Source: a virus (taxonomy: Duplodnaviria; Caudoviricetes). From it: DNA of 59,526 bases. The notes below the pieces were generated by a model. It had not been told where the DNA came from and did not search any database. It saw only the letters and a list, made by a program, of their open reading frames with translations. Below are positions 1-59,526 of the stretch, one piece after another (within the stretch, counting starts at the first letter, position 1; each line of letters opens with the position of its first letter). A program made the position numbers and the translations under genes. Location: positions 1 through 59,526 of the IMG/VR virus record IMGVR_UViG_3300032330_001422; one strand, 5' to 3'.

Positions 1-327
1 ATTTACTCTAAAGTACTTTCTAATTATATCTTTTATGTGTGGTGCCGCTTCAGATCCTCTAGCCGTCAATATCACAGTCTTACGATCACCATTCGAAGAT
101 GTAACTATCTTATAAAATCGTTTACCAATTGAACGAATTAACGTTGGGTTAATAAGTGTTTGAAATTGACTAAAATCAAACTTATCGCCTGATTGTGGTT
201 CATATACAGCATATTCAGCTGGGGTAATTTCTCTACTAGTATTATCGACAGAAGTAACAATAACTTTAGCTTCTGTTTCAAAAAGTGTATCATCCAGATC
301 AAAAATTCTAAGTTTCTTTGTTTTCAT
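1..327 (-). CDS. HAD-superfamily hydrolase (partial, runs off window start)
   Basis: Hand translation MKTKKLRIFDLDDTLFETE...VILTARG gives HAD motif I (DxDxT) and motif II (LTAR); its ATG overlaps the TGA of the upstream gene (ATGA). Not in the ORF track. Confidence 0.8.
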   Translation of the reverse strand, partial: MKTKKLRIFDLDDTLFETEAKVIVTSVDNTSREITPAEYAVYEPQSGDKFDFSQFQTLINPTLIRSIGKRFYKIVTSSNGDRKTVILTARGSEAAPHIKDIIRKYFRVN

Positions 328-1595
328 CCTCGTAATGCTTTCAATAGTTTCTTATACAACGACTCTTTCTTAACCAATTTATCCAACGGTACATTTCTAT
401 ACTTTTGTCTTATTTGTGCAATAGGCATACCATATTGCTTTTCAGCTTGAGCAATCAAACTATATCTATCTTGTTTTTCTTTTTGTTTAGCATCCAATTT
501 GCGTTGTACAGATGTAGCCACAACACTCTTTACATTATCTGTATAAGACTTTTCACCAGAAGTCAATAAATCATTCAATATCTTGATTTCAATCTCTAAA
601 CTATCCACTTCTTTTTCAAGATTTTGTTTTTCCGCCGAAGTAAATGCAGCGCCTGTTGAATGTAATTTACCTCGTTTTTCAACAAACTCTTGAGTCTTAT
701 CATCAATTACTTTTTCCAAACTAGGTTGTTGTTCTAATTTGTCAACTCCCCAATATGGATAATCAAATTCACTACCAACCGGAGTGGTATTCCAATCACT
801 ATCAGTTACTTTTAATGATAAAATATTGCCTTTAATAGCTTTAATAACTGCTTTTATACCCATTCCTTTGAATTGCACTTTGTCACCCACTTTGAAAAAC
901 TTATCAGCTTCATCTGTAGCAGATGGTTTAGGTGTTGACGGAGGAGTTTCTTTCTTGGGTTCTTCGTTGTTATAAAACTCATCATATGTATAAAATTTCA
1001 TACTTGGTTCATACAAACATTCTTTGGGATCATATCCATTGAACCCTATAACCTTATCATATTGATCTTTATACTTAATTATTCTATCTCTTTTAGAATC
1101 CCAAAATGTTACAATAATAGCTTTACCACTTGGTATCGTACTCTCAATCTTCAAATCAGAATCATCAACCACATCTTTAGCATCATCCACTTCAAATATT
1201 CTACCCTTCAAAAGTGGATCAGCATAAATGCCAAATCTACCTATACCTTTTAAAAGATTTTCTATATCTAAATGACCTCCACCACTATTTCCATTCTTTA
1301 AGTTAGTTATTGCTCTTTGTCCCCAATAGTTAAGTTGATCTTCAGAATTCTTGTTTGTATCCAATTTGATACTTGGCTGTTTGGATAGTTCGTCTATATC
1401 CTTTAAAACTTCGGGGTCATCACAATAAAAATCTTTTTTAACAAAACTATATCCAAATATAGCTTTTTTACCACTCTTTTCATCTTCATATACAAGAAAA
1501 GCACATTTATTCGCTGGGCTACGATAACTATATGTCTTTTGCTTATAATATACAGTATCTGGATTTTCTAAAAGTAAGTCTCTAAATAGCTTCAT
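324..1595 (-). CDS. hypothetical protein (423 aa), SH3/KOW-like central segment and coiled-coil C-terminus
   Basis: Long ORF; FKVGDKVQFKG segment; TATTTATA motif 4 nt before the ATG. Confidence 0.7.
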   Translation of the reverse strand: MKLFRDLLLENPDTVYYKQKTYSYRSPANKCAFLVYEDEKSGKKAIFGYSFVKKDFYCDDPEVLKDIDELSKQPSIKLDTNKNSEDQLNYWGQRAITNLKNGNSGGGHLDIENLLKGIGRFGIYADPLLKGRIFEVDDAKDVVDDSDLKIESTIPSGKAIIVTFWDSKRDRIIKYKDQYDKVIGFNGYDPKECLYEPSMKFYTYDEFYNNEEPKKETPPSTPKPSATDEADKFFKVGDKVQFKGMGIKAVIKAIKGNILSLKVTDSDWNTTPVGSEFDYPYWGVDKLEQQPSLEKVIDDKTQEFVEKRGKLHSTGAAFTSAEKQNLEKEVDSLEIEIKILNDLLTSGEKSYTDNVKSVVATSVQRKLDAKQKEKQDRYSLIAQAEKQYGMPIAQIRQKYRNVPLDKLVKKESLYKKLLKALRG

Positions 1596-1637
1596 ATTGT
1601 ATAAATATACAACATTTGTCTTTACCCTCAGAGAATT

Positions 1638-2405
1638 TTACTGTCTTTTATCCATAAAAAACCATCTAATAGGATATTCATAGATAAAAAACTCATTGGT
1701 TCTCTTATCCGTATAATTAGTTGGATCCGCATGATGATTATGATGATTGCCAATTCCAGTTATAAAATTAATTAATTTGCTATTGGTAGCTACTTTGTTT
1801 TCATCTGGTCTAGTACCCAGTATCAATTTATGGGAAAATATGTTTACAGCAACCACACTCCACCACCATAATGCTGATCCTGAAGCAAAGAAAAATAATA
1901 GTTTGGGACTAATTAAATACGAAATTACCCACAAAAACGTCCACATCATCCAATACCATTTATTTTCAAACGATAAGTAATTTCTATAAGAAACCTTCAG
2001 TAAATTTCGTACATATATACTCTCACACTTATTTGGAAACAATGAAGTCATAATACGCCATATAGGAACATAAAATGGACTATGTGGATCTTTGAGAGTA
2101 TCTGCGTATTTATGATGATGTCTATGTACATTAGACCAACTTAATATACTACCCTGTCCAATCATAAAACTCATTACACACAATAATGGTATTCTATTTG
2201 ATTTAGCAACATAACTGGTATGTGCAAAATATCTGTGTAATGCTACTTCCCAATAAAAACCACAACAATACATGGAAATTAATGGTATATACCACAACTT
2301 ATAATAAAAACACAAACAAGTTATAAATAATATTTGATTGATTAATATTACATAACTGGTTTGTTGCCATTCTTTTAGATTCTTAAAATAAGACATAATA
2401 TACAT
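1638..2405 (-). CDS. membrane fatty-acid desaturase (delta-9-like)
   Basis: Three His boxes HRYFAH, HRHHH(…DPHSP), HHNHH plus hydrophobic segments. Confidence 0.88.
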   Translation of the reverse strand: MYIMSYFKNLKEWQQTSYVILINQILFITCLCFYYKLWYIPLISMYCCGFYWEVALHRYFAHTSYVAKSNRIPLLCVMSFMIGQGSILSWSNVHRHHHKYADTLKDPHSPFYVPIWRIMTSLFPNKCESIYVRNLLKVSYRNYLSFENKWYWMMWTFLWVISYLISPKLLFFFASGSALWWWSVVAVNIFSHKLILGTRPDENKVATNSKLINFITGIGNHHNHHADPTNYTDKRTNEFFIYEYPIRWFFMDKRQ

Positions 2406-2820
2406 CTTGATTTAAATTGTTTTTACCATAATAATTCCATCCCTCCATTTTCATTATTCTGGGAGTTATTTTTGGATTTTCAGCAATAGCTATTACACCT
2501 TTTGGGTTTAATGGATGTGTATAAGTACACAAATATTCGTGGGTTAATTTAGAACTTTTAAATGATTTCAGTTTGCCTCTATCAGATTCTTTGATAAACA
2601 TTCTAAAATAGTAATAATACCCATCTTGTAATTGTTCCAAATATACAGTAGTAACACAACAAACGTTATTGTTTGGATCAAATCCTACTAATACTACATC
2701 GTTTATACGATCAGTTGCTCTTCGTAAATCCAAAACACCAGCTTCAATCCACATATTGATGATTTGTTCTTTCAAATCATCGGGTAAACACTGATAATAA
2801 AACTTGTATGTGTACTCCAT
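2383..2820 (-). CDS. hypothetical protein, possible GNAT-like fold
   Basis: 145-aa ORF overlapping the desaturase start; RMFIKESDRG resembles an acetyl-CoA motif A. Confidence 0.55.
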   Translation of the reverse strand: MEYTYKFYYQCLPDDLKEQIINMWIEAGVLDLRRATDRINDVVLVGFDPNNNVCCVTTVYLEQLQDGYYYYFRMFIKESDRGKLKSFKSSKLTHEYLCTYTHPLNPKGVIAIAENPKITPRIMKMEGWNYYGKNNLNQDVYYVLF

Positions 2821-2953
2821 CCTATTAATATATAGGAAGTACGTTATATGTCAAATTTAATATAACTAATCAAATCTACTCTTATGCTTACTTTTAAAGT
2901 TCTTTAATCGTTAGATTATCTCCGCACATCGTTTTCATATTATTTATGAACAC

Positions 2954-2980
2954 AAAAAAACCCGTCATTTACGACGGGTT
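2954..2980 (-). terminator. intrinsic terminator
   Basis: AACCCGTC/GACGGGTT hairpin with a T-run on the minus strand just after the 2988..3509 gene. Confidence 0.8.
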
Positions 2981-2987
2981 AAATAAT

Positions 2988-3509
2988 TTAAATGTTTTTT
3001 GCTTTTTCTATAATCTCTTTTAACTTCTTAACATTTTTACCTTTAATAGATTGACCAATCTTTTCTCTGCGGTTCTTCAAATATTTATCAGTACCATCTA
3101 CTTTACCATCATTATTAATATCAGCATCTTCTTTACCAACAGCATCCATACCTTCTTCATAACATTCCTCACATTCCATCTCTTCCATCATTTTCTCAAC
3201 ATCAGCCTCTTCCAATGTTCTGCCTACATGTCTCTTAAGCATCTTACCTACCTTGTCAAACAAATCAGCATCAGCTTTATCACCCTTAAATTTATTACTC
3301 TTCTCTTGCTTCTCAATGTGATGTACTAAATTCTTGGTAACCTTGCCAGCTGGCTCTTCAGCTTTTTTAACAGACGCAACTGCCTTTTTTACAGCAGCCT
3401 TAGGAGCTTCTTTCTTTGGTTCGTCTTTAGCAGCACCCTTTTTCTTGGCTTCTGCCATTTCTTCTTCGTATACTTCTTGAATTAGTTGTTTCAAATCTTC
3501 TTTGGTCAT
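2988..3509 (-). CDS. Lys/Glu-rich hypothetical protein, probable virion internal protein
   Basis: LKQLIQEV N-terminus and EF-hand/dockerin-like [19 protein letters not shown] motif; TATTTATT upstream. Confidence 0.65.
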
Positions 3510-3551
3510 AATATAGTGAATTTAAATTGTTATTACAAATAAATATAACAA

Positions 3552-3896
3552 TCAAACACTTATCACTTGTTTTTTTAACAACCCATCATACCATTTTCTG
3601 CCAGTCTCACTAAACCTATAATCCCATTTTAATTCATACCTACTCTGTAACTCATTCACCATTGCCGTCGCATATCCACTTCTACGATGCTCATACTCTA
3701 TATGAATAAATTCAATTATTACAATTTCATCATATACATTAGGCTTATAATACTTACAATGACCCACATCCACACCACGATTGTTGATAATAGTGCAACT
3801 ATACTCATCTCTGCCTTCAGACGATGTACCCATATAAACATGTTTAAACTCCATAAAACAAAAACCTCCCATCAGGGAGGCTGATTCACTAACCAT
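3552..3896 (-). CDS. GNAT-family acetyltransferase
   Basis: IEFIHIEYEHRRSGYATAMV matches motif A (R/QxxGxA). Confidence 0.75.
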   Translation of the reverse strand: MVSESASLMGGFCFMEFKHVYMGTSSEGRDEYSCTIINNRGVDVGHCKYYKPNVYDEIVIIEFIHIEYEHRRSGYATAMVNELQSRYELKWDYRFSETGRKWYDGLLKKQVISV

Positions 3897-4125
3897 TCAA
3901 TTGTTTCTTGTCACCACAACAACCATTGCTTAATTTTAGAATTTCATCCAGTGTTTCCTTGACACGAATGTTTGTACCATTCTGTGATGTGTTAATTACT
4001 GTATGTTTACCACTTACACTAGGTTCCATACTAATAGCCCTATCCAAATTAAATAGAATAGGAATATAAGTGCGGGTATTATCATGATTCAAATCCAGTT
4101 GATTTAGCTTAATTAGATGTGCCAT
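3889..4125 (-). CDS. small protein resembling the FlbD/SwrD family
   Basis: IKL...NLDRAISME...TVI...G..IRVKETLDEI pattern; TTGACA-17-TATGAT promoter upstream at about 4146-4174. Confidence 0.5.
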   Translation of the reverse strand: MAHLIKLNQLDLNHDNTRTYIPILFNLDRAISMEPSVSGKHTVINTSQNGTNIRVKETLDEILKLSNGCCGDKKQLNG

Positions 4126-4203
4126 ATTTCTTCTCGTTTTTTAATAATCATAACATACTTTCCACTTTTGTCAATATTTATATGTAAATAAATTTTATAA
4201 ATT

Positions 4204-4812
4204 ATGAGCGCAACAATTACTTGGACAGTTGGATTAATGGATTGTTATCCAACATATCAACAAAACACAGATGTAGTATTCACAGTACATTGGGATTGTA
4301 CAGGATACGAAACCGTAAGCGGTAGTACCTACAACGGCAGAGTATATGGATCAACAGGAGTAACATACCACTCCGGTTCAGGATTTACAGCATATGACGA
4401 CCTAACACAACCACAAGTGCTTGACTGGGTATGGGAAGCAATGGGATCTGGATCAAAACAAAATTATGAAAATGCTGTACAAACCCAAATCAATAACCAA
4501 ATAAATCCTCCTGTCGTAACTCCTCCTCTACCTTGGAGTTCACCAACTATTACCTCACAACCACAAAGCCTAACAGTTAATACAGGATCTACAGCAACGT
4601 TCACTGTATCCGCAACAGGTAAACCAACCCCAACATATCAATGGCAATTTGATGGTACCACAATAACCGGGGAAACTAATACATCATTAGTAATTAATAA
4701 TGTACAATATTCAAACACAGGATCATATATCGTCGTAGTATCAAATGAAAATGGTACAGTAACAAGCAATACCGCAACACTAAATGTTTATTACTATCCA
4801 CCACAACCATAA
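4204..4812 (+). CDS. putative virion-associated protein with C-terminal Ig-like (I-set) domain
   Basis: C-terminal PTITSQPQSLTV...ATFTVSATG.PTPTYQW...L.I.NVQ..NTGSYIVVVSN is a typical Ig repeat; N-terminal Trp-rich phage-type domain. Confidence 0.8.
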   Translation: MSATITWTVGLMDCYPTYQQNTDVVFTVHWDCTGYETVSGSTYNGRVYGSTGVTYHSGSGFTAYDDLTQPQVLDWVWEAMGSGSKQNYENAVQTQINNQINPPVVTPPLPWSSPTITSQPQSLTVNTGSTATFTVSATGKPTPTYQWQFDGTTITGETNTSLVINNVQYSNTGSYIVVVSNENGTVTSNTATLNVYYYPPQP

Positions 4813-4841
4813 AATTCAATGGGTAACTAATTTATAACCAC

Positions 4842-4872
4842 AAAACCCCGCTAAATTAATAGCGGGGTTTTT
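4842..4872. terminator. bidirectional intrinsic terminator ending the tRNA array and the Ig gene
   Basis: AAAACCCCGCTA...TAGCGGGGTTTTT between convergent units. Confidence 0.85.
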
Positions 4873-4884
4873 ACTAACTTTAAA

Positions 4885-4961
4885 TGGTGGATCAAACCGG
4901 ACTTGAACCGATAACCGAAAAATTATGAGTTTTTTGCTCTAACCAATTGAGCTATTGATCC
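4885..4961 (-). tRNA. tRNA with CAU anticodon (Ile2 or elongator Met)
   Basis: GGATCAA/TTGATCC acceptor, AAAAA-CTCATAA-TTTTT anticodon arm, GTTCAAGTC T-loop, encoded CCA. Confidence 0.9.
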
Positions 4962-4968
4962 ATTAAAA

Positions 4969-5061
4969 TGGTGGCTCCGTAGGGAATTGAACCCTATCAG
5001 TACCCAAATCTAGGGATTATACAGATTATAAGTCTGCCCATGCACCATACATCACAGAGCC
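4969..5061 (-). tRNA. tRNA-Ile(UAU) with long variable arm
   Basis: GGCTCTG/CGGAGCC acceptor, GCAGA-CTTATAA-TCTGT arm, extra arm CCC-TAGATTT-GGG, GTTCAATTC, CCA. Confidence 0.85.
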
Positions 5062-5072
5062 ATTACTAAAAC

Positions 5073-5148
5073 TGGAGCGATATCTCGGACTTGCACCGGC
5101 CTTGTGGACTGGAAGGCCCACCGTGCTCCTCATAGACACTAATATCGC
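5073..5148 (-). tRNA. non-canonical tRNA-Gly(UCC)-like
   Basis: GCGATAT/ATATCGC acceptor with U73 and CCA; anticodon arm GTGGGCCTTCCAGTCCAC gives a 6- or 8-nt loop; T-loop TGCAAGT; two T-stem mismatches. Confidence 0.7.
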
Positions 5149-5156
5149 ATTAAAAC

Positions 5157-5229
5157 TGGAGCGGGTCCGAACTTTGCATTTCGCCTTTTGATCTGGTAGA
5201 CCAACGTGCTCTCTTTACACTTGACCCGC
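5157..5229 (-). tRNA. non-canonical tRNA-Gly(ACC)
   Basis: GCGGGTC/GACCCGC acceptor with U73 and CCA; TTGGT-CTACCAG-ATCAA arm; degenerate T-arm CGAAA-TGCAAA-GTTCG. Confidence 0.72.
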
Positions 5230-5241
5230 ATTTAAATTCAA

Positions 5242-5537
5242 ATAGGAAGGACTAATGATTACCTCCAAGTTTCAGAATCACGACTGGTTATTCATCCACA
5301 GTCCACACGGTTAATTACTCCTTGTGTTAATGACTGATGGGATTTTGTTTTCCCCACAACGGGCTACGATTTATCATATATTTTAGCTACGGTCCCGTTA
5401 CGCTCAAATTTGGGGTTGAACGACCTCAAATTCTCCATAGACTTACCCTCCATGATTCTTACTCCAACCAATATACAACGTTTTTCAACACCATATATTG
5501 TGCGTTACAACTAAACTAATCGTTGTTCCGCCACTAT
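5242..5537 (-). ncRNA. candidate ~300-nt structured RNA of unknown class
   Basis: No credible ORF; complementary ends and nested helices (5274-5282 with 5451-5459; hairpins 5407-5432 and 5469-5500); sits between tRNAs directly after a boxA-like element. Confidence 0.65.
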
Positions 5538-5543
5538 CTTAAA

Positions 5544-5555
5544 TTGTTAAAGAAC
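5544..5555 (-). promoter_or_regulatory. boxA-like antitermination element
   Basis: GTTCTTTAACAA(TTT), close to the rrn boxA TGCTCTTTAACA; same 12-mer at 8476-8487. Confidence 0.65.
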
Positions 5556-5565
5556 TATCAAAAAA

Positions 5566-5641
5566 TGGTAGGCGTGAGTGGATTCGAACCACCGCTTTAC
5601 AGATTTTAAGTCTGTTGACTCTTCCGCTGGTCTACACGCCC
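5566..5641 (-). tRNA. tRNA-Leu(UAA) with short variable loop
   Basis: GGGCGTG/CACGCCT acceptor, ACAGA-CTTAAAA-TCTGT arm, 5-nt variable loop, GTTCGAATC, CCA. Confidence 0.9.
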
Positions 5642-5650
5642 ATTTAAAAC

Positions 5651-5709
5651 TTTTTAAAGAACCGTCACTTACTACTCTTTCATCTTATCACATCTTTGTT
5701 TGTTGTCAA
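5651..5709 (-). promoter_or_regulatory. sigma70-type promoter, AGTAGTAAGT leader and boxA-like element
   Basis: TTGACA-16-TAAGAT (TGn extended), then AGTAGTAAGTGACGGTTCTTTAAAAA. Confidence 0.75.
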
Positions 5710-5727
5710 GCATCTACTTTATAAATA

Positions 5728-6684
5728 TCAATTACTATGCTGAATCCAATTATTTGGCGTTGTACATTTTGTTGAATCTGTAAACACTTTTGTTACTTTG
5801 CTCAGTGTATCAGACGAAATATGTGCATCATAATACTTAATTGTATAATTAGTATTGTGTCTTAAAGTTTGTACATGACACGTACAATATTGAGAAAATA
5901 CATTTGAAAATACTAAAGAATCTTCTTCATATAGCTCTACCCCAAACACATTTTTGCAATAATCGCCTTTTGCTGCTAAAAAGATGTATTCATTTTTTGA
6001 AGAATCATAATACACTTCAGCTTGATTGTTTACCGAAAACAAATTTCTGCTTTCAAAGACGGAATCTTCTTCGTTTTTTAATTCAATAACATCTTTATGT
6101 TTGTGTGACAATAGGTACACCAATGTTTCATTGGACTCTAATCTTTCTTTTTTAGCGTAGAACTCAATAAAATTTAATTTATCCGTTGTAAAGAACGATG
6201 TCAACACATCAAGATTGCCATAAAAAAATGTTACTTGATAAGACTTTTCTATTCCCAATGTATAAAAATAAACTTTTGTGTAATCTAATTCATTGAAAAT
6301 AAAATTATAGTGATTTTTGTTAATCAATACATCTAAATCAATAAAGTAATAAAAATCATAACCAATATTTTTACAATAGTTTAATGTACTTTGATATAAT
6401 TTAACAAAATAATTTGAATACAATACTTTTCTATTATTTATATTTCTAAAATAAATTTTGTTGCCAATCGCAAAATAAGGATATAAACCATCGGTTAAAT
6501 AATGTGAATCACATACATGATTTACTGTAATATAATTTTTTACGCCGTCAAAACTTTCCATATAATCAGACGATGCTAATATCACATCAATATTCTGATT
6601 ATTGAATAATTCAATTTTCTCTTTTAATAGAGATTTTCTATATGCATTATTTGCAAAATTAGAAATTATAACACATCGTTTCAT
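5728..6684 (-). CDS. hypothetical protein, glycosyltransferase-like, inserted in the tRNA array
   Basis: Start moved to ATG at 6684 (the longer ORF reads through a tRNA fragment); YFIDLDV DxD-like motif. Confidence 0.6.
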   Translation of the reverse strand: MKRCVIISNFANNAYRKSLLKEKIELFNNQNIDVILASSDYMESFDGVKNYITVNHVCDSHYLTDGLYPYFAIGNKIYFRNINNRKVLYSNYFVKLYQSTLNYCKNIGYDFYYFIDLDVLINKNHYNFIFNELDYTKVYFYTLGIEKSYQVTFFYGNLDVLTSFFTTDKLNFIEFYAKKERLESNETLVYLLSHKHKDVIELKNEEDSVFESRNLFSVNNQAEVYYDSSKNEYIFLAAKGDYCKNVFGVELYEEDSLVFSNVFSQYCTCHVQTLRHNTNYTIKYYDAHISSDTLSKVTKVFTDSTKCTTPNNWIQHSN

Positions 6685-6690
6685 AAAAAT

Positions 6691-6740
6691 TGGTAGGGAT
6701 GGAGGGACTTGCACCCCCACGGTTTTACCCACGGCTTTTT
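6691..6740 (-). pseudogene. 3'-half fragment of a long-arm (Leu-like) tRNA
   Basis: Variable arm, GGGGG-TGCAAGT-CCCTC T-arm and CATCCCT-ACCA end; no matching 5' half seen nearby. Confidence 0.7.
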
Positions 6741-6747
6741 CAAAAAA

Positions 6748-6824
6748 TGGTAGCTAGGGTCAGATTCGAACTGACACTGTTTCGTTTTTGAAACGAATGC
6801 CTCCTGCCTTTGGGCTACCTAGCC
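6748..6824 (-). tRNA. tRNA-Leu(CAA) with short variable loop
   Basis: GGCTAGG/CCTAGCT acceptor, TTCGT-TTCAAAA-ACGAA arm, 5-nt variable loop, GTTCGAATC, CCA. Confidence 0.9.
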
Positions 6825-7454
6825 ATTTAAAATTTTAGATTCAATCAACTTATAAACTCTACTATAGTTTCTTCCGTTTTCAATTCCTAAATTTTTTAGA
6901 GTTTGATTAATATTTCCCTTACATTTATGATACATATCAATCAATTCATTGTCATCTATTTTTTTAATAGAAGTAGATTTTATATTTTTTGCACAAAAAG
7001 TATCTGTTTGACTATGACAATTTGGACATAAAAATCTTAAGTTTTCTAATCTTTGGTCAGTTGGTATACCATTTATATGGTCTAATTGTAAATTTAATTT
7101 TTTATTATTCCAAAATCCCAAATTAGAACATAATGTACATTTATACTCAATTAAATTTTTTTTCTTTATTAGATTTCTAATGTATGATTTTGAAAATTTA
7201 CTATTCTCTATAAAGATTTCATTTTTATTTCTTTCAGATAATCTATCATCATCCAATAAAGTTTTACCTTTGCTCCATAACATGCCTGTAAAATGTGAAA
7301 TATCAATATTAAGATTTGATATTTCTTTTTTTATTCTAGAGTGGGTTGAACCACTATATGGTATACCAAGTCTTTTAATTACTTGGGTATAAGATAAAGA
7401 TTTTTTTGTAGCATCTATCAAATCAGACTCAGTATAAATTTGTTTTTTCCTCAT
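6819..7454 (-). CDS. free-standing HNH homing endonuclease
   Basis: CTLC...LQLDHING...NLRFLCPNCHSQT; start taken at MRKKQ; stop codon lies in the first nucleotides of tRNA-Leu(CAA). Confidence 0.92.
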   Translation of the reverse strand: MRKKQIYTESDLIDATKKSLSYTQVIKRLGIPYSGSTHSRIKKEISNLNIDISHFTGMLWSKGKTLLDDDRLSERNKNEIFIENSKFSKSYIRNLIKKKNLIEYKCTLCSNLGFWNNKKLNLQLDHINGIPTDQRLENLRFLCPNCHSQTDTFCAKNIKSTSIKKIDDNELIDMYHKCKGNINQTLKNLGIENGRNYSRVYKLIESKILNG

Positions 7455-7530
7455 ACTAATAAATAGTATATTGGAAGACATAAATACAAATTATTTTGTG
7501 TCTGCTAAAATTTCAATGAACTATTAAAAA

Positions 7531-7624
7531 TGGTGGTTCCGCCCGGATTCGAACCGAGACCGTGCTCAAATCTAGAGCTTATCAACGTTATAAGCGTTGC
7601 GTTCTACCGTTAAACTACGGAACC
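7531..7624 (-). tRNA. tRNA-Ile(UAU) with long variable arm (second copy)
   Basis: GGTTCCG/CGGAACC acceptor, CAACG-CTTATAA-CGTTG arm, extra arm GCTC-TAGATTT-GAGC, GTTCGAATC, CCA. Confidence 0.88.
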
Positions 7625-7630
7625 ACTAAA

Positions 7631-7704
7631 TGGTAGCGGGTAGCCGAATTACACGACTTCCTTCTCGTTATGAGCGAGATATGCTATTTTTACAATCACC
7701 CGCA
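7631..7704 (-). tRNA. divergent tRNA-Met(CAU), initiator-like
   Basis: TGCGGGT/ACCCGCT with 1:72 mismatch, TCTCG-CTCATAA-CGAGA arm, atypical T-loop TGTAATT, CCA. Confidence 0.72.
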
Positions 7705-7815
7705 AATTGTTTTGTCAACATCTAAAATTGTCGCCGGTCTTTTAATTGGCGCTTTAATCCTCTGGTGGGGAACCAACTCAAGTGTCCTATTAATCGGATA
7801 TTCTCCGGGCGTAAA

Positions 7816-7891
7816 TGGTAGCTATGACAGGAATCAAACCTGTATATTCCATCTTATGAGGATGGCGCATCAATCATTCTGCCACATAGCC
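7816..7891 (-). tRNA. tRNA-Met(CAU), elongator-like
   Basis: GGCTATG/CATAGCT acceptor, CCATC-CTCATAA-GATGG arm, T-loop TTTGATT, CCA. Confidence 0.82.
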
Positions 7892-7898
7892 ACTGAAA

Positions 7899-7974
7899 TG
7901 GTCGCTCGTCTAAGAATCTCACTTAGTTTCCAATGGTTATGAGCCATCGTCAGATAAATAACCTGCCACCAGCT
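7899..7974 (-). tRNA. degenerate tRNA(CAU), initiator-like or pseudo-tRNA
   Basis: AGCTGGT/ACGAGCG acceptor with two mismatches, GATGG-CTCATAA-CCATT arm, CTAAG-TGAGATT-CTTAG T-arm, CCA. Confidence 0.62.
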
Positions 7975-7980
7975 ATTAAA

Positions 7981-8305
7981 TTGTGTTGGTTTCGATAATA
8001 CACAGAGGTTTATTTCAACGAAATAGCGTTTTTTATTGACTCACAATTATCATTTTTTTCTCAGGTTTGTACGCTTTTCAACGTTCCATCAATCTGATAC
8101 TCTATTTTCCACCAACTAAAATTATCAAAAGAACTATTAAAAATTGTGTTGGGTGTAATTATTGAATACTTTGTCCACCCAACAAACAGAGTATACCATA
8201 TGCTAACCCCGCAACCAAGAAGTTTTTTAAGAGACTTCCAACTCTAGGGGCATTTTGGTTATTTGCCCTCCACCAGAGTGTTTTTCTTGCTGATACACTC
8301 AAACA
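7981..8305 (-). ncRNA. candidate structured RNAs (about 7981-8117 and 8144-8305)
   Basis: ORF-free; closing stem GTTGGT/ACCAAC; hairpins GAGTGT/ACACTC, GGGCA/TGCCC, GAAGT/ACTTC, TGTTGGGTG/CACCCAACA; boxA-like element between them. Confidence 0.45.
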
Positions 8306-8307
8306 AT

Positions 8308-8382
8308 TGGTAGTCTGTAGGGGAATCGAACCCCTCTTACCGGAGTGAAAGTCCAGTGTCCTAGCCGATAGACGAACAGACC
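8308..8382 (-). tRNA. tRNA-Glu(UUC)
   Basis: Canonical cloverleaf, CTGGA-CTTTCAC-TCCGG arm, GTTCGATTC, CCA. Confidence 0.95.
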
Positions 8383-8389
8383 GTTAAAA

Positions 8390-8466
8390 TGGTGGCCCCG
8401 GTGGGACTCGAACCCACGACCAAAAGCTTAAAAGGCTTCTGCTACTACCAACTGAGCTACAAGGCC
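8390..8466 (-). tRNA. tRNA-Lys(UUU)
   Basis: Canonical cloverleaf, GAAGC-CTTTTAA-GCTTT arm, GTTCGAGTC, CCA. Confidence 0.95.
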
Positions 8467-8475
8467 ATTAAAAAT

Positions 8476-8534
8476 TTGTTAAAGAACTATTACTTACTAC
8501 TTATTCATCTTACCACGATTTCTTTTGTTGTCAA
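8476..8534 (-). promoter_or_regulatory. sigma70-type promoter, AGTAGTAAGT leader and boxA-like element
   Basis: TTGACA-16-TAAGAT (TGG extended), then AGTAGTAAGTAATAGTTCTTTAACAA. Confidence 0.78.
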
Positions 8535-8538
8535 CTAT

Positions 8539-8646
8539 TTCTTTGTTCTTTGTTGGTGACCCCCTTCGGTTAAAGGCCGAGGCGGTTCCGCCATACGTAG
8601 ATGTTCTAGAGGAGTGCTTCTCCCACCGTGCTTAAAGAACAAAGAA
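8539..8646 (-). ncRNA. candidate small structured RNA enclosed by a perfect 13-bp inverted repeat
   Basis: TTCTTTGTTCTTT...AAAGAACAAAGAA flanks GC-rich hairpins (GGAG/CTCC, GGCG/CGCC, TCGG/CCGA); has its own promoter. Confidence 0.55.
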
Positions 8647-8651
8647 TCGTT

Positions 8652-8695
8652 TACTTACTACTTCTTTATCTTACCACTAAGATTTCAAAGATCAA
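8652..8695 (-). promoter_or_regulatory. sigma70-type promoter with AGTAGTAAGT leader
   Basis: TTGATC-16-TAAGAT (TGG extended) followed by AGTAGTAAGTAAA. Confidence 0.7.
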
Positions 8696-8763
8696 CTTCT
8701 TTTTTAGAGAAGTTTTGAGGTAACTTATACATATAATGAAATATACTTAAAATTACTTAAAAA

Positions 8764-8844
8764 TGGCGCTCCGGGAGGGAGTTGAACCCCCATTTTCATC
8801 CAATTATGCACTTAGGGCTTAGAAGTCCCCGCCATTACCGGAGC
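8764..8844 (-). tRNA. D-armless tRNA-Arg(UCU)-like RNA with long variable region
   Basis: Perfect GCTCCGG/CCGGAGC acceptor plus GCCA, GGGGG-TTCAACT-CCCTC T-arm, GGGGA-CTTCTAA-GCCCT arm, only 7 nt (TAATGGC) in place of the D-arm. Confidence 0.7.
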
Positions 8845-8856
8845 AATGCACTGAGA

Positions 8857-9189
8857 TTATTTACCGTTATCTAGTTCGTTACGAACTGATTTACCAAGTT
8901 CAGTCAGATTAAACAGTGGTTCGCCATCTTCATTATGGCCTGATACATATAATAGACCTTCTGCTACCATCTTGTCAACTGTTTCTTTAACTTCTGCCAA
9001 AACGAGTTCATTATAGATAACTTCTGCTTCGGTTTCATTGCATTCAAGTTCTTTCATAATTATTTGAATACAGGCTTCTTTTTCTTCAGCTTTGACTTGT
9101 TCTTCTACTTTTGCTGTATCTAGATTAGAACAATGATTTAGTAGATCGTCAATTGATCCCGTGAAATTATCGGTGATGTACTTGTCCAT
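8857..9189 (-). CDS. hypothetical protein with winged-helix-like C-terminus
   Basis: VDKMVAEGLL...FNLTELGK pattern; TATTTATA 3 nt before the ATG. Confidence 0.65.
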   Translation of the reverse strand: MDKYITDNFTGSIDDLLNHCSNLDTAKVEEQVKAEEKEACIQIIMKELECNETEAEVIYNELVLAEVKETVDKMVAEGLLYVSGHNEDGEPLFNLTELGKSVRNELDNGK

Positions 9190-9206
9190 GTTTATAAATA
9201 TTTGAA

Positions 9207-9494
9207 TTAGATACCGTAGACTGGCACATTCTTGTAATATCGCATGGATCGATCCAACATCTTATTTAGAACTTTGGCTGTAGATACAGGTACATTTGTT
9301 TTTGGACCCCAACCATTTTCAGCTCGGCCTAGAGCAATAGTGAGTGCTTTGGTTTTATCAAATCGATCTCCTGCCTTGGTATTGGTATGACTCCAACCAA
9401 ATCGAATGGTATTATCAATTACTGTGGCAACAACCATACCACGTGGTTGACCATTGCGGTCACGTACCAATTGTTTGAGTGTAGTATCTTTCAT
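9207..9494 (-). CDS. hypothetical phage protein
   Basis: 95-aa ORF with GWS...DRFDK..ALTIALGRA motif. Confidence 0.7.
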   Translation of the reverse strand: MKDTTLKQLVRDRNGQPRGMVVATVIDNTIRFGWSHTNTKAGDRFDKTKALTIALGRAENGWGPKTNVPVSTAKVLNKMLDRSMRYYKNVPVYGI

Positions 9495-9518
9495 ATAACC
9501 TTTATTTAAATGTTTAGT

Positions 9519-9701
9519 TTAGTTTCCTTCGACGTAACGAAGTAGATCACAATTTGGTTCAGTACCAATCTTTTCATCTACAGTCTGCTTGATAGCAGTT
9601 TTATAGTAATATTCGGCGTATAGATCAGTTAGCTGTAGCTTTCTGTCTGCGATTTTTTCTTTGAGGTTATTAATAACTGTTTGAGTTGTCTTCGTCTTCA
9701 T
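9519..9701 (-). CDS. hypothetical protein
   Basis: 60-aa ORF co-oriented with neighbours; start uncertain. Confidence 0.45.
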   Translation of the reverse strand: MKTKTTQTVINNLKEKIADRKLQLTDLYAEYYYKTAIKQTVDEKIGTEPNCDLLRYVEGN

Positions 9702-9825
9702 ACTTTGAATTATAACGTGTTGGTTTTACATCGGTGGCTTGCCACTTCTTATTAACCTTTTTATTTGATTTGTTGCGCCAATTTCCTTCGCTACGTGAAC
9801 GACGATCTTTGAATGACTTTCCCAT
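9670..9825 (-). CDS. small basic protein (51 aa, MGKSFKDRRSRSEGNW...)
   Basis: Hand-translated ORF below the track cutoff; TATTTATT about 12 nt upstream. Confidence 0.5.
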   Translation of the reverse strand: MGKSFKDRRSRSEGNWRNKSNKKVNKKWQATDVKPTRYNSKYEDEDNSNSY

Positions 9826-9903
9826 ATACTACTTTTAAAAATAAATAGTGGTAGAAAAAGGGATTAACAATCTTTTTTTATTAATCCCAATTCTTAATAC
9901 TGT

Positions 9904-10179
9904 TTAATTTGCAGAAGTCTGAGTAGATTCAACAGTGGTGGTTGCGTCAACAGCGGGAGTTGCGTCATATGTATATACAATGCTTGGCTTACCACGCTTA
10001 CCAGTCTTTTGTGAACCACTGATCTTATAACGACCAGCCATTACGCTTCGCTTAACATGCATCCGAATTGTCGGAGCCTTAACGGTTGCGTTGATATTGA
10101 TCAGATCAACAATAGTGAAATTGCGATCAGTGATTTCGTTTACTGCGGTTGCCTTACGGCCTGTCTTGTTCTTATTCAT
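9904..10179 (-). CDS. putative winged-helix DNA-binding protein
   Basis: FTIVDL...PTIRMHV...GKRGKPSIVY wing motif. Confidence 0.6.
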   Translation of the reverse strand: MNKNKTGRKATAVNEITDRNFTIVDLININATVKAPTIRMHVKRSVMAGRYKISGSQKTGKRGKPSIVYTYDATPAVDATTTVESTQTSAN

Positions 10180-10218
10180 ATTTTTTGTTTTTTGTTAATG
10201 TTAACCGACTACAAATTC

Positions 10219-10246
10219 ATCTTACCACGGTTTTAGAAAATGTCAA
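10219..10246 (-). promoter_or_regulatory. sigma70-type promoter
   Basis: TTGACA-16-TAAGAT with TGG extension, same design as the tRNA-array promoters. Confidence 0.75.
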
Positions 10247-10252
10247 ATCTTT

Positions 10253-10465
10253 TTATCGACCATTTTTTGCAGCTTCTTCATATACCAGCGCTTCAGTCAG
10301 ATTTCCGTTGCCATAACGACGACCACTCTTATCAAAAGTGGTATTGTTAGCAACATTGTAGTATCCAACGTTACGCCCATTGAAGTCATGTGCATATACA
10401 GTGGATCCCATGTCTTTTGTATAACCAATGTTGTTATTGTTCTTCATTACATACTTTGTACTCAT
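10253..10465 (-). CDS. hypothetical small beta-rich protein
   Basis: Repeated D.NGR..G units; start taken at MSTKY. Confidence 0.6.
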   Translation of the reverse strand: MSTKYVMKNNNNIGYTKDMGSTVYAHDFNGRNVGYYNVANNTTFDKSGRRYGNGNLTEALVYEEAAKNGR

Positions 10466-10493
10466 ATTATTTATTTCTTTTTTTTTGTTTATA

Positions 10494-11042
10494 TTAACCG
10501 ACTTCATTGTCGATAAAATTGCGATAAAATCCCATTACAATACCACTAGTTGTACCCACATTAAGTGATCGTACACTGCCATATGCTGGAATAGTAACAA
10601 TGTAATCGCTGTTATCAAGAATATAATCACTCAATCCAGCCTTTTCTTCTCCAAATACAAACATTGGCTTATCTACGCCAGTAAATACCCAATGGTTAAA
10701 AATAGATACAGTCTTATCACTGTACTTGGGAATGTTGTTTTCTACAGCAATTAGCGTATAGCCGTTATCATTTACATAAGCAAAAAAATCTTCTTCGGTC
10801 TTAAGATGACTAAGATCTGTATAATGATGTGTTCCTACAGTACCACGGCGATCCCACTGCTTACTTCCGCCTACATACATGGCTTGCTTGAAGCCAAAGA
10901 AGTTGGCATTACGTACAAGAGTTGAAAGATTAAAATCTCCATTAACGTGCATCATTGCGACACCCGCGTCGATACAGTTACTCTTACAATACGACTTGAT
11001 ATCGTCCACACTCTTGTTCTTCAGATGATCTAAAACATTCAT
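10494..11042 (-). CDS. SpoU/TrmH-family (SPOUT) RNA 2'-O-methyltransferase
   Basis: NLSTLVRNA motif 1, FVFGEEKAGL motif 2, IPAYGSVRSLNV motif 3; TTGACT-17-TAGAGT promoter at 11052-11080. Confidence 0.92.
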   Translation of the reverse strand: MNVLDHLKNKSVDDIKSYCKSNCIDAGVAMMHVNGDFNLSTLVRNANFFGFKQAMYVGGSKQWDRRGTVGTHHYTDLSHLKTEEDFFAYVNDNGYTLIAVENNIPKYSDKTVSIFNHWVFTGVDKPMFVFGEEKAGLSDYILDNSDYIVTIPAYGSVRSLNVGTTSGIVMGFYRNFIDNEVG

Positions 11043-11076
11043 AGTAAAATTACTCTACCACGAACTTTATAATAAG

Positions 11077-11328
11077 TCAATTCTTTTTCTTAATTGTCTT
11101 TTTAGACTTATTCTCTGATTCTTTTACATGTTCTACAGTAGTGTTTGAAACTGTAGATCTAGAGTTGGCATATTCTTTTTCAGCTTCTTCAATTACAGCT
11201 TTAACAAAATCTGTAAGTAAACCGCTCCAGTTATTTCGTTCACTATCTTCTACGATAGCCAGTTTTTTCCATCGTGGCAATTCGTTGAATTTGCGTTGAT
11301 ATACTGTTTTATAGAATGATGCAGTCAT
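11077..11328 (-). CDS. hypothetical protein
   Basis: 83-aa ORF; TATTTATA 4 nt before the ATG. Confidence 0.6.
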   Translation of the reverse strand: MTASFYKTVYQRKFNELPRWKKLAIVEDSERNNWSGLLTDFVKAVIEEAEKEYANSRSTVSNTTVEHVKESENKSKKTIKKKN

Positions 11329-11340
11329 ATAGTATAAATA

Positions 11341-11592
11341 TTAAAATGAAGTACTCAAACGACTAGCATATGCCATGTTGCTAGCTTTTCCTTTACGGTA
11401 TGATACTTTAGCATAATTGTCAAATGCCTTCTTTGAAGTAATCACAATGCTACCCGCCGTTTTGTGTCCAAAATGCAAATAACCATACTTTTGACTTCGT
11501 TTAGCAGATTGATCGCCACATGACAGACAAATCTTATAACCAAGTTCGTAACGTTCAGGATGAATATCGTTTCCACAACCACATTTGATCAT
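11341..11592 (-). CDS. DksA/TraR-like C4 zinc-finger protein
   Basis: CGCGNDIHPERYELGYKICLSC resembles CxxCGxxIxxxRL...CxxC; TTGACC-17-TATACT promoter upstream. Confidence 0.6.
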   Translation of the reverse strand: MIKCGCGNDIHPERYELGYKICLSCGDQSAKRSQKYGYLHFGHKTAGSIVITSKKAFDNYAKVSYRKGKASNMAYASRLSTSF

Positions 11593-11630
11593 ATATAAAA
11601 AGTATACAACACAATGTGGGTATGGTCAAT

Positions 11631-11657
11631 AAAAAAAGCGTACCGACTGGTACGCTT
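11631..11657 (-). terminator. intrinsic terminator
   Basis: AAGCGTACC/GGTACGCTT hairpin plus T-run on the minus strand. Confidence 0.8.
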
Positions 11658-11664
11658 GTTGTTT

Positions 11665-12171
11665 TTAGTTGGTTGGTTCGTGATGATAATCTCGTCTTAG
11701 ATGTTCTAGTTTCAACTCTAAATTAACAAGATTACGCTTGGTTTCTCTTAGTTCGTTTTCAATATCTGAAATTTTTCTAAGTCTTGAATCAAGAATGTAA
11801 TCTGGATCTGAATGAGATCGGTTTTTGATATCTTCTTCTAACGCACATCCAATATGGTTTGTACCAAAAAGATATTCACAATCGTCATTATAAGTGTTTT
11901 TACCACAATAACCGCATACCCACTTTTCTTTTCGTTCATCAGTAATAATCTTTTCTAATCTGGTTAGAATTTCCACTACTTCAGTATTAGATTCGGCATT
12001 AAGAATGTCATATGACCAATTCAAAGCATTATCTTCACGATCTTTCAACTCGGGATAAAGTTTAATTAGTTCTTTTTCAATTAGATCAATGTATGGATCG
12101 ATTTGTTCTGTTTGAATTCTACGCAATGCTTTCGCGTATGTAACTATGATGTTTTCGCTTATTTTGTTCAT
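11665..12171 (-). CDS. hypothetical protein with CxxC...HxxC zinc site and coiled coil
   Basis: WVCGYCGK...NHIGC. Confidence 0.65.
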   Translation of the reverse strand: MNKISENIIVTYAKALRRIQTEQIDPYIDLIEKELIKLYPELKDREDNALNWSYDILNAESNTEVVEILTRLEKIITDERKEKWVCGYCGKNTYNDDCEYLFGTNHIGCALEEDIKNRSHSDPDYILDSRLRKISDIENELRETKRNLVNLELKLEHLRRDYHHEPTN

Positions 12172-12172
12172 A

Positions 12173-12337
12173 TTATTTTTTTGTTAATTGTTTTAGTACT
12201 TCTCTTACTGTGAAATAAAATATAAATGGAATTAATACCACAAAGAATATTGATAGTACTAACAATAGTCCTATTGCAAATATACTACCAAATAGTAATC
12301 CGATTATCAAGTCTATAACTTTATATAATTTATTCAT
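12173..12337 (-). CDS. small membrane protein (54 aa)
   Basis: Hand translation MNKLYKVIDLIIGLLFGSIFAIGLLLVLSIFFVVLIPFIFYF...; exactly fills the gap with an ATGA overlap; not in ORF track. Confidence 0.65.
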   Translation of the reverse strand: MNKLYKVIDLIIGLLFGSIFAIGLLLVLSIFFVVLIPFIFYFTVREVLKQLTKK

Positions 12338-12600
12338 TTTTTTATAAATCTACTATAAATTAGTTTACCTAAATTAGCTGCAAATTTACGTGCTTTCTTT
12401 TCTGGCAAATCGTATAAATGTGCATGAAACACTTCTTCAATCAAAACATTAAGTTGTCTACGTGTCAATAATGTCGGGTCTACATGAATTTGTGGATTTT
12501 TTATATCAGGATTATCACATAAACCAGAAGCTCTTAACCTAGGATGCGGTTTGTTATAATTCACTGTATATTCTATTCCTTCAAAATTCTTAAATTTCAT
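12334..12600 (-). CDS. zincin-like small protein with variant motif
   Basis: GLCD...IHVD...LIEEVFHAH (HExxH appears as EExxH); start at MKFKNF by ATGA overlap. Confidence 0.55.
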   Translation of the reverse strand: MKFKNFEGIEYTVNYNKPHPRLRASGLCDNPDIKNPQIHVDPTLLTRRQLNVLIEEVFHAHLYDLPEKKARKFAANLGKLIYSRFIKK

Positions 12601-12839
12601 TCTAAAAATTCTTTTAATTGTTTTTGGTTTTCTATATTTAGAATAACACTGTCTGTCCACGGATGTCCATATCTTAATATGCGGTAACACCATTTTAATC
12701 TTTCAAACCAAGTCATTCTTTTGCCATTATAACCTAGTTCAAATAAACTGATGCAGACTTCCTCTTCATCTTTAAATTTTTCAATATAAAGAGCGTGGGA
12801 ATGACAATCACACATTAAAAATACAGAATCTTCTTTCAT
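12597..12839 (-). CDS. hypothetical protein
   Basis: 80-aa ORF with CDCHSH; coupled overlaps on both sides. Confidence 0.65.
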   Translation of the reverse strand: MKEDSVFLMCDCHSHALYIEKFKDEEEVCISLFELGYNGKRMTWFERLKWCYRILRYGHPWTDSVILNIENQKQLKEFLE

Positions 12840-13420
12840 ACAATTAGTTTACGTTCTAATTTCCAAACACTAGCAATCAAAAATGAACCAAAACTATATA
12901 TAAATCTACAGATAAATCGTATAACCTTATTATATGGTTTTATGATTAATTTATAAAAATTGGTAGATTCAAACTCTTTGTTCTTTTTAAGTTCTTCAAT
13001 ATGATGTTTGTGGAGTTCTTTTCTTTCAGTGTTATCCATTGCGTCAAACTTAATTAGTTTAATCTTGTCAATAACTCCGTCAATAAATACAATTTCAAAT
13101 TCAACCCAATAGTCATATGGTCCATCACTGTAATTGTTATAATCATACATGCGTATGGTGCTAGTTGTTTTTACATGTGTCCACCAAACTTTGGTTTCTT
13201 TTACCATTCCAAACTTTTCAAACAATGTTTTACCGTTTGGATCGCCTTCTGTATATTCTCGTTCACATTCACGCAACCATAGTGTGCCATCTTCACGAAT
13301 TTCATAACAATCTAAATCATTATCCAAATCCTTGGTTTGAAACCCATTAGGAATATATCCTTTAGTATCTTGAGGCAGTGGAAGCGGATATTTGCAAATT
13401 ATGTCATCATACATTCCCAT
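12836..13420 (-). CDS. hypothetical phage protein (MGMYD...FQTKDL type)
   Basis: 194-aa ORF; TTGACT-17-TACAAT promoter at about 13522-13550. Confidence 0.7.
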   Translation of the reverse strand: MGMYDDIICKYPLPLPQDTKGYIPNGFQTKDLDNDLDCYEIREDGTLWLRECEREYTEGDPNGKTLFEKFGMVKETKVWWTHVKTTSTIRMYDYNNYSDGPYDYWVEFEIVFIDGVIDKIKLIKFDAMDNTERKELHKHHIEELKKNKEFESTNFYKLIIKPYNKVIRFICRFIYSFGSFLIASVWKLERKLIV

Positions 13421-13593
13421 ATTAGTAACTATTTTTTAGCTTATATTAAGCATATATTATAATTTATATTTAATTAATTAGTATTAAGCATATCAAGCAA
13501 CTAAGCGCTTACTATAAAAGCATTGTAGTTTCTATATTTTGTAAAGTCAAGATAAAAAAAATTAATTTTTTAAATAAAAAATATGTATTTTGC

Positions 13594-14436
13594 ATGAAAG
13601 GTATTATATTGTCTGGAGGCACTGGTAGCAGATTATATCCATTAACCACTACGGTTAATAAGCAGTTATTGCCGGTTTATGATAAACCGATGATTTATTA
13701 TCCGTTAAGCACAATGATTACGTGTGGTATACGTGAATTTTGCATCATTTCTACTCCTGAATATTTGCCAATGTATGAAAAGCTATTTGGCAATGGAAAT
13801 CATCTAGGATTAGAGATAACTTATAAAATACAATACAAGCCAAATGGCATAGCTGAGTCATTCATAATCGCAGAGGATTTTATCGGTAAAGATGACGTAT
13901 CTCTCATATTAGGGGATAATATATTTCATGGTATTAATCGAATTAAAACCAACCTTAACGGAGCTTTAGTTTTTGCTTATGAAGTTAATAACCCACAAGA
14001 CTACGCCGTTGTACAGTTTGACGAAAACAACAAGGTTATCAATATAGAAGAAAAACCAAAGAACCCTAAAAGCAAATATGCAATTCCCGGCCTTTATTTC
14101 TTTGATAATAGAGTGGTTAAATTTAGCAAATCACTCAAACCATCCAATCGTGGAGAATTGGAAATCGTAGATGTCATGAACGCATATATAAACGATGGTG
14201 GTATAGATGTAATTAAATTCCCAAGAGGTACCGCTTGGTTAGATGCTGGTCAACCAGATTCACTATTTCAAAGCGCTGCTTATGTTAAAACTATTCAAGA
14301 ACGTCAAGGTATAAGAATTGGCTGTATTGAAGAAGAATGTTATAACAAAGGTTTTATTAATAAAAGCCAACTTAAAAAAGTTGTTGATAAATTACCAAAC
14401 TCAGAGTATAAATGTTATTTACAGAAGTATGAATAA
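13594..14436 (+). CDS. rmlA: glucose-1-phosphate thymidylyltransferase
   Basis: GIILSGGTGSRLYPLT, KQLLPVYDKPMIYYPLS, LGDNIF, EEKP, RGELEI, WLDAG. Confidence 0.97.
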   Translation: MKGIILSGGTGSRLYPLTTTVNKQLLPVYDKPMIYYPLSTMITCGIREFCIISTPEYLPMYEKLFGNGNHLGLEITYKIQYKPNGIAESFIIAEDFIGKDDVSLILGDNIFHGINRIKTNLNGALVFAYEVNNPQDYAVVQFDENNKVINIEEKPKNPKSKYAIPGLYFFDNRVVKFSKSLKPSNRGELEIVDVMNAYINDGGIDVIKFPRGTAWLDAGQPDSLFQSAAYVKTIQERQGIRIGCIEEECYNKGFINKSQLKKVVDKLPNSEYKCYLQKYE

Positions 14437-15721
14437 AAAAGAACTAATTAGAAACTTTATTAAAGAAGTACAAAAAACACAATTTGTACCTGAATATTGT
14501 CATAACCTTAAAGGTGCTAAGAATAAAGTATATTATTCGGGACCATTGATGGATGAAGAAGAACTTACTGAAGCTATTGATTCATTATTGTTTGGCAAGT
14601 GGTTTGTTAGTGGTGAAAAGGTATATCAGTTTGAACGAGAATTTAGCAAAACTGTAAACCAAAAGTACTCTGTAATGGTCAATTCTGGCAGTTCAGCCAA
14701 TCTAGTAATGATCGCTGCACTTAAACAATACTTCAAATGGACCTCAACTGATGAAATTCTAATTTCTGTAGTAGGATTTCCCACCACTTTAAATCCAGTT
14801 ATTCAAGCCGGTTTGAAGCCAGTATTCGTAGATATTGAATACGATACCCTAAACTTTGATTTGGATGAATTAATAAAGAAGATTACTTCAAATACCAAAG
14901 CTATCTTCGTATCTCCTGTATTGGGTAATCCTCCAGATATGGATAGATTGGTTAAAATCGCTAAAACCCACAACCTTGAAATCATTATGGATGGTTGTGA
15001 CAGTTATGGTAGTAAGTGGAACGGTAAACATTTGGATGAATATGCTATTGCTACCAGTTGCAGTTTCTATCCAGCACATCACATTACTACTGGTGAGGGG
15101 GGTATGGTCAGTTCAAACGTAGAAGAAATTGTTAAACTAGCTAGAACATTTGCTTGGTGGGGTAGAGATTGTTTTTGTGTTGGTCCAGCAAATCTATTAA
15201 AGAATGGTAGTTGCAATTGCAGATTCAGTCAGTGGATCAAAGAACTTCCATATGAAATTGACCACAAATACTTTTTCTCACAAATTGGTTACAACCTAAA
15301 GCCTCTTGATCTACAAGGTGGTATCGGATTAGCTCAATTAAAGAAAGCTGATGGTATTCATGAATCCCGAAAGAAAAACAAGGATGTTATCCAAAGTATT
15401 CTATCCGTCATTAAGGGATTGAAGTTCCCAACAAAACATGACAAAGCAGATGTATCTTGGTTTGGTGTACCGGTAATTTGTGAATCGTTTGAACAAAAGT
15501 CTAAGTTGGTACTTTATCTCGAAACAAATGGTATTCAGACACGTAATTACTTTGCTGGTAACATTCTACTACATCCAGCATACACACATCTAGAAAGTTG
15601 GAAGAACTATCCAAACGCTACAAATGTACTTGGCAATGTGTTTTTCTTGGGATCTTCACCAACACTAACTCAAGACAATCTAGACTACATGAAAGAAGTT
15701 ATTGAAAAGTATGAAAATTGA
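14429..15721 (+). CDS. rfbH: NDP-4-keto-6-deoxyglucose 3-dehydrase (RfbH/DdhC type)
   Basis: NSGSSANL, SFYPAHHITTGEGG (His in place of the PLP Lys), WGRDCFC...CNC Fe-S motif, GYNLK; start at MNKKE. Confidence 0.92.
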   Translation: MNKKELIRNFIKEVQKTQFVPEYCHNLKGAKNKVYYSGPLMDEEELTEAIDSLLFGKWFVSGEKVYQFEREFSKTVNQKYSVMVNSGSSANLVMIAALKQYFKWTSTDEILISVVGFPTTLNPVIQAGLKPVFVDIEYDTLNFDLDELIKKITSNTKAIFVSPVLGNPPDMDRLVKIAKTHNLEIIMDGCDSYGSKWNGKHLDEYAIATSCSFYPAHHITTGEGGMVSSNVEEIVKLARTFAWWGRDCFCVGPANLLKNGSCNCRFSQWIKELPYEIDHKYFFSQIGYNLKPLDLQGGIGLAQLKKADGIHESRKKNKDVIQSILSVIKGLKFPTKHDKADVSWFGVPVICESFEQKSKLVLYLETNGIQTRNYFAGNILLHPAYTHLESWKNYPNATNVLGNVFFLGSSPTLTQDNLDYMKEVIEKYEN

Positions 15722-16526
15722 TTTATTTGGTGGTACAGGATTTGTAGGCGGTAATTTCAAACGATTGTACAACGAAACTATTCATGTACATGAAAGAGAA
15801 GATAATATGCCGGTACATGAAAATGTATTGTACATGATTAGTACCACCCATAATTATCATGTTTTTGACAACGTTCATAAAGATGTAGAAACAAATCTAA
15901 CTAAATTACTTAACGTATTACAAAATTGTAAAGATAAAAACATAGTTTTCAATTTTGTTAGTAGTTGGTTTGTATATGGAGATGTTGAGTTACCGGCAAA
16001 AGAAGATGGTTGTTGTAAACCAAAAGGATTTTACAGTATCACCAAACGATGTGCCGAAGACTTGATTATAAGCTATTGTGAAACATTCAATATTAGATAC
16101 AGAATACTAAGATTGTGTAATGTATATGGTCCGTCCGATGGAGGTGTATCTAAACAAAAGAACGCTTTACAATATCTAATCAACGAAATAAAATCGAATA
16201 ACGAAATCAAATTATATTATGACGGCGATTTTATTAGAGACTATATGCACGTAGACGATGTGTGTAAAGCTATATACTCTGTATTGTACCGTGCAGATTA
16301 TAATCAAATTATTAATATTGGTAGCGGTATACCACAAAAGTTTAGAGATATAATCGACTTTGTTATAAAGGAAACCAATAGCACCAGCAAAATTACCGCT
16401 ATCGATGCTGTAGATTTTCACAAGATTGTACAAGTAAAAGACATGTATCTGGATGTCAGTAATTTAAATCGGTTAGGATTTAAACAATGTATTAATATTT
16501 ACGAAGGAATTAAAACACTATTATGA
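15711..16526 (+). CDS. NAD-dependent epimerase/reductase (extended SDR)
   Basis: GGTGFVG, SSWFVYG, YSITK (YxxxK), RDYMHVDD. Confidence 0.9.
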   Translation: MKIDLFGGTGFVGGNFKRLYNETIHVHEREDNMPVHENVLYMISTTHNYHVFDNVHKDVETNLTKLLNVLQNCKDKNIVFNFVSSWFVYGDVELPAKEDGCCKPKGFYSITKRCAEDLIISYCETFNIRYRILRLCNVYGPSDGGVSKQKNALQYLINEIKSNNEIKLYYDGDFIRDYMHVDDVCKAIYSVLYRADYNQIINIGSGIPQKFRDIIDFVIKETNSTSKITAIDAVDFHKIVQVKDMYLDVSNLNRLGFKQCINIYEGIKTLL

Positions 16527-17479
16527 ATATATTAGTTACAGGAGGAAGCGGATTTATAGGCAGTCATTTCATTGAAGAGTTTCTTAAACGAAATGATGTA
16601 ACCAAACTATATAATCTAGATGCAAATACATATGCGGCTAACAAAACTCTACCGTTTGAAAATGACAGTAGATATCAAAAGTTAACGATGGACATTGCGG
16701 CTCCATATTTTCCGAGTCAAAAAAGTTATCTTGATTCTTTAAATTTGGATTATGTTGTACACTTTGCTGCAGAATCACATGTTGATAATTCCATCAAAAA
16801 TCCAAAAAAGTTTATTGATACAAATATAACAGGCACATTTAATCTACTAGAAATGTTCAAAGATACAAAAATTAAGAAGTTTATTCATGTATCTACAGAC
16901 GAAGTATTTGGTAGTCTGAGTTATAAAGAAAGAGAATTTAACATTGACAGTCCATATCGTCCAAATAGTCCGTATGCAGCAAGCAAAGCAGCTAGTGATC
17001 TACTGGTGAGAAGTTATGTTAAAACTTATAATTTCCCAGCTATAATTACAAATTGTAGCAACAACTTTGGTCCAAGACAGTTCCCAGAAAAACTTATTCC
17101 TGTTTGTATTGATAAGTTAAAAAAGAAAGAAAAGATTCCGTTATATGGAAATGGATCAAATATAAGAGATTGGATCTATGTTAAAGATCATGTTAATGCC
17201 CTAATTAATGTTCTATTAGACGGTATTGCTGGAAAACAGTATTTGATTGGGGGAAACAACGAGATATCTAATATACAACTAATACATTCGATTGTTGCTG
17301 TATACGAAACTGTCACTAATCAAAAAGTTGACTGGGAATGGTTTGAATACGTAACTGATCGAAAAGGTCACGACTTTAGGTATGCAATTGATACTAAAGA
17401 CTTTGAAATAGAGTTCAAAAACTTCAAACTTACAGACTTTAATGAAAACTTAAAATCAACTGTACAAAGTTACTTATAG
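16523..17479 (+). CDS. rmlB: dTDP-glucose 4,6-dehydratase
   Basis: GGSGFIGS, HFAAESHVDNSI, HVSTDEVFG, YAASK, QFPEKLIP, DRKGHDFRYA. Confidence 0.96.
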   Translation: MNILVTGGSGFIGSHFIEEFLKRNDVTKLYNLDANTYAANKTLPFENDSRYQKLTMDIAAPYFPSQKSYLDSLNLDYVVHFAAESHVDNSIKNPKKFIDTNITGTFNLLEMFKDTKIKKFIHVSTDEVFGSLSYKEREFNIDSPYRPNSPYAASKAASDLLVRSYVKTYNFPAIITNCSNNFGPRQFPEKLIPVCIDKLKKKEKIPLYGNGSNIRDWIYVKDHVNALINVLLDGIAGKQYLIGGNNEISNIQLIHSIVAVYETVTNQKVDWEWFEYVTDRKGHDFRYAIDTKDFEIEFKNFKLTDFNENLKSTVQSYL

Positions 17480-17842
17480 TGTTTTTGTGTATATAGCTAA
17501 TTTTGGATTTGCATATCCAAATTTTTTAACTAATTGTCCAGCAACACTGTTTGCTTCGTCTTCAATTTCACCACCAATATCTTGAGCAGGCATTTCTAAC
17601 TTACCGGTCTCATTTTGTTGGTGGTGAATTAGTTCGTGAGCTATACTACGTAAAACATCTGCCAATCCTCTATTTTTACAATAAACTTTAACGTCGCCAT
17701 TTGTTTGATTGTAATAAGCATATGTTCGTAAATCATCATCACGTTGTTTTACCAACTTAACTTTAAAAGGTTGATTTAAAGCTAGTTCATCACTAACAAA
17801 CTTAATGAATTTTAAAATTGTGTATTTATCTAATTTATCCAT
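17474..17842 (-). CDS. zincin-like metallopeptidase domain protein
   Basis: LRSIAHELIHHQQ...EDEANS (HExxH plus downstream E). Confidence 0.75.
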   Translation of the reverse strand: MDKLDKYTILKFIKFVSDELALNQPFKVKLVKQRDDDLRTYAYYNQTNGDVKVYCKNRGLADVLRSIAHELIHHQQNETGKLEMPAQDIGGEIEDEANSVAGQLVKKFGYANPKLAIYTKTL

Positions 17843-17843
17843 A

Positions 17844-18296
17844 TTAGAGTCCTGCTTCTTTATAAGACATAGTTACTTTACATTCATCAATCAAGCGTTT
17901 ACGATTCTGTAAATGAAGATTTTTTATATTGTCTTTGTTTTCCCCAAGATATTTTACCGCAAATCCATCTGATACCAACAATGTATTCAACACTTCTTTT
18001 GATTCTGGGTTGATAATTTCACCCAACAATCTACCAAATTTTTCAACATCGTCACTCTTGTGAGTACGAATAATTACTTCTTTCTTACAATTTTCGACGA
18101 AAGCCTTGGTATAATCTTTGCTTGCTAAACCGAAAACTTTTTCAACTTTATCACTTGTACGACTTTCAGGAGTATCAACCCCCAACAATCTTACACTTTG
18201 ATTAGATAGCACCACATTAAAACCCAAGTCAATGTCAACAACAATAGTGTCACCATCTACAACTTGAGTAACTCTTGCGTGGTATTCGTAGGGCAT
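17844..18296 (-). CDS. thermonuclease (SNase-like)
   Basis: VVDGDTI, VRLLGVDTPE, EKFGRLLG. Confidence 0.92.
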   Translation of the reverse strand: MPYEYHARVTQVVDGDTIVVDIDLGFNVVLSNQSVRLLGVDTPESRTSDKVEKVFGLASKDYTKAFVENCKKEVIIRTHKSDDVEKFGRLLGEIINPESKEVLNTLLVSDGFAVKYLGENKDNIKNLHLQNRKRLIDECKVTMSYKEAGL

Positions 18297-18297
18297 A

Positions 18298-18657
18298 TTA
18301 GGATAACGTTAAAAGATATTTTAGTTTATTCAACTGACCCAACATTTCATCTCTGATATTAAGAAGATCCGTGTCAGTAGATTCTAATCCTTTTGGAAGT
18401 TCGTTCACTAAATAATCAACATATTTATCACATAAATCCATCGGTGATAAATCTTTATAATTAGACAATTCAATTTTAAAACCATCACGGCTTTCAATTC
18501 TACCATATTTACCCATGAAAACTTCAATAAATTCGTCTATTAAATCCGCAAATTCGTCATATGCACCACCAAGTGCTTGATGTTCAGCATAACTTTTTGT
18601 TTGCCAGTGATTGATCTTTAATTGATTGTGTAAAGTTAATAAGTTCGTGACTATCAT
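18298..18657 (-). CDS. ferritin/Dps-like four-helix protein
   Basis: HWQTKSYAEHQALG..YD....LIDEFIE, DLLNIRDEM....NKLKYLL. Confidence 0.8.
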   Translation of the reverse strand: MIVTNLLTLHNQLKINHWQTKSYAEHQALGGAYDEFADLIDEFIEVFMGKYGRIESRDGFKIELSNYKDLSPMDLCDKYVDYLVNELPKGLESTDTDLLNIRDEMLGQLNKLKYLLTLS

Positions 18658-18681
18658 ATATGTTATAAATATAACACAAAA

Positions 18682-18879
18682 TCAAGTAACAACTTCTACT
18701 TTACAGTTTTTCTTATCAAATATTGCTTCGTCTATTAAATATCTGACAATACAATCACATCTATCTTTAAATTCAACAAAAGATAGTTCATCGGGTTTCC
18801 ATATACGAACGGTGTTAATATCTTTTATTTCAAAGCGAATACCATTCACTAACCCCTTTCTTTTGATGATAAGATCCAT
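18682..18879 (-). CDS. hypothetical protein
   Basis: 65-aa ORF; TATTTATA 3 nt before the ATG. Confidence 0.55.
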   Translation of the reverse strand: MDLIIKRKGLVNGIRFEIKDINTVRIWKPDELSFVEFKDRCDCIVRYLIDEAIFDKKNCKVEVVT

Positions 18880-18943
18880 GGGTATAAATATACTGTAATA
18901 TAATCAATATGTAAATATAAAAAAATTTCAAGTACAAAATGTA

Positions 18944-19435
18944 ATGACTGTTAACTATATATTGAAAATGAAAGATGAGTTACAAAGTTATCTAAAGAAA
19001 AAGTTTCCGTTGTTATACCCACAGAATTTTTCATTCGATTGTGATGATGGTTGGTTTAGACTTTTACTGTGGTTGAGTCGATATCTAGACATGTACGTCA
19101 CTCAACAAAATGAAATGGCCAAAACAAATCCACAATATTATCAATCTGTTAAACAAATTGTAGCTAGACAGATAAAACAAAAGTTTGGCACATTAAGATT
19201 TTATTGTGACGGAGGTGATGAACACACAAAATCGATAATTGAATACACTACATTTATATCAGGTTATATATGCGAACAAACAGGCAATACTAATGATGTA
19301 GGTTATAACCACAATGGATTTGTACAAGTACTACACAAAGATTTAGCTAAAAATAAAAACGATTTTAACTTCGTTGATGACGAAGAGTTACGAACAATAC
19401 TAAAAACATATGACCAAAAAACTAATGATCAATAA
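18944..19435 (+). CDS. hypothetical phage protein
   Basis: CDDGW...QIKQKFGTLRFY...CEQTG motif seen in many phage proteins. Confidence 0.7.
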   Translation: MTVNYILKMKDELQSYLKKKFPLLYPQNFSFDCDDGWFRLLLWLSRYLDMYVTQQNEMAKTNPQYYQSVKQIVARQIKQKFGTLRFYCDGGDEHTKSIIEYTTFISGYICEQTGNTNDVGYNHNGFVQVLHKDLAKNKNDFNFVDDEELRTILKTYDQKTNDQ

Positions 19436-20009
19436 TGATGATATATCGGATGTATCTCAAGATAAACAAAAATTCGTCTCTGTCATTGACAATAACGAGT
19501 TATACTTCTACAACGATGTAAATACAGAATCCGCACTAATAGTAAACAAAACTCTGAGTGATCTAGCTAGACAATTGTTAATAGCTAAAATTACATTTGA
19601 TCTACAAGAAACTCCTCACATCAAATTGCACATCAATAGTGACGGAGGAGAAGTATTCGGCGCATTGAGTATAGTGGATAGAATACAATCATCGAAAGTG
19701 CCTGTACACTCATATGCAGAAGGATTAGTAGCAAGTGCTAGTACATTAATCAGTGTAAGTTGTCACAAACGTTATATACGTAAAAATACTATCTTATTAA
19801 TTCATCAAGTAAGAAGTTGGTTTGAAGGTACATATGAAGACTTTAACGACGAAAAACAAAATATGGACTTGATAATGAAAGTTGTAAAAGACATATATTT
19901 GAAACATACAAAGTTTACCGAAGACGAATTAAATACACTGTTGAAACGTGACATTTATTTGAACGCAGAAGACGCAATCAAGTACGGATTAGCTGATGAA
20001 ATCGTCTAG
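19410..20009 (+). CDS. clpP: ClpP-like serine protease
   Basis: LHINSDGGEV, GLVASAS (catalytic Ser), LLIHQ (His), RDIYLNAEDAIKYGLADEI. Confidence 0.88.
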   Translation: MTKKLMINNDDISDVSQDKQKFVSVIDNNELYFYNDVNTESALIVNKTLSDLARQLLIAKITFDLQETPHIKLHINSDGGEVFGALSIVDRIQSSKVPVHSYAEGLVASASTLISVSCHKRYIRKNTILLIHQVRSWFEGTYEDFNDEKQNMDLIMKVVKDIYLKHTKFTEDELNTLLKRDIYLNAEDAIKYGLADEIV

Positions 20010-20328
20010 AGATAAAGAGGGATACGTATATATTATTAGCAACTGTAACTTCCCAGGTTGGATAAAAATAGGGGTTACTAATGATATAAAGGCAAGATTA
20101 CGTACATATCAAACATCATCACCTCTACGTAACTATAAGATTGAACACTATATTCAACATCCCGATTGTTATGAAGCTGAAAAAAAAATAGCTGATAAAT
20201 TAAGATACTTTGCTACCGAAATCAAAAATGAATGGTTCAAATGTAACTTGGAAATTGTAAAGGGAAAAGTAGATGAAAGTCTCGACCCCGAAGAAAATGT
20301 GTTGACTTTTATAAAAAAGAGTGTATAG
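19996..20328 (+). CDS. GIY-YIG nuclease (T5orf172-like)
   Basis: GYVYII, WIKIGVT, RLRTYQTSSP, EWF. Confidence 0.88.
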   Translation: MKSSRDKEGYVYIISNCNFPGWIKIGVTNDIKARLRTYQTSSPLRNYKIEHYIQHPDCYEAEKKIADKLRYFATEIKNEWFKCNLEIVKGKVDESLDPEENVLTFIKKSV

Positions 20329-20341
20329 TTATAGTATAGTT

Positions 20342-20986
20342 ATGAATACAATAGCTAACAAATTGATCTGTCTGAGTCTAAACTCTAGCTGGCAACCAAT
20401 TGGTTTCAAAACCGTAAAAGATGCAATTATTGATCTTTGTGGGGCTGAAGTTGATGGCAAGCCTTCTAGTTTGGCTTTAGACATTGATTATGAGATGAAT
20501 GAAAACGGAGAGCCAAATCTCTCTGTTCCAACCACTATGAATCCCGTAAGTTGGAGTGAATGGTTAAAACTACCTATTCGTCCATGGGATCTTGTGATCA
20601 ATTCAGCTCACATGTCAGTTCGTGTGCCAACTGTAATCATTGCTGTTAACTTTAATAAGATGCCTGTAAAGTCGTTTAAAGGTAAACCTAGTAAAGATGC
20701 AATTTATAACCGTGATAACGGTATTTGTCAGTATACTGGCAAAAAGATTGATCGTAACACTGCTACAGTAGACCACATTCTACCTCGTAGTAAAGGTGGA
20801 GAAGACAGTTGGACCAATCTAGTATTGTGTTCACGGGATATCAACTCTAAGAAAGGTAATCGTTTGAACAGCGAAGCTGGACTAAAGTTGATCAAACAGC
20901 CACATATTCCACAACCAGTTCCAGTGTCGGCTTTGATAAAAGAAGCAAAACACAAAGACTGGGAACACTTTTTAATGGGTGTTTAA
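20342..20986 (+). CDS. HNH endonuclease (McrA-like)
   Basis: LNSSWQP, RDNGICQYTG, TVDHILPRSKGG..SWTNLV..N..KGN; TTGACT-17-TATAGT promoter upstream. Confidence 0.9.
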   Translation: MNTIANKLICLSLNSSWQPIGFKTVKDAIIDLCGAEVDGKPSSLALDIDYEMNENGEPNLSVPTTMNPVSWSEWLKLPIRPWDLVINSAHMSVRVPTVIIAVNFNKMPVKSFKGKPSKDAIYNRDNGICQYTGKKIDRNTATVDHILPRSKGGEDSWTNLVLCSRDINSKKGNRLNSEAGLKLIKQPHIPQPVPVSALIKEAKHKDWEHFLMGV

Positions 20987-20991
20987 ACCAC

Positions 20992-21024
20992 AAAAGATAT
21001 AATCTTCGGATTATATCTTTTTTT
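20992..21024 (+). terminator. intrinsic terminator
   Basis: AAAAGATATAATC-TTCG-GATTATATCTTTT plus T-run. Confidence 0.75.
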
Positions 21025-21042
21025 TATTTATATTTATTGTAT

Positions 21043-21633
21043 GTGGATCAATACAATAAATTTTTATTAGAAACCTACAAAGGTGGATTACGTGCTTGGT
21101 TTGGCAAAGGACCTGTAGGCAGTACATCTGGTGGGGGGTGGGATCGTTATGACAGTACCGGCAAAAAAGCTGGTAAATGTGGCGATGCTAAACAAGGAAG
21201 TAGTTACAGTGCTTGTTTGGGTAAAAAGTATGCTGCTAGAATAAGAGCAAAAGGCGGCAAAAAAGCAATTGCTAATTGGGTTAAACGTAAAAAAGCAGCA
21301 CAAAGATCTGCTGGTAGAGGAGAAAAAGGTAGTGGTGGTAAAGGACAATCTCCTGTAAGAGTGAGTTATAAAGAAGAATTGAGTGAAATATTTGTAATTG
21401 ATCAAAGAGAAAATTTAAAACAAGATCTAATAAAATTTTTACGTCAAGAATTTCAAAATGGTAATTTACAAGCGGTTCATGGTGGTATAAGTACCACAGA
21501 ATTTAAACCAGAAGATTGGTTAGAAGCAATTGCGGATCATACAATCAATCACATGATTCAATATTTTGAAACTATACGCAGTCAAACTGAACGTAACATT
21601 TATTCGTCTGTTCCAATATCTTCTAACGAATAA
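21043..21633 (+). CDS. hypothetical basic/Gly-rich protein, probable virion protein
   Basis: LLE|TYKGGLRAWF...W...C...C basic module flanked by acidic segments; GTG start 4 nt after TATTTATT. Confidence 0.65.
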   Translation: MDQYNKFLLETYKGGLRAWFGKGPVGSTSGGGWDRYDSTGKKAGKCGDAKQGSSYSACLGKKYAARIRAKGGKKAIANWVKRKKAAQRSAGRGEKGSGGKGQSPVRVSYKEELSEIFVIDQRENLKQDLIKFLRQEFQNGNLQAVHGGISTTEFKPEDWLEAIADHTINHMIQYFETIRSQTERNIYSSVPISSNE

Positions 21634-21688
21634 TATAATATTTAAAGTAGTTGATCGTTACATAGTTATATAGTACTATAAGAAATAT

Positions 21689-21988
21689 ATGAGTTACTAT
21701 ATCAAAGATACAACAATAGACAAAGTAGTCACATTCGATGACCCAAATGATGTCGTTAGCTATTTGGAGAATCTATGTCGCACCAAACTTCGTAAAACCC
21801 GCAAAGAACTAATGTTTGAGATGGAAAGTCTCGGACATGGATTTGATGATCGTCAAGGAGTGAATTTTACTGCTATGATGGGTGAATACTTTGAAGTGGG
21901 AGCACTAAAGAAAGATGGTAGAATGGTTCGAACCAACATACATGAGTTGGCTAGAAACTTGAAATATCGTAAAGAAATGGGCGATTAA
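21689..21988 (+). CDS. hypothetical protein
   Basis: 99-aa ORF after a TTGATC-17-TACTAT promoter. Confidence 0.7.
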   Translation: MSYYIKDTTIDKVVTFDDPNDVVSYLENLCRTKLRKTRKELMFEMESLGHGFDDRQGVNFTAMMGEYFEVGALKKDGRMVRTNIHELARNLKYRKEMGD

Positions 21989-21992
21989 GTTT

Positions 21993-24623
21993 ATGATTAA
22001 CTTGGATATCAAGTGGTCCGATCCAGTTCAAATCGAAAAAAACGGTGATGTAACATTTCAACGTGAATGGATAATTGATCCTATTTATCTAAATCAATTC
22101 TTTGCTTACTGGAAAGTAAACAAACTATCATTGAAAAGCAAAGGTTACGGAGTCGTTAAAAGAGAACAAAACTGGGTTCTAACACAAGTCAATGATAATC
22201 CAACGTTATTTAAAGATCCAAAAAAACCCAAACAAAAAGTAGATGAAACGTTGCCATTGTACGAAGTAAAAACTCCAGATGGATTGCGTCCATGGCAAGT
22301 TGGAGCAGTAAGTAAGATCGTATCTTCAATTGAAAAGTGGGGGGCTGCAGTTGATGGTAGTGATGTCGGATGTCATGCAAAAGGACAACCTATATTGATG
22401 TTTGACGGAACCATAAAATTGGTAGAAAATATCGTGGTGAATGATGTGATAATGGGATGGAATGGACCTCAAAAAGTGACATCATTATGTTCTGGAAATG
22501 AACAGATGGTGAAAATTGTTCCTACAAAAGGGGATTCCTTCATTGTCAATATTAATCACATTTTAACTGTAAAAATAACCAAATTACATTCTATTAAAAA
22601 ATCAATTGGTGGATATAAACCCAATGAAATATATGATATCAAAGTGTCTGATTATCTAAAATTACCATTATCAGTAAAAAAACACATGAAACTATTTCGT
22701 GTGGGAGTTGATAATTGGACGACCAAGAATCATCCATTTTCTCCATACTTCATTGGTCTATTGTTAGGTGATGGTGGTTTATCACAACCATCTGTGGTTA
22801 CGTTCACATCAATAGACGATATTTGTTGGCAATCAATTATTGATGAATCTCACAAAAACAATTGGTTATTGGGAAACACCAATGAAACAATAACAAAACG
22901 AATAACAAATGCACCTACATTATTTAAATATTTACGGAATGTGGGATTATTACCAATCAAATGTGAAGATAGATTTATTCCTACGGAGTATAAAATTTGC
23001 AACAAAAATCAAAGATTAGAAATACTTGCTGGTTTATTGGATTCTGATGGTTATTATAGAAACGGGGGTTATGATTTTACTAGTAAATCATATCAACTTG
23101 CAAAAGACGTAGAGTTTATATCACGATCTTTAGGTTTTGCAGCATATATTAAATCAGTCAAAAAGAAATGTACAAATAATGGCGTTGTGGGCGATTATTA
23201 CAATGTTTCAATCAGCGGAAATTGTGAAACAATTCCAACCCGCATCCAAAGAAAAAAGGCAAATATAAGAAATCAAAAGAAAGATGTGTTGGTTGACGGA
23301 TTTACGGTTAAATCTATGTCAAATGATGATTTTTATGGATTTTCACTTGATGGCGATGGTAGATTTCTTCTTGGTGATTTTACAGTTACTCATAATACAG
23401 GTAAAACATATACAGCTACAGCCGTAGCCAGAGAATTAAACATGGACATAATGATTGTGTGTCCTAAAGCAGTTAAAGAAAGTTGGAAACGGGTTATTAA
23501 AAACCATTTTAAGTTATGGGGTAAATGTGTAGGTGTTATTAACTATGAAGCTCTACGCACTGGTAAATCAGATAGTATGTTTGCGTCATATGTAAAACGT
23601 AGAGATACCCATCGTAAAGAATTCGTCTGGAAAATACCCAAAAACACTCTTATTGTGTGGGATGAAGCACAAAAACTAAAGAATGCTAAAACCAAGAACA
23701 GTGAGATGTGTATGGCAGCTCTCAAACAAGGTTACAAAATGTTGTTTTGTAGTGCTACTATGGCTACTAATCCACTTGAACTGCGTACTGTAGGACAGTG
23801 TATTCAATTGTTCAAGAACAACAAACAGTATTATGAATGGGCATATGCACATGGTGTTACTAAAGGTAGATTTGGATTAGAATTTCGTGGTAATACAGAT
23901 GCTTTAAAGAAACTAAGCAATGACATATTTGTTAACAGAGGCGTTCGTCTCAATCGTGATTCCATTCCTAACTTCCCAGAAAGTCAAATTATCGCTGAAT
24001 GTTATGAAATGGATAAAGAAGACCAAGACAAGATTAATTCAGCATATGCAGAAATGCAACTTGAGTTGTTAAAGATTGAAAAATTACTCAAAAAAGATAA
24101 AAAGAGTAGTGAGTTAACAGCAATACTAAGGGCTAGACAAAAAGTAGAAATGATCAAAGTACCATTATTTGTTGAAATGGTAGAAGAAGCTCTTGAAAAC
24201 AATATGAGTGTTGTTGTGTTCTGTAATTTCTCAGAAACTATTGAAGCACTTAGTCAACGATTGAACACTAAGTGTGTTGTTAACGGTGAAGCAAAATATG
24301 CAAAGACTCGTCAACAAAGTATAGATGATTTTCAGGCAGATAAACAAAGGGTTATATTGATAAATCTCGCCGCTGGTGGTGCTGGTTTGAGTTTACACGA
24401 TGTTACTGGTAAGTATCCTCGTTTGGCTTTGATCAGTCCATCTTACTCGGCTGTTAATATGAGACAGGCAACGGGTAGAGTATGGCGTGATAGTGCAAAA
24501 AGTAAAAGTATACAGAAGATTGTGTTTGTGTCAGGCACAGTCGAAGAAAAAGTATGTAACAGTGTAAATCAAAAGTTAGCCAACCTAGATTTACTTAACG
24601 ATGGAGATATGAATTATGTCTAA
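21993..24623 (+). CDS. SF2 (SNF2-like) helicase containing an intein
   Basis: LRPWQ Q-motif, Walker A DVG|TGKT split by the intein, DEAQ, SAT, AGGAGLSL, QATGRVWR. Confidence 0.92.
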   Translation: MINLDIKWSDPVQIEKNGDVTFQREWIIDPIYLNQFFAYWKVNKLSLKSKGYGVVKREQNWVLTQVNDNPTLFKDPKKPKQKVDETLPLYEVKTPDGLRPWQVGAVSKIVSSIEKWGAAVDGSDVGCHAKGQPILMFDGTIKLVENIVVNDVIMGWNGPQKVTSLCSGNEQMVKIVPTKGDSFIVNINHILTVKITKLHSIKKSIGGYKPNEIYDIKVSDYLKLPLSVKKHMKLFRVGVDNWTTKNHPFSPYFIGLLLGDGGLSQPSVVTFTSIDDICWQSIIDESHKNNWLLGNTNETITKRITNAPTLFKYLRNVGLLPIKCEDRFIPTEYKICNKNQRLEILAGLLDSDGYYRNGGYDFTSKSYQLAKDVEFISRSLGFAAYIKSVKKKCTNNGVVGDYYNVSISGNCETIPTRIQRKKANIRNQKKDVLVDGFTVKSMSNDDFYGFSLDGDGRFLLGDFTVTHNTGKTYTATAVARELNMDIMIVCPKAVKESWKRVIKNHFKLWGKCVGVINYEALRTGKSDSMFASYVKRRDTHRKEFVWKIPKNTLIVWDEAQKLKNAKTKNSEMCMAALKQGYKMLFCSATMATNPLELRTVGQCIQLFKNNKQYYEWAYAHGVTKGRFGLEFRGNTDALKKLSNDIFVNRGVRLNRDSIPNFPESQIIAECYEMDKEDQDKINSAYAEMQLELLKIEKLLKKDKKSSELTAILRARQKVEMIKVPLFVEMVEEALENNMSVVVFCNFSETIEALSQRLNTKCVVNGEAKYAKTRQQSIDDFQADKQRVILINLAAGGAGLSLHDVTGKYPRLALISPSYSAVNMRQATGRVWRDSAKSKSIQKIVFVSGTVEEKVCNSVNQKLANLDLLNDGDMNYV
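22371..23396 (+). mobile_element. intein with LAGLIDADG homing endonuclease (342 aa)
   Basis: Starts CHAKGQPILMFDG, block B NINHIL, GLLLGDG and LAGLLDSDG motifs, ends VTHN followed by Thr+1. Confidence 0.95.
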
Positions 24624-24954
24624 AGAAAACAATAAATATATGGTTAAGTCAGCCGATTGGTCTATGACTGTTAGTGTGAATGAAGAAATTTTTGACGATC
24701 CACACATTGAAGCGTGTACTAGATGTATCGAACGAAAAATTAAATCCCTAGAACCAGATGAAGATTTTCTTGTTAATCCCATCATGTTTGTTAAAAGTTT
24801 AAAGCGTAAAAATAGCAAAGAAAAAATTGTTAATACATACAAAGTACTTTTAAATGCGGGATTTCCAAGCAGAGCTGAAACTCTACGTAAAGTATTTTAT
24901 GCATCCACAGAAGTGGATCTAGCAAGTGAACCATTATCATCGTCTAAATACTAA
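24616..24954 (+). CDS. hypothetical protein
   Basis: 112-aa ORF coupled to the helicase. Confidence 0.7.
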   Translation: MSKENNKYMVKSADWSMTVSVNEEIFDDPHIEACTRCIERKIKSLEPDEDFLVNPIMFVKSLKRKNSKEKIVNTYKVLLNAGFPSRAETLRKVFYASTEVDLASEPLSSSKY

Positions 24955-25700
24955 TGGATAATATATTTGATCAACAACAAATTGTTAAAAAGTTAGAAGA
25001 GCTTGATGCTTTAAAAGTTAAAGTTGAAAAGCTTTTGTCTTTGAGTGAAATTGGACAAGACGTTAGAAAAGAGCTTGAGGAATTCAAAGAACTGCGTAAT
25101 AAAGGTGTAACTATACCACATTTGGAAAAACAATTTGCCGATCAAATATACCCTAAAAGACCACTCATGGGTAGATACAGCAAACCCATAACTGAATCTG
25201 AAATACGTGAGGCTCAAGAAAGAACTCCATCAGCAAAATTTGCAGCTAGATTATTGGGGGTTAGTTATAATACATTTAAAAATTATGCAAAAAAATATGG
25301 CATTCATAAAACAAAAGGATGGCCAATTGTAAAAGGAAAAACTGCTACAAGAAGTTTAAGCAATCCGCATGTTGGAAAGTATCCAATCAATGACATTCTT
25401 GATGGCAAACATCCAGACTTTCCAATTCATAGACTCAAAGATAAACTTATTAGAAGTGCTATTAAAAAAGCAGAATGTGAACAGTGTGGATTTCACGAGC
25501 GTAGAATCACAGATGGTAAGATTCCACTGTTGTTAAACTTTGATGATGGTAACAATAAAAACCACAAAATAGAAAACATACGTATGTTGTGTTATAATTG
25601 CACATTTACAAGCGGTAAAGGATATATTAGTAAAGGTCCAAAAGTATTTGATCCAGATATCTTACAAGACAGCAAAAAAATACTAAAACAACGTTTTTGA
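24954..25700 (+). CDS. HTH plus degenerate HNH-like zinc-finger protein
   Basis: AARLLGVSYNTFKNYAK HTH; CEQCG...LLLNFDDGN..NHKIENIRMLCYNC lacks the usual catalytic His. Confidence 0.75.
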   Translation: MDNIFDQQQIVKKLEELDALKVKVEKLLSLSEIGQDVRKELEEFKELRNKGVTIPHLEKQFADQIYPKRPLMGRYSKPITESEIREAQERTPSAKFAARLLGVSYNTFKNYAKKYGIHKTKGWPIVKGKTATRSLSNPHVGKYPINDILDGKHPDFPIHRLKDKLIRSAIKKAECEQCGFHERRITDGKIPLLLNFDDGNNKNHKIENIRMLCYNCTFTSGKGYISKGPKVFDPDILQDSKKILKQRF

Positions 25701-25716
25701 TTATATTTAATTATAA

Positions 25717-26190
25717 ATGAACAACCATCATCATTTATTATCTAAGCACGGCGTATTAGTTTCGTTTAATATTGCTAGGAAAATAAAACCGTCACAAATA
25801 AAATCCATTCGTAAAAAGCTAGAAAGTAAATTTACCGATCCAACGATAATCGAAAAAGAAATCAGTAAAGAAATTAAAAGAAAAACAAAAAAATTTTTGG
25901 GTGACAACGAAATACCGGGATTAGTTCACGATGAATATCCCCAAAAAAAGATTTATATAAACAAAAAAATCCAAGTTAAAATATTAAATTTATCCAATAA
26001 AGTAGCAGCTTATTGTAATAGTAATAAATTTACAAAAGAACATGTAATATTTTTTGTACAAGCACTTTTACATTTGTTAAAAATATCAAACGAGGATATG
26101 CAAAGATTTAAACAAAAATATAATATTAATCAAGACCCGCCAGATGACTATTTAGATGAAGACGATATTGACGAAGAAGAAGAAGAATGA
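25717..26190 (+). CDS. hypothetical protein with acidic tail
   Basis: 157-aa ORF. Confidence 0.65.
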   Translation: MNNHHHLLSKHGVLVSFNIARKIKPSQIKSIRKKLESKFTDPTIIEKEISKEIKRKTKKFLGDNEIPGLVHDEYPQKKIYINKKIQVKILNLSNKVAAYCNSNKFTKEHVIFFVQALLHLLKISNEDMQRFKQKYNINQDPPDDYLDEDDIDEEEEE

Positions 26191-27329
26191 AATTTATGGA
26201 TATATTAAATATTAATGATGTTGTACCTCTAATAGAAGGAAAAAAAGTTGTATTTGTTACAGGTGTTACCGGACAAGATGGTAGTCACATGGCAGACTAT
26301 CTTTTAACAAATACCGATTACTTTATAGTGGGGGGAGCTAGACGACTAAGTATCAAGAATCACGAAAACATAAAACACTTGGAAAATAATCCGAGATTCA
26401 AATTAGTTAACTTTGATTTGAGTGATGCACATAGTATTAGCAAAATTGTAGAAAAACTAAAACCAGAGTACTTTATTAATTTGGCCGCACAAACATTCGT
26501 TGGATCTAGTTGGGACTTTCCATCTCAAACGTGGGAATGTAATACCACAGGCGTAATTCACATCTTAGAAGCAATTAAACAACATAAACCATCCTGTAGA
26601 TTCTACAACGCGGGTAGCAGCGAAGAATATGGAGATGTCGAATACATTCCACAAGATGAAAATCATCCAGCAAAACCTCGTAGTCCATATGGAGCAAGTA
26701 AATCAGCAGCTAGACAATTGGTTAAAGTATACAGAGAATCATATCATTTATATGCAATTCAAGGATTGTTGTTCAACCATGAAGGTATTCGTAGAGGAGA
26801 AGAATTTGTAACTCGTAAAATTACAAAAGGTGTAGCAAGAATCAAGAAAGCTATAGTTGAAGGTAAATCATTTGAACCAATTGAATTGGGTAATGTAAAA
26901 GCTAAAAGAGATTGGAGTGACGCTGAAGATTTTGTCAAAGGTATTTGGTTAATGTTGAATCAAGAAAAATGTAGAGTTGATATGGACAGTAATATGCAAA
27001 TTGAAGAATATGTACTATCTAGCAATGAAACACATACAATCGCAGAATTTGTTTGGCATGCTTTTAAAGTTGCTGGAATTGAAGGTGCATGGCACGGTGA
27101 AGCAGAACGAGCAGAATTTAGCATCAGTACCAAAGATGCGATTAAATATGAACCTGTTTCATCCGTATTGGTTAAAATCAATCCCAAATTCTATAGACCA
27201 GCTGAAGTAGATCTGTTATTAGGAGATAGTACCAAAGCTAGAAACGAATTGGGATGGAAACCAGAAATTTCATTTGAACAACTTGTGGAAAAAATGGTAC
27301 TTAATGATCTAAAACAAATTGGATTATGA
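26187..27329 (+). CDS. gmd: GDP-mannose 4,6-dehydratase
   Basis: TGVTGQDGS, NLAAQTFV, SPYGASK, FNHEG.RRGEEFVTRKIT, KRDWS, YRPAEVDLLLGD. Confidence 0.96.
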   Translation: MKFMDILNINDVVPLIEGKKVVFVTGVTGQDGSHMADYLLTNTDYFIVGGARRLSIKNHENIKHLENNPRFKLVNFDLSDAHSISKIVEKLKPEYFINLAAQTFVGSSWDFPSQTWECNTTGVIHILEAIKQHKPSCRFYNAGSSEEYGDVEYIPQDENHPAKPRSPYGASKSAARQLVKVYRESYHLYAIQGLLFNHEGIRRGEEFVTRKITKGVARIKKAIVEGKSFEPIELGNVKAKRDWSDAEDFVKGIWLMLNQEKCRVDMDSNMQIEEYVLSSNETHTIAEFVWHAFKVAGIEGAWHGEAERAEFSISTKDAIKYEPVSSVLVKINPKFYRPAEVDLLLGDSTKARNELGWKPEISFEQLVEKMVLNDLKQIGL

Positions 27330-27724
27330 GTGACTCATATACATTATATAATGAAACAGTAATGGATCATTTTATTAACCCAAGAAATATGGGTGATATA
27401 AAAGATGCTGATGCAATCGGTGAAGTGGGCGCAGCTGCGTGTGGGGATATAATGAAAATTAGTCTTAAAATAGACGAAGAAACCAAAAAAGTTATTGATG
27501 CTAGATTTAAGACTTTTGGATGTGGTAGTGCTATAGCAGCTTCATCTATGGCTACCGAATTAATAAAAGGTAGAACCATAGAAGAACTTGAAAAGAATTT
27601 TAGTAATGATAATATAGTAGAAGCATTAGGCGGCCTACTACCAGTAAAAATTCACTGTTCGGTTTTGGCACATGAAGCATTAAGTGCAGCGTTAGAAGAT
27701 TACAAAAAAAGAAAAGGAATATAA
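27326..27724 (+). CDS. iscU: Fe-S cluster scaffold IscU/NifU-N
   Basis: DHFINPRNMG, ACGDIM, FKTFGCGSAIA, LLPVKIHCS. Confidence 0.95.
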   Translation: MSDSYTLYNETVMDHFINPRNMGDIKDADAIGEVGAAACGDIMKISLKIDEETKKVIDARFKTFGCGSAIAASSMATELIKGRTIEELEKNFSNDNIVEALGGLLPVKIHCSVLAHEALSAALEDYKKRKGI

Positions 27725-27727
27725 ATT

Positions 27728-27994
27728 ATGTTTAACAACAAAATACAAGGAATGAATCAAACTCCAAATGTTAATTTTGGATTGAAAGATACACAATCGG
27801 TACAATGTACTGAATGTCAATGTGCCGTTTTTCAAAACGGTGTTATGTTTAGAAAAGTAAGTAAAATCCTAGCCGGTACAGATAAAGATGCATTGGTACC
27901 AATTAATATACCATATTGTGTCAATTGTCTAGAACCATTGGATGAACTATTACCGACCGAATTAAAAAAAGTAAAGTTTAGTTTAGAACAATAA
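27728..27994 (+). CDS. zinc-ribbon hypothetical protein
   Basis: CTEC and CVNC pairs. Confidence 0.7.
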   Translation: MFNNKIQGMNQTPNVNFGLKDTQSVQCTECQCAVFQNGVMFRKVSKILAGTDKDALVPINIPYCVNCLEPLDELLPTELKKVKFSLEQ

Positions 27995-27997
27995 ATC

Positions 27998-28023
27998 AAA
28001 ACCCCTCGTAAGAGGGGTTTTTT
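27998..28023. terminator. bidirectional intrinsic terminator
   Basis: AAAACCCCTC-GTAA-GAGGGGTTTTT between convergent genes. Confidence 0.88.
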
Positions 28024-28026
28024 ATT

Positions 28027-29388
28027 TTATATCTTAATAGTCTTTGGAAAATATTTCAACTTAGATACAACATAATCAGTATCATAAAAAGCACATTGTT
28101 GTTCATATCCAATATAAAATTTGTTGAAATCATCCAAATAATCAGAACTACCCAGTTGATAATCTAATAGTAAATCAGTATCATCTAAATATTCTTTTTC
28201 GGCGCCAAACTTACCACAGATAATTCTATTACCAATCTTCTTTGCTGTATATGTACATAAACCAAATCCCTCGCCACGATTTAAAGTAAAATAAACATCT
28301 CCAATTTCATGTATAGTATTTATTTCATCGTTATTTAAGTTTTCAAAACAAAATATAACTTTGGGTGGATTATCATATTGTTTTAATAAATTAAACATTT
28401 TGTACTTTAAAACATCAGTTTCTTTTGAAGAGAAAAACTCAAGATATGTTTTGATAAACAAACATACGTTATCATCGTTAGTAAATTTTGTACAAAAACT
28501 ATTAATTACCTGACTTATATTTTTTCGATTAGAATACTGTGATATGTTATAATAAACTGTATTTTGTTGCGTTATGGTTTTTATTAATGAAGGATTTTGA
28601 ACAAATTGATATCCATCAAACATTACAAATCTATTATATAAACTATAAGAGTTGATATTTGTTGTTTGAAATGGAAATGTATCGTGGTACCAAAGATTTA
28701 ATTTCTTATTAACACCACTTTGTTTAAATGTTTCTATATTAAACTTAGAAGGAACTATAACTTCATCGACGCTGTTATTGATGAAATTAACCCATGTAGG
28801 ATGTAATTTTGTAGTTTCCCAAGTGGTTAATCCATATACTTTTTTGCTTCTTGGAGTCTGATCAAAAATAGGCTTCCAAGCCTCAGGTGTATGATGAATG
28901 ATAACAGAATCGTACTCAATTTTATTATTTAAACAATTAAATACCAATTGTTCTTCTTCGTTTACTGGTTTATAGAAATCTGAAGTTGTAAACTTATCAT
29001 GCCACTGTACATTATAACCAGACTGTAATAATTGATAAATATAGTTTCTAGCAGCATAACTGTATCCTGTATAACTGTTTTGTGATATGTATAGTACATT
29101 TTTTCCTTTTATGAAACTTAAATTCTTGAAGTCATAACTATACAAACATCTATAATCCTTTAATAAAATTACTTTAAATGTAATACCGTTTTCAAAAAAC
29201 GATATATCTTTGTTAATTCCAGAATAATATTCAGTATTTTCGTTTAGACTAACAGCATCAACATATTTTATATTTTTGGATAAACTATCTTCCCAAATAA
29301 ATAACCCAGGTTCATTGTTGACCGATTCATTTATTCGTACTTTAATTAATAGAGGACTATGTTGCTTTTCAATCAGTGTAACCGACAT
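28027..29388 (-). CDS. GT-B (GT4-like) glycosyltransferase
   Basis: TGYSYAAR, TTWETT, VPSKFN, RKN, RGEGFGL. Confidence 0.85.
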   Translation of the reverse strand: MSVTLIEKQHSPLLIKVRINESVNNEPGLFIWEDSLSKNIKYVDAVSLNENTEYYSGINKDISFFENGITFKVILLKDYRCLYSYDFKNLSFIKGKNVLYISQNSYTGYSYAARNYIYQLLQSGYNVQWHDKFTTSDFYKPVNEEEQLVFNCLNNKIEYDSVIIHHTPEAWKPIFDQTPRSKKVYGLTTWETTKLHPTWVNFINNSVDEVIVPSKFNIETFKQSGVNKKLNLWYHDTFPFQTTNINSYSLYNRFVMFDGYQFVQNPSLIKTITQQNTVYYNISQYSNRKNISQVINSFCTKFTNDDNVCLFIKTYLEFFSSKETDVLKYKMFNLLKQYDNPPKVIFCFENLNNDEINTIHEIGDVYFTLNRGEGFGLCTYTAKKIGNRIICGKFGAEKEYLDDTDLLLDYQLGSSDYLDDFNKFYIGYEQQCAFYDTDYVVSKLKYFPKTIKI

Positions 29389-29409
29389 AACAAAGATAAC
29401 TATTGTAAA

Positions 29410-29748
29410 CTAATCAAGCAACATTTTTTTATTACTAACTTTCTCGTCAATTACTCCCATTTTTCCTTTAAGCATCCTTAAAGCAGCTTTGGGATTCATT
29501 TTACCAAAGTTAAATCCCATTATTCCATACTTTTGACAAAACTCTTCTAACTCTTGAATATCTTTTGGGTCATACTGTTGAATAGGATCATTAATATAAC
29601 CAGTATCAGTATCTACATTTGATTGTTTACGTCTCAACATAGCTTGATATGGATCAAAACCATTAATAGATGATACAGGCGCACTCTGTTGACGCATTAC
29701 CATCATAGCCTGTACGTTACCCATGCCTATTGTCGGCCATTCTTCCAT
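29410..29748 (-). CDS. hypothetical protein
   Basis: 112-aa ORF in an operon-like run. Confidence 0.65.
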   Translation of the reverse strand: MEEWPTIGMGNVQAMMVMRQQSAPVSSINGFDPYQAMLRRKQSNVDTDTGYINDPIQQYDPKDIQELEEFCQKYGIMGFNFGKMNPKAALRMLKGKMGVIDEKVSNKKMLLD

Positions 29749-29751
29749 AAC

Positions 29752-31215
29752 TCAGAAATAAGTTGTAAAACCAAAGTACTCAGCTAAAAATCTTTTTAAG
29801 AATTCTGAGTTTCTACCTTTTAGTTCTTTACCACCAGCATATCTCTTATACTGACTCTTCATACCTTCCAAGTCATTTTTCAATGCAAATTCGGTAAACT
29901 TAGGAAATTTCTTCAATGTACCCATATTGAATACAAAATCAATAAACATTTCTTCTTGTTGAGGAGTTAATTTAACACTGCCTAGTTCCTTGTAAACTTG
30001 TTGTTTTGCTTTTGCTAAATCCGTCTTTAACAGAGACTCAGCTTGAGCATCTGTTATACCTTTACTAAAATCCTCACCTTTTTGTATTTTATGACCATAT
30101 CCAATAGTATCACTGCCACCTTCAAAACTCTTGTGAGGAAACCACAATTTCTTTTCAGTATTATATCCCACTTTACCTTGATTTTCTACTTTCTTAATAT
30201 AGTCCATAAAAGACCCAACAGATTTTTGCACACTTTGTGTTATAGCTGCTTGATCCGTTGGTTTTATTTTCGAAGCATCAACTTTACCAGACATTGCGCC
30301 CAATCCAATAGCTCCAGCAGCAACCCAGTCTTTCCAACCTTCTTCAAGATCGTGTGCAACTTTTACTTCGTTAAACTTTCTACCTTGTGGACCGAAATGA
30401 TCTAGGTGGTGATACACATCGTCCAAGTATTCACCGGCCAAGTTCAACTTAGCTTTTACCCAGTCTTCCAACTCAGAATCTGGTTGCAACATTCCCTCTA
30501 ATTCTTTAGCATCACTGTTAAGTTGTTTCAAAGCACCCATAGCCATACTGCTATTAAATTCTTTTAACATATGACGTACCACCGTTTCATATATTTCTCT
30601 TACTGGTTTACTTTGTGTATGTTTACCAGCTTGTCTTAGTCTTCTAGCTTTACAATGAGCTTTTTGACTAAAACCTTTTGCGTTACTACAATCAATACTT
30701 TTTTTATACTTATTTGTCCATTTTTCATTTATTTGATCATCAGAAGTACCCGATTCTTTTTCATCGTGGTAAAACTTCAAATAATCACGTACTGTAGCTA
30801 CATAGTCACATGCATGATTCAATTTAGCTTTAACCCAGTCTTCTAAATTATCATCTACGTTAAACATCGATTGTAGTTTTTCACTATAATCAACAATCTT
30901 AGTAACGTCACTTTGAGCCATCTCAGCTGATTCGTTAATTGTTTCGGGTTCCATTAATTTATCTAATGTATTATTCTTTTGTGCATTTTTCAAGTCTTTG
31001 GTTTGTATTGGTAACAACTCAGACGCAGAATATCTAGATTGATCACCGGTAAACTTATAATATCGTGGTAATGTAGCGATGTCCCAATCAGTATTGATAG
31101 GATCTACTATTTGCAAGAAATAATAAGACTTATCATTATACATGTCAGGTGAGGGTCTTGCTTTATCAGAGAAAAACCCCAATTGTCCTGTACGTCTAAT
31201 CTTGAACAGAGGCAT
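29752..31215 (-). CDS. modular protein with C-terminal phage lysozyme (GH24-like) domain
   Basis: KKVE...DTIGYGH...GIT..QAESLL..DL...DFVFNMG; duplicated LEDWVKAKLN module; SIDCSNAKGFSQKAHC module. Confidence 0.82.
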   Translation of the reverse strand: MPLFKIRRTGQLGFFSDKARPSPDMYNDKSYYFLQIVDPINTDWDIATLPRYYKFTGDQSRYSASELLPIQTKDLKNAQKNNTLDKLMEPETINESAEMAQSDVTKIVDYSEKLQSMFNVDDNLEDWVKAKLNHACDYVATVRDYLKFYHDEKESGTSDDQINEKWTNKYKKSIDCSNAKGFSQKAHCKARRLRQAGKHTQSKPVREIYETVVRHMLKEFNSSMAMGALKQLNSDAKELEGMLQPDSELEDWVKAKLNLAGEYLDDVYHHLDHFGPQGRKFNEVKVAHDLEEGWKDWVAAGAIGLGAMSGKVDASKIKPTDQAAITQSVQKSVGSFMDYIKKVENQGKVGYNTEKKLWFPHKSFEGGSDTIGYGHKIQKGEDFSKGITDAQAESLLKTDLAKAKQQVYKELGSVKLTPQQEEMFIDFVFNMGTLKKFPKFTEFALKNDLEGMKSQYKRYAGGKELKGRNSEFLKRFLAEYFGFTTYF

Positions 31216-31224
31216 AAAATTATA

Positions 31225-33195
31225 TTACTTCTTCTTTAACTTACTAAGTGTCATTGCTAGTCTAGCACGTTGACCAACTTTACCACCCTTTTTTGCAGCG
31301 GCTGCTAACTTACCGGCTGGAATTTTTTCTCCACTTGGAACGTGTAGTGATTTCTTCAAAGCGCCTGGTTTACTAATGGCTTTTTGTATCCATTTCTTTT
31401 TAGCTTCATCCATTGAATCTGATTCATCGGATGTAACATCATCAACAGATTCACCGCTTTCTTCTCCAGCTTTAATTGGCAATTGATCGCTGCTCATATT
31501 AGCAGCGTTAGCTTCTACATCATCTTCAGCGGGTACTACAGCATTTGCATCTTCTGGGCCAGCTGGAGTTTGATCAACATCCTCTCCCGGAGGAGTTAGT
31601 TGTGTCATTAATAGATTATGAAGTTTTTGAGCAAGTTCACGATCCAATGTAATAGTTACAGATTCTCTTTCTGCATCCACATTAACATCGTCTTGTTCAA
31701 TTTCATGAATCATTTTTTTGATAACTTCTTTTAGTTGTTGTTTATTCATAGTTTTTTTGCTTTCTGCATATCCGACAAAATCATATCCACTACCATTTGT
31801 ACCAGATCCAATCATTGTTCCGTCTGATGGGTATGGACTTTCCATAGCTTGAGCTGGATAAGCTTCACTCATTCTCCAACCACCGCCTTTACTCTTATAC
31901 CATTTTGCAGCCCATCCATTAGCATAAGCTGAATTACCTGTTATTGTTATCAAACCATTTTGATACATAACCCAAGTATTATTTTCAGTTGTTGGACACC
32001 ATACATCTTCGTTTTCAACTTTTTCAAATTTAATATTTTGAACCGAATGATATTTTTTATTTCTAATAAAATTAGCAGATGTAATATAATCTCTATCATT
32101 TACTGAAACGTAGTAACCACTTAGATAAGCTGCGAGTAATCCAGCATCTAAATGATCTGAATTTTTTTGTACAAATCCAAATGTATGTCGTCCTTCTATT
32201 TTAGAAGATGTACCTTTATCCCAACCATCATATATTATTGATGCGGCTAAAAATGCTTTTCTTTGATCTGAACTCATATTAATTACATTTTCAGTCCAAT
32301 TGTCAAATTTTGAAAAATCTTCTAATAAAATTTTATTTTCTGTTTTTAATTCAGCACACATTACGATCCTAGATCTTTTTGGCAAATCTTTGGTTTCAAT
32401 TAATTCTGTAGTAGAATAATCATTGCCTCTTCTAACTACCCATTTATGATTAGGTGTACATTTGATTGAAAATCCGGTTGGTTTAAACATTCTCATCATC
32501 TCGGCGTTTTCAAAAAAATTAAGATTTATAATTGGTTTCCATTCCAGTTCATCTTTTTCTATATTATATGTAAGAATTAACTCTCCTTTATTTAATTCTT
32601 CATATGATTTCCATCCGTTTTTTGTTAACGCTTTACTATCCAATGGTACACATGGATAAACATCAAATTTTGAACGAGCCGCTGATTTAGCTCTAGCCCA
32701 AAGTGCGGGATTGGTTGGCTTTGGTTTTCTTTTACCTTTACCGGATTTTCTTCTTTTCTTTTCGTCTAACATAGCTTCTTCCAAGCTACTAAACACTTGT
32801 TCTTCCAGCTCAATATCAATAGTTTTATTAATAATTGGTTCACTGTTTCTACCGTCAACTTGACCATTTGGTGTTTTACCGATAATACCACTCATATTTC
32901 CCTTTTGTAATCCACCATTACCCACTCTTGCCTCATCGTTAAAACTTTGGTTTGGATCACCAAAGCCAGAACTGGTTGATGGTTTAAATTCACTTGCTAA
33001 TCCAGCAGCAACTAACTTAGAATAGTATTTTGGATCTTCTGTTAAATGATCCATTGCAATTTCTTTTGCAATATCTAAATCGTTGGTATGTTCCATTTCA
33101 ATTTGTATACCTGTACTTAATTGAATTGGATCAACCTGATTCGTTGAAGTCTTATCACCGATTCCTCCTGGCAACTTTACTAAATTATTAATCAT
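31225..33195 (-). CDS. modular putative virion protein containing an intein
   Basis: GIQIEMEHT...IAMDHL.EDPKYYSKL domain; KFDVYP|SAYANGW module split by an intein; C-terminal KKWIQKAI.KPGAL module. Confidence 0.8.
   Translation of the reverse strand: MINNLVKLPGGIGDKTSTNQVDPIQLSTGIQIEMEHTNDLDIAKEIAMDHLTEDPKYYSKLVAAGLASEFKPSTSSGFGDPNQSFNDEARVGNGGLQKGNMSGIIGKTPNGQVDGRNSEPIINKTIDIELEEQVFSSLEEAMLDEKKRRKSGKGKRKPKPTNPALWARAKSAARSKFDVYPCVPLDSKALTKNGWKSYEELNKGELILTYNIEKDELEWKPIINLNFFENAEMMRMFKPTGFSIKCTPNHKWVVRRGNDYSTTELIETKDLPKRSRIVMCAELKTENKILLEDFSKFDNWTENVINMSSDQRKAFLAASIIYDGWDKGTSSKIEGRHTFGFVQKNSDHLDAGLLAAYLSGYYVSVNDRDYITSANFIRNKKYHSVQNIKFEKVENEDVWCPTTENNTWVMYQNGLITITGNSAYANGWAAKWYKSKGGGWRMSEAYPAQAMESPYPSDGTMIGSGTNGSGYDFVGYAESKKTMNKQQLKEVIKKMIHEIEQDDVNVDAERESVTITLDRELAQKLHNLLMTQLTPPGEDVDQTPAGPEDANAVVPAEDDVEANAANMSSDQLPIKAGEESGESVDDVTSDESDSMDEAKKKWIQKAISKPGALKKSLHVPSGEKIPAGKLAAAAKKGGKVGQRARLAMTLSKLKKK
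31933..32652 (-). mobile_element. intein (240 aa) with reduced LAGLIDADG-like region
   Basis: Starts CVPLDSKALTKNGWK, block B CTPNHKW, AFLAASIIYDG remnant, VWCPTT..NTW, ends ITGN followed by Ser+1. Confidence 0.92.
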
Positions 33196-33391
33196 TCTTC
33201 AGTCCTTGTTGAAATTTTAAAAAGCTTTTACCACTTCCTGCGCCTGGGTCGATCATCCATCTACGACCTCTCATTGGGTCACTTCCTAAACTCGGATCGT
33301 GAAATCTACCATCACCGATATAATGCCATCCTTTATGAAGTGGTTCTGGTTTATGGTATTTAGGAGGTCCGTCTTTAGCAAAGTTTCTCAT
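33188..33391 (-). CDS. hypothetical protein
   Basis: 67-aa ORF overlapping the next start. Confidence 0.55.
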   Translation of the reverse strand: MRNFAKDGPPKYHKPEPLHKGWHYIGDGRFHDPSLGSDPMRGRRWMIDPGAGSGKSFLKFQQGLKND

Positions 33392-33403
33392 ATATAATAA
33401 ACA

Positions 33404-33946
33404 TTAACTCCAATTTCTACGTTGTTTCTTCTTTTCGTGTAAATCCCTCATTATTTCAGATATAGCTTTTTCTTGTGGTGTGCGATAATCAGGTATTTCT
33501 TCTAATTTTTTTTCTTCTTCTCCATCATCAATACCCATCATGTGGAGTTTACTATAGTATTGATTGTCTTTTTTTAAATTGTTCACAACGTTTTGTTTGG
33601 CTACTTGTTTATCTTTTAGTACAAGTTTCTTCATTTCATAATCAATACCCATAATAACTTCATCGGGAGTTACTTTATATTTAATTTTTTCAACATCCCC
33701 CACATAATCTCTTGGGTTTTGACCAGTATAAGGTCCAAATGGGGTTATTTTTGACATTGAATCTTTTGCATCGGCTGTAATCTTGCTTTTATCAGTTAAT
33801 GTGCCAAAATGATTAGGATCTTGTGACACATCTGGACTCGTAAACATAGACACATCAGAAGCACCAGAAACAGCTCCTCCTTGTGCAAAGGGTAAACCTT
33901 GCATCATTCTGTCGCCGGTATCTCCTAATTCTTGTAGTTTAGACAT
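33404..33946 (-). CDS. hypothetical protein with a domain paralogous to the N-terminus of 31225..33195
   Basis: GIDYEMK...NLKKDNQYYSKL versus GIQIEMEH...HLTEDPKYYSKL; TATTTATA 5 nt before the ATG. Confidence 0.7.
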   Translation of the reverse strand: MSKLQELGDTGDRMMQGLPFAQGGAVSGASDVSMFTSPDVSQDPNHFGTLTDKSKITADAKDSMSKITPFGPYTGQNPRDYVGDVEKIKYKVTPDEVIMGIDYEMKKLVLKDKQVAKQNVVNNLKKDNQYYSKLHMMGIDDGEEEKKLEEIPDYRTPQEKAISEIMRDLHEKKKQRRNWS

Positions 33947-34029
33947 ATACTTATAAATATATAAATTGTGATTTTAAATCTTATATTTATAATATATAGC
34001 AAATTATATTAGTTGATTCAATTGGTCGT

Positions 34030-34836
34030 ATGCAAAAGTGCATTGTTACATTAGTGGACAATAAAAATCCACACGAACTAAATAACTTAGTCGAAAGTTT
34101 AAACACCTTTTTTGTTGTTAATAATAAAGATGTAGATTTTTTGATTTTTTACGAAGATGGTTTTGACAAAAACGCTGTTAAAAAACTAAATATAAGTGGT
34201 AAAACTATTTATCATAAAGTAGATTTTTCTACAGATCATTTATCAGACAAAGAAAAATTGGAAATTCCCACTACATTTTATAATTTTAATATTGGTTACA
34301 GAATGATGTGTAGATTTTTTTCAGGAGAAATTTTTAAAATTTTAAAAAAATATAATTATGAGTATATTTTAAGACTGGATACCGACTCTTCTTTTTATGA
34401 AATTGTTAATAGAAATATATTTGACGAGTTTATAAATAATAATGCGTCATATGGTTACATCAATATAACCAACGATAGGATGGAAGTCAGATCCCAATTA
34501 TTACATCATATCACGAATTATATAGTAAAAAATAAAATAACAACAAACATTTCATTGTTTGATACTATCATACACAATTATAACTTGGTATATTATACAA
34601 ACTTTGAAATGATAAAAGTTTCAGAATTTACAAATGATAAACACCTAAATTTCTATCAACATTTAGATTCAATCAACGGTTTTCTAAAATTTAGATGGGG
34701 CGATCACGCGGTTCGATTTTTTTATGTTAATTTATTTATAAATAAAGAACACATACATTATTTTAATGATGTTGCATATAAACATCAATTCTATTTAAAA
34801 AACCGTCCATTTTCACTAAATGAGTATATAATATAA
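34030..34836 (+). CDS. GT15 (Kre2/Mnt1-like) mannosyltransferase-family protein
   Basis: YRMMCRFFSG, YILRLDTDS, YYTNFE, RWGDHAVR match the GT15 signatures YRHMCRF.SG, SNFEI and RWGDA. Confidence 0.82.
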   Translation: MQKCIVTLVDNKNPHELNNLVESLNTFFVVNNKDVDFLIFYEDGFDKNAVKKLNISGKTIYHKVDFSTDHLSDKEKLEIPTTFYNFNIGYRMMCRFFSGEIFKILKKYNYEYILRLDTDSSFYEIVNRNIFDEFINNNASYGYINITNDRMEVRSQLLHHITNYIVKNKITTNISLFDTIIHNYNLVYYTNFEMIKVSEFTNDKHLNFYQHLDSINGFLKFRWGDHAVRFFYVNLFINKEHIHYFNDVAYKHQFYLKNRPFSLNEYII

Positions 34837-35441
34837 TGAGTTATCCAAATCTAATGCCTTTTCAAGAATCTCCATTTAATGGCGATACCTATATAGAAAA
34901 TGAGTTTATAAAATTAAAAAATAAATTCAATATAAATGTTGCTATAGAAACAGGAAGTTGTCTTTATAGCACATCTTTGTGGTTAGCTGATAATTTTGAA
35001 AAAGTTTATACAATTGAAATAAACGATGAATATGCAAAATTTGGTAGACACAAAATCGAATCATTAAACAATGTACACTTTGAAATAGGAAAAAGTTCGG
35101 AATTTTTAAATAAAATGTTGAGATTCAATATTCTTTCTTTTGATAGATGTATATTTTTTCTTGATGCCCACTGGGAATCACATTGTCCATTATTAGACGA
35201 ATTAAATGAAATATCCCACATTAAAACTTTGCAACCACCTGTTATCACAATACACGACTTTTATACCGGCGATGAGAAACTTGGATATGATTGTTATGAT
35301 AATAAAATCTTCAATCTAGAATATATCTCAAAATCAATCAAAACGATTGAAGAAAATCTTAATTGTAAATACTCATACTATTACAATACAAATGCGGTAA
35401 ATACTTTCAGAGGAATTATTTACCTATTTCCCGTGTTATGA
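34836..35441 (+). CDS. class I SAM-dependent methyltransferase-like protein
   Basis: IETGS, YTIEIN, GKSSEFL, FFLDAHW. Confidence 0.75.
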   Translation: MSYPNLMPFQESPFNGDTYIENEFIKLKNKFNINVAIETGSCLYSTSLWLADNFEKVYTIEINDEYAKFGRHKIESLNNVHFEIGKSSEFLNKMLRFNILSFDRCIFFLDAHWESHCPLLDELNEISHIKTLQPPVITIHDFYTGDEKLGYDCYDNKIFNLEYISKSIKTIEENLNCKYSYYYNTNAVNTFRGIIYLFPVL

Positions 35442-36121
35442 AAATTCAAAATTTTATTTTTACATGGAATCAATTTGTTCCAAATGCAATTGATATTGAA
35501 TCAAAAATTAGTAAATATGGAAAAACAACAGTTGTCAATTCGAATGTAAATGAAAAACGTGACCATTGGATTAATTTAAATGACGGTTATTTTGCGGAAC
35601 AATGGAATGCATTAGTATCAAATATTGATTCCGATACCGATTTTATATTTCATATTCAAGCAGACGCTACGGTTGATGACTTTGATAAGCTATACTCTAG
35701 ATTCTATAATACTGTTTCCAAATACGATGTTGGTATATATTCTCCGAATGTACATTACACAGATCATAGATACAATAAAAATCTATTAACCAAATTAGAA
35801 GAAAATGTATATGAAGTACCAAATACAGATTGTACATGTTGGTTTATAAACAACAAGTTGATAAACAGTAAATTAATCTATGACATACAAACAAATAAAA
35901 TAGGATACGGTGCAGACTGGTATTATGCTGCAGAATCAATTATGCAACACAAGTATGTGTTAAGAGATTACACATTTACCGTAAATCATCCACACCATAA
36001 AAATTACGACAACAATAAAGCACAGGAATCTCTATCTGTATGGATAAATGAACAATCAGATAATATAAAAGAAGAAATATTAAAATTAATGAATAAACAT
36101 GAAATTTATTTCGATAAATAA
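35438..36121 (+). CDS. putative GT-A glycosyltransferase
   Basis: FHIQADA, GYGADW; glycosylation-island context. Confidence 0.55.
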   Translation: MKIQNFIFTWNQFVPNAIDIESKISKYGKTTVVNSNVNEKRDHWINLNDGYFAEQWNALVSNIDSDTDFIFHIQADATVDDFDKLYSRFYNTVSKYDVGIYSPNVHYTDHRYNKNLLTKLEENVYEVPNTDCTCWFINNKLINSKLIYDIQTNKIGYGADWYYAAESIMQHKYVLRDYTFTVNHPHHKNYDNNKAQESLSVWINEQSDNIKEEILKLMNKHEIYFDK

Positions 36122-36183
36122 TTCAATATACTTATATTTACAATTTCAACATATAATTTATAGAATATTGTTATTATACTAAA

Positions 36184-37665
36184 ATGAAAGTTTTATTAAT
36201 TTCCCCAAATATCAAAGGCTTTAAAGATGGAATTAATCGTATCCAACCTCCTTTAGGTTTATCCTATTTAACCAGTTATTTAAAAGAAATATGTGATGTT
36301 TATGTAAAAGATACCGCGATAGATGGATATGAAAACGAAACTTATATAGATAAAAAAATGGTAATGATTGGACAATCAAACAAAGAAATAGAAAATTATA
36401 TAAACAACATAAATCCTGATGTGATAGGTGTTTCTGTTTTATTTGCTAATTTAATGGATAGTGTTCATCAAATTGCAAATATAGCAAAAAAAATTAATAG
36501 TAAAATAATTTTTGTTGTGGGTGGAAATCATATAACAAATATAATTCATGACTATGAATGTGGTATAGATAATACTAAGTATATTGTTAATAGTAATATA
36601 GATTATTATTTTAAAGGCGAATCGGAATTAAATTTTACAGAATTTATTAAACGGTTAAAACTTAAATCTGCAATTGATGACGTTTCTGGTTTATGCAAAT
36701 TTAAAGATAAATTTATTATTAATAATAACAAATCGTTTTTAGATGTTTCCGAATTAAAAGATCCAAGTTGGGAATATTTTAATATGGAAAAATACTTTTC
36801 GGTGGGTCTTTTTCATTCAGCACAGTCGTATTCTAATAGAGTTTTACCTGTAATGTCGTCTAGAGGATGTCCTGAAAAATGTCAGTTTTGTACCACGCCA
36901 ATTACATGGGGATCTAAAGTTAGATGGAAAAATCCCAGATTACTTTATAATGAAATTAAAAAATCTATTATTGATTACAAAATTGGAGAAATACAATTTC
37001 AAGATGATACAATTACGGCTAATTTAAAAAATTTATATGAATTATGTAATTATCTTGAAGAATTCAATTTGCCATGGTGTACACCAAACGGAATAAAAAT
37101 TAATTACCATCAAAACGATCAATTTGAAATGTTTGAAAAAATGAAAAAAAGTGGTTGTTATCAAATAACATTTGCGTGTGAAAGTGGCTCACAACGAGTA
37201 TTAGATAATATTATTAAAAAAAATATAAAAGTATCAACGTTTAAAGATAATATTAAAAAAGCAAAAGATGCAGGTTTATTTGTACATACATTTTGGATTG
37301 TAGGATTTCCAGGAGAAACCAAATTTGACATGGAAAAAACTATAGAGGTTGCATCCGAATCCGGCGCAGATAGTTTTTCTTTATCAATTTTCAATCCATT
37401 ACCAGGCACACCATTGTATCATAAAGTTATTAAAGAAAATTTGTGGTGGGATTCAAGCAAAACCATAGATAACATGACGTTTAGAAATTCTTTAATTAAA
37501 GTGGATAATTTTTCAAATGATGAAGAATTTGAAAAATTTGTTGAAAAAAATAATTTTTATTTAAACAATATACTTAAAAATAATGATTTTAATCGATATG
37601 AATTGGTATCAAAAAATAGAGGAGTCAGTTTAAGAAATGATAAAAAATTCATAAAACAGACTTAA
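36184..37665 (+). CDS. B12-binding radical SAM protein
   Basis: PPLGLSYL, VVGGNH, GESE, SRGCPEKCQFC (CxxxCxxC), ESGSQRVL, IVGFPGET. Confidence 0.93.
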   Translation: MKVLLISPNIKGFKDGINRIQPPLGLSYLTSYLKEICDVYVKDTAIDGYENETYIDKKMVMIGQSNKEIENYINNINPDVIGVSVLFANLMDSVHQIANIAKKINSKIIFVVGGNHITNIIHDYECGIDNTKYIVNSNIDYYFKGESELNFTEFIKRLKLKSAIDDVSGLCKFKDKFIINNNKSFLDVSELKDPSWEYFNMEKYFSVGLFHSAQSYSNRVLPVMSSRGCPEKCQFCTTPITWGSKVRWKNPRLLYNEIKKSIIDYKIGEIQFQDDTITANLKNLYELCNYLEEFNLPWCTPNGIKINYHQNDQFEMFEKMKKSGCYQITFACESGSQRVLDNIIKKNIKVSTFKDNIKKAKDAGLFVHTFWIVGFPGETKFDMEKTIEVASESGADSFSLSIFNPLPGTPLYHKVIKENLWWDSSKTIDNMTFRNSLIKVDNFSNDEEFEKFVEKNNFYLNNILKNNDFNRYELVSKNRGVSLRNDKKFIKQT

Positions 37666-38659
37666 TTCTATTTTTTAAAAGTGAGGAACTTATTCCAGGC
37701 GTTCTGTTTATTAGATATAATTGTTTTTTATTAATAGGATACATTTTATTAATCTTTTCATCCTCTTCTTTTCCAGCAACAACAAAATCAACATTTAAAT
37801 TATCAATAAAAGATTGTGTTGTAATCACAGGCGCATTCTCATATATTTCATCATATAAACAGGTGTCTTTAATATTTTTTAATCTAACTTCATATGAGTC
37901 TATTGGCTTATCTTTATATGTCATAACATCCGTGTCGTTATGTACACCGACGATGACTTTATCAAACAAATCTCTACATTTTTTTAATAAATTAAAATGT
38001 CCTGTGTGAAACATATCGCCTACTAATGATGTGTAACAAATAACAGGATGTTTATTATCATCAAATAGATACACATCACTTACATTATCATTAACTTCGG
38101 TCCATTCTTTGTTATGTTCATTACATCTGGTTTGTGGCACCATATAATATCTACCATATCGTAATTTTAAAACGGTCTTAATATGTGAAGGACAACTAAA
38201 TTCGGCGTTTTTTATTTTTATTTTATTTAAATTCTCTATACATTTAGACGGAGTTTTTAACTTAGAATTATACTGATCACTAAATAAACAATGTTCATAT
38301 ATGTCACCTTTTTTTCTATAAAAATATATATCCAACCATCTAGAATTAACAAGTGTATTATTTTTTTTATATACTAATTTTATAAGACTATCACTAACAT
38401 CGTTTCCTTCGTGTTTATATTTTATAATATCAACCAAATTTATTTTTTCTAAATTTTTAAGTATATTAGTTACAATATTTAAGTGATTTATATTAACGCT
38501 AATATCTATGTCATCGTCGTGTTCAATAAAATCAGATTCTCTGTATGCACCTAATAATGTTCCACAATCTATCCAATATGGAACATTATTTTTATCCAAC
38601 TCATTTGTAATTAATTTTAAAAATTCTAAAGAATTTTTTGATTTTTCATTTATAATCAT
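37649..38659 (-). CDS. LicD-family phosphotransferase fused to a cytidylyltransferase
   Basis: YWIDCGTLLGAYR...HDDDIDI (LicD) and GDMFHTGH...VGVHND (HxGH). Confidence 0.88.
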   Translation of the reverse strand: MIINEKSKNSLEFLKLITNELDKNNVPYWIDCGTLLGAYRESDFIEHDDDIDISVNINHLNIVTNILKNLEKINLVDIIKYKHEGNDVSDSLIKLVYKKNNTLVNSRWLDIYFYRKKGDIYEHCLFSDQYNSKLKTPSKCIENLNKIKIKNAEFSCPSHIKTVLKLRYGRYYMVPQTRCNEHNKEWTEVNDNVSDVYLFDDNKHPVICYTSLVGDMFHTGHFNLLKKCRDLFDKVIVGVHNDTDVMTYKDKPIDSYEVRLKNIKDTCLYDEIYENAPVITTQSFIDNLNVDFVVAGKEEDEKINKMYPINKKQLYLINRTPGISSSLLKNRIKSVL

Positions 38660-39485
38660 TGAATTTTTTTAAATTTTCTATTGTTGATATAATTTGAGTG
38701 GAATCGAATCCATTAATACAATTGAATTCATTGTCATTGTTACGATCACATCCACCTCCATGATAATTACACGGAGAACATGCTATATTTGATTTTATAA
38801 TAGATCTATTGTGCATATAATATTTAGATAGTATGTTTTCACTATTGTTAGTATATAATCCAATCCACGGAGTAGACAATATTTCAGATAAATGTAAAGT
38901 ACCTGTATCTACCGTAACAACCAATTTAGCGTTGTTAATTGCTTCACACATTTCATATAAGTTAGAATAATGTGGATCAATTATAATATCAATTCTATCT
39001 TTGTAAAAAATTTTAATATTATCTAATGTAGTTTGATTTATTTTTCTATTTTCAGCTGATCTAGAATTAGAAAAAAACAATATTTGATTTGACGGATTTT
39101 TTTTAAAATTGAACGGATTTGATAATGATAAAGAATCGGGAACATCTTTTATATTTGAATTTAAAAACAAAAACATTACCAATATTTGTCTATTTAACTC
39201 CATTGCATGTTTGTCTTTAAAATGTTTAGATATATCATTTAAATGATACATGTTGTTTAAATTAACAACATAATCATGTTCTTTATATTTTTCTAAATAA
39301 TTCAACTGGTTTGTATATGCTATTAATTTTACCGAATCGTTGAAAAAATATTTAATCAAATCAAAATTATAAGGCACAGTTTCAAACGTAACTGCATAAT
39401 TCTTGATTAATAAATGATTTATATATGGAAATGTTAAAATTAAATCTCCGACTCCATTATGTAACGATATTAAAACACTGTTCAT
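38646..39485 (-). CDS. GT9-family glycosyltransferase
   Basis: GVGDLI, VTVDTGTLHLS, CSPC. Confidence 0.85.
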   Translation of the reverse strand: MNSVLISLHNGVGDLILTFPYINHLLIKNYAVTFETVPYNFDLIKYFFNDSVKLIAYTNQLNYLEKYKEHDYVVNLNNMYHLNDISKHFKDKHAMELNRQILVMFLFLNSNIKDVPDSLSLSNPFNFKKNPSNQILFFSNSRSAENRKINQTTLDNIKIFYKDRIDIIIDPHYSNLYEMCEAINNAKLVVTVDTGTLHLSEILSTPWIGLYTNNSENILSKYYMHNRSIIKSNIACSPCNYHGGGCDRNNDNEFNCINGFDSTQIISTIENLKKFNDYK

Positions 39486-39486
39486 T

Positions 39487-40197
39487 TTAATTCCAATTCG
39501 TATTATAATGATTAAGCCAATAGGTTCTTAATTCTCCTTTTCCTTGTATTAAGTAAAAAGGTAAGAAATTTATAGATCCAACCCCATTATTATAATAAAC
39601 TAATTTGGAGGGCCCTCTATTTAAACTAAAAGCAAAGTGTGATGTTCCTGTATCACCTCCAACAAATATTTCCGCGTCTAAAATATGATGTATGTTTGTT
39701 ATAAAATCAGTACTATATTTCCAATTTTCAAACTTAGTATTTATTATATCTTTTTTAACGCATATTATTTTTTCATATATATCGTATTCAGTCGATGAAT
39801 ATTGTTCTATTATATTTTTAAAAACGTCCAGTGGCCAATTTCTATATTGATTATATAACGCATCAAATACAGGAAATATTACTATTTTTTTTGTCATTTT
39901 AACTGTGTTTGGTATTTTAATTAGATCTCCAGATAAAGACCTATAATCCCACAAAGACACATTTTTCCATGGTAATATTTGTTCTCCCGGAAGTTTGCTA
40001 AAATAATCCGTGTTGTTTAACAAAAAGTTATAAAATTTAGTATTATACTCTTCGGTGTGAATAGAGTTTTCCACATAAAATTTTATATTATTATTGTTAT
40101 TTATCTTACGCAAATGTTCTATAACATTCATTGATGCTACAAGATCTCCATTTTTTAAATTGTCATAAAACGTTTCCCTAACAATATTATATACCAT
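39487..40197 (-). CDS. GT9-like glycosyltransferase
   Basis: NGDLV, RNWP, FVGGDTGTSH. Confidence 0.7.
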   Translation of the reverse strand: MVYNIVRETFYDNLKNGDLVASMNVIEHLRKINNNNNIKFYVENSIHTEEYNTKFYNFLLNNTDYFSKLPGEQILPWKNVSLWDYRSLSGDLIKIPNTVKMTKKIVIFPVFDALYNQYRNWPLDVFKNIIEQYSSTEYDIYEKIICVKKDIINTKFENWKYSTDFITNIHHILDAEIFVGGDTGTSHFAFSLNRGPSKLVYYNNGVGSINFLPFYLIQGKGELRTYWLNHYNTNWN

Positions 40198-40201
40198 AAA
40201 A

Positions 40202-40774
40202 TTAATTTTTACGAACTATAAATTCGATCTGGCAAACAGCGTTCTCTCTCGTTTGATCTTCAAAGAATCTATTAAAGTCAAAGTCTTTAACTATAGTTTG
40301 ACAGCTAATTAAACTCATATCTTTATCAAAACATTTTAAGAAATCCATCACAGCTATTGATTTTGGTAAATTTGATTTAAATTCAAATGACCAAGAAGTT
40401 TTATGATTGGGATTATAAATTGACGGCCATTTATATTTTTCATAAAAAATTTCATGAGGAATCGCAACTATCAAATAACCAAGAGGTTTGCAAATTCTCA
40501 ACCAATTAGAAAATGCTTCATATGGATCAATAACGTGTTCCAAACAATGTGAACTATAAACAAAATCAAACAATTCGTCGTTTAAATTTTTACAATACAT
40601 AGCGTCGTGGGATTCGTCTAATGACTTATCATACGGAACAATTGATTCAATATTCTTAAACACAGATTTAGAAAGAACATCAGATCCACATCCAATATCT
40701 ATACCGTTGCCTTTGAAATAATTATGATAATTATTTTGAATTCTGTATTCGTTAAGTTTTTTCGTTTCATTCAT
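40202..40774 (-). CDS. class I SAM-dependent methyltransferase
   Basis: GIDIGCG, FDFVYSSHCLEH, RICKPLG. Confidence 0.9.
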   Translation of the reverse strand: MNETKKLNEYRIQNNYHNYFKGNGIDIGCGSDVLSKSVFKNIESIVPYDKSLDESHDAMYCKNLNDELFDFVYSSHCLEHVIDPYEAFSNWLRICKPLGYLIVAIPHEIFYEKYKWPSIYNPNHKTSWSFEFKSNLPKSIAVMDFLKCFDKDMSLISCQTIVKDFDFNRFFEDQTRENAVCQIEFIVRKN

Positions 40775-40779
40775 ATTAA

Positions 40780-41433
40780 TTAACCAATTTCACTTTTATA
40801 TTTTTTATAAAACTCATTTTTATCAGATTCATATTCACGATATGAACTTGCGTAAAATATTTTATCAGTACACATATATGTATCAAACTTGGAATAAATT
40901 GTTTTCGATAAAAACCAATCCATAGGCAATTTGTTTTTTTCAATTTCATTTAACACAAATGAGACAGTTTCTCGTTTATACGCCACCATATGTGTACCGA
41001 CTAATTCCTCTAAATATTGTAATTTGTAAAAACTATCCGATTTACATATTTTATCATTTATAGGTGTATTTTTATGAAACCCCAAATTAAGAATATTCCA
41101 ATTGATTGGCAATTTATTAAAAAGAAAAATTAACTTATTTTTATACTCCACATCAAAGCAAATGTCATCCTCCAAAACACAAAAAGATTCTGATTTAGTG
41201 TAAGACTCTTTTAATAAAATAGATTCGTTTGCACTTAATAAACTAAAATTTCCTTTGCCTACCCACAGATCTTCATCATTTATATCTTCAAAGTACTTTT
41301 TTTTTGGCGATATTATTAATTCAAATTGGATATTTTCTTTATTTAAAAATGGAATCAAGTCATTTAATCTATTTTGGGTTGCATATGATGAAATAACATA
41401 CACTTTATTAAAAAAATTATTTAGTATGTTCAC
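40780..41433 (-). CDS. GT25-like glycosyltransferase
   Basis: KVYVIS...R, VLEDDI, LPMDW. Confidence 0.75.
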   Translation of the reverse strand: MNILNNFFNKVYVISSYATQNRLNDLIPFLNKENIQFELIISPKKKYFEDINDEDLWVGKGNFSLLSANESILLKESYTKSESFCVLEDDICFDVEYKNKLIFLFNKLPINWNILNLGFHKNTPINDKICKSDSFYKLQYLEELVGTHMVAYKRETVSFVLNEIEKNKLPMDWFLSKTIYSKFDTYMCTDKIFYASSYREYESDKNEFYKKYKSEIG

Positions 41434-42344
41434 GTTAATATAAATGGTTCATTTTTAATTTTATCTATAAATAACTGCTTAACTATTTTGATGTTGACAG
41501 CACTACAATCGTTTAATCCACTATAAATATTAATATTTACATCGTCAATTACTACGTTCATAGGAAAAATAACTTCATATTTAACAGTTTCACACAATTC
41601 AGTTCTTCGCCAATTCCATAGATTATTCAACAATGTACTATCACTATATTCTCTATTAGCTTCAAACAATGGTTTATATGCATATCCTAGTGGAGATAAA
41701 TCGTCGTTTAATCTTAATACACCCACAAAGTATTTAAAATATAATCTACCAAGAGGAATATAACTATGAAATAATAAATACTTTATATTATCAACTTCAA
41801 ACACATTGGTACTTAAACCAGGAGGTCCATACATTTCTATCCATGGCTGCCAGTTAATTTGTTTTTTAAATATTACATTTTCATTATTATCCATTATTGT
41901 ATATGGATTAACGTGATAAATAATATTATTATTGTAAAATTGCCAATGTTTTTCAAAATGAGCATTTTGAGTTTTGAAAAAATCTAGTCTTCTAGTTTTC
42001 AAACCATATTTAGCGTATTTTACAGATACGATTTTGTTTAAGTCAAACGAATCTCTTATACAAACAACAACTGATATTTCTTTGTTATTTATAAAACGTG
42101 CGTCTTCAAATGAATATAATAGATTATTTTGAGTGTACGATTGCAGTATAACATTGTCGTATTGATCTACGATCTCACTGATCAAAATTTTATTATTTAA
42201 CCGCTTCTCTTTTCTAAATAACCAATATTTTTTAATTACGTTATAATCCTCAAATTGATGACAACATGTTGGATTAAAGTAATTAATTATTCCGTTAAAT
42301 TTTCTTTCAACTACTATTTCTAAGTTATTTAAATTAAAAATCAT
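41430..42344 (-). CDS. beta-propeller glycoside hydrolase/phosphorylase-like protein
   Basis: FNP, EDAR, EKHW, LLFHS, VIFP, YSGLND motifs. Confidence 0.55.
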   Translation of the reverse strand: MIFNLNNLEIVVERKFNGIINYFNPTCCHQFEDYNVIKKYWLFRKEKRLNNKILISEIVDQYDNVILQSYTQNNLLYSFEDARFINNKEISVVVCIRDSFDLNKIVSVKYAKYGLKTRRLDFFKTQNAHFEKHWQFYNNNIIYHVNPYTIMDNNENVIFKKQINWQPWIEMYGPPGLSTNVFEVDNIKYLLFHSYIPLGRLYFKYFVGVLRLNDDLSPLGYAYKPLFEANREYSDSTLLNNLWNWRRTELCETVKYEVIFPMNVVIDDVNINIYSGLNDCSAVNIKIVKQLFIDKIKNEPFILT

Positions 42345-43459
42345 TTAAGTTCTGATTCTATATTTTTAATAAAATAGTCTTTCAAATAAGTTACGTTTCT
42401 GTATTTAAGATTCGTTTCACAGCTTTTAACATACATCTTATATAGATCATTTTTACCAGAGCCCCGTAAATAATGCCATAAAGTATCACATGCTTTATAT
42501 TCGTCCAAATTATTTGAATCAGGTCTATTTTCGAACATAACACAATTTTCTCCATGAATCCAAGGATAAGCGTGTGTCAAAAATGAAAGATCTTGTTTAA
42601 AAGACAATGCGTTAATCGTAGATTCAATTGTTCTAAAACACTTTAGACCGGCGCCGTATAAATCAATAACTGTTCTAGAATTTTTTTGGTATTTCATAAA
42701 ATCAACGCGTTCATACCATTCTTTGTGAAACAAAGCTATAGCATAATCTCGTTTGTTTTTTATTAATTCTTCATCGTATTGTTTCTCGGAACTATACATA
42801 TTATGTCCGAATCTATCCATTTGAGCAAACAACGTGCCATATAATTTAACTCTATCTTGACTACTTCTACCCCATATATAAAGGATATCTAATCCTCTTT
42901 TCCAGAATTCATCTTCAGTACAAGGCGTATATTCGTCGTATGTATTTATAAAATCTGCAGGTAGTACTTTTACACCTAAGTTTGATAGATCCAATAAATT
43001 AGATAATTCTCGCTTGAAATAAATTCTTATTTTATCTTTTAAAACGACATTCAAGTTTTCATGCAATCGTAAAAACTGTTTATCGTGTTCAAAGAATCCG
43101 TCGTATGGTTCATGTTTTAATCCAAAAAAAGAATAAAAGTTTTGTTGATATCTTTTATCAGGCCAAGTACCACAGCCAAACTCCATGAAATCTAAGATAA
43201 TTAAATTTTTAAAATTTATAGAATTTATAGATTCATCGTATTCGTAATTAGGTTCCCAAACTATTGGTAGTATAGTAAAATCGGCTTCTTCATGATTTTG
43301 TGTATACTTTATTATATTACCAAGCATAGAAAACCAGTGTGTATTTAAATAACCATCATAAGAATTTTGATAGTTTCCATTTTTATTGTGTTTTAAAACC
43401 GAGAATTTCATTTTATTTATTGGTATTTTTCGATAAGATTTTTTATAAATTATTGGCAT
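42341..43459 (-). CDS. hypothetical protein, glycosyltransferase-like
   Basis: YFKREL, GAGLKCFRTIE; island context. Confidence 0.55.
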   Translation of the reverse strand: MPIIYKKSYRKIPINKMKFSVLKHNKNGNYQNSYDGYLNTHWFSMLGNIIKYTQNHEEADFTILPIVWEPNYEYDESINSINFKNLIILDFMEFGCGTWPDKRYQQNFYSFFGLKHEPYDGFFEHDKQFLRLHENLNVVLKDKIRIYFKRELSNLLDLSNLGVKVLPADFINTYDEYTPCTEDEFWKRGLDILYIWGRSSQDRVKLYGTLFAQMDRFGHNMYSSEKQYDEELIKNKRDYAIALFHKEWYERVDFMKYQKNSRTVIDLYGAGLKCFRTIESTINALSFKQDLSFLTHAYPWIHGENCVMFENRPDSNNLDEYKACDTLWHYLRGSGKNDLYKMYVKSCETNLKYRNVTYLKDYFIKNIESELK

Positions 43460-44024
43460 TTTTAATTAAAGTTATATTGCCTAGATCTACATTATAAATT
43501 TTATAACCACATTCTTTTAATTTATTTAAAATATACGGATAATTTTCATCTCTATTAGATATATGTGCGTGTTCAAATGTTATTTTTTTAATATTAAATT
43601 TATTAAAATCTATACTGTTTATAATGTTAAAATCCTCCCCTTCACAATCTACAAACAGATAATCTATATTAGTCAGGTTATTTAACTTAAACAACTTTTC
43701 TATCGATATAGATTTCATTAAAAAAGACTTTGATTCTTCCAATTTATGTCCGTGTTTTATAACGTGTTCTTTTGATAAAGATGAGTGTTGTGAATATTTG
43801 TGTCCTTCAAAATGCGGAATATAAAAATTTTTTTCTATTTCTTGATCTGATATTAAATGACATTCTATTTTAACATTATTAAAAGATTTATATCGAACTT
43901 TAGCCAGTTCCTCTATAACAAATGGATTAGCATCAACCAATAAAGCAAAATCTACACATTGAGAGTTTATTATTTTATAAATCTCATCATCCCCATCATT
44001 ACATCCTATTTGTACAATTATCAT
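43443..44024 (-). CDS. FkbM-family methyltransferase
   Basis: VQIGCNDG, VDANP, IDYLFVDCEGED, FEH. Confidence 0.88.
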   Translation of the reverse strand: MIIVQIGCNDGDDEIYKIINSQCVDFALLVDANPFVIEELAKVRYKSFNNVKIECHLISDQEIEKNFYIPHFEGHKYSQHSSLSKEHVIKHGHKLEESKSFLMKSISIEKLFKLNNLTNIDYLFVDCEGEDFNIINSIDFNKFNIKKITFEHAHISNRDENYPYILNKLKECGYKIYNVDLGNITLIKNANNL

Positions 44025-44725
44025 TTTTTAATATAATATAAATTTTTATATTTAGAATATTGAATTGTTTTTCCTATATTTTTTGAAAACTGAATTGCTG
44101 CATTATTTACATCTAACCAACAAACATCATCTCCAAAAATATACCCATCTTCATTTAATAAATTAAAATACGATGTTAAATCGTTTAAAACAGAATCGTA
44201 TTCATGAGATGCGTCTACATATATAAGATCTGATTTTATATTATGGTGAATTAAATATTTATACATCATATCTGTGGTATTTGGTAAAGATATGATGTAA
44301 TCTTGTAATTCATGACTTATTACATTTCTACAAAATTCATCGAACATTGTAGAGGTACCATCTTTAAAAAAATTATATTTATGTAAAGTATTACATTTAT
44401 CTTTTCTCCAATGTTCCACACTTCCTAACCACGTATCAATACATAAAATTTTACAATTTATATTGTTTTCTTTACATATTTTTGCCATAGTAATAGCTGA
44501 CCAACCCAGATATGAACCCAATTCAATTATTAATTTTGGTCTTTTTTCTAAAATTAATTGTTTGAACGTATCAATACTATCTGGATATTGCCAATTTTCT
44601 ATTTCACGATTCTTCTCTATTATAGAAGCATCGAATCTATCAAATGGAGATTTTAATCCAAAAAATTCAAAATTTATATCATTCATATTAAAAATATACG
44701 GATCCTTCGGTTTCATGTTTATCAT
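44021..44725 (-). CDS. class I SAM-dependent methyltransferase
   Basis: IELGSYLGWSA, CIDTW, YVDASHEY, GDD. Confidence 0.88.
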   Translation of the reverse strand: MINMKPKDPYIFNMNDINFEFFGLKSPFDRFDASIIEKNREIENWQYPDSIDTFKQLILEKRPKLIIELGSYLGWSAITMAKICKENNINCKILCIDTWLGSVEHWRKDKCNTLHKYNFFKDGTSTMFDEFCRNVISHELQDYIISLPNTTDMMYKYLIHHNIKSDLIYVDASHEYDSVLNDLTSYFNLLNEDGYIFGDDVCWLDVNNAAIQFSKNIGKTIQYSKYKNLYYIKK

Positions 44726-46007
44726 TTATAATATTAATAACTCTATTAACATATTTAAATTTCGTATATATATCCAATGTTTTAGATTGATAAAAATTAT
44801 CAGATAGTACGGTTTGAACAATTTTTTTTATGTGTAATATGTCCTCATATATAGAATAGTGTTTTTTAATATCTTCATCTTCAGATTTTGTAATAGATAA
44901 ATGAAAATTATCGTGTGAAATAATATGACATCCGGCAGCTAATGCTTCAATAAACCCAAGCGATTCATAAACCTTTTCATTTATCGATAAAAATATCTTG
45001 AATGACTTCATCTCATTTAGATAATCGGATCTATTTAATATACCATAATTAATAAAATTGTGATTATTAACTAATAATTTTTTTATTTTTTTAAAGTCAT
45101 CATCATCATTGACCGTAGTATATACCGTATATTTTTCACATAAATCATCTATTAATTTTATCTTTTCATCTACAAATTCATTTCCAATTACAAAGTTTAT
45201 ATCTTTTCCCCATAAAAGAATATCTTTATTTTTGTCAGAAAAATTGTTATTTTCACAAATATAAAATCCAATAAAACTATTTTCTTTTTTAGAAATTTCT
45301 TGTACATTCGACATATAACACATATTTTTATATGGAACTCTATAACCAAAATCTTTTTCAATATTATCTATATGATAATTTATATTTGTTCCCCAAACAT
45401 GAGGATGTAAAATTATCTTATTAGGATTAATATCTATCTTCAATTTTTTTAGTAACTTTGTAACGGCAATAGAACATACGATTTTATCTGCATGCTCTAT
45501 TTCATTTTTTATTAAATTTAAATTCTCATTTCTAATATTCCAATTCATATCTGTTATAAAATCGAGCGGAAAAACTGTGCTGTCAAATAACGTGACACAA
45601 GTATCATTCATCATTTTTTCACACATTCTTTCACACATGATAGTTGATTTCCATTGTATATCCCAGTAGTGTGGAAAATCGTAAATTAAAAGTATCTTTT
45701 TTTTATATAATTTTAAATACGAATTAAATTTATTATAAACATTTAAAGAGTTTGTTACTAAAGCATAAGACTCATTGTTTAATCTTGGCAAATACGTTAT
45801 GTATAAAGATTTTTTTATAACATAATCTTCAATGTAATCATATACATCTTTATCTTCAAAATAATTTTTAATTACTATAATATCATTATCTTTTATATTA
45901 AAATCATCTTTACTAGTACTAGTAAAATCTAAACTATATAGAAATTTGATTCCATGTTCTACGGATAGTTGAAAAAACAAATCATTGGTTAGTATTTTGT
46001 AGATCAT
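44688..46007 (-). CDS. GT18 (MGAT5/GnT-V-like) glycosyltransferase-family protein
   Basis: NSFIGF, LLWGK, NYGIL, YESLGFIEALAAGC parallel the MGAT5 motifs NSFLGF, LVYGK, NHGIL, YEGPAPLEAIANGC in the same order; start at MIYKIL. Confidence 0.68.
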   Translation of the reverse strand: MIYKILTNDLFFQLSVEHGIKFLYSLDFTSTSKDDFNIKDNDIIVIKNYFEDKDVYDYIEDYVIKKSLYITYLPRLNNESYALVTNSLNVYNKFNSYLKLYKKKILLIYDFPHYWDIQWKSTIMCERMCEKMMNDTCVTLFDSTVFPLDFITDMNWNIRNENLNLIKNEIEHADKIVCSIAVTKLLKKLKIDINPNKIILHPHVWGTNINYHIDNIEKDFGYRVPYKNMCYMSNVQEISKKENSFIGFYICENNNFSDKNKDILLWGKDINFVIGNEFVDEKIKLIDDLCEKYTVYTTVNDDDDFKKIKKLLVNNHNFINYGILNRSDYLNEMKSFKIFLSINEKVYESLGFIEALAAGCHIISHDNFHLSITKSEDEDIKKHYSIYEDILHIKKIVQTVLSDNFYQSKTLDIYTKFKYVNRVINIINDKHETEGSVYF

Positions 46008-46008
46008 G

Positions 46009-46371
46009 TCAAAAAATAATCTCCCCATCTATTAAAATACCTATAATTTTAATCCCAAGTTGTCTATCATCATTAGGCGGAATAAATACATCATCCAACT
46101 CAATTTCAAATTCACTTTTTCCTGAAGTGTTAAATTTAACAATATTAAGACAATCAGATTTAATATTCATTTTATTCCCATCAATTGTTAGTGTATTATC
46201 AATCTCACTAAGAGCTTTTATTGTAATAAACTCAACATTTGAAACAATGCCGTTTATTTTCTTAGAAGTCCAAACCCAAGAAAATTTTCTATCAGTTTCT
46301 AATGGAAATATTCCATCTAAAAATTGTACATTTTTTCTTGATTGATCTAACTGGTTAAAATTGATTATCAT
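46009..46371 (-). CDS. hypothetical beta-sandwich protein
   Basis: WVWTS...DDRQLGI motif typical of accessory domains of glycan enzymes. Confidence 0.6.
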   Translation of the reverse strand: MIINFNQLDQSRKNVQFLDGIFPLETDRKFSWVWTSKKINGIVSNVEFITIKALSEIDNTLTIDGNKMNIKSDCLNIVKFNTSGKSEFEIELDDVFIPPNDDRQLGIKIIGILIDGEIIF

Positions 46372-47455
46372 AACATTTTTTCATTAATTCGTAAACATGA
46401 TCTAAATCTGGATATGCCCATTCTTGATCTACTGAATAATTAGTACTAAACGATTCCATACCACTTACTTTATCTATTTTATATTTTACCAATCCATCAT
46501 AGTCCAAACCAAGATAGTCTACTTGACCGCCATAACCAGTAGTAATCACTTTTTTACCATAATTAAAAGCATCAAATATAGTGAGGCCAAATCCCTCTCC
46601 TTTGTTTAGACTCACATAACAATCGCCAAAACTATGTAATCCTAATATATCTCTGTTACTCAAATTATCCAATATAATATAAACAGATGTGCCTAACTTA
46701 TTAGTCAATTTATTAATAGTATTAATACAATATTGTCTATTAGTAGGATGATAGTCTCTATAATGAATCTTAATCAGAAGTTGGGTATCTGGATAATTAT
46801 CATTAAATTTATCAAATTCCGTTACTAAATTTTCTATACCTTTTCTAAAATTTAACTCTCCTATACTATAAAATGTATATTTGTTTTTGGGTACTACATT
46901 TCTTACATGATCATATATAGTTATACTGTCTTTATTAATTAAATTCTGATGATGCCATATATGAGGCACAACTTTTATATTAGAATTCACACCGGAATTT
47001 ATAAAACATTCTTTATTAAAGATAGATGGAACCCAAACTTCCGGTACAAGATTAATATAATCTACCCACTTTGATGGTAGCTTATTTGTTTCCCACGTAC
47101 AATATCCAACTACATTTTTAACTTTATTATTATGTGTTAACAATAAATCATTCCAAATGTCCGGAGTACTATGTAAGATTAAAGTATCGTAACTATCATA
47201 CGATATTCCAATTACACTTTCAGCTAAAGCATCTACATAATAATTCTTATCATTGTTACTATTATCAAATAGTAATGGCATCCAACTAACAGATACATTG
47301 CGTAAAACATAGTCTGCCAAATAGCCTTTAGCGGCACTAGCATAACCGCTAGTGCCGCTTTGACCAATATATTTAATAGTACCTACGTCGTTTATTTCGA
47401 CGGATGGAAGAATAAGCGGTTTACTACTAACTATTCGTGATACTTTCTTTATCAT
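46355..47455 (-). CDS. GT-B (GT4-like) glycosyltransferase
   Basis: SGYASAA, CTWETN, VWVPS, RKG, KGEGFGL; paralogous to 28027..29388. Confidence 0.88.
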   Translation of the reverse strand: MIKKVSRIVSSKPLILPSVEINDVGTIKYIGQSGTSGYASAAKGYLADYVLRNVSVSWMPLLFDNSNNDKNYYVDALAESVIGISYDSYDTLILHSTPDIWNDLLLTHNNKVKNVVGYCTWETNKLPSKWVDYINLVPEVWVPSIFNKECFINSGVNSNIKVVPHIWHHQNLINKDSITIYDHVRNVVPKNKYTFYSIGELNFRKGIENLVTEFDKFNDNYPDTQLLIKIHYRDYHPTNRQYCINTINKLTNKLGTSVYIILDNLSNRDILGLHSFGDCYVSLNKGEGFGLTIFDAFNYGKKVITTGYGGQVDYLGLDYDGLVKYKIDKVSGMESFSTNYSVDQEWAYPDLDHVYELMKKCYDNQF

Positions 47456-48408
47456 TTACCGATTGTTTTTATCAATTTAGCAATACAAGCCATAAATGTA
47501 ATTTCTTTATCTACAACCATTGCACTCTGATACATATATTCGGCAACTTCAATAATTACAGTTACTTCTTTACCCGGAGCAAAATCACTAGCTTTATCAT
47601 ACAATTCACTATATAATTCATCGAATGTTTTTGTTCCAGCATCTGCTACCAGCTGTCTGATCTCATTAAATGCTTTTGAATTTGTTTTACTGCCATTCAA
47701 AATAGAAATCAAACCGGATTTCAAGTCAACACTTGCATTCTGCGTCTTAACCAGTTTAAGACTCCCACTTGTACTACTCTGTTGTAGATAATTGATTACT
47801 TTACGAATGTCAGGATAAAAATTATCCAATACAATTTTCAAATCTGATAGTTCATACTTAACTGATTCTTTATCAAGAATGTTACGTACATAAACAGCTA
47901 CATCTTTTTTTGTGGGAGGTTCGATCTCAAATACTTGACAGCGACTAATCAATGGTTTGATGATCTTCTCTACGTAGTTACATGTTAAAATGAATCGTGT
48001 AGATTGACTATATGTTTCCATTAGATTACGAAGAGCCGCTTGAGCTTCAGTAGTAAAGAAATCAGCTTCGTCTAGAATAACAATCTTCAATGCTTGAAAA
48101 CCAGTAGATCCAGCAAATCCTTTAATCTTGGTACGTACCATTTCAATGCCGTTAGTATCACTAGCATTGATATAAATCACATCTGATGGAATGTTTTTGG
48201 TTAGAATCTTAGCAAGAGTAGTTTTACCAGTACCAGCTCCGCCATGAAACAATAAATGAGGAATGTCCTTTCGTTTGATAAAGTCATTCAAAATATCTTT
48301 CAAATGACTGTCGCAAATATAACCATCTACATTATTTGGACGATACTTTTCAGCCCAAAGAGTGTGTGACTGTGATTGCGATTCTGTTTCTTCAGAAAAG
48401 AAGCTCAT
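47452..48408 (-). CDS. clamp loader AAA+ subunit (RFC small subunit / T4 gp44-like)
   Basis: WAEKYRP, GGAGTGKTT, INASD, ILDEAD, QAALRN, SRC. Confidence 0.96.
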   Translation of the reverse strand: MSFFSEETESQSQSHTLWAEKYRPNNVDGYICDSHLKDILNDFIKRKDIPHLLFHGGAGTGKTTLAKILTKNIPSDVIYINASDTNGIEMVRTKIKGFAGSTGFQALKIVILDEADFFTTEAQAALRNLMETYSQSTRFILTCNYVEKIIKPLISRCQVFEIEPPTKKDVAVYVRNILDKESVKYELSDLKIVLDNFYPDIRKVINYLQQSSTSGSLKLVKTQNASVDLKSGLISILNGSKTNSKAFNEIRQLVADAGTKTFDELYSELYDKASDFAPGKEVTVIIEVAEYMYQSAMVVDKEITFMACIAKLIKTIGK

Positions 48409-48414
48409 ATAATA

Positions 48415-49152
48415 TTAGTCAACGTTTTTGATTTCAACCAAGTAGTAACTGCTGTTGAATGTATCATTGTTGAATTCAACATGAGCAATACCAGCATCAC
48501 TAATCTTTAGTACAGCATTTTCACAATCACTATTGCTAGTCAGAATCTCTTTTAGATACTTGGCACTGAAATGAATAGTCTTGGCAAGAGTGTCTTTACC
48601 CTCCGTTGGTTTAAAATCGATACTAATACGATTACTATTAACACTACTAAAACCAATAACTAACTTAAGTTTATCTTTCTTATCTTTGGTAAAAGTCAAA
48701 GTATCTACGTCACTCAAAGCATTCTTAGCTTTTACAAAAGTACCAACAAATTCTTTGGTAAGAGTAATTTCCAGATTGAACGGAGGCAACTTCTTGAGTT
48801 CTGGTACTTTAGGAATAACACTAAGATCTGCGGTAACATACTGTACATCAGTACTTTCTCCAGTTAACGATAGTGATACGATCTTATCTTCACGGGTATT
48901 AAATGAGATATTTACTTCATCATTCAAAACACTAAGAAGTTTCTTTAGTTTAGCCGTATCATTGATACCAATCTCAGCATCATTCAAACCAGCACTGTCT
49001 TTAATAACCACGAATGAAAGTACGTTCTTATCATCACTGATAGAAGCGGTTTTGATTTGTTTATTTGCACTGTCAACGACCCACTTTACACTTTCAATGG
49101 TTCCGTTGAGTGAATACTTGTCGATAAATGTATTAATTGTTTGTTTCTTCAT
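48415..49152 (-). CDS. sliding clamp (T4 gp45/PCNA-like)
   Basis: 245 aa between polymerase and clamp loader; two-domain beta pattern ending SSYYLV. Confidence 0.78.
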   Translation of the reverse strand: MKKQTINTFIDKYSLNGTIESVKWVVDSANKQIKTASISDDKNVLSFVVIKDSAGLNDAEIGINDTAKLKKLLSVLNDEVNISFNTREDKIVSLSLTGESTDVQYVTADLSVIPKVPELKKLPPFNLEITLTKEFVGTFVKAKNALSDVDTLTFTKDKKDKLKLVIGFSSVNSNRISIDFKPTEGKDTLAKTIHFSAKYLKEILTSNSDCENAVLKISDAGIAHVEFNNDTFNSSYYLVEIKNVD

Positions 49153-49160
49153 ACTCTATA

Positions 49161-49189
49161 ATCTTATTCTAAGTTTAATGTTTTGTCAA
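49161..49189 (-). promoter_or_regulatory. sigma70-type promoter giving a near-leaderless clamp mRNA
   Basis: TTGACA-17-TAAGAT, 8 nt before the ATG. Confidence 0.72.
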
Positions 49190-49191
49190 TT

Positions 49192-49599
49192 TTAAAATGT
49201 GAAATCGAAAAATTCTTCAGATGCTTTACACAAGTCTTCCATGGAACTCAAGCATTTAATACCATTTACATATAAATCGTCTGGCGATACATAAAAATAA
49301 CCAATTTTATAATCAGCATATGCCACTGTTCTCATTTGATAATATACCTTTACATTACTACTATCATTTGTTCTAAACTCAATATAATAGATTTTAGGAT
49401 CGCTTAACCTATATAACTGATTCTTCGGAACAAACAATTTATCACACAATATTTGATTTGGCGTAAATTCCACATATGGACCACGTTGTCCAATAACTAC
49501 ACGTTCATATTTACGAGCAATAACTGTATCATAACTTGTTTTTAACTCTAATGACGATCCCTCTTCGGATATTTTTAATAAATCTTTATACTTCTTCAT
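49192..49599 (-). CDS. hypothetical protein
   Basis: YERVVIGQRGPYVEF...YYQMRTVAYADY; start at MKKYK. Confidence 0.7.
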   Translation of the reverse strand: MKKYKDLLKISEEGSSLELKTSYDTVIARKYERVVIGQRGPYVEFTPNQILCDKLFVPKNQLYRLSDPKIYYIEFRTNDSSNVKVYYQMRTVAYADYKIGYFYVSPDDLYVNGIKCLSSMEDLCKASEEFFDFTF

Positions 49600-49606
49600 A
49601 ACAATT

Positions 49607-52258
49607 TTAAAAACTAAAAAACTCTTCCAATTTAACATCCGTCTCATTTGGGTAACTCCAATTCAACACATTATAAAAGTCTAACAACTTACCTCTGAGT
49701 TCTTGTTCATACATAGCGTTTCTATCTACATATTGTTCAATAAACTCTATAATACGATCAGGATCAGTACCATCCGCTTTCATAGCAATACCTTCGATAC
49801 CATATTGGTTTTGTTTTAGATATACCCACTTGATCTTTTGACCGTGGAAAATCTCAGGTACATCTTTGTCTAACTTCCAAGTCTTCAACAAATCATTATA
49901 AGCCAAAGCAGCTTTAGCTTGCGCTGGAGTACCATCCATAAATTGAAATGGATGTCTTGTTTTTGGATTATAATCATTATCTCCGTTTTGACTCTTAAAC
50001 TTTACACTGGTATTCTTCGCAATCTCAATAACTGGATAAGTAGACATCTTATCTTTAAATTCAAGAATACTTGCGTCAATTTGATCTTTTGGAAGTTTAC
50101 GCAACATGTCATCCAAAAACTTTTGCATAAACTTACGAAACCGAATTGGAAAACTAGTACGAACTACGTCAATACCTTTTACTTCCATTTCATCACACTC
50201 AATACCAGCTTTATTGATAATAAACTGAGCATATCGTTTCTTAGCTAACCAGAAACTGGTTTTAGCAATAACTTCTTGTTTTGCATCAAAACGATGTTTC
50301 TCAATATTGAAGTATCGTTTTGCCATTACATCATAGAACTTATTGACAAATGATTGTACATCACCAGTTACTTTCAAAATAGCCTCAGTCATTGCCTTTT
50401 CATCATTTAGATCAATATCAGGCATATTCTTTTTGATGATAGGTAATGCACTAGCAAAACAACTATCTGTATCTGTATAGATAACCCAATCTCCTTCTTT
50501 CTCATTCAATGAACGTTTGAAACACTCATTGATAGCTTTACCAGTAGATTTGATAATATCCTGACCAGTTATGGTAACAGCGCTTGCATTATCCTTATCA
50601 TAAAATCTAAAGATCGGTAACCCCAATACACCATAGATTGAATTAAGTAATACTTTTTGTACTTTTTGACGACCATCATAAAATTCATATTTTTCCCATT
50701 CTTTTAAATCTGCATGCTTTTTAGCAAGTTTACGAAGATCTTTACGTTCATCGAACCACTTTACTAGAATTTCTGGAATAACCCCAGTCTTATCTTTTTT
50801 ACACATTACACCATTACTAGCCACACTCAAATTGTTTTGGGTAACCAATTGTTTAAATTCATCATTGGTATAAACTGTAGATCCAACGTGATACTTAGAG
50901 ATTTTATCCTGAGCGAATAATCTAGCATTAAATGCGTACAATCGTTGTTCAAGATATTGAGAAAATGGAGTCTTCTTTTGAGCACTATCACCTAGATTCT
51001 CATAATCCTCGCGAATTTCTTTGGTACGATCTTCAACATAAGAATCGTCATATTCAATCTTATTAATAACTGCTACTTTAGTTTCAGGTGATAAGTTAAG
51101 ACTGATGATGATATTCGGATACATTGATGTAAGATCCAAGTCAAACACCCAATCATAACGACCGGGAGTAGGAGCTTTAACATAAGCACCTTCAAAACCC
51201 TGTTCATTGTCTTCCATTTGAGTTTCATATTCATCGCGACCATCCAATGATTTATTTTTAGCAACCTGTCCTTTACGACGTAGATACATAAGAATAGCAC
51301 CTTCAATGAAACGAGAACTCATTTCATACCATTCATATGGAACATGTCCTTTATGACAAATAGCCCTAGCCAATTCAATAAACTGTAACTTCTTTTCTAG
51401 TGCTACAATGATTTGTACGTCGTTCAAGTTATATTCAATGTACTTGTTGATATCAGCTTTGTACAAATCATCCAAACTACCTTTATAGGCAATCTTTTCC
51501 ATACCCACAATCTTTTTACCAATAGCTCCAAGAGCATAACTAGCTTCTTGTTTAATATTGAGCTTCTTGTAAAGAGTCATATAATCCAAATGAGTTACCC
51601 CAGCTACAATAACTTTTTTATTCCAGTCATTGATATAAGCAACTTGAATTGGACTCAAACGTTTTGCATTGTTTGGACCAACAATATTTTTCATACGACG
51701 AAACAGATATGGCATATCGAAGTTGTCACTATTCCATCCAGTACTAATAGTTGGTTGAATTTCTTCCCATTTAGTCAGAAAGTGCATCAATAGACTATCT
51801 TCATCTGTAAAGCTACGTACTTCTACATTTTCTTTAACAAAGTCATTTAACTTGTGTTCTTTGTCCAAGATGAAAGCTGTATATTTAGCTGTTAGACTAT
51901 CATAGATAGCAATAGCTGTAATTTCTTTGTCAGCTTCTTCTACATTTGGAAATCCACCCTCCGTACTAACCTCAATGTCAAGATATACAACACGATGTCC
52001 TTCAGATGGTTCATCACTATCCTCGTAAGCATCAATCAAGCAACGTGTTTCTGCCGGTACATCACTCTCGAACAAGCTCGGATCTTTTGGATTGAATTTA
52101 TAGACTTTTTCAAGTTCATCGCCATAAATACTGCGATACATTCCACCCTCACGTTTACGATAAGCATATGGCCGATATGGAATAGTTACATATCCATTAG
52201 TATCATCCCACAAGTGAATAATGTTGTCTTTCTTTGAAACAAATATATTTTGGTACAT
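49607..52258 (-). CDS. family B DNA polymerase (T4 gp43-like)
   Basis: Exo DIEV, GWNSDNFD, YNLND; polymerase DLTSMYP, KVLLNSIYG, YTDTDS, KKRY. Confidence 0.98.
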   Translation of the reverse strand: MYQNIFVSKKDNIIHLWDDTNGYVTIPYRPYAYRKREGGMYRSIYGDELEKVYKFNPKDPSLFESDVPAETRCLIDAYEDSDEPSEGHRVVYLDIEVSTEGGFPNVEEADKEITAIAIYDSLTAKYTAFILDKEHKLNDFVKENVEVRSFTDEDSLLMHFLTKWEEIQPTISTGWNSDNFDMPYLFRRMKNIVGPNNAKRLSPIQVAYINDWNKKVIVAGVTHLDYMTLYKKLNIKQEASYALGAIGKKIVGMEKIAYKGSLDDLYKADINKYIEYNLNDVQIIVALEKKLQFIELARAICHKGHVPYEWYEMSSRFIEGAILMYLRRKGQVAKNKSLDGRDEYETQMEDNEQGFEGAYVKAPTPGRYDWVFDLDLTSMYPNIIISLNLSPETKVAVINKIEYDDSYVEDRTKEIREDYENLGDSAQKKTPFSQYLEQRLYAFNARLFAQDKISKYHVGSTVYTNDEFKQLVTQNNLSVASNGVMCKKDKTGVIPEILVKWFDERKDLRKLAKKHADLKEWEKYEFYDGRQKVQKVLLNSIYGVLGLPIFRFYDKDNASAVTITGQDIIKSTGKAINECFKRSLNEKEGDWVIYTDTDSCFASALPIIKKNMPDIDLNDEKAMTEAILKVTGDVQSFVNKFYDVMAKRYFNIEKHRFDAKQEVIAKTSFWLAKKRYAQFIINKAGIECDEMEVKGIDVVRTSFPIRFRKFMQKFLDDMLRKLPKDQIDASILEFKDKMSTYPVIEIAKNTSVKFKSQNGDNDYNPKTRHPFQFMDGTPAQAKAALAYNDLLKTWKLDKDVPEIFHGQKIKWVYLKQNQYGIEGIAMKADGTDPDRIIEFIEQYVDRNAMYEQELRGKLLDFYNVLNWSYPNETDVKLEEFFSF

Positions 52259-52265
52259 ACAACCA

Positions 52266-52493
52266 CTATACTTTCAATTTGGCAACAAGTCCAGTGAAAA
52301 CTGCGTGATGTTCTTCTTTTACGTGTTGCGCGCACTGTAATATTCTGTCCATCAACCGTTTATGTTTAATAGATGTAAATAAAACAGGTTCTAATTCAAT
52401 ACCACTTAACACAGGTGGATCAATTTTATTTATACAAAACCACAACATTGCTAATTCGTCTTCTGTAAGAGACTCTAGATGATCTAATTTCAT
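52266..52493 (-). CDS. hypothetical protein
   Basis: 75-aa ORF in the polymerase operon. Confidence 0.6.
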   Translation of the reverse strand: MKLDHLESLTEDELAMLWFCINKIDPPVLSGIELEPVLFTSIKHKRLMDRILQCAQHVKEEHHAVFTGLVAKLKV

Positions 52494-53227
52494 TTTAGTT
52501 TAATTCCAAAAATGCTTTGTCCGTAATTTACAAATAGTGTGTTATCCAACTTAGATTTTAATGTGGTTAATTCCTTAGAATGTACGTCTTTTTCTTCATC
52601 TTCTACTTCTTTAACACTAAAACTATTACCCAGCTTGGTAACACTAGCTTCTCTAGCACTCATAACAATTTGTGGAGTAACAACCAGATAGTCTCCTGAT
52701 TTTAATTCTTTCTTCTTCTTAGACTTGTTATCCAATGCTGTTACCATACCACTAACTACATACAAGTGGGTAAACTTCTCGTTTGATTTAACAAAGAATG
52801 TAGATTGAGTAAATGCCACACTGCATAACGTTGTGAGTAGTGTATTGACATTGGTACTTTCACTAACACAATACAGTTCACCATTTACTGTAAAATTAAA
52901 CATTGCATCTTTTACTTTAACCACTTCTGGCAATTTAAAATCATTCACATACTCAGTGCTTGTTTGATTGAAGTATGTAGAAGTGTTTTCTTTCTGAAAC
53001 ACTGTAATACGATAGGGTAGTATATATGATACACTAGAGTTGGTTGTGTTTATATTGAGACTATTAGTAATAGTATACGTTTTACCTATAGTAGTAGGCA
53101 ATATGTTTAGTTTGTTGTTAATTACCTCGGTTAATTCTACATCATTGTTCTTATCATATAGAAATAGATCGTTTGCGTGTAGATTAAGTGCGGTCAATAG
53201 AATAGTTAGAAATTTTTTCATATACAA
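52490..53227 (-). CDS. secreted FecR-like beta-rich protein
   Basis: Signal-peptide-like MKKFLTILLTALNLHA; T.F.V.....THLYVVSGMV...LKSGD resembles a FecR domain. Confidence 0.5.
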   Translation of the reverse strand: MYMKKFLTILLTALNLHANDLFLYDKNNDVELTEVINNKLNILPTTIGKTYTITNSLNINTTNSSVSYILPYRITVFQKENTSTYFNQTSTEYVNDFKLPEVVKVKDAMFNFTVNGELYCVSESTNVNTLLTTLCSVAFTQSTFFVKSNEKFTHLYVVSGMVTALDNKSKKKKELKSGDYLVVTPQIVMSAREASVTKLGNSFSVKEVEDEEKDVHSKELTTLKSKLDNTLFVNYGQSIFGIKLK

Positions 53228-53278
53228 TATATAGTTTTTATAGATTGACTTTTATTAATTATACATTAACATGATAGA

Positions 53279-54169
53279 ATGTCAATTGAAGAAATTAAAG
53301 AAATAAAAAAGAAACGAGTCAGCTTTAGTCAATATTCCACATTTCTAAAATGTCCACATAAGTGGTATTTAGATTATGTTAAGAATCTAAGAGTTAAAGA
53401 TGATAACATTAACACTACGTTTGGAACAGCAATTCACCATGCGTTTCAAACATATCTTACTTCACTATATAATGAGGGTGTAGGTATTGCGGATTCATTG
53501 GATGTAAAGAAGTTATTTCTTGATAAATTTAACGAGGAAATTAAAAAAGTAAAAGATGTAAAAGAAGAAGAATTTACCGACTTTATTTTCGATGGCAATG
53601 ATATCGTCGATACATTCTGTAAGTCCGCTAATAGATTAAAACACTTTCCAACCAAAGATTATGAATTGGTAGGCATTGAAATTCCACTGGAGATCCCGAT
53701 TAAGAATAATGTGGAATTTGTAGGCTTCATTGATATCGTCCTAAAAGAACGAAACAAAGAATATTATCGTATTATTGACTTTAAAACATCTAGTAGTGGA
53801 TGGAATAGTTATATGAAAGAAGATGTAAGTAAACTTGCTCAGTTACATCTATACAAAAGTGTTTATAGCAAAAAGTTTAATGTACCACTCAATAATATCG
53901 AAGTTGAATTCTTTATTGTTAAACGTAAGCTATATGAAAACGTAAGCTTTCCTCAAAGTAGAATTCAGGTATTTAAACCAGCTGCAGGTCCAACCATCAT
54001 CAAAGAATCAATTAAATCGTTTATTGAGTTCTTAGATTATGGATTTACTCCAGATGGTAATTATAATGAAAGTAATCAGTATATAAAAGTTCCCGGTAAT
54101 GGTAAAAAGAATTGTAAGTATTGCACCCATTACAAAAAACTGTGTGATGGTAAAGCTACCAAATTATAA
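53279..54169 (+). CDS. PD-(D/E)XK nuclease (RecB/AddB-like exonuclease)
   Basis: SFSQ...CPHKW, FGTAIH, GFIDIV, IIDFKT, QLHLY, CKYC.....C. Confidence 0.9.
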   Translation: MSIEEIKEIKKKRVSFSQYSTFLKCPHKWYLDYVKNLRVKDDNINTTFGTAIHHAFQTYLTSLYNEGVGIADSLDVKKLFLDKFNEEIKKVKDVKEEEFTDFIFDGNDIVDTFCKSANRLKHFPTKDYELVGIEIPLEIPIKNNVEFVGFIDIVLKERNKEYYRIIDFKTSSSGWNSYMKEDVSKLAQLHLYKSVYSKKFNVPLNNIEVEFFIVKRKLYENVSFPQSRIQVFKPAAGPTIIKESIKSFIEFLDYGFTPDGNYNESNQYIKVPGNGKKNCKYCTHYKKLCDGKATKL

Positions 54170-54212
54170 TTAATATCTCACATATGTATATATCTATATA
54201 TGTACATATGTT

Positions 54213-54428
54213 ATGGATCAATTTGTTACAACAGTAAAACTTAATCAAGAATTATATAATCAGTTTAAAGAACTGAATATAAGAGGCAAAATATCTTTTC
54301 AAGATTTTGTAAATAAGTGTCTTGAAAAATATCTATCTGACACTGAATTTCAATCTGAAATCAGCGAAAGCATTTCCACAAAATTAAGTTTTAATGCTCC
54401 ATTTTCATTATCAAAGGAATCTAAATGA
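54213..54428 (+). CDS. ribbon-helix-helix-like DNA-binding protein
   Basis: TTVKLNQELYNQFK...SFQDFVNKCLEKY. Confidence 0.65.
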   Translation: MDQFVTTVKLNQELYNQFKELNIRGKISFQDFVNKCLEKYLSDTEFQSEISESISTKLSFNAPFSLSKESK

Positions 54429-54976
54429 AAAAGAAAAAGATACTATTATTGAGTGATGATCTAAGAATGCATAGTGGTGTGGCTACAATGAGTCGAGAAC
54501 TCGTATTAGGCACTCTTCATCACTATGACTGGGTGCAAATTGCTGGAGCTATTAAACATCCAGAGGCAGGCAAAGTTGTAGACATGAAAGACGCATGTGA
54601 TAAATTGAATGGTAGAAATGATAACTATCTGAGATTATATCCTGTGGATGGTTATGGTGATGAAGAAATTCTTTATCAAATCATGGCTATTGAAAAACCC
54701 GACGCAATTATGCATTTCACAGATCCTCGTTTCTGGGGATGGTTGTATAACATTGAACATCAACTTCGAAGCAAGATTCCTCTAACATATCTTGATATTT
54801 GGGATGATCTACCATATCCAATGTGGAATAAACCATTCTATAAGAGTTGTGATGCTTTGTTTGCTATCAGTAAACAAACAGATAATATCAATAAATGGGT
54901 ACTTGGACCCGAAAATTGTACCAGTATCTATGGAGATTTTGACACCAACGGAAATTTAATTAAGGAGAACATTTAA
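54425..54976 (+). CDS. GT-B glycosyltransferase, N-terminal half (split gene)
   Basis: KILLLSDDLRMHSGVA, PDAIMHFTDPR, IWDD, AISKQT. Confidence 0.82.
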   Translation: MKKKKILLLSDDLRMHSGVATMSRELVLGTLHHYDWVQIAGAIKHPEAGKVVDMKDACDKLNGRNDNYLRLYPVDGYGDEEILYQIMAIEKPDAIMHFTDPRFWGWLYNIEHQLRSKIPLTYLDIWDDLPYPMWNKPFYKSCDALFAISKQTDNINKWVLGPENCTSIYGDFDTNGNLIKENI

Positions 54977-54977
54977 T

Positions 54978-55940
54978 ATGCCAGTAAAAGGAAAACATCT
55001 ACTACACTATGTACCCCACGGTATTAATAGCCATGAATTTAAGCCATTGCCAAAAGGCGACTCTTCAGTTGAAAAATTGAAGAAAAGTTTATTGGGAGAC
55101 GGAGAATATAACTTTATTGTAGCATTTAACAGTAGAAATGCACATCGTAAACATCCAGCCAATCTAATATTAGCATTTAAATCATTCTGTGCTTCTATTG
55201 ATCAAGAACAAGCAAAGAAATGTGCATTGATTATGCATACAGACAAAGTATGTGAAGCTGGAACGGATCTAGTAGCTACAGTGCAAGCAGTTTGTCCAGA
55301 ATATAAAGTAGTATTAGACGAATCTCGTAGAAGTCCAGAAGAAATGTGTGCATTCTACAATCTATCAGATGTTACCGCTAATGTTAGTTCCAATGAAGGT
55401 TTTGGTTTGAGTATCGCTGAAAGTATTATGTGTGGTACTCCGGTTATTGCTACAGTAACAGGCGGTTTACAAGATCAGTTGGGTATTGTTACAGATGATG
55501 GCAAACCGGTAGAATTTAATCTTGAATTTGGTACCAATAGTACAGGTAGATACAAGAAACATGGCGTATGGGCGAAACCAATTTGGACCAAAGTTCAAAA
55601 TCTTCAAGGAAGCCCTCCTACTCCATATATCATGGATGATCTAACCAACTATACTGATATTGCAGATGCTATTGCTTATTGGTACTTAGTTGGTAGTGAA
55701 AAACGTGAACAATATGGTGCCGAAGGTCGTAGATGGGCGATGAATGAAGGTGGTATTAATGCTAAAAATATGTGTGATCAGTTTATTAAAGCAATGGATT
55801 TTACACTAACTAATTTTAGACCTGTTAAAACATTTGACATTTTTACTGAAGTTGGTTATGATATTAACTCATTGCCTAATGACAAGTTAGGATTTGATTT
55901 ACACGTTGTAAATTTAGAAGCTATTAAACAAACGATCTAA
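54978..55940 (+). CDS. GT-B glycosyltransferase, C-terminal half (split gene)
   Basis: YVPHGIN, RNAHRK, NEGFGLSIAESIMCGTPVI, TGGLQDQ. Confidence 0.85.
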   Translation: MPVKGKHLLHYVPHGINSHEFKPLPKGDSSVEKLKKSLLGDGEYNFIVAFNSRNAHRKHPANLILAFKSFCASIDQEQAKKCALIMHTDKVCEAGTDLVATVQAVCPEYKVVLDESRRSPEEMCAFYNLSDVTANVSSNEGFGLSIAESIMCGTPVIATVTGGLQDQLGIVTDDGKPVEFNLEFGTNSTGRYKKHGVWAKPIWTKVQNLQGSPPTPYIMDDLTNYTDIADAIAYWYLVGSEKREQYGAEGRRWAMNEGGINAKNMCDQFIKAMDFTLTNFRPVKTFDIFTEVGYDINSLPNDKLGFDLHVVNLEAIKQTI

Positions 55941-56629
55941 TGAAAATTCAAGTATTAAAGAACGAAGATTATCAAGACATAGAAAATCTACCAAAAAAAG
56001 GTACAGATCGTGCTACTGGTTATGATGTAATCGCTACAAGTGAACCCGAAATTATCGGAGAAACATACGATAACGGTACATATAAAAGAATCGATTATAT
56101 TCAGTACAAAACAAATCTTAAACTAGCTGTACAACAAGAAAGACAATATAGTGGATTTGGACATACTGATATTGATTATGATATTCTAGCATTTCCTCGT
56201 AGTAGTGTTAGTAAGTACAATCTAGTATTAGCCAATTGCATTGGATTGATTGACGCTGATTATCGTGGTGAAGTATTGCTTCGTTTTAAGTATATCTGGC
56301 AACCAGAAGATTATAGATCCGTCAACTATATGTTAGAAGGAAAGCCTAATATAGATAAGCTTTATAATAAAGGTGATAAAATCTGTCAACTAAAAGTAAC
56401 CAAAGTAGAAGACGTAGAATTCGTATTGGTAAATGCATTGGATTCTACAGATAGAGGCGAAGGTGGATTTGGTAGTACAGATGTTAAAAAAACAGAAAAA
56501 GCCGAAATATCTCAGGTTCAAATGAGTAAAATGGAAGCACTCTATAATAGTTTAGGTGGAATACCCACTCCAAATAAAAAGTATAGTCAATTAGTACAAG
56601 AAAGAGACACAAAACAATTTAATCAATAA
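55940..56629 (+). CDS. dut: trimeric dUTPase
   Basis: ATGYDV, PRSS, GLIDADYRGE, GDKICQL, RGEGGFGST. Confidence 0.95.
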   Translation: MKIQVLKNEDYQDIENLPKKGTDRATGYDVIATSEPEIIGETYDNGTYKRIDYIQYKTNLKLAVQQERQYSGFGHTDIDYDILAFPRSSVSKYNLVLANCIGLIDADYRGEVLLRFKYIWQPEDYRSVNYMLEGKPNIDKLYNKGDKICQLKVTKVEDVEFVLVNALDSTDRGEGGFGSTDVKKTEKAEISQVQMSKMEALYNSLGGIPTPNKKYSQLVQERDTKQFNQ

Positions 56630-56630
56630 T

Positions 56631-57971
56631 ATGAGCAAACCACTATGTTTAATTTCAGGTCCAGTATTTAACCGCAGCGGATATGGCGACTGGGCAACAG
56701 CTGTTGCAAAAAGCATCATTCGTTATGATAAGTATGATGTTAAAATCGCCCCTACTAGATGGGGCAATTGTCAAAGTAAACGATTTCTAGAAGAACTGAC
56801 TGATCCAGAAGATAGAACACTAGCTTCAAAATTCATTAATGGTGCTTTGAATAAACAACCAGATGTATTTATTCAGTTAACTATTCCAGAAGAATTTCAA
56901 GCAATTGGTAAATACAACATTGGTATGACAGCTGGAATTGAAACTACAATTCCACCAGGCAGTTGGATAGAAGGTGTAAATAGAATGAATCTTACGGTTG
57001 GTTTGTCTAATCATGTAAAGAAAACATTCAATGAAACCAAGTTAGCAAAACAACTCGAAAACGGACAACAAATTCCAATTCAAGTTGAAAAACCAATCGA
57101 AGTGTGTTTCTGGGGAGCAGATACCAATATCTTTAAAAAGACGGATGAAAAACTTGAATCCGTTGAAACTGCTTTATCAAGCATCAAAGAAACTTCTGCA
57201 TTCTTATTTATAGGTCAGTGGACACATGGCGGACTTTATAATGATCGTAAGGATATTGGAAATCTAATTAAGACGTTCTGTACATCGTTTAGGAATCAGT
57301 CTCTAAATGACCGTCCATGTCTCATTGTAAAAACAGGTGGAGCTTCATATTCAACTGTAGATCGATTTGAGATTCTATCTAAGATTAAGAAAGTTCGTGA
57401 TGAAATCGGCGAAAATGCTCCAAATGTGTATCTCTTACACGGCGAATTATCCGAACCAGAAATGAATGCTTTGATGAATCACGAAAAGATTATAGCTCAC
57501 GTTTCATTTACTCACGGTGAAGGATATGGACATCCACTTCTTCTATCAACACTAAGTGGCAAACCACTATTGGCGCCTAATTGGAGTGGACATTTAGATT
57601 ATCTAAACCCAGCATATGCTAATTTATTATCTGGTAATCTCGTTGATGTAGATAAAAAGTCAGTGAATCAATGGATTATTAAAGAAAGTAAATGGTTCAA
57701 AGTCTCATATTCATTGGCGGAAGATAGAATGAAACAAATATACTTCGCTCGAAAGAGTGATAAATTTACTAAAAATGCTGAACTTCTGCGTAAAGAAAAC
57801 ATGGAGAACTTCAGTATGACTGCGATGGATAAAAGATTGTGGTCTATTTTAGATCAATACGTTCCTCAGTTTGCCGTAGAAAATCAATTCGTATTACCTA
57901 AATTAAAACCAGTCGTTTCTAACAATGCAACCGAGACAAAATTATCACTTCCAAAACTAAAAATATCTTAA
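56631..57971 (+). CDS. GT-B (GT4-like) glycosyltransferase
   Basis: RSGYG, TAGIETT, DRKD, HGEGYGHP, NWSGHLDY. Confidence 0.85.
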   Translation: MSKPLCLISGPVFNRSGYGDWATAVAKSIIRYDKYDVKIAPTRWGNCQSKRFLEELTDPEDRTLASKFINGALNKQPDVFIQLTIPEEFQAIGKYNIGMTAGIETTIPPGSWIEGVNRMNLTVGLSNHVKKTFNETKLAKQLENGQQIPIQVEKPIEVCFWGADTNIFKKTDEKLESVETALSSIKETSAFLFIGQWTHGGLYNDRKDIGNLIKTFCTSFRNQSLNDRPCLIVKTGGASYSTVDRFEILSKIKKVRDEIGENAPNVYLLHGELSEPEMNALMNHEKIIAHVSFTHGEGYGHPLLLSTLSGKPLLAPNWSGHLDYLNPAYANLLSGNLVDVDKKSVNQWIIKESKWFKVSYSLAEDRMKQIYFARKSDKFTKNAELLRKENMENFSMTAMDKRLWSILDQYVPQFAVENQFVLPKLKPVVSNNATETKLSLPKLKIS

Positions 57972-57972
57972 T

Positions 57973-58620
57973 ATGTTTTTATCATATCTAGTAACATGTC
58001 ATAATGAAACTGATAGCTTAGATAAGCTACTAACTAAATTAGTTAAAAACAAAAAAGATAATCATCAAATTGTTCTTCTTGATGATTATTCAGACAATCC
58101 AAAAACTTTGGAAATTATACAGAAATATAAAGAAAAGATAAATTTTTATCAACATAAATTAGATAAAAATTATGGCGCACATAAAAACTATGGTATAGAA
58201 CTATGTAAAGGTGAATGGATTTTTCAACTAGATGCTGATGAAGTTCCTACAGATGGATTGATAGAGAATATAGATTTAATTATTGAATCGAACAATAAAA
58301 ATGAAGTATTATGGTTGCCACGTTTAAATTACTTCCACGGGGTGACACAACAAGACATCAATATGTGGGGTTGGAGATTATACGACGGTATGATTAATTT
58401 TCCAGATTATCAATCCAGATTGTATCGTAATTTACCACACATTAGGTACGAAAGAAGATTGCATGAAAAAGTAGAAGGCTTCAAAAGTTATGTCTTTATA
58501 CCTCCACAAAAAGATTACGCAATTATTCACGAAAAGACTATAGAGAAACAACGTCAAACAAATATTAACTATAATAAGTTTTTTACCGAGGACGAAAACA
58601 AAGGATATTCAGTAAAATAA
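57973..58620 (+). CDS. GT2-family glycosyltransferase
   Basis: HNE, LDDYSD, WIFQLDADE, PDYQSRL, LHE. Confidence 0.9.
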   Translation: MFLSYLVTCHNETDSLDKLLTKLVKNKKDNHQIVLLDDYSDNPKTLEIIQKYKEKINFYQHKLDKNYGAHKNYGIELCKGEWIFQLDADEVPTDGLIENIDLIIESNNKNEVLWLPRLNYFHGVTQQDINMWGWRLYDGMINFPDYQSRLYRNLPHIRYERRLHEKVEGFKSYVFIPPQKDYAIIHEKTIEKQRQTNINYNKFFTEDENKGYSVK

Positions 58621-58623
58621 TTT

Positions 58624-59052
58624 ATGAAATATATTACAAACATCGATACTTTATCCGCATTATTTGATAGACTGATTACAGAAAATATTAAACTTTATTT
58701 TTTCAACAAAGATAATATTATAGATAAAGTTAATCATCAAAAAATTGTGGTTGAAGAAATTAAAAATAGAATCAAAAAGTTGTTACAAGATACATATGAA
58801 AAGAAAGAATATGATTATCTTTCGGAAAAAAGAACTTTCAATGAAAATTCAATTGTGGAATCTCTTGAAGAACTTATAGTTAACGATATCAATATTGGAG
58901 AATCCGATAGAGAAAGATTGAAACAAGTTCAAAGCGAAAATCCATCTATAGAAAAATTTATTGTAAATGAAAAAAGACTGAGAAAAGCTAATGAAGGTAG
59001 ATCTCGTAATAAAAACGAAATTGATGATCAATATAAAAAAATAATAGAATAA
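58624..59052 (+). CDS. hypothetical helical protein
   Basis: TLSALFDRL...N..R...KNEID helical pattern; sugar-gene context. Confidence 0.6.
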   Translation: MKYITNIDTLSALFDRLITENIKLYFFNKDNIIDKVNHQKIVVEEIKNRIKKLLQDTYEKKEYDYLSEKRTFNENSIVESLEELIVNDINIGESDRERLKQVQSENPSIEKFIVNEKRLRKANEGRSRNKNEIDDQYKKIIE

Positions 59053-59062
59053 ACATAACACT

Positions 59063-59526
59063 ATGAATGTACTTATTACTGGAATTGCTGGATTATTGGG
59101 ATCAAACCTTGCAGATTATTTAATAGAACAAAATATAAATGTTGTTGGAATTGATGATTTAAGCGGAGGATACCTAGAAAACATAAATCCAAAAGTAAAA
59201 TTTTTTAAATTAAACTTGGTCGATGACCGAGGAAAATTAAATGATATATTTGAAACTTATAAATTCGATTATGTTTATCATCTAGCAGCTTATGCAGCCG
59301 AAGGATTAAGTCCATTCATTAGAAATTTTAATTACAAAAATAACTTAGTAGCTACTACAAATGTAGTAAATTGTTGTATTAATTATAGTATTAAACGACT
59401 AGTATTTACGTCTACGATGGCCGTGTATGGTGAAAATAAAACTCCATTTGACGAATCGTATTTACCTAACCCAATAGATCCATATGGAGTAGCTAAATAT
59501 GCATGTGAAATGGACATTAAAGTTGC
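59063..59526 (+). CDS. NAD-dependent sugar epimerase/dehydratase (partial)
   Basis: Hand translation MNVLITGIAGLLGS...GIDDLSGG...HLAAYAAEG...STMAVYG...YGVAK; runs off window end. Confidence 0.9.
   Translation, partial: MNVLITGIAGLLGSNLADYLIEQNINVVGIDDLSGGYLENINPKVKFFKLNLVDDRGKLNDIFETYKFDYVYHLAAYAAEGLSPFIRNFNYKNNLVATTNVVNCCINYSIKRLVFTSTMAVYGENKTPFDESYLPNPIDPYGVAKYACEMDIKV

Follow-up and report, generated by a model that had tools for sequence, protein, structure and literature searches.

The window analysed here, a stretch of 59,526 nucleotides of phage DNA, carries two tRNA-Ile(UAU) genes with an extra hairpin that displays GAU in its loop, and the locus raises the question of what this hairpin does. 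IleRS, TrpRS and GlnRS take the anticodon both as decoding element and as main identity element, and this double role limits codon reassignment.

The two genes, at 4969-5061 and 7531-7624, lie on the minus strand and were called as tRNA-Ile(tat) by ARAGORN, with no intron in either; they scored 39.3 and 62.5 bits, respectively, with Rfam RF00005. The features of the locus are the following:

4885..8844, minus strand: phage tRNA array with both copies, 8 ARAGORN genes and several uncalled tRNA-like genes
4969..5061, minus strand: tRNA-Ile(UAU) copy 1, 93 nt, 7/5 acceptor/T branch, A73, encoded CCA
5021..5037, minus strand: copy 1 arm 1, the canonical anticodon arm, loop CUUAUAA, anticodon UAU at 5030-5028, putative decoding arm
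5003..5015, minus strand: copy 1 arm 2, CCC/GGG stem, loop UAGAUUU, GAU at 5010-5008, putative IleRS arm
7531..7624, minus strand: tRNA-Ile(UAU) copy 2, 94 nt, 7/5 branch, class I type D-arm, A73, encoded CCA
7583..7599, minus strand: copy 2 arm 1, the anticodon arm, anticodon UAU at 7592-7590
7564..7578, minus strand: copy 2 arm 2, GCUC/GAGC stem, loop UAGAUUU, GAU at 7572-7570

Both copies have the 7-bp acceptor, D-arm, T-arm and CCA end of RF00005, together with an anticodon arm made of a 5-bp stem and a 7-nt U33 loop (CUUAUAA in each). They are identical at 60/94 aligned positions (64%). This confirmed the description in an earlier note of two tRNA-Ile(UAU) genes with differing stems and an extra hairpin with the loop UAGAUUU centred on GAU. 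The AUAA that the note had placed after the anticodon is present in both copies; it lies directly 3' of the anticodon stem instead, ahead of the hairpin, and begins the extra region in 0/67 relatives. Two occurrences of the 9-mer CUAGAUUUG lie in the window, which is weak evidence by itself (11/100 shuffles reach 2). The Ile triplet G34/L34-A35-U36 is absent from arm 1 (UAU) and present in arm 2, which in both copies also has the equivalent of C29-G41 and a distance of 9 nt from loop end to T-stem. Position 37 beside the GAU triplet, the t6A site, is U in both copies and not A. AUA accounts for 378/1153 Ile codons (33%) in the 49 window ORFs. The array also contains an HNH gene and an abundant non-coding RNA.

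The reality of the hairpin was decided at the family level. We have collected long-arm UAU tRNAs in an unbiased phage scan (n = 72 with a normal D-arm), with kinship corrected for only by clustering at 80% identity. GAU stood at the centre of the second loop in 67/72, and in 66/72 this loop had 7 nt, with GAU central, and was closed by at least 3 bp; 1000 shuffles gave a mean of 0.8 and a maximum of 6. In the reciprocal scan, with the anticodon left open, every GAU-arm tRNA with a stem of at least 3 bp had UAU (86/86) and none a class II (Leu/Ser/Tyr/Sec) anticodon. The arm-2 stem, mostly of 4 bp, is 95.1% paired, with two-sided changes at 4/4 pairs (61 sequences). Hence, the extra hairpin with its GAU-centred loop is real, and the covarying stem and invariant GAU bear out the proposal that the arm is under selection. 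What is conserved is the triplet and not, as had been claimed, the 7-nt loop as a whole: CAGAUUA is found in 34/67 relatives and UAGAUUU in 2/67.

The second arm resembles an anticodon arm in some respects and departs from it in others. Its loop lies 9 or 10 nt from the T-stem in 66/67 relatives, like a true anticodon loop, with a 3' linker of 5-6 nt in 65/67, while the spacing between anticodon stem and arm-2 loop (5' linker) varies from 4 to 16 nt. C29-G41, listed among E. coli Ile determinants in section 11 of PMC9976931, is on arm 2 in 49/61 representatives and on arm 1 in 15/61 (discordant pairs 37 vs 3, p 2e-8, kinship not corrected for). Position 33 is A in 60/67 and other than U in 64/67; position 37 is A in only 8/67, with no purine in 51/67. 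A73 is present in 67/67 relatives, positions 13-22 pair in 36/45, and position -3 shows a weak dependence on position 13, of the kind expected for base 46 (p 0.036, uncorrected).

The two-arm Ile design is common to many phages and bacterial tRNA clusters. A phage contig of 295,831 bp, with a completeness rating of 100%, has a counterpart of copy 1 at 99% identity, and the stretch of copy 2 from anticodon loop to T-arm has an exact match in a related contig. A natural copy, missed by ARAGORN, is found on plasmid pC of the laboratory strain Cereibacter (Rhodobacter) sphaeroides 2.4.1, and a normal tRNA-Ile(GAU) adjoins in many bacterial arrays. Among cultured phages, two short queries gave no INPHARED match at E 1e-3, which is a weak test. 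The clamp-loader search for the host of the window phage returned matches of at most 41% identity.

Comparison sets with other anticodons indicated that the second triplet follows the first. In the UAU set (n = 91) the second loop held GAU in 67, CCA in 0 and CUG/UUG in 3. At the equivalent position, the UCA set (n = 21), for which CCA is the Trp triplet, gave CCA in 15, GAU in 0 and CUG/UUG in 1, and the CUA set (n = 41), for which CUG/UUG are the Gln triplets, gave CUG/UUG in 30 and neither GAU nor CCA (0 each). The CAU control (n = 59) had GAU in 3, CCA in 4 and CUG/UUG in 4, all within shuffle range, and an amber-Trp form (a CUA tRNA with a CCA arm) was seen in 0/41 CUA tRNAs sampled. The Ile, Trp and Gln triplets all stand at normal-anticodon spacing, and the Trp and Gln second arms mostly retain U33 and A37.

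We have also looked at the enzymes available to such tRNAs. E. coli IleRS prefers LAU over UAU 360-fold, with Trp905 partly responsible (PMC3575796). Among ten bacterial carriers tested, tilS was over the cut-off in nine, which ruled out tilS loss as the driver. The IleRS zinc domains recovered from 9/10 host genomes read CxRCW, all nine with Trp at the residue that corresponds to E. coli W905, and the single phage-encoded IleRS has Trp there too. A control for host type, asking whether armless UAU tRNAs are confined to genomes whose IleRS tolerates U34, was underpowered: 2/401 and 7/401 genomes gave matches, most of which did not look like tRNAs on inspection. A TilS-family protein was found in 0/49 virus records (45 of them carriers) and a class Ia synthetase in 1/49, so charging of the tRNA falls to the host; neither was found in the three records related to the window phage, including the 295,831-bp relative.

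These data suggest that the two arms divide the work, and we consider it probable that the GAU arm serves the host IleRS and the UAU arm the ribosome, AUA being thereby read without lysidine. The argument, drawn from sequence comparison, rests on the anticodon-like spacing, C29-G41 on the GAU arm, the Trp and Gln analogues and the Trp at W905 in 9/9 hosts. The extra arm likely lets the host IleRS accept a tRNA that would otherwise be poorly charged. During charging, the GAU arm would sit below the D-stem, where the anticodon arm normally lies, and the UAU arm would loop out; on the ribosome the places would be exchanged, so that the UAU arm could read AUA codons while the GAU arm acted like a variable arm, with A33 and U37 predicted to keep its loop from decoding. 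AUA would then be translated as Ile without TilS and without a special synthetase, and the phage would likely gain a supply of AUA-reading tRNA independent of host TilS or tRNA-Ile2. The suggestion of an IleRS identity signal in the earlier note is thus favoured, and TilS-independent AUA decoding, listed there as an alternative, would be its consequence, though not as a replacement for a lost tilS. With rather less assurance, we lean towards the view that tRNAs with two anticodons form a natural class, widespread among phages and in mobile tRNA arrays, whose members may swap conformation between a synthetase arm and a ribosome arm, with Ile(UAU/GAU) as the sense-codon member and UCA/CCA (Trp) and CUA/CUG (Gln) as its other forms.

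Several observations run against such a split. Arm 2 mostly lacks A37, though PMC9976931 names t6A37 as a strong determinant for IleRS of the bacterial type, and mostly has A33, though U36 contacts tRNA U33 in S. aureus IleRS1 (PMC13752280). The IleRS2 marker is present in 8/48 carrier genomes. In whole-molecule folding of the two copies the closing-pair probability of arm 2 is low (0.33 and 0.03; arm 1, 0.32 and 0.28). Armless UAU tRNAs are commoner in viruses (~4900 stretches vs ~1500 and ~1400, rough estimates from differing patterns), and in a close relative of the window phage one lies ~1 kb from an armed copy, a neighbourhood seen in 0/45 other carrier records. On E. coli ribosomes, AUG can be misread by a UAU tRNA that lacks modification (PMC3575796), a cost without explanation in the divided-work reading. 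Relaxation of A37-A38 in the UAU loop, predicted as a sign that IleRS has ceased to read it, was not seen: armed and armless UAU tRNAs did not differ (44/86 vs 39/97, p 0.18).

Of the alternatives, the one that survives best, and which we still regard as unlikely, involves no switch: IleRS would read UAU normally while arm 2 stays in the variable-arm position, adding affinity, recruiting a modifying enzyme or limiting AUG misreading. Both hairpins can form together, and some IleRS (B. subtilis, M. mobile) work with armless UAU tRNAs. An engineered V-arm pseudo-anticodon worked as an auxiliary tether, but required an extra fused domain, and one static side position would hardly suit three unrelated synthetases (Ile, Trp and Gln).

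A decoy appears quite improbable. The GAU loop would here soak up or misdirect a host factor, such as an anticodon nuclease or toxin, that targets tRNA-Ile(GAU), the RNA being charged through UAU or having no role in translation. UAU allo-tRNAs were inactive in a reporter assay, and a link to toxin-antitoxin systems or mobile elements was suggested (PMC5389517); the window has other odd tRNA-like genes, and with A33/U37 arm 2 does not resemble a functional anticodon loop. However, a decoy has no need for a UAU tRNA in every case, for the T-stem spacing or for C29-G41, nor any need to switch to CCA and CUG in UCA and CUA tRNAs. A nuclease decoy should mimic the real loop CUGAUAA (6/9 canonical clusters), and 0/67 second loops do. 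The anticodon-nuclease decoy of the earlier note thus found no positive support, and it does not account for the three families in which second loop and first anticodon correspond to one amino acid.

In class II tRNAs a short linker joins the V-stem to the T-stem and the class I 44-48 strand is missing; an A73 discriminator also suits Leu tRNAs. Charging of the long-arm tRNA by LeuRS or SerRS, with Leu or Ser inserted at AUA, would thus be compatible with A73 as regards Leu, and has an in vitro precedent in the nematode nev-tRNA-Ile(UAU), which has a V-arm and accepts only Leu according to the abstract-level account of PMC3333845. We hold it to be very unlikely: the 5-6-nt 3' linker and the 13-22 pairing do not fit a class II V-arm, allo-tRNAs interpreted as serine acceptors carry G73 or U73 where the present family has A73, and the invariant Ile triplet is left without explanation.

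Processing could remove one arm as a short intron-like insert, and deleting arm 2 on paper does give a UAU tRNA of normal length. This is highly improbable, since ARAGORN calls no intron, the 5' junction has no conserved sequence or length, and no joint excising either arm was found among the joints shown in four RNA contig sets of low depth (contigs from 4 runs; all 24 listed runs matched <0.2 of the words). Contigs of low depth run across copy 1 and across the 7531-7624 region, which is weak evidence, as precursor or DNA may be their source.

Decoding by both arms in turn (UAU for AUA, GAU for AUU/AUC) is no more credible. Arm 2 does stand at anticodon spacing from the T-stem and the Trp and Gln second arms mostly keep U33 and A37, but the Ile arm 2 mostly lacks U33 and a purine 37 on its short stem, and many bacterial arrays have a normal tRNA-Ile(GAU) next door. 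We have rejected an amber (CUA) reading of arm 2 (CUA is not conserved in the consensus CAGAUUA), loop-loop pairing between the arms (kissing loops would need longer linkers) and an intron at 37/38 (no alternative anticodon stem common to both copies).

If the divided-work reading is correct, a separate identity loop breaks the link between decoding and identity. It would show how mobile elements read AUA without lysidine, and the UCA/CCA and CUA/CUG forms would explain how suppressor tRNAs are charged by unmodified host enzymes in recoded phages. It would also be a general route for assigning any codon to an anticodon-dependent synthetase, and a simple design for genetic-code engineering.

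Our literature searches returned no natural example of a tRNA with two anticodon arms, and related systems differ in definite ways. The TilS-independent tRNA-Ile(UAU) of M. mobile (PMC3575796) and the B. subtilis G34U suppressor (PMC3919564) share the use of UAU for AUA and need no lysidine, relying on an IleRS that has Arg in place of W905. Nearly all carriers tested here (9/10) have instead kept tilS, their IleRS, like the phage-encoded enzyme, has Trp and not Arg/Lys at that position, and the tRNA adds the GAU arm. Allo-tRNAs (Mukai et al. 2017, PMC5389517) likewise have a long extra arm, with UAU as a predominant anticodon, and occur in Acidobacteria and phage arrays; they are read as serine acceptors, with an 8/4 or 9/3 branch and G73 or U73, whereas the GAU-arm tRNAs have a 7/5 branch and A73, and four GAU-loop motifs had 0 matches in the supplementary sequence table of that paper. 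The nev-tRNA-Ile(UAU) (PMC3333845, PMC4300185) also combines UAU with a long extra arm; it is eukaryotic, derived from tRNA-Leu and Leu-charged, and an Ile triplet in its arm is not mentioned in the abstracts. In the E. coli thrS operator, reviewed in PMC9976931, a synthetase likewise recognises two anticodon-like stem-loops of a natural RNA, although this is an mRNA leader without acceptor arm, a translation regulator that is not charged. In the engineered pseudo-anticodon V-arm tRNAs (Mukai 2020, PMC7590224), a second anticodon-like extra-arm loop aids synthetase recognition. Those are synthetic 9/3 allo-tRNAs used with a HisRS fused to an extra anticodon-binding domain, with a modest gain in charging, whereas the present RNAs are natural 7/5 tRNAs, mostly without an encoded partner enzyme. 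Finally, the suppressor tRNAs found in phages with recoded UAG (Gln) or UGA (Trp) read stop codons, and excerpts of PMC10607447 and PMC12386605 do not mention a second arm; in our scans, many phage suppressor tRNAs have the matching second-arm design, with CUG/UUG or CCA.

The two-armed tRNA is real, conserved and widespread. Both window genes (4969-5061 and 7531-7624) were called tRNA-Ile(UAU) on the minus strand by ARAGORN and Rfam. They are identical at 60 of 94 positions, and each has a 7-bp acceptor stem, a 5-bp T-stem, A73, an encoded CCA, the anticodon loop CUUAUAA and a 24-nt extra region with a hairpin whose loop is UAGAUUU. These calls and the sequence bore out the gene description of the earlier note overall, except that AUAA, which it had placed directly after the anticodon, comes after the anticodon stem. 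Unconstrained folding gave the second arm (the GAU arm, as opposed to the ordinary UAU arm) a low probability, 0.33 and 0.03 in the two genes. Low-depth RNA contigs spanned the genes and, among the joints listed, contained none deleting an arm, which is weak evidence.

We have scanned IMG/VR for a UAU anticodon loop with a long extra region of unspecified sequence, 119 of ~1500 loci being listed. The 111 unique matches were reduced to 97 by a tRNA pairing filter and to 91 having the anticodon loop CUUAUAA. Among these listed matches, 72/91 had a normal D-region, and GAU centred a 7-nt loop in 67 of the 72, on a stem of at least 3 bp in 66 (1000 shuffles: mean 0.8, maximum 6); the GAU arm occurred in 0/19 listed genes with a short D-region. 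The reciprocal scan, with the second loop fixed and the anticodon open, gave 110 unique matches, 94 through the filter and 86 with a stem of at least 3 bp, and the anticodon was UAU in all 86 of these listed matches. The eight excluded were two UAU genes with weak stems, one misparsed UAU gene and five armless matches (lacking the long extra arm). Clustering of the 117 viral genes gave 61 groups at 80% identity and 33 at 70%. In GTDB, scanned with a pattern that required GAU, 77 of 120 loci passed a strict filter; many matches lay within tRNA arrays of Blastocatellia, some were solitary in Proteobacteria, and plasmid pC of Cereibacter sphaeroides 2.4.1 carries a copy. A UAU tRNA with a GAU arm (loop CUGAUAU) was also seen in a Euryarchaeota bin (L262:3001-3055), possibly on a viral contig in that bin.

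Covariation was assessed on 61 sequences, namely both window genes plus 59 of the 61 cluster representatives; the two omitted have very long linkers. The second stem was 95.1% paired, with two-sided changes in 4/4 pairs. The loop conservation proposed earlier held across 67 genes for GAU, which was invariant, and failed for the remaining loop positions, which vary; the AUAA ahead of the extra hairpin was conserved in 0/67 relatives. Position 32 of the GAU arm was a pyrimidine in 67/67 and position 33 was A in 60/67, with U (47), G (8), A (8) or C (4) at position 37. The GAU loop ended 9 or 10 nt from the T-stem in 66/67, just like a normal anticodon loop, which a 5-bp stem plus 4-5 nt separates from it, and the distance from the first arm to the GAU arm varied from 4 to 16 nt. 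The 3' linker between GAU arm and T-stem measured 5-6 nt in 65/67, so the arm is an insertion that precedes a complete class I variable strand and differs from the usual class II V-arm. A retained class I variable strand also fits the third base 5' of the T-stem, which tracked position 13 like base 46 (C13: G 11, A 2; U13: G 11, A 14; p 0.036, with ten positions tested in all); in the armless control, base 46 against position 13 gave p 6e-7. C29-G41, listed as an E. coli Ile determinant in PMC9976931, was found on the GAU arm in 49/61 representatives, compared with 15/61 for the UAU arm (discordant representatives 37 vs 3, p 2e-8, without kinship correction), and both window copies carry it on the GAU arm.

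Scans of the same unbiased form were run for UCA, CUA and CAU, the triplet being scored at anticodon spacing from the T-stem. Among the listed UAU genes, the second-loop triplet was GAU in 67/91, CCA in none and CUG/UUG in 3. UCA genes (21 of 115 unique matches through the filter) had CCA in 15/21, against a shuffle mean of 1.3 and maximum of 6; G73 was present in 13 of these 15, two look like chance, and most UCA genes without CCA resemble tRNA-Sec by eye. CUA genes (41/110 through the filter) had CUG/UUG in 30/41, against a shuffle mean of 4.7 and maximum of 12, and CCA in none. The CAU control (59/107 through the filter) stayed inside the shuffle range, with GAU in 3, CCA in 4 and CUG/UUG in 4 of 59. 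By these counts, the second loop displays the usual anticodon of the amino acid expected from the first anticodon, namely the Ile anticodon for AUA, that of Trp for UGA and that of Gln for UAG. The stop reassignments UGA=Trp and UAG=Gln are described in phages in the accessible parts of PMC12386605, PMC10607447 and PMC9523058.

We infer the function of the two-armed tRNA from comparative evidence only, which points to a division of labour in which IleRS probably reads the GAU arm and the ribosome uses the UAU arm for AUA. On IleRS, the GAU arm would occupy the anticodon position and the UAU arm would be looped out. During translation the UAU arm would decode AUA on the ribosome with the GAU arm placed like a variable arm, and A33 and U37 would bar the GAU loop from decoding. 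Several observations run counter to this reading, among them the low folding probability of the second arm and the armless genes described below. t6A37 is described as a strong determinant for bacterial-type IleRS (PMC9976931), yet only 8/67 GAU arms have A37; likewise, S. aureus IleRS1 makes use of a contact between U33 and U36 (PMC13752280, PMC11685878), but the GAU arm has A33. The UAU-loop A37-A38 was no more relaxed in armed than in armless genes (p 0.18).

In viruses, armless UAU tRNAs outnumber those with a long extra region, at ~4900 vs ~1500 stretches (rough estimates from different patterns). The armless set comprised 97 of 108 unique matches through the filter, among those listed, some from giant-virus records. 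In one phage closely related to the window phage, an armless UAU gene lies ~1 kb from an armed one; the armless pattern matched 0/45 other carrier records (those with an armed gene). Armless viral UAU tRNAs (loci L364-L482) often lack A38, A37-A38 being present in 39/97; its absence would likely prevent t6A37 and may bear on how AUA and AUG are told apart.

The window appears to belong to a large phage. Its ORFs include a family B DNA polymerase, a clamp-loader ATPase, a phage lysozyme and an intein-bearing helicase, with no TilS or synthetase among the 64 scanned, and one closely related contig spans 295,831 bp with a completeness rating of 100%. AUA accounts for 378/1153 Ile codons in 49 window ORFs. 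As reported in PMC3575796, charging by E. coli IleRS favours the LAU form over the UAU form 360-fold, W905R lowering this to 18-fold; B. subtilis IleRS has Arg at that position and charges U34 tRNA well (PMC3919564). Trp occupied the W905 position in 9/9 IleRS zinc domains recovered from 10 hand-picked carrier genomes, and tilS was retained in 9/10 bacterial carriers. The IleRS2 marker was below cut-off or absent in 40/48 hand-picked genomes (42 strict carriers and 6 near misses, many being incomplete bins). Among 49 virus records (45 carriers and 4 others), none had a TilS-family protein and one had a class Ia synthetase, an IleRS with CPRCW. That IleRS is a 928-aa type 1 enzyme encoded in the 435,946-bp jumbo phage record of L041 (L875:1420-4206), ~4.5 kb from the phage's own GAU-arm tRNA.

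The tRNA array holds further unusual features:

5073-5148, 5158-5230, 7630-7703 and 7899-7974, minus strand: uncalled tRNA-like genes, seen in the sequence
5566-5641 and 6748-6824, minus strand: tRNA-Leu genes (UAA, CAA), 76-77 nt; their short variable loop sets them apart from class II tRNA-Leu
6690-6760 and 6819-7481: HNH gene and 334-aa ORF, both within the array and next to the remnant of a broken tRNA
8764-8844, minus strand: tRNA with anticodon UCU, no D-hairpin and a D-loop-like GG segment after the anticodon arm, missed by ARAGORN at default score

The four uncalled genes comprise a Gly(UCC)-like one whose anticodon loop is irregular, one bearing the rare anticodon ACC and two CAU genes with altered T-loops; the array has four CAU genes in total. 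Many initiator-looking phage CAU tRNAs (loci L486-L596) have extra arms of 16-22 nt whose loop sequences vary. Genes resembling the UCU one (L019, L029, L031, L035, L057, L060 and others) have the anticodon UAU (19/91) or CAU (8/59). In this family a 7-nt strand that follows the acceptor stem forms pairs with the extra region (3-bp helix in 17/17, four covarying versions), an arrangement resembling a D-arm whose strand order has been rewired. In relatives, RNA-run contigs join across the HNH-gene/334-aa-ORF inserts. A ~305-nt non-coding stretch at 5240-5545 (minus strand by context) is near-identical in four related phage contigs with varying flanks, and its contig depth was in the thousands in 3/4 RNA runs vs <60 in most flanking bins. 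One RNA contig joins 5543 back to 5240, as a possible circular RNA or assembly cycle; the stretch matches manA RNA weakly in Rfam (15 bits, E 0.18, gathering 55.2), with a fold z-score of only -1.56.

We could not find a published description of this architecture. Full-text literature searches, which covered few subscription journals, turned up no natural tRNA bearing two anticodon arms, and supplementary tables might list such genes as tRNA-Ile(TAT). The available part of the tRNA review PMC7954030 makes no mention of one, and four GAU-loop motifs had 0 matches in one supplementary file of the allo-tRNA paper PMC5389517. If the division of labour is confirmed, these tRNAs would form a new class, a reading that we hold slightly more likely than not. 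The closest systems found are the allo-tRNAs (PMC5389517), the nev-tRNAs (PMC3333845, PMC4300185), the thrS operator and the engineered pseudo-anticodon V-arms (PMC7590224), the last of which require a fused binding domain.

Follow-up and report, generated by a model that had tools for sequence, protein, structure and literature searches.

Known manA, cage-forming and permuted RNAs

The closest described relative of the RNA reported here is manA (RF01745), which entered the literature as a riboswitch candidate located in potential 5' UTRs (PMC2864571). A single manA copy lies between two tRNAs in S-CREM1 (PMC9964418 and its record), and base pairs of manA that are missing from the database structures have been described (bioRxiv 10.1101/2020.02.04.933952). 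According to the available part of a cryo-EM preprint, manA forms octamers, decamers and a 60-mer, mostly based on pentamers, with the intersubunit kisses L5-L7', L8-L9' and L3-L8' (bioRxiv 10.64898/2026.07.01.735769). Helix numbers are used here in the order of the Rfam manA model, not of the figures in that preprint; by this model, a single manA is arranged as P1, P2, core, P3, P4-P7 multiloop, P8, P9 and P2.

GOLLD and ROOL are phage RNAs found near tRNA islands that assemble into nanocages through kissing loops, and many GOLLD members exceed 800 nt. For OLE and GOLLD, loops that switch among palindromes have been taken as support for pairing across chains, and such cages have been suggested to hold tRNAs, ribosomes or proteins (all in the consulted part of bioRxiv 10.1101/2024.12.08.627333). 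Natural circular permutations, in which the same fold is kept and the ends are moved, have been described for the hammerhead, twister, 5S rRNA, group II introns, tmRNA and SRP; manA and nested permuted copies are absent from the permutation list in the part of that source available to us (PMC10085705).

A double-manA RNA in a phage tRNA operon

The window, the whole 59,526-nucleotide stretch of DNA analysed here, belongs to a large phage that encodes a family-B DNA polymerase. Judged by this enzyme, its closest cultured relation is Microcystis phage Mel-JY01 (41.5% identity), which has no clear copy of the RNA (best E 0.46). The initial annotation had placed at 5242..5537 a structured phage non-coding RNA of about 300 nt, of unknown class, inside a tRNA operon. 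Such an RNA is indeed found between tRNA-Leu(UAA) and two tRNA-Gly-like genes, with a core at 5241-5538 (minus strand) given by homologue boundaries and a full span that probably runs from 5543 to about 5240, slightly wider than first proposed. Its class, on the other hand, is not new, as the RNA is built from two manA-type units. The operon comprises the following features:

5682..5709, minus strand: sigma-70-type promoter with an extended -10 (consensus match only; predicted driver of the operon)
5566..5641, minus strand: tRNA-Leu(UAA), upstream neighbour of the RNA
5544..5555, minus strand: boxA-like motif directly 5' of the RNA (further copies at 5662 and 8487)
5240..5543, minus strand: double-manA RNA, whole gene (homologue boundaries; contigs of 4/4 RNA runs)
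5229-5157 and 5148-5073, minus strand: two non-canonical tRNA-Gly-like genes, downstream neighbours (by eye and fold)
4842..5061, minus strand: tRNA-Ile(UAU), tRNA-Met and the terminator-like hairpin (4872-4842) that ends the operon

Read along the minus strand, the operon thus runs from the promoter-like site through tRNA-Leu, the RNA, the two tRNA-Gly-like genes, tRNA-Ile and tRNA-Met to the terminator-like hairpin, which was seen by eye and is absent from the list of the terminator scan. The RNA is crossed by a single open reading frame of at least 40 codons, which lies on the opposite strand and has 60 codons.

In Rfam, manA is the only recurring match of the RNA. The search that the initial annotation had proposed gave no match at cut-off: the window matches manA twice, with 15 and 9.5 bits against a gathering cut-off of 55.2 bits. 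Homologues score 20-32.5 bits (best E 3e-5), and no member tested reaches the cut-off; two of them, L399 and L180, have no manA match at E <= 0.05, and L399 carries textbook manA core words in both units. None of three virus records searched holds a manA above cut-off. By score and by layout the RNA is not manA, but it is clearly built from it.

Models of GOLLD and ROOL give no match to the RNA at E <= 10. The double RNA resembles both in being a phage RNA near tRNA islands and in its predicted kissing-loop cage, and GOLLD in its palindrome-switching loops, without belonging to either family; its core is different, and it falls well short of the many GOLLD members above 800 nt (compare the consulted part of bioRxiv 10.1101/2024.12.08.627333). 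Models of group I introns, RNase P RNA and tmRNA do not match it either, although that search does detect tmRNAs and a group I intron at other places in the homologue loci. RNase P-like and group-I-like readings made by eye were discarded, as they have no model match and need pairings that clash with covarying helices. No description of a double or permuted manA was found in the literature on manA, GOLLD/ROOL and phage structured RNAs; four family words are absent from six searched supplementary files of PMC10690425, whose files 1, 2 and 4 may hold it as an unnamed candidate.

Homologues and their distribution

Homologues were searched for with a pattern that places the manA core word just before the last hairpin, an order absent from single manA, and with variants of this pattern, which together gave at least 355 loci. 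Profile searches found homologues in at least 154 of 356 sequences, the window included, with redundancy among them. After partial and duplicate loci (29 and L368) had been trimmed, and nine had been re-anchored by hand and put back, at least 84 distinct full-length RNAs remained: 36 of type A, to which the window belongs, 20 of type B, 26 of type C and two of type D. They are about 230-300 nt long, with pairwise identities down to 39%, and come from freshwater-type phages, giant phages and Lak megaphages. One type-C member matches 15 Lak phage records at 90-100% identity and, in part, a 735-kb phage; the RNA is an unannotated gene in all 15 Lak records matched. Two giant-phage records searched whole contain one clear copy apiece. 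The RNA gene is real and widespread.

Other searches were less productive. With blastn, the window RNA gave eight pieces, all at chance level, among 50,697 phage records, and a type-B member gave no match among phage records. A GTDB scan returned 13 matches, none homologous, with a single exact pattern that bacterial copies could escape, and two early patterns built on the window gave no useful matches.

The region 701-745 of locus L014 holds a copy without the outer 5' half, in which tRNA-Leu runs straight into the inner unit; either a deletion or an error of assembly could explain it. Type-B copies have Pistol ribozymes and tmRNA genes as neighbours (L003:469-528, L007:766-833), and other manA-like layouts with the core word close to the final hairpin are seen in L404, L166 and L240.

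The genetic context bears on manA's first proposed role. A cis-acting regulator or riboswitch would agree with the position of manA in potential 5' UTRs that made it a riboswitch candidate (PMC2864571, as far as the source was available). The double RNA, unlike manA, has no protein gene 3' of it in its operon, where tRNA genes and a terminator-like hairpin follow instead, and a same-strand tRNA or tmRNA lies within 400 nt of the RNA in 69 of the 84 homologues, some of the other 15 having short flanks. A riboswitch is on these grounds highly improbable. Proximity to tRNA genes, together with phage origin, is a trait that the double RNA shares with manA (S-CREM1).

Architecture of the outer and inner units

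The elements of the RNA, in 5' to 3' order of the outer unit with the inner unit enclosed, are:

5534..5538, minus strand: outer P2 5' strand, pairing with 5245-5241 (pairs 5535-5244 and 5536-5243 covary, E = 0.00)
5501..5533, minus strand: outer manA core, with UG, 3-bp helix, GAAUAA-type internal loop, P3 hairpin and UAA
5518-5512, minus strand: outer L3, docking partner of inner L8 (L3 kiss statistics)
5469..5500, minus strand: outer P4, a single long hairpin closed by a GAAA/GAAGA-type loop (sequence and fold)
5445..5465, minus strand: covalent link from outer P8 to inner P3, 5' strand, pairing with 5288-5267
5440..5445, minus strand: inner core, UAA and a 3-bp helix strand (partner 5296-5294 comes later)
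5407..5432, minus strand: inner P5-type hairpin (covariation on the structure-blind alignment)
5358..5399, minus strand: inner P8, whose loop docks twice (on outer L9 through 5377-5374 and on outer L3 through 5373-5369)
5337..5357, minus strand: inner P9, with a short variable loop lacking a docking segment
5299..5336, minus strand: inner P2 with reversed strand order, 5336-5332 / 5303-5299 (blind-alignment helices)
5326-5304, minus strand: cap, the manA P1 hairpin on inner P2, its loop with the palindrome UAAUUA
5288..5298, minus strand: inner core 5' element UG-NNN-GAAUAA (invariant columns; part of the search pattern and thus selected for)
5246..5266, minus strand: outer P9, with an 11-nt loop and docking segment 5258-5255 (covariation, L9 kiss)

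The outer unit follows the order in which manA begins and ends, namely P2, core, P3, a long hairpin and the base of P8, and then P9 and P2; in the window it is without P1. Its core and P3 pairs covary on the structure-blind, anchored and 18-member alignments. The P4 hairpin stands where manA has its P4-P7 multiloop, and its stem varies among relatives yet stays complementary, with one pair at E = 0.10 in type B.

The inner unit consists of the same parts in another order: P3 3' strand, UAA with the helix strand, hairpin domain, P8, P9 and P2 3' strand, followed by the cap hairpin, P2 5' strand, core word and P3 5' strand. Since the core strand at 5440-5445 comes before its partner at 5296-5294, this order carries the mark of circular permutation. 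Pair 5440-5296 covaries (E = 0.00) on an anchor picked partly by complementarity, and the 3-bp helix is 100% paired on the blind 18-member alignment. The link between the units likewise covaries at 5446-5287 and 5447-5286 (E = 0.00, anchored alignment), and its 3' strand measures 17-23 nt in all 84 members. By its strand order, the inner unit reads as a manA whose ends have been joined, which has been reopened at L3 and which is seated inside outer P8.

If the ends of manA were joined, P1 would be expected as a cap, and the loops found there agree: 79/84 members have a palindromic tetramer or GACG in the cap loop, as do 87/93 single manA RNAs in L1, and two rare loop variants are common to both. 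The P5-type loop is a Watson-Crick palindrome (e.g. GGCC, GUAC or GAUC) in 60/84, GGCU in 5/84 and GUUC, which is not self-complementary, in 12/84 including the window; the remaining seven were judged by eye, five as palindromic and two as not. Both the P5-type loop and the cap loop switch among palindromes across members. Inner P9, now lacking an L8 partner, is missing in 23/84 and short and variable in the rest.

Searched with a model of the inner stretch, 15 of 22 single-manA loci give a hit at the corresponding position, the model's eight best hits among them; the loci had been chosen by a pattern that shares a 6-base word with the model. The hits are individually weak (best E 0.05), four of 20 control loci were also hit, and the manA of S-CREM1 was missed. 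The GGU/ACC stem of the inner hairpin aligns, weakly, with both L5 and L7 of single manA, as if the L5-L7 kissing pair had also been fused into one inner hairpin.

The double RNA shares with manA the core UG-NNN-GAAUAA/UAA-NNN, here present twice with covarying helix pairs, together with P2, P3, P8 and P9, the P1 loop repertoire (in the inner unit only, as the cap) and the docking of L8 on both L3 and L9, which here takes place across units. It differs from manA, a single core of about 190 nt in the standard 5'-3' order, in having two cores in a chain of about 230-300 nt, with the inner one circularly permuted, in the replacement of one L8-L3 contact by a covalent helix, and in the reduction of the P4-P7 multiloop and L5-L7 kiss to single hairpins, one of them with a palindromic loop.

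Covariation and folding

Folding energy by itself is modest evidence, with an MFE of -75.5 kcal/mol (z = -1.6) that is matched by 11 of 200 shuffles, whereas the comparative evidence is strong. The comparative fold reaches -65.9 against an MFE of -77.7 kcal/mol, with the kisses left uncounted. Covariation was assessed by an R-scape-like procedure (G-test, tree-based null, 20 simulations). When the 26 type-C members are aligned without regard to structure, ten pairs reach E <= 0.10 and all fit the model, spanning helices of both units, the link and one L3-L8 kiss pair; an eleventh pair (E 0.25), inside L9, is non-canonical. Type A alone, at 87% identity, gives no significant pair, and type B gives two. 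The anchored alignment of all 84 members yields 13 pairs at E <= 0.10, at each of which 77-84 of the 84 rows are canonical; two anchors were picked with complementarity, and the core pairs there hold partly by construction. In 18 diverse members aligned with MAFFT, again structure-blind, pairing holds in 90.8% of cells, compared with 65.5% for shuffled rows and 33-46% for slid controls, over which the structure is favoured in that it was drawn from two of the rows. In this alignment 49 of 60 pairs change on both sides, and one kiss pair is out of register and paired in 5/18.

The covariation among homologues that had been suggested as a check is therefore present, with helices of both cores covarying across the 84 members, and the architecture is well supported. 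Every helix word listed in the initial annotation occurs at its place. Covariation supports the stems AACGGG/CCCGUU, UGGGG/UCCCA, CAGUC/GACUG and the capped ACAC/GUGU, along with the hairpin AAUUUGAGG and, for the central helix, its inner end. Outside the counted covariation set, two further elements show complementarity in the window as well as in relatives, namely the GAAA hairpin (5469-5500) and the helix AGAAUCAUG. The pairing of the ends stands in part: the helix 5538-5534/5245-5241 covaries, and the proposed GAUUA/UAAUC pairing finds no support, GAUUA being a variable local stem and UAAUC a near-invariant loop.

The initial annotation had also drawn attention to GGAG motifs, through which the RNA might act as a CsrA/RsmA sponge or bind the anti-Shine-Dalgarno sequence. 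All five motifs are present (5465, 5451, 5436, 5321 and 5266), a count reached by 0.1% of 2000 shuffles and well above the 1.1 expected. CsrA prefers GGA in hairpin loops, and sponges of the CsrB/RsmY type carry many conserved GGA motifs in such loops, a feature that the double RNA lacks. In the fold supported by covariation, three of the five motifs in the window lie largely in stems and none is centred in a hairpin loop. The count is not conserved: it ranges from 0 to 4 in types B-D, with no more than two in any of the 20 type-B members or in 18 of the 26 type-C members, and is two in 13 of 36 type-A members. A sponge or anti-Shine-Dalgarno role is extremely improbable.

Docking loops and the proposed assembly model

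Inner L8 carries its L3- and L9-docking segments side by side, and both match the outer unit. For the L3-L8 kiss, cognate partners form a mean of 3.96 Watson-Crick pairs against 2.26 with shuffled partners, a difference reached in none of 100,000 permutations. At least four pairs are formed in 22 of 26 representatives with less than 80% identity, and in 17 of 18 at a 70% cut; the representatives are not fully independent, and their tree is poorly resolved. The kiss is weak, with 2-3 pairs, in three of five type-B representatives. The L9-L8 kiss is fully complementary in 80/84, in three versions (63, 15 and 2 members), with one mismatch in 4/84 and with its middle three pairs invariant outside type D; the switch between versions may reflect few events, on a tree that is mostly unresolved.

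The single-manA comparison set comprises 93 RNAs (of 18 candidates checked, 14 passed the cut-off). Their L8 has two complementary segments: the one for L9 changes together with that loop, and the one for L3 keeps a single form in 89/93. Four loci, L088 (286-459), L106, L120 and L138, contain divergent single manA RNAs, of which two lie between tRNAs. The L088 RNA has its two docking segments next to each other in L8, an arrangement like that of the double RNA, and may resemble the ancestor.

Together, sequence and covariation establish that there are two cores, that the inner one has its strands in reversed order and is capped by P1, that a covalent helix runs from outer P8 into inner P3, and that inner L8 pairs with L3 and L9 of the outer unit. 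With a probability of roughly 0.65, we propose that this RNA of two manA-like cores is cut from the tRNA transcript and self-assembles into a ring or cage made of RNA only. In this predicted assembly, tRNA-processing enzymes would release the RNA from the operon transcript, as its position suggests. The covalent helix would then stand in for one L8-to-L3 contact between subunits, and the free inner L8 would dock on the outer unit of the next molecule, an exchange of contacts that we consider probable. Such a link, combined with docking on the next molecule, would give rings of four or six manA units and never pentamers, and the two palindromic loops would add two-fold contacts joining the rings.

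The same two-core fold could instead close on itself, with inner L8 folding onto its own outer L3 and L9 to give a monomer or, at most, a dimer through the palindromic loops. Covariation fits intramolecular and intermolecular kisses equally well, and in the monomer the partners are covalently tethered. A two-unit ring would, however, need a turn of 180 degrees per unit, whereas the manA assemblies reported in the available part of the preprint are based on pentamers, with one octamer form (bioRxiv 10.64898/2026.07.01.735769), and the narrow length range of the link (17-23 nt, 3' strand) is close to our own estimate for a stacked P8-kiss-P3 span. These points make the closed monomer unlikely.

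Expression and end junctions

Between 0.29 and 0.47 of the region's sampled words are held by 18 RNA runs with riverine or freshwater labels, and contigs from all four RNA runs compared, from four studies, cover the RNA. Contigs cannot reveal its strand, ends or level; in run X1 the contig depth, about 15,000 over the RNA and about 16 next to it, is only a hint and cannot rank genes.

In one RNA run, four junction forms join 5542/5543 to 5240 with depths of 4.7-7.6. They agree with the predicted ends and may represent circles or library artefacts, as they come from one study without a DNA control. These 3'-to-5' junctions, together with the high conservation of unpaired core bases in both units, would be expected of a catalytic or self-processing RNA with two active cores, engaged in ligation, circularisation or tRNA processing. 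No ribozyme family matches the RNA, however, the junctions have the low depth and single origin just mentioned, and the group-I-like P7 pairing conflicts with the covarying P3 and P9 helices, so that catalysis appears quite improbable.

Descent, possible role and implications

Common descent of the double RNA from manA is very probable, either through a single insertion of a circularised copy or through a tandem duplication that was then rearranged. The double RNA is like the natural permutations described so far in that the fold is kept and the ends are moved, and unlike them in that the permuted copy is nested in an unpermuted copy of its own family, at a reported intersubunit contact (compare the available parts of PMC10085705 and bioRxiv 10.64898/2026.07.01.735769). 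Permuted self-insertion would be an unusual route of RNA evolution. We lean slightly towards the wider reading that a subunit interface was frozen into a covalent helix in this way, turning a five-fold cage into an even-membered one whose assembly contacts are all mapped by covariation alone, and that this arrangement has been kept from freshwater to Lak phages.

Until now, manA cages have been known only from the test tube, and the RNA itself was long listed as a possible riboswitch. Two units fused at a reported subunit contact, with the second contact kept by compensation and the partnerless arm lost, are evidence of selection on assembly, and conservation from freshwater to Lak phages would, if the wider reading is true, count as evolutionary evidence for the formation and importance of manA-type cages in vivo. 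Even-membered rings and programmable docking loops are predicted, and the double RNA offers a natural pre-joined two-unit tile for RNA nanostructures. As to its role in infection, we suggest, speculatively and with considerable doubt, that the cage might support phage translation by holding or shielding tRNAs or an RNA-handling protein.

Other features of the tRNA region

The boxA-like motif occurs in three minus-strand copies, all inside the tRNA region, where it opens tRNA transcription units, and a loose form of it precedes the RNA in 52 of the 84 homologues. The motif, at 5555, 5662 and 8487, is named here after the boxA antiterminator of rRNA operons (rrn), which it resembles. A literature search found no paper on boxA in phage tRNA arrays. 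Downstream of a boxA-like word, the minus strand also holds a 135-nt A/U-rich non-coding segment with paired ends (7985-8120), which has no Rfam match at E <= 2.

Both tRNA-Gly-like genes that follow the RNA (5229-5157 and 5148-5073, minus strand) are missed by ARAGORN and Rfam; they have odd anticodon or T arms, and one reads ACC. Further tRNA-like genes without an ARAGORN call lie on the same strand at 7900-7975, 7725-7805, 8560-8630 and 8767-8844; Rfam gives a score for the last of them alone, 27.5 bits, which is below cut-off. The tRNA-Ile(UAU) genes at 4969-5061 and 7531-7624 (minus strand) each have a long extra arm, and the array is interrupted, on the minus strand, by an HNH-like open reading frame at 6819-7481, its motif recognised by eye, and by another of about 320 codons at 5728-6681.
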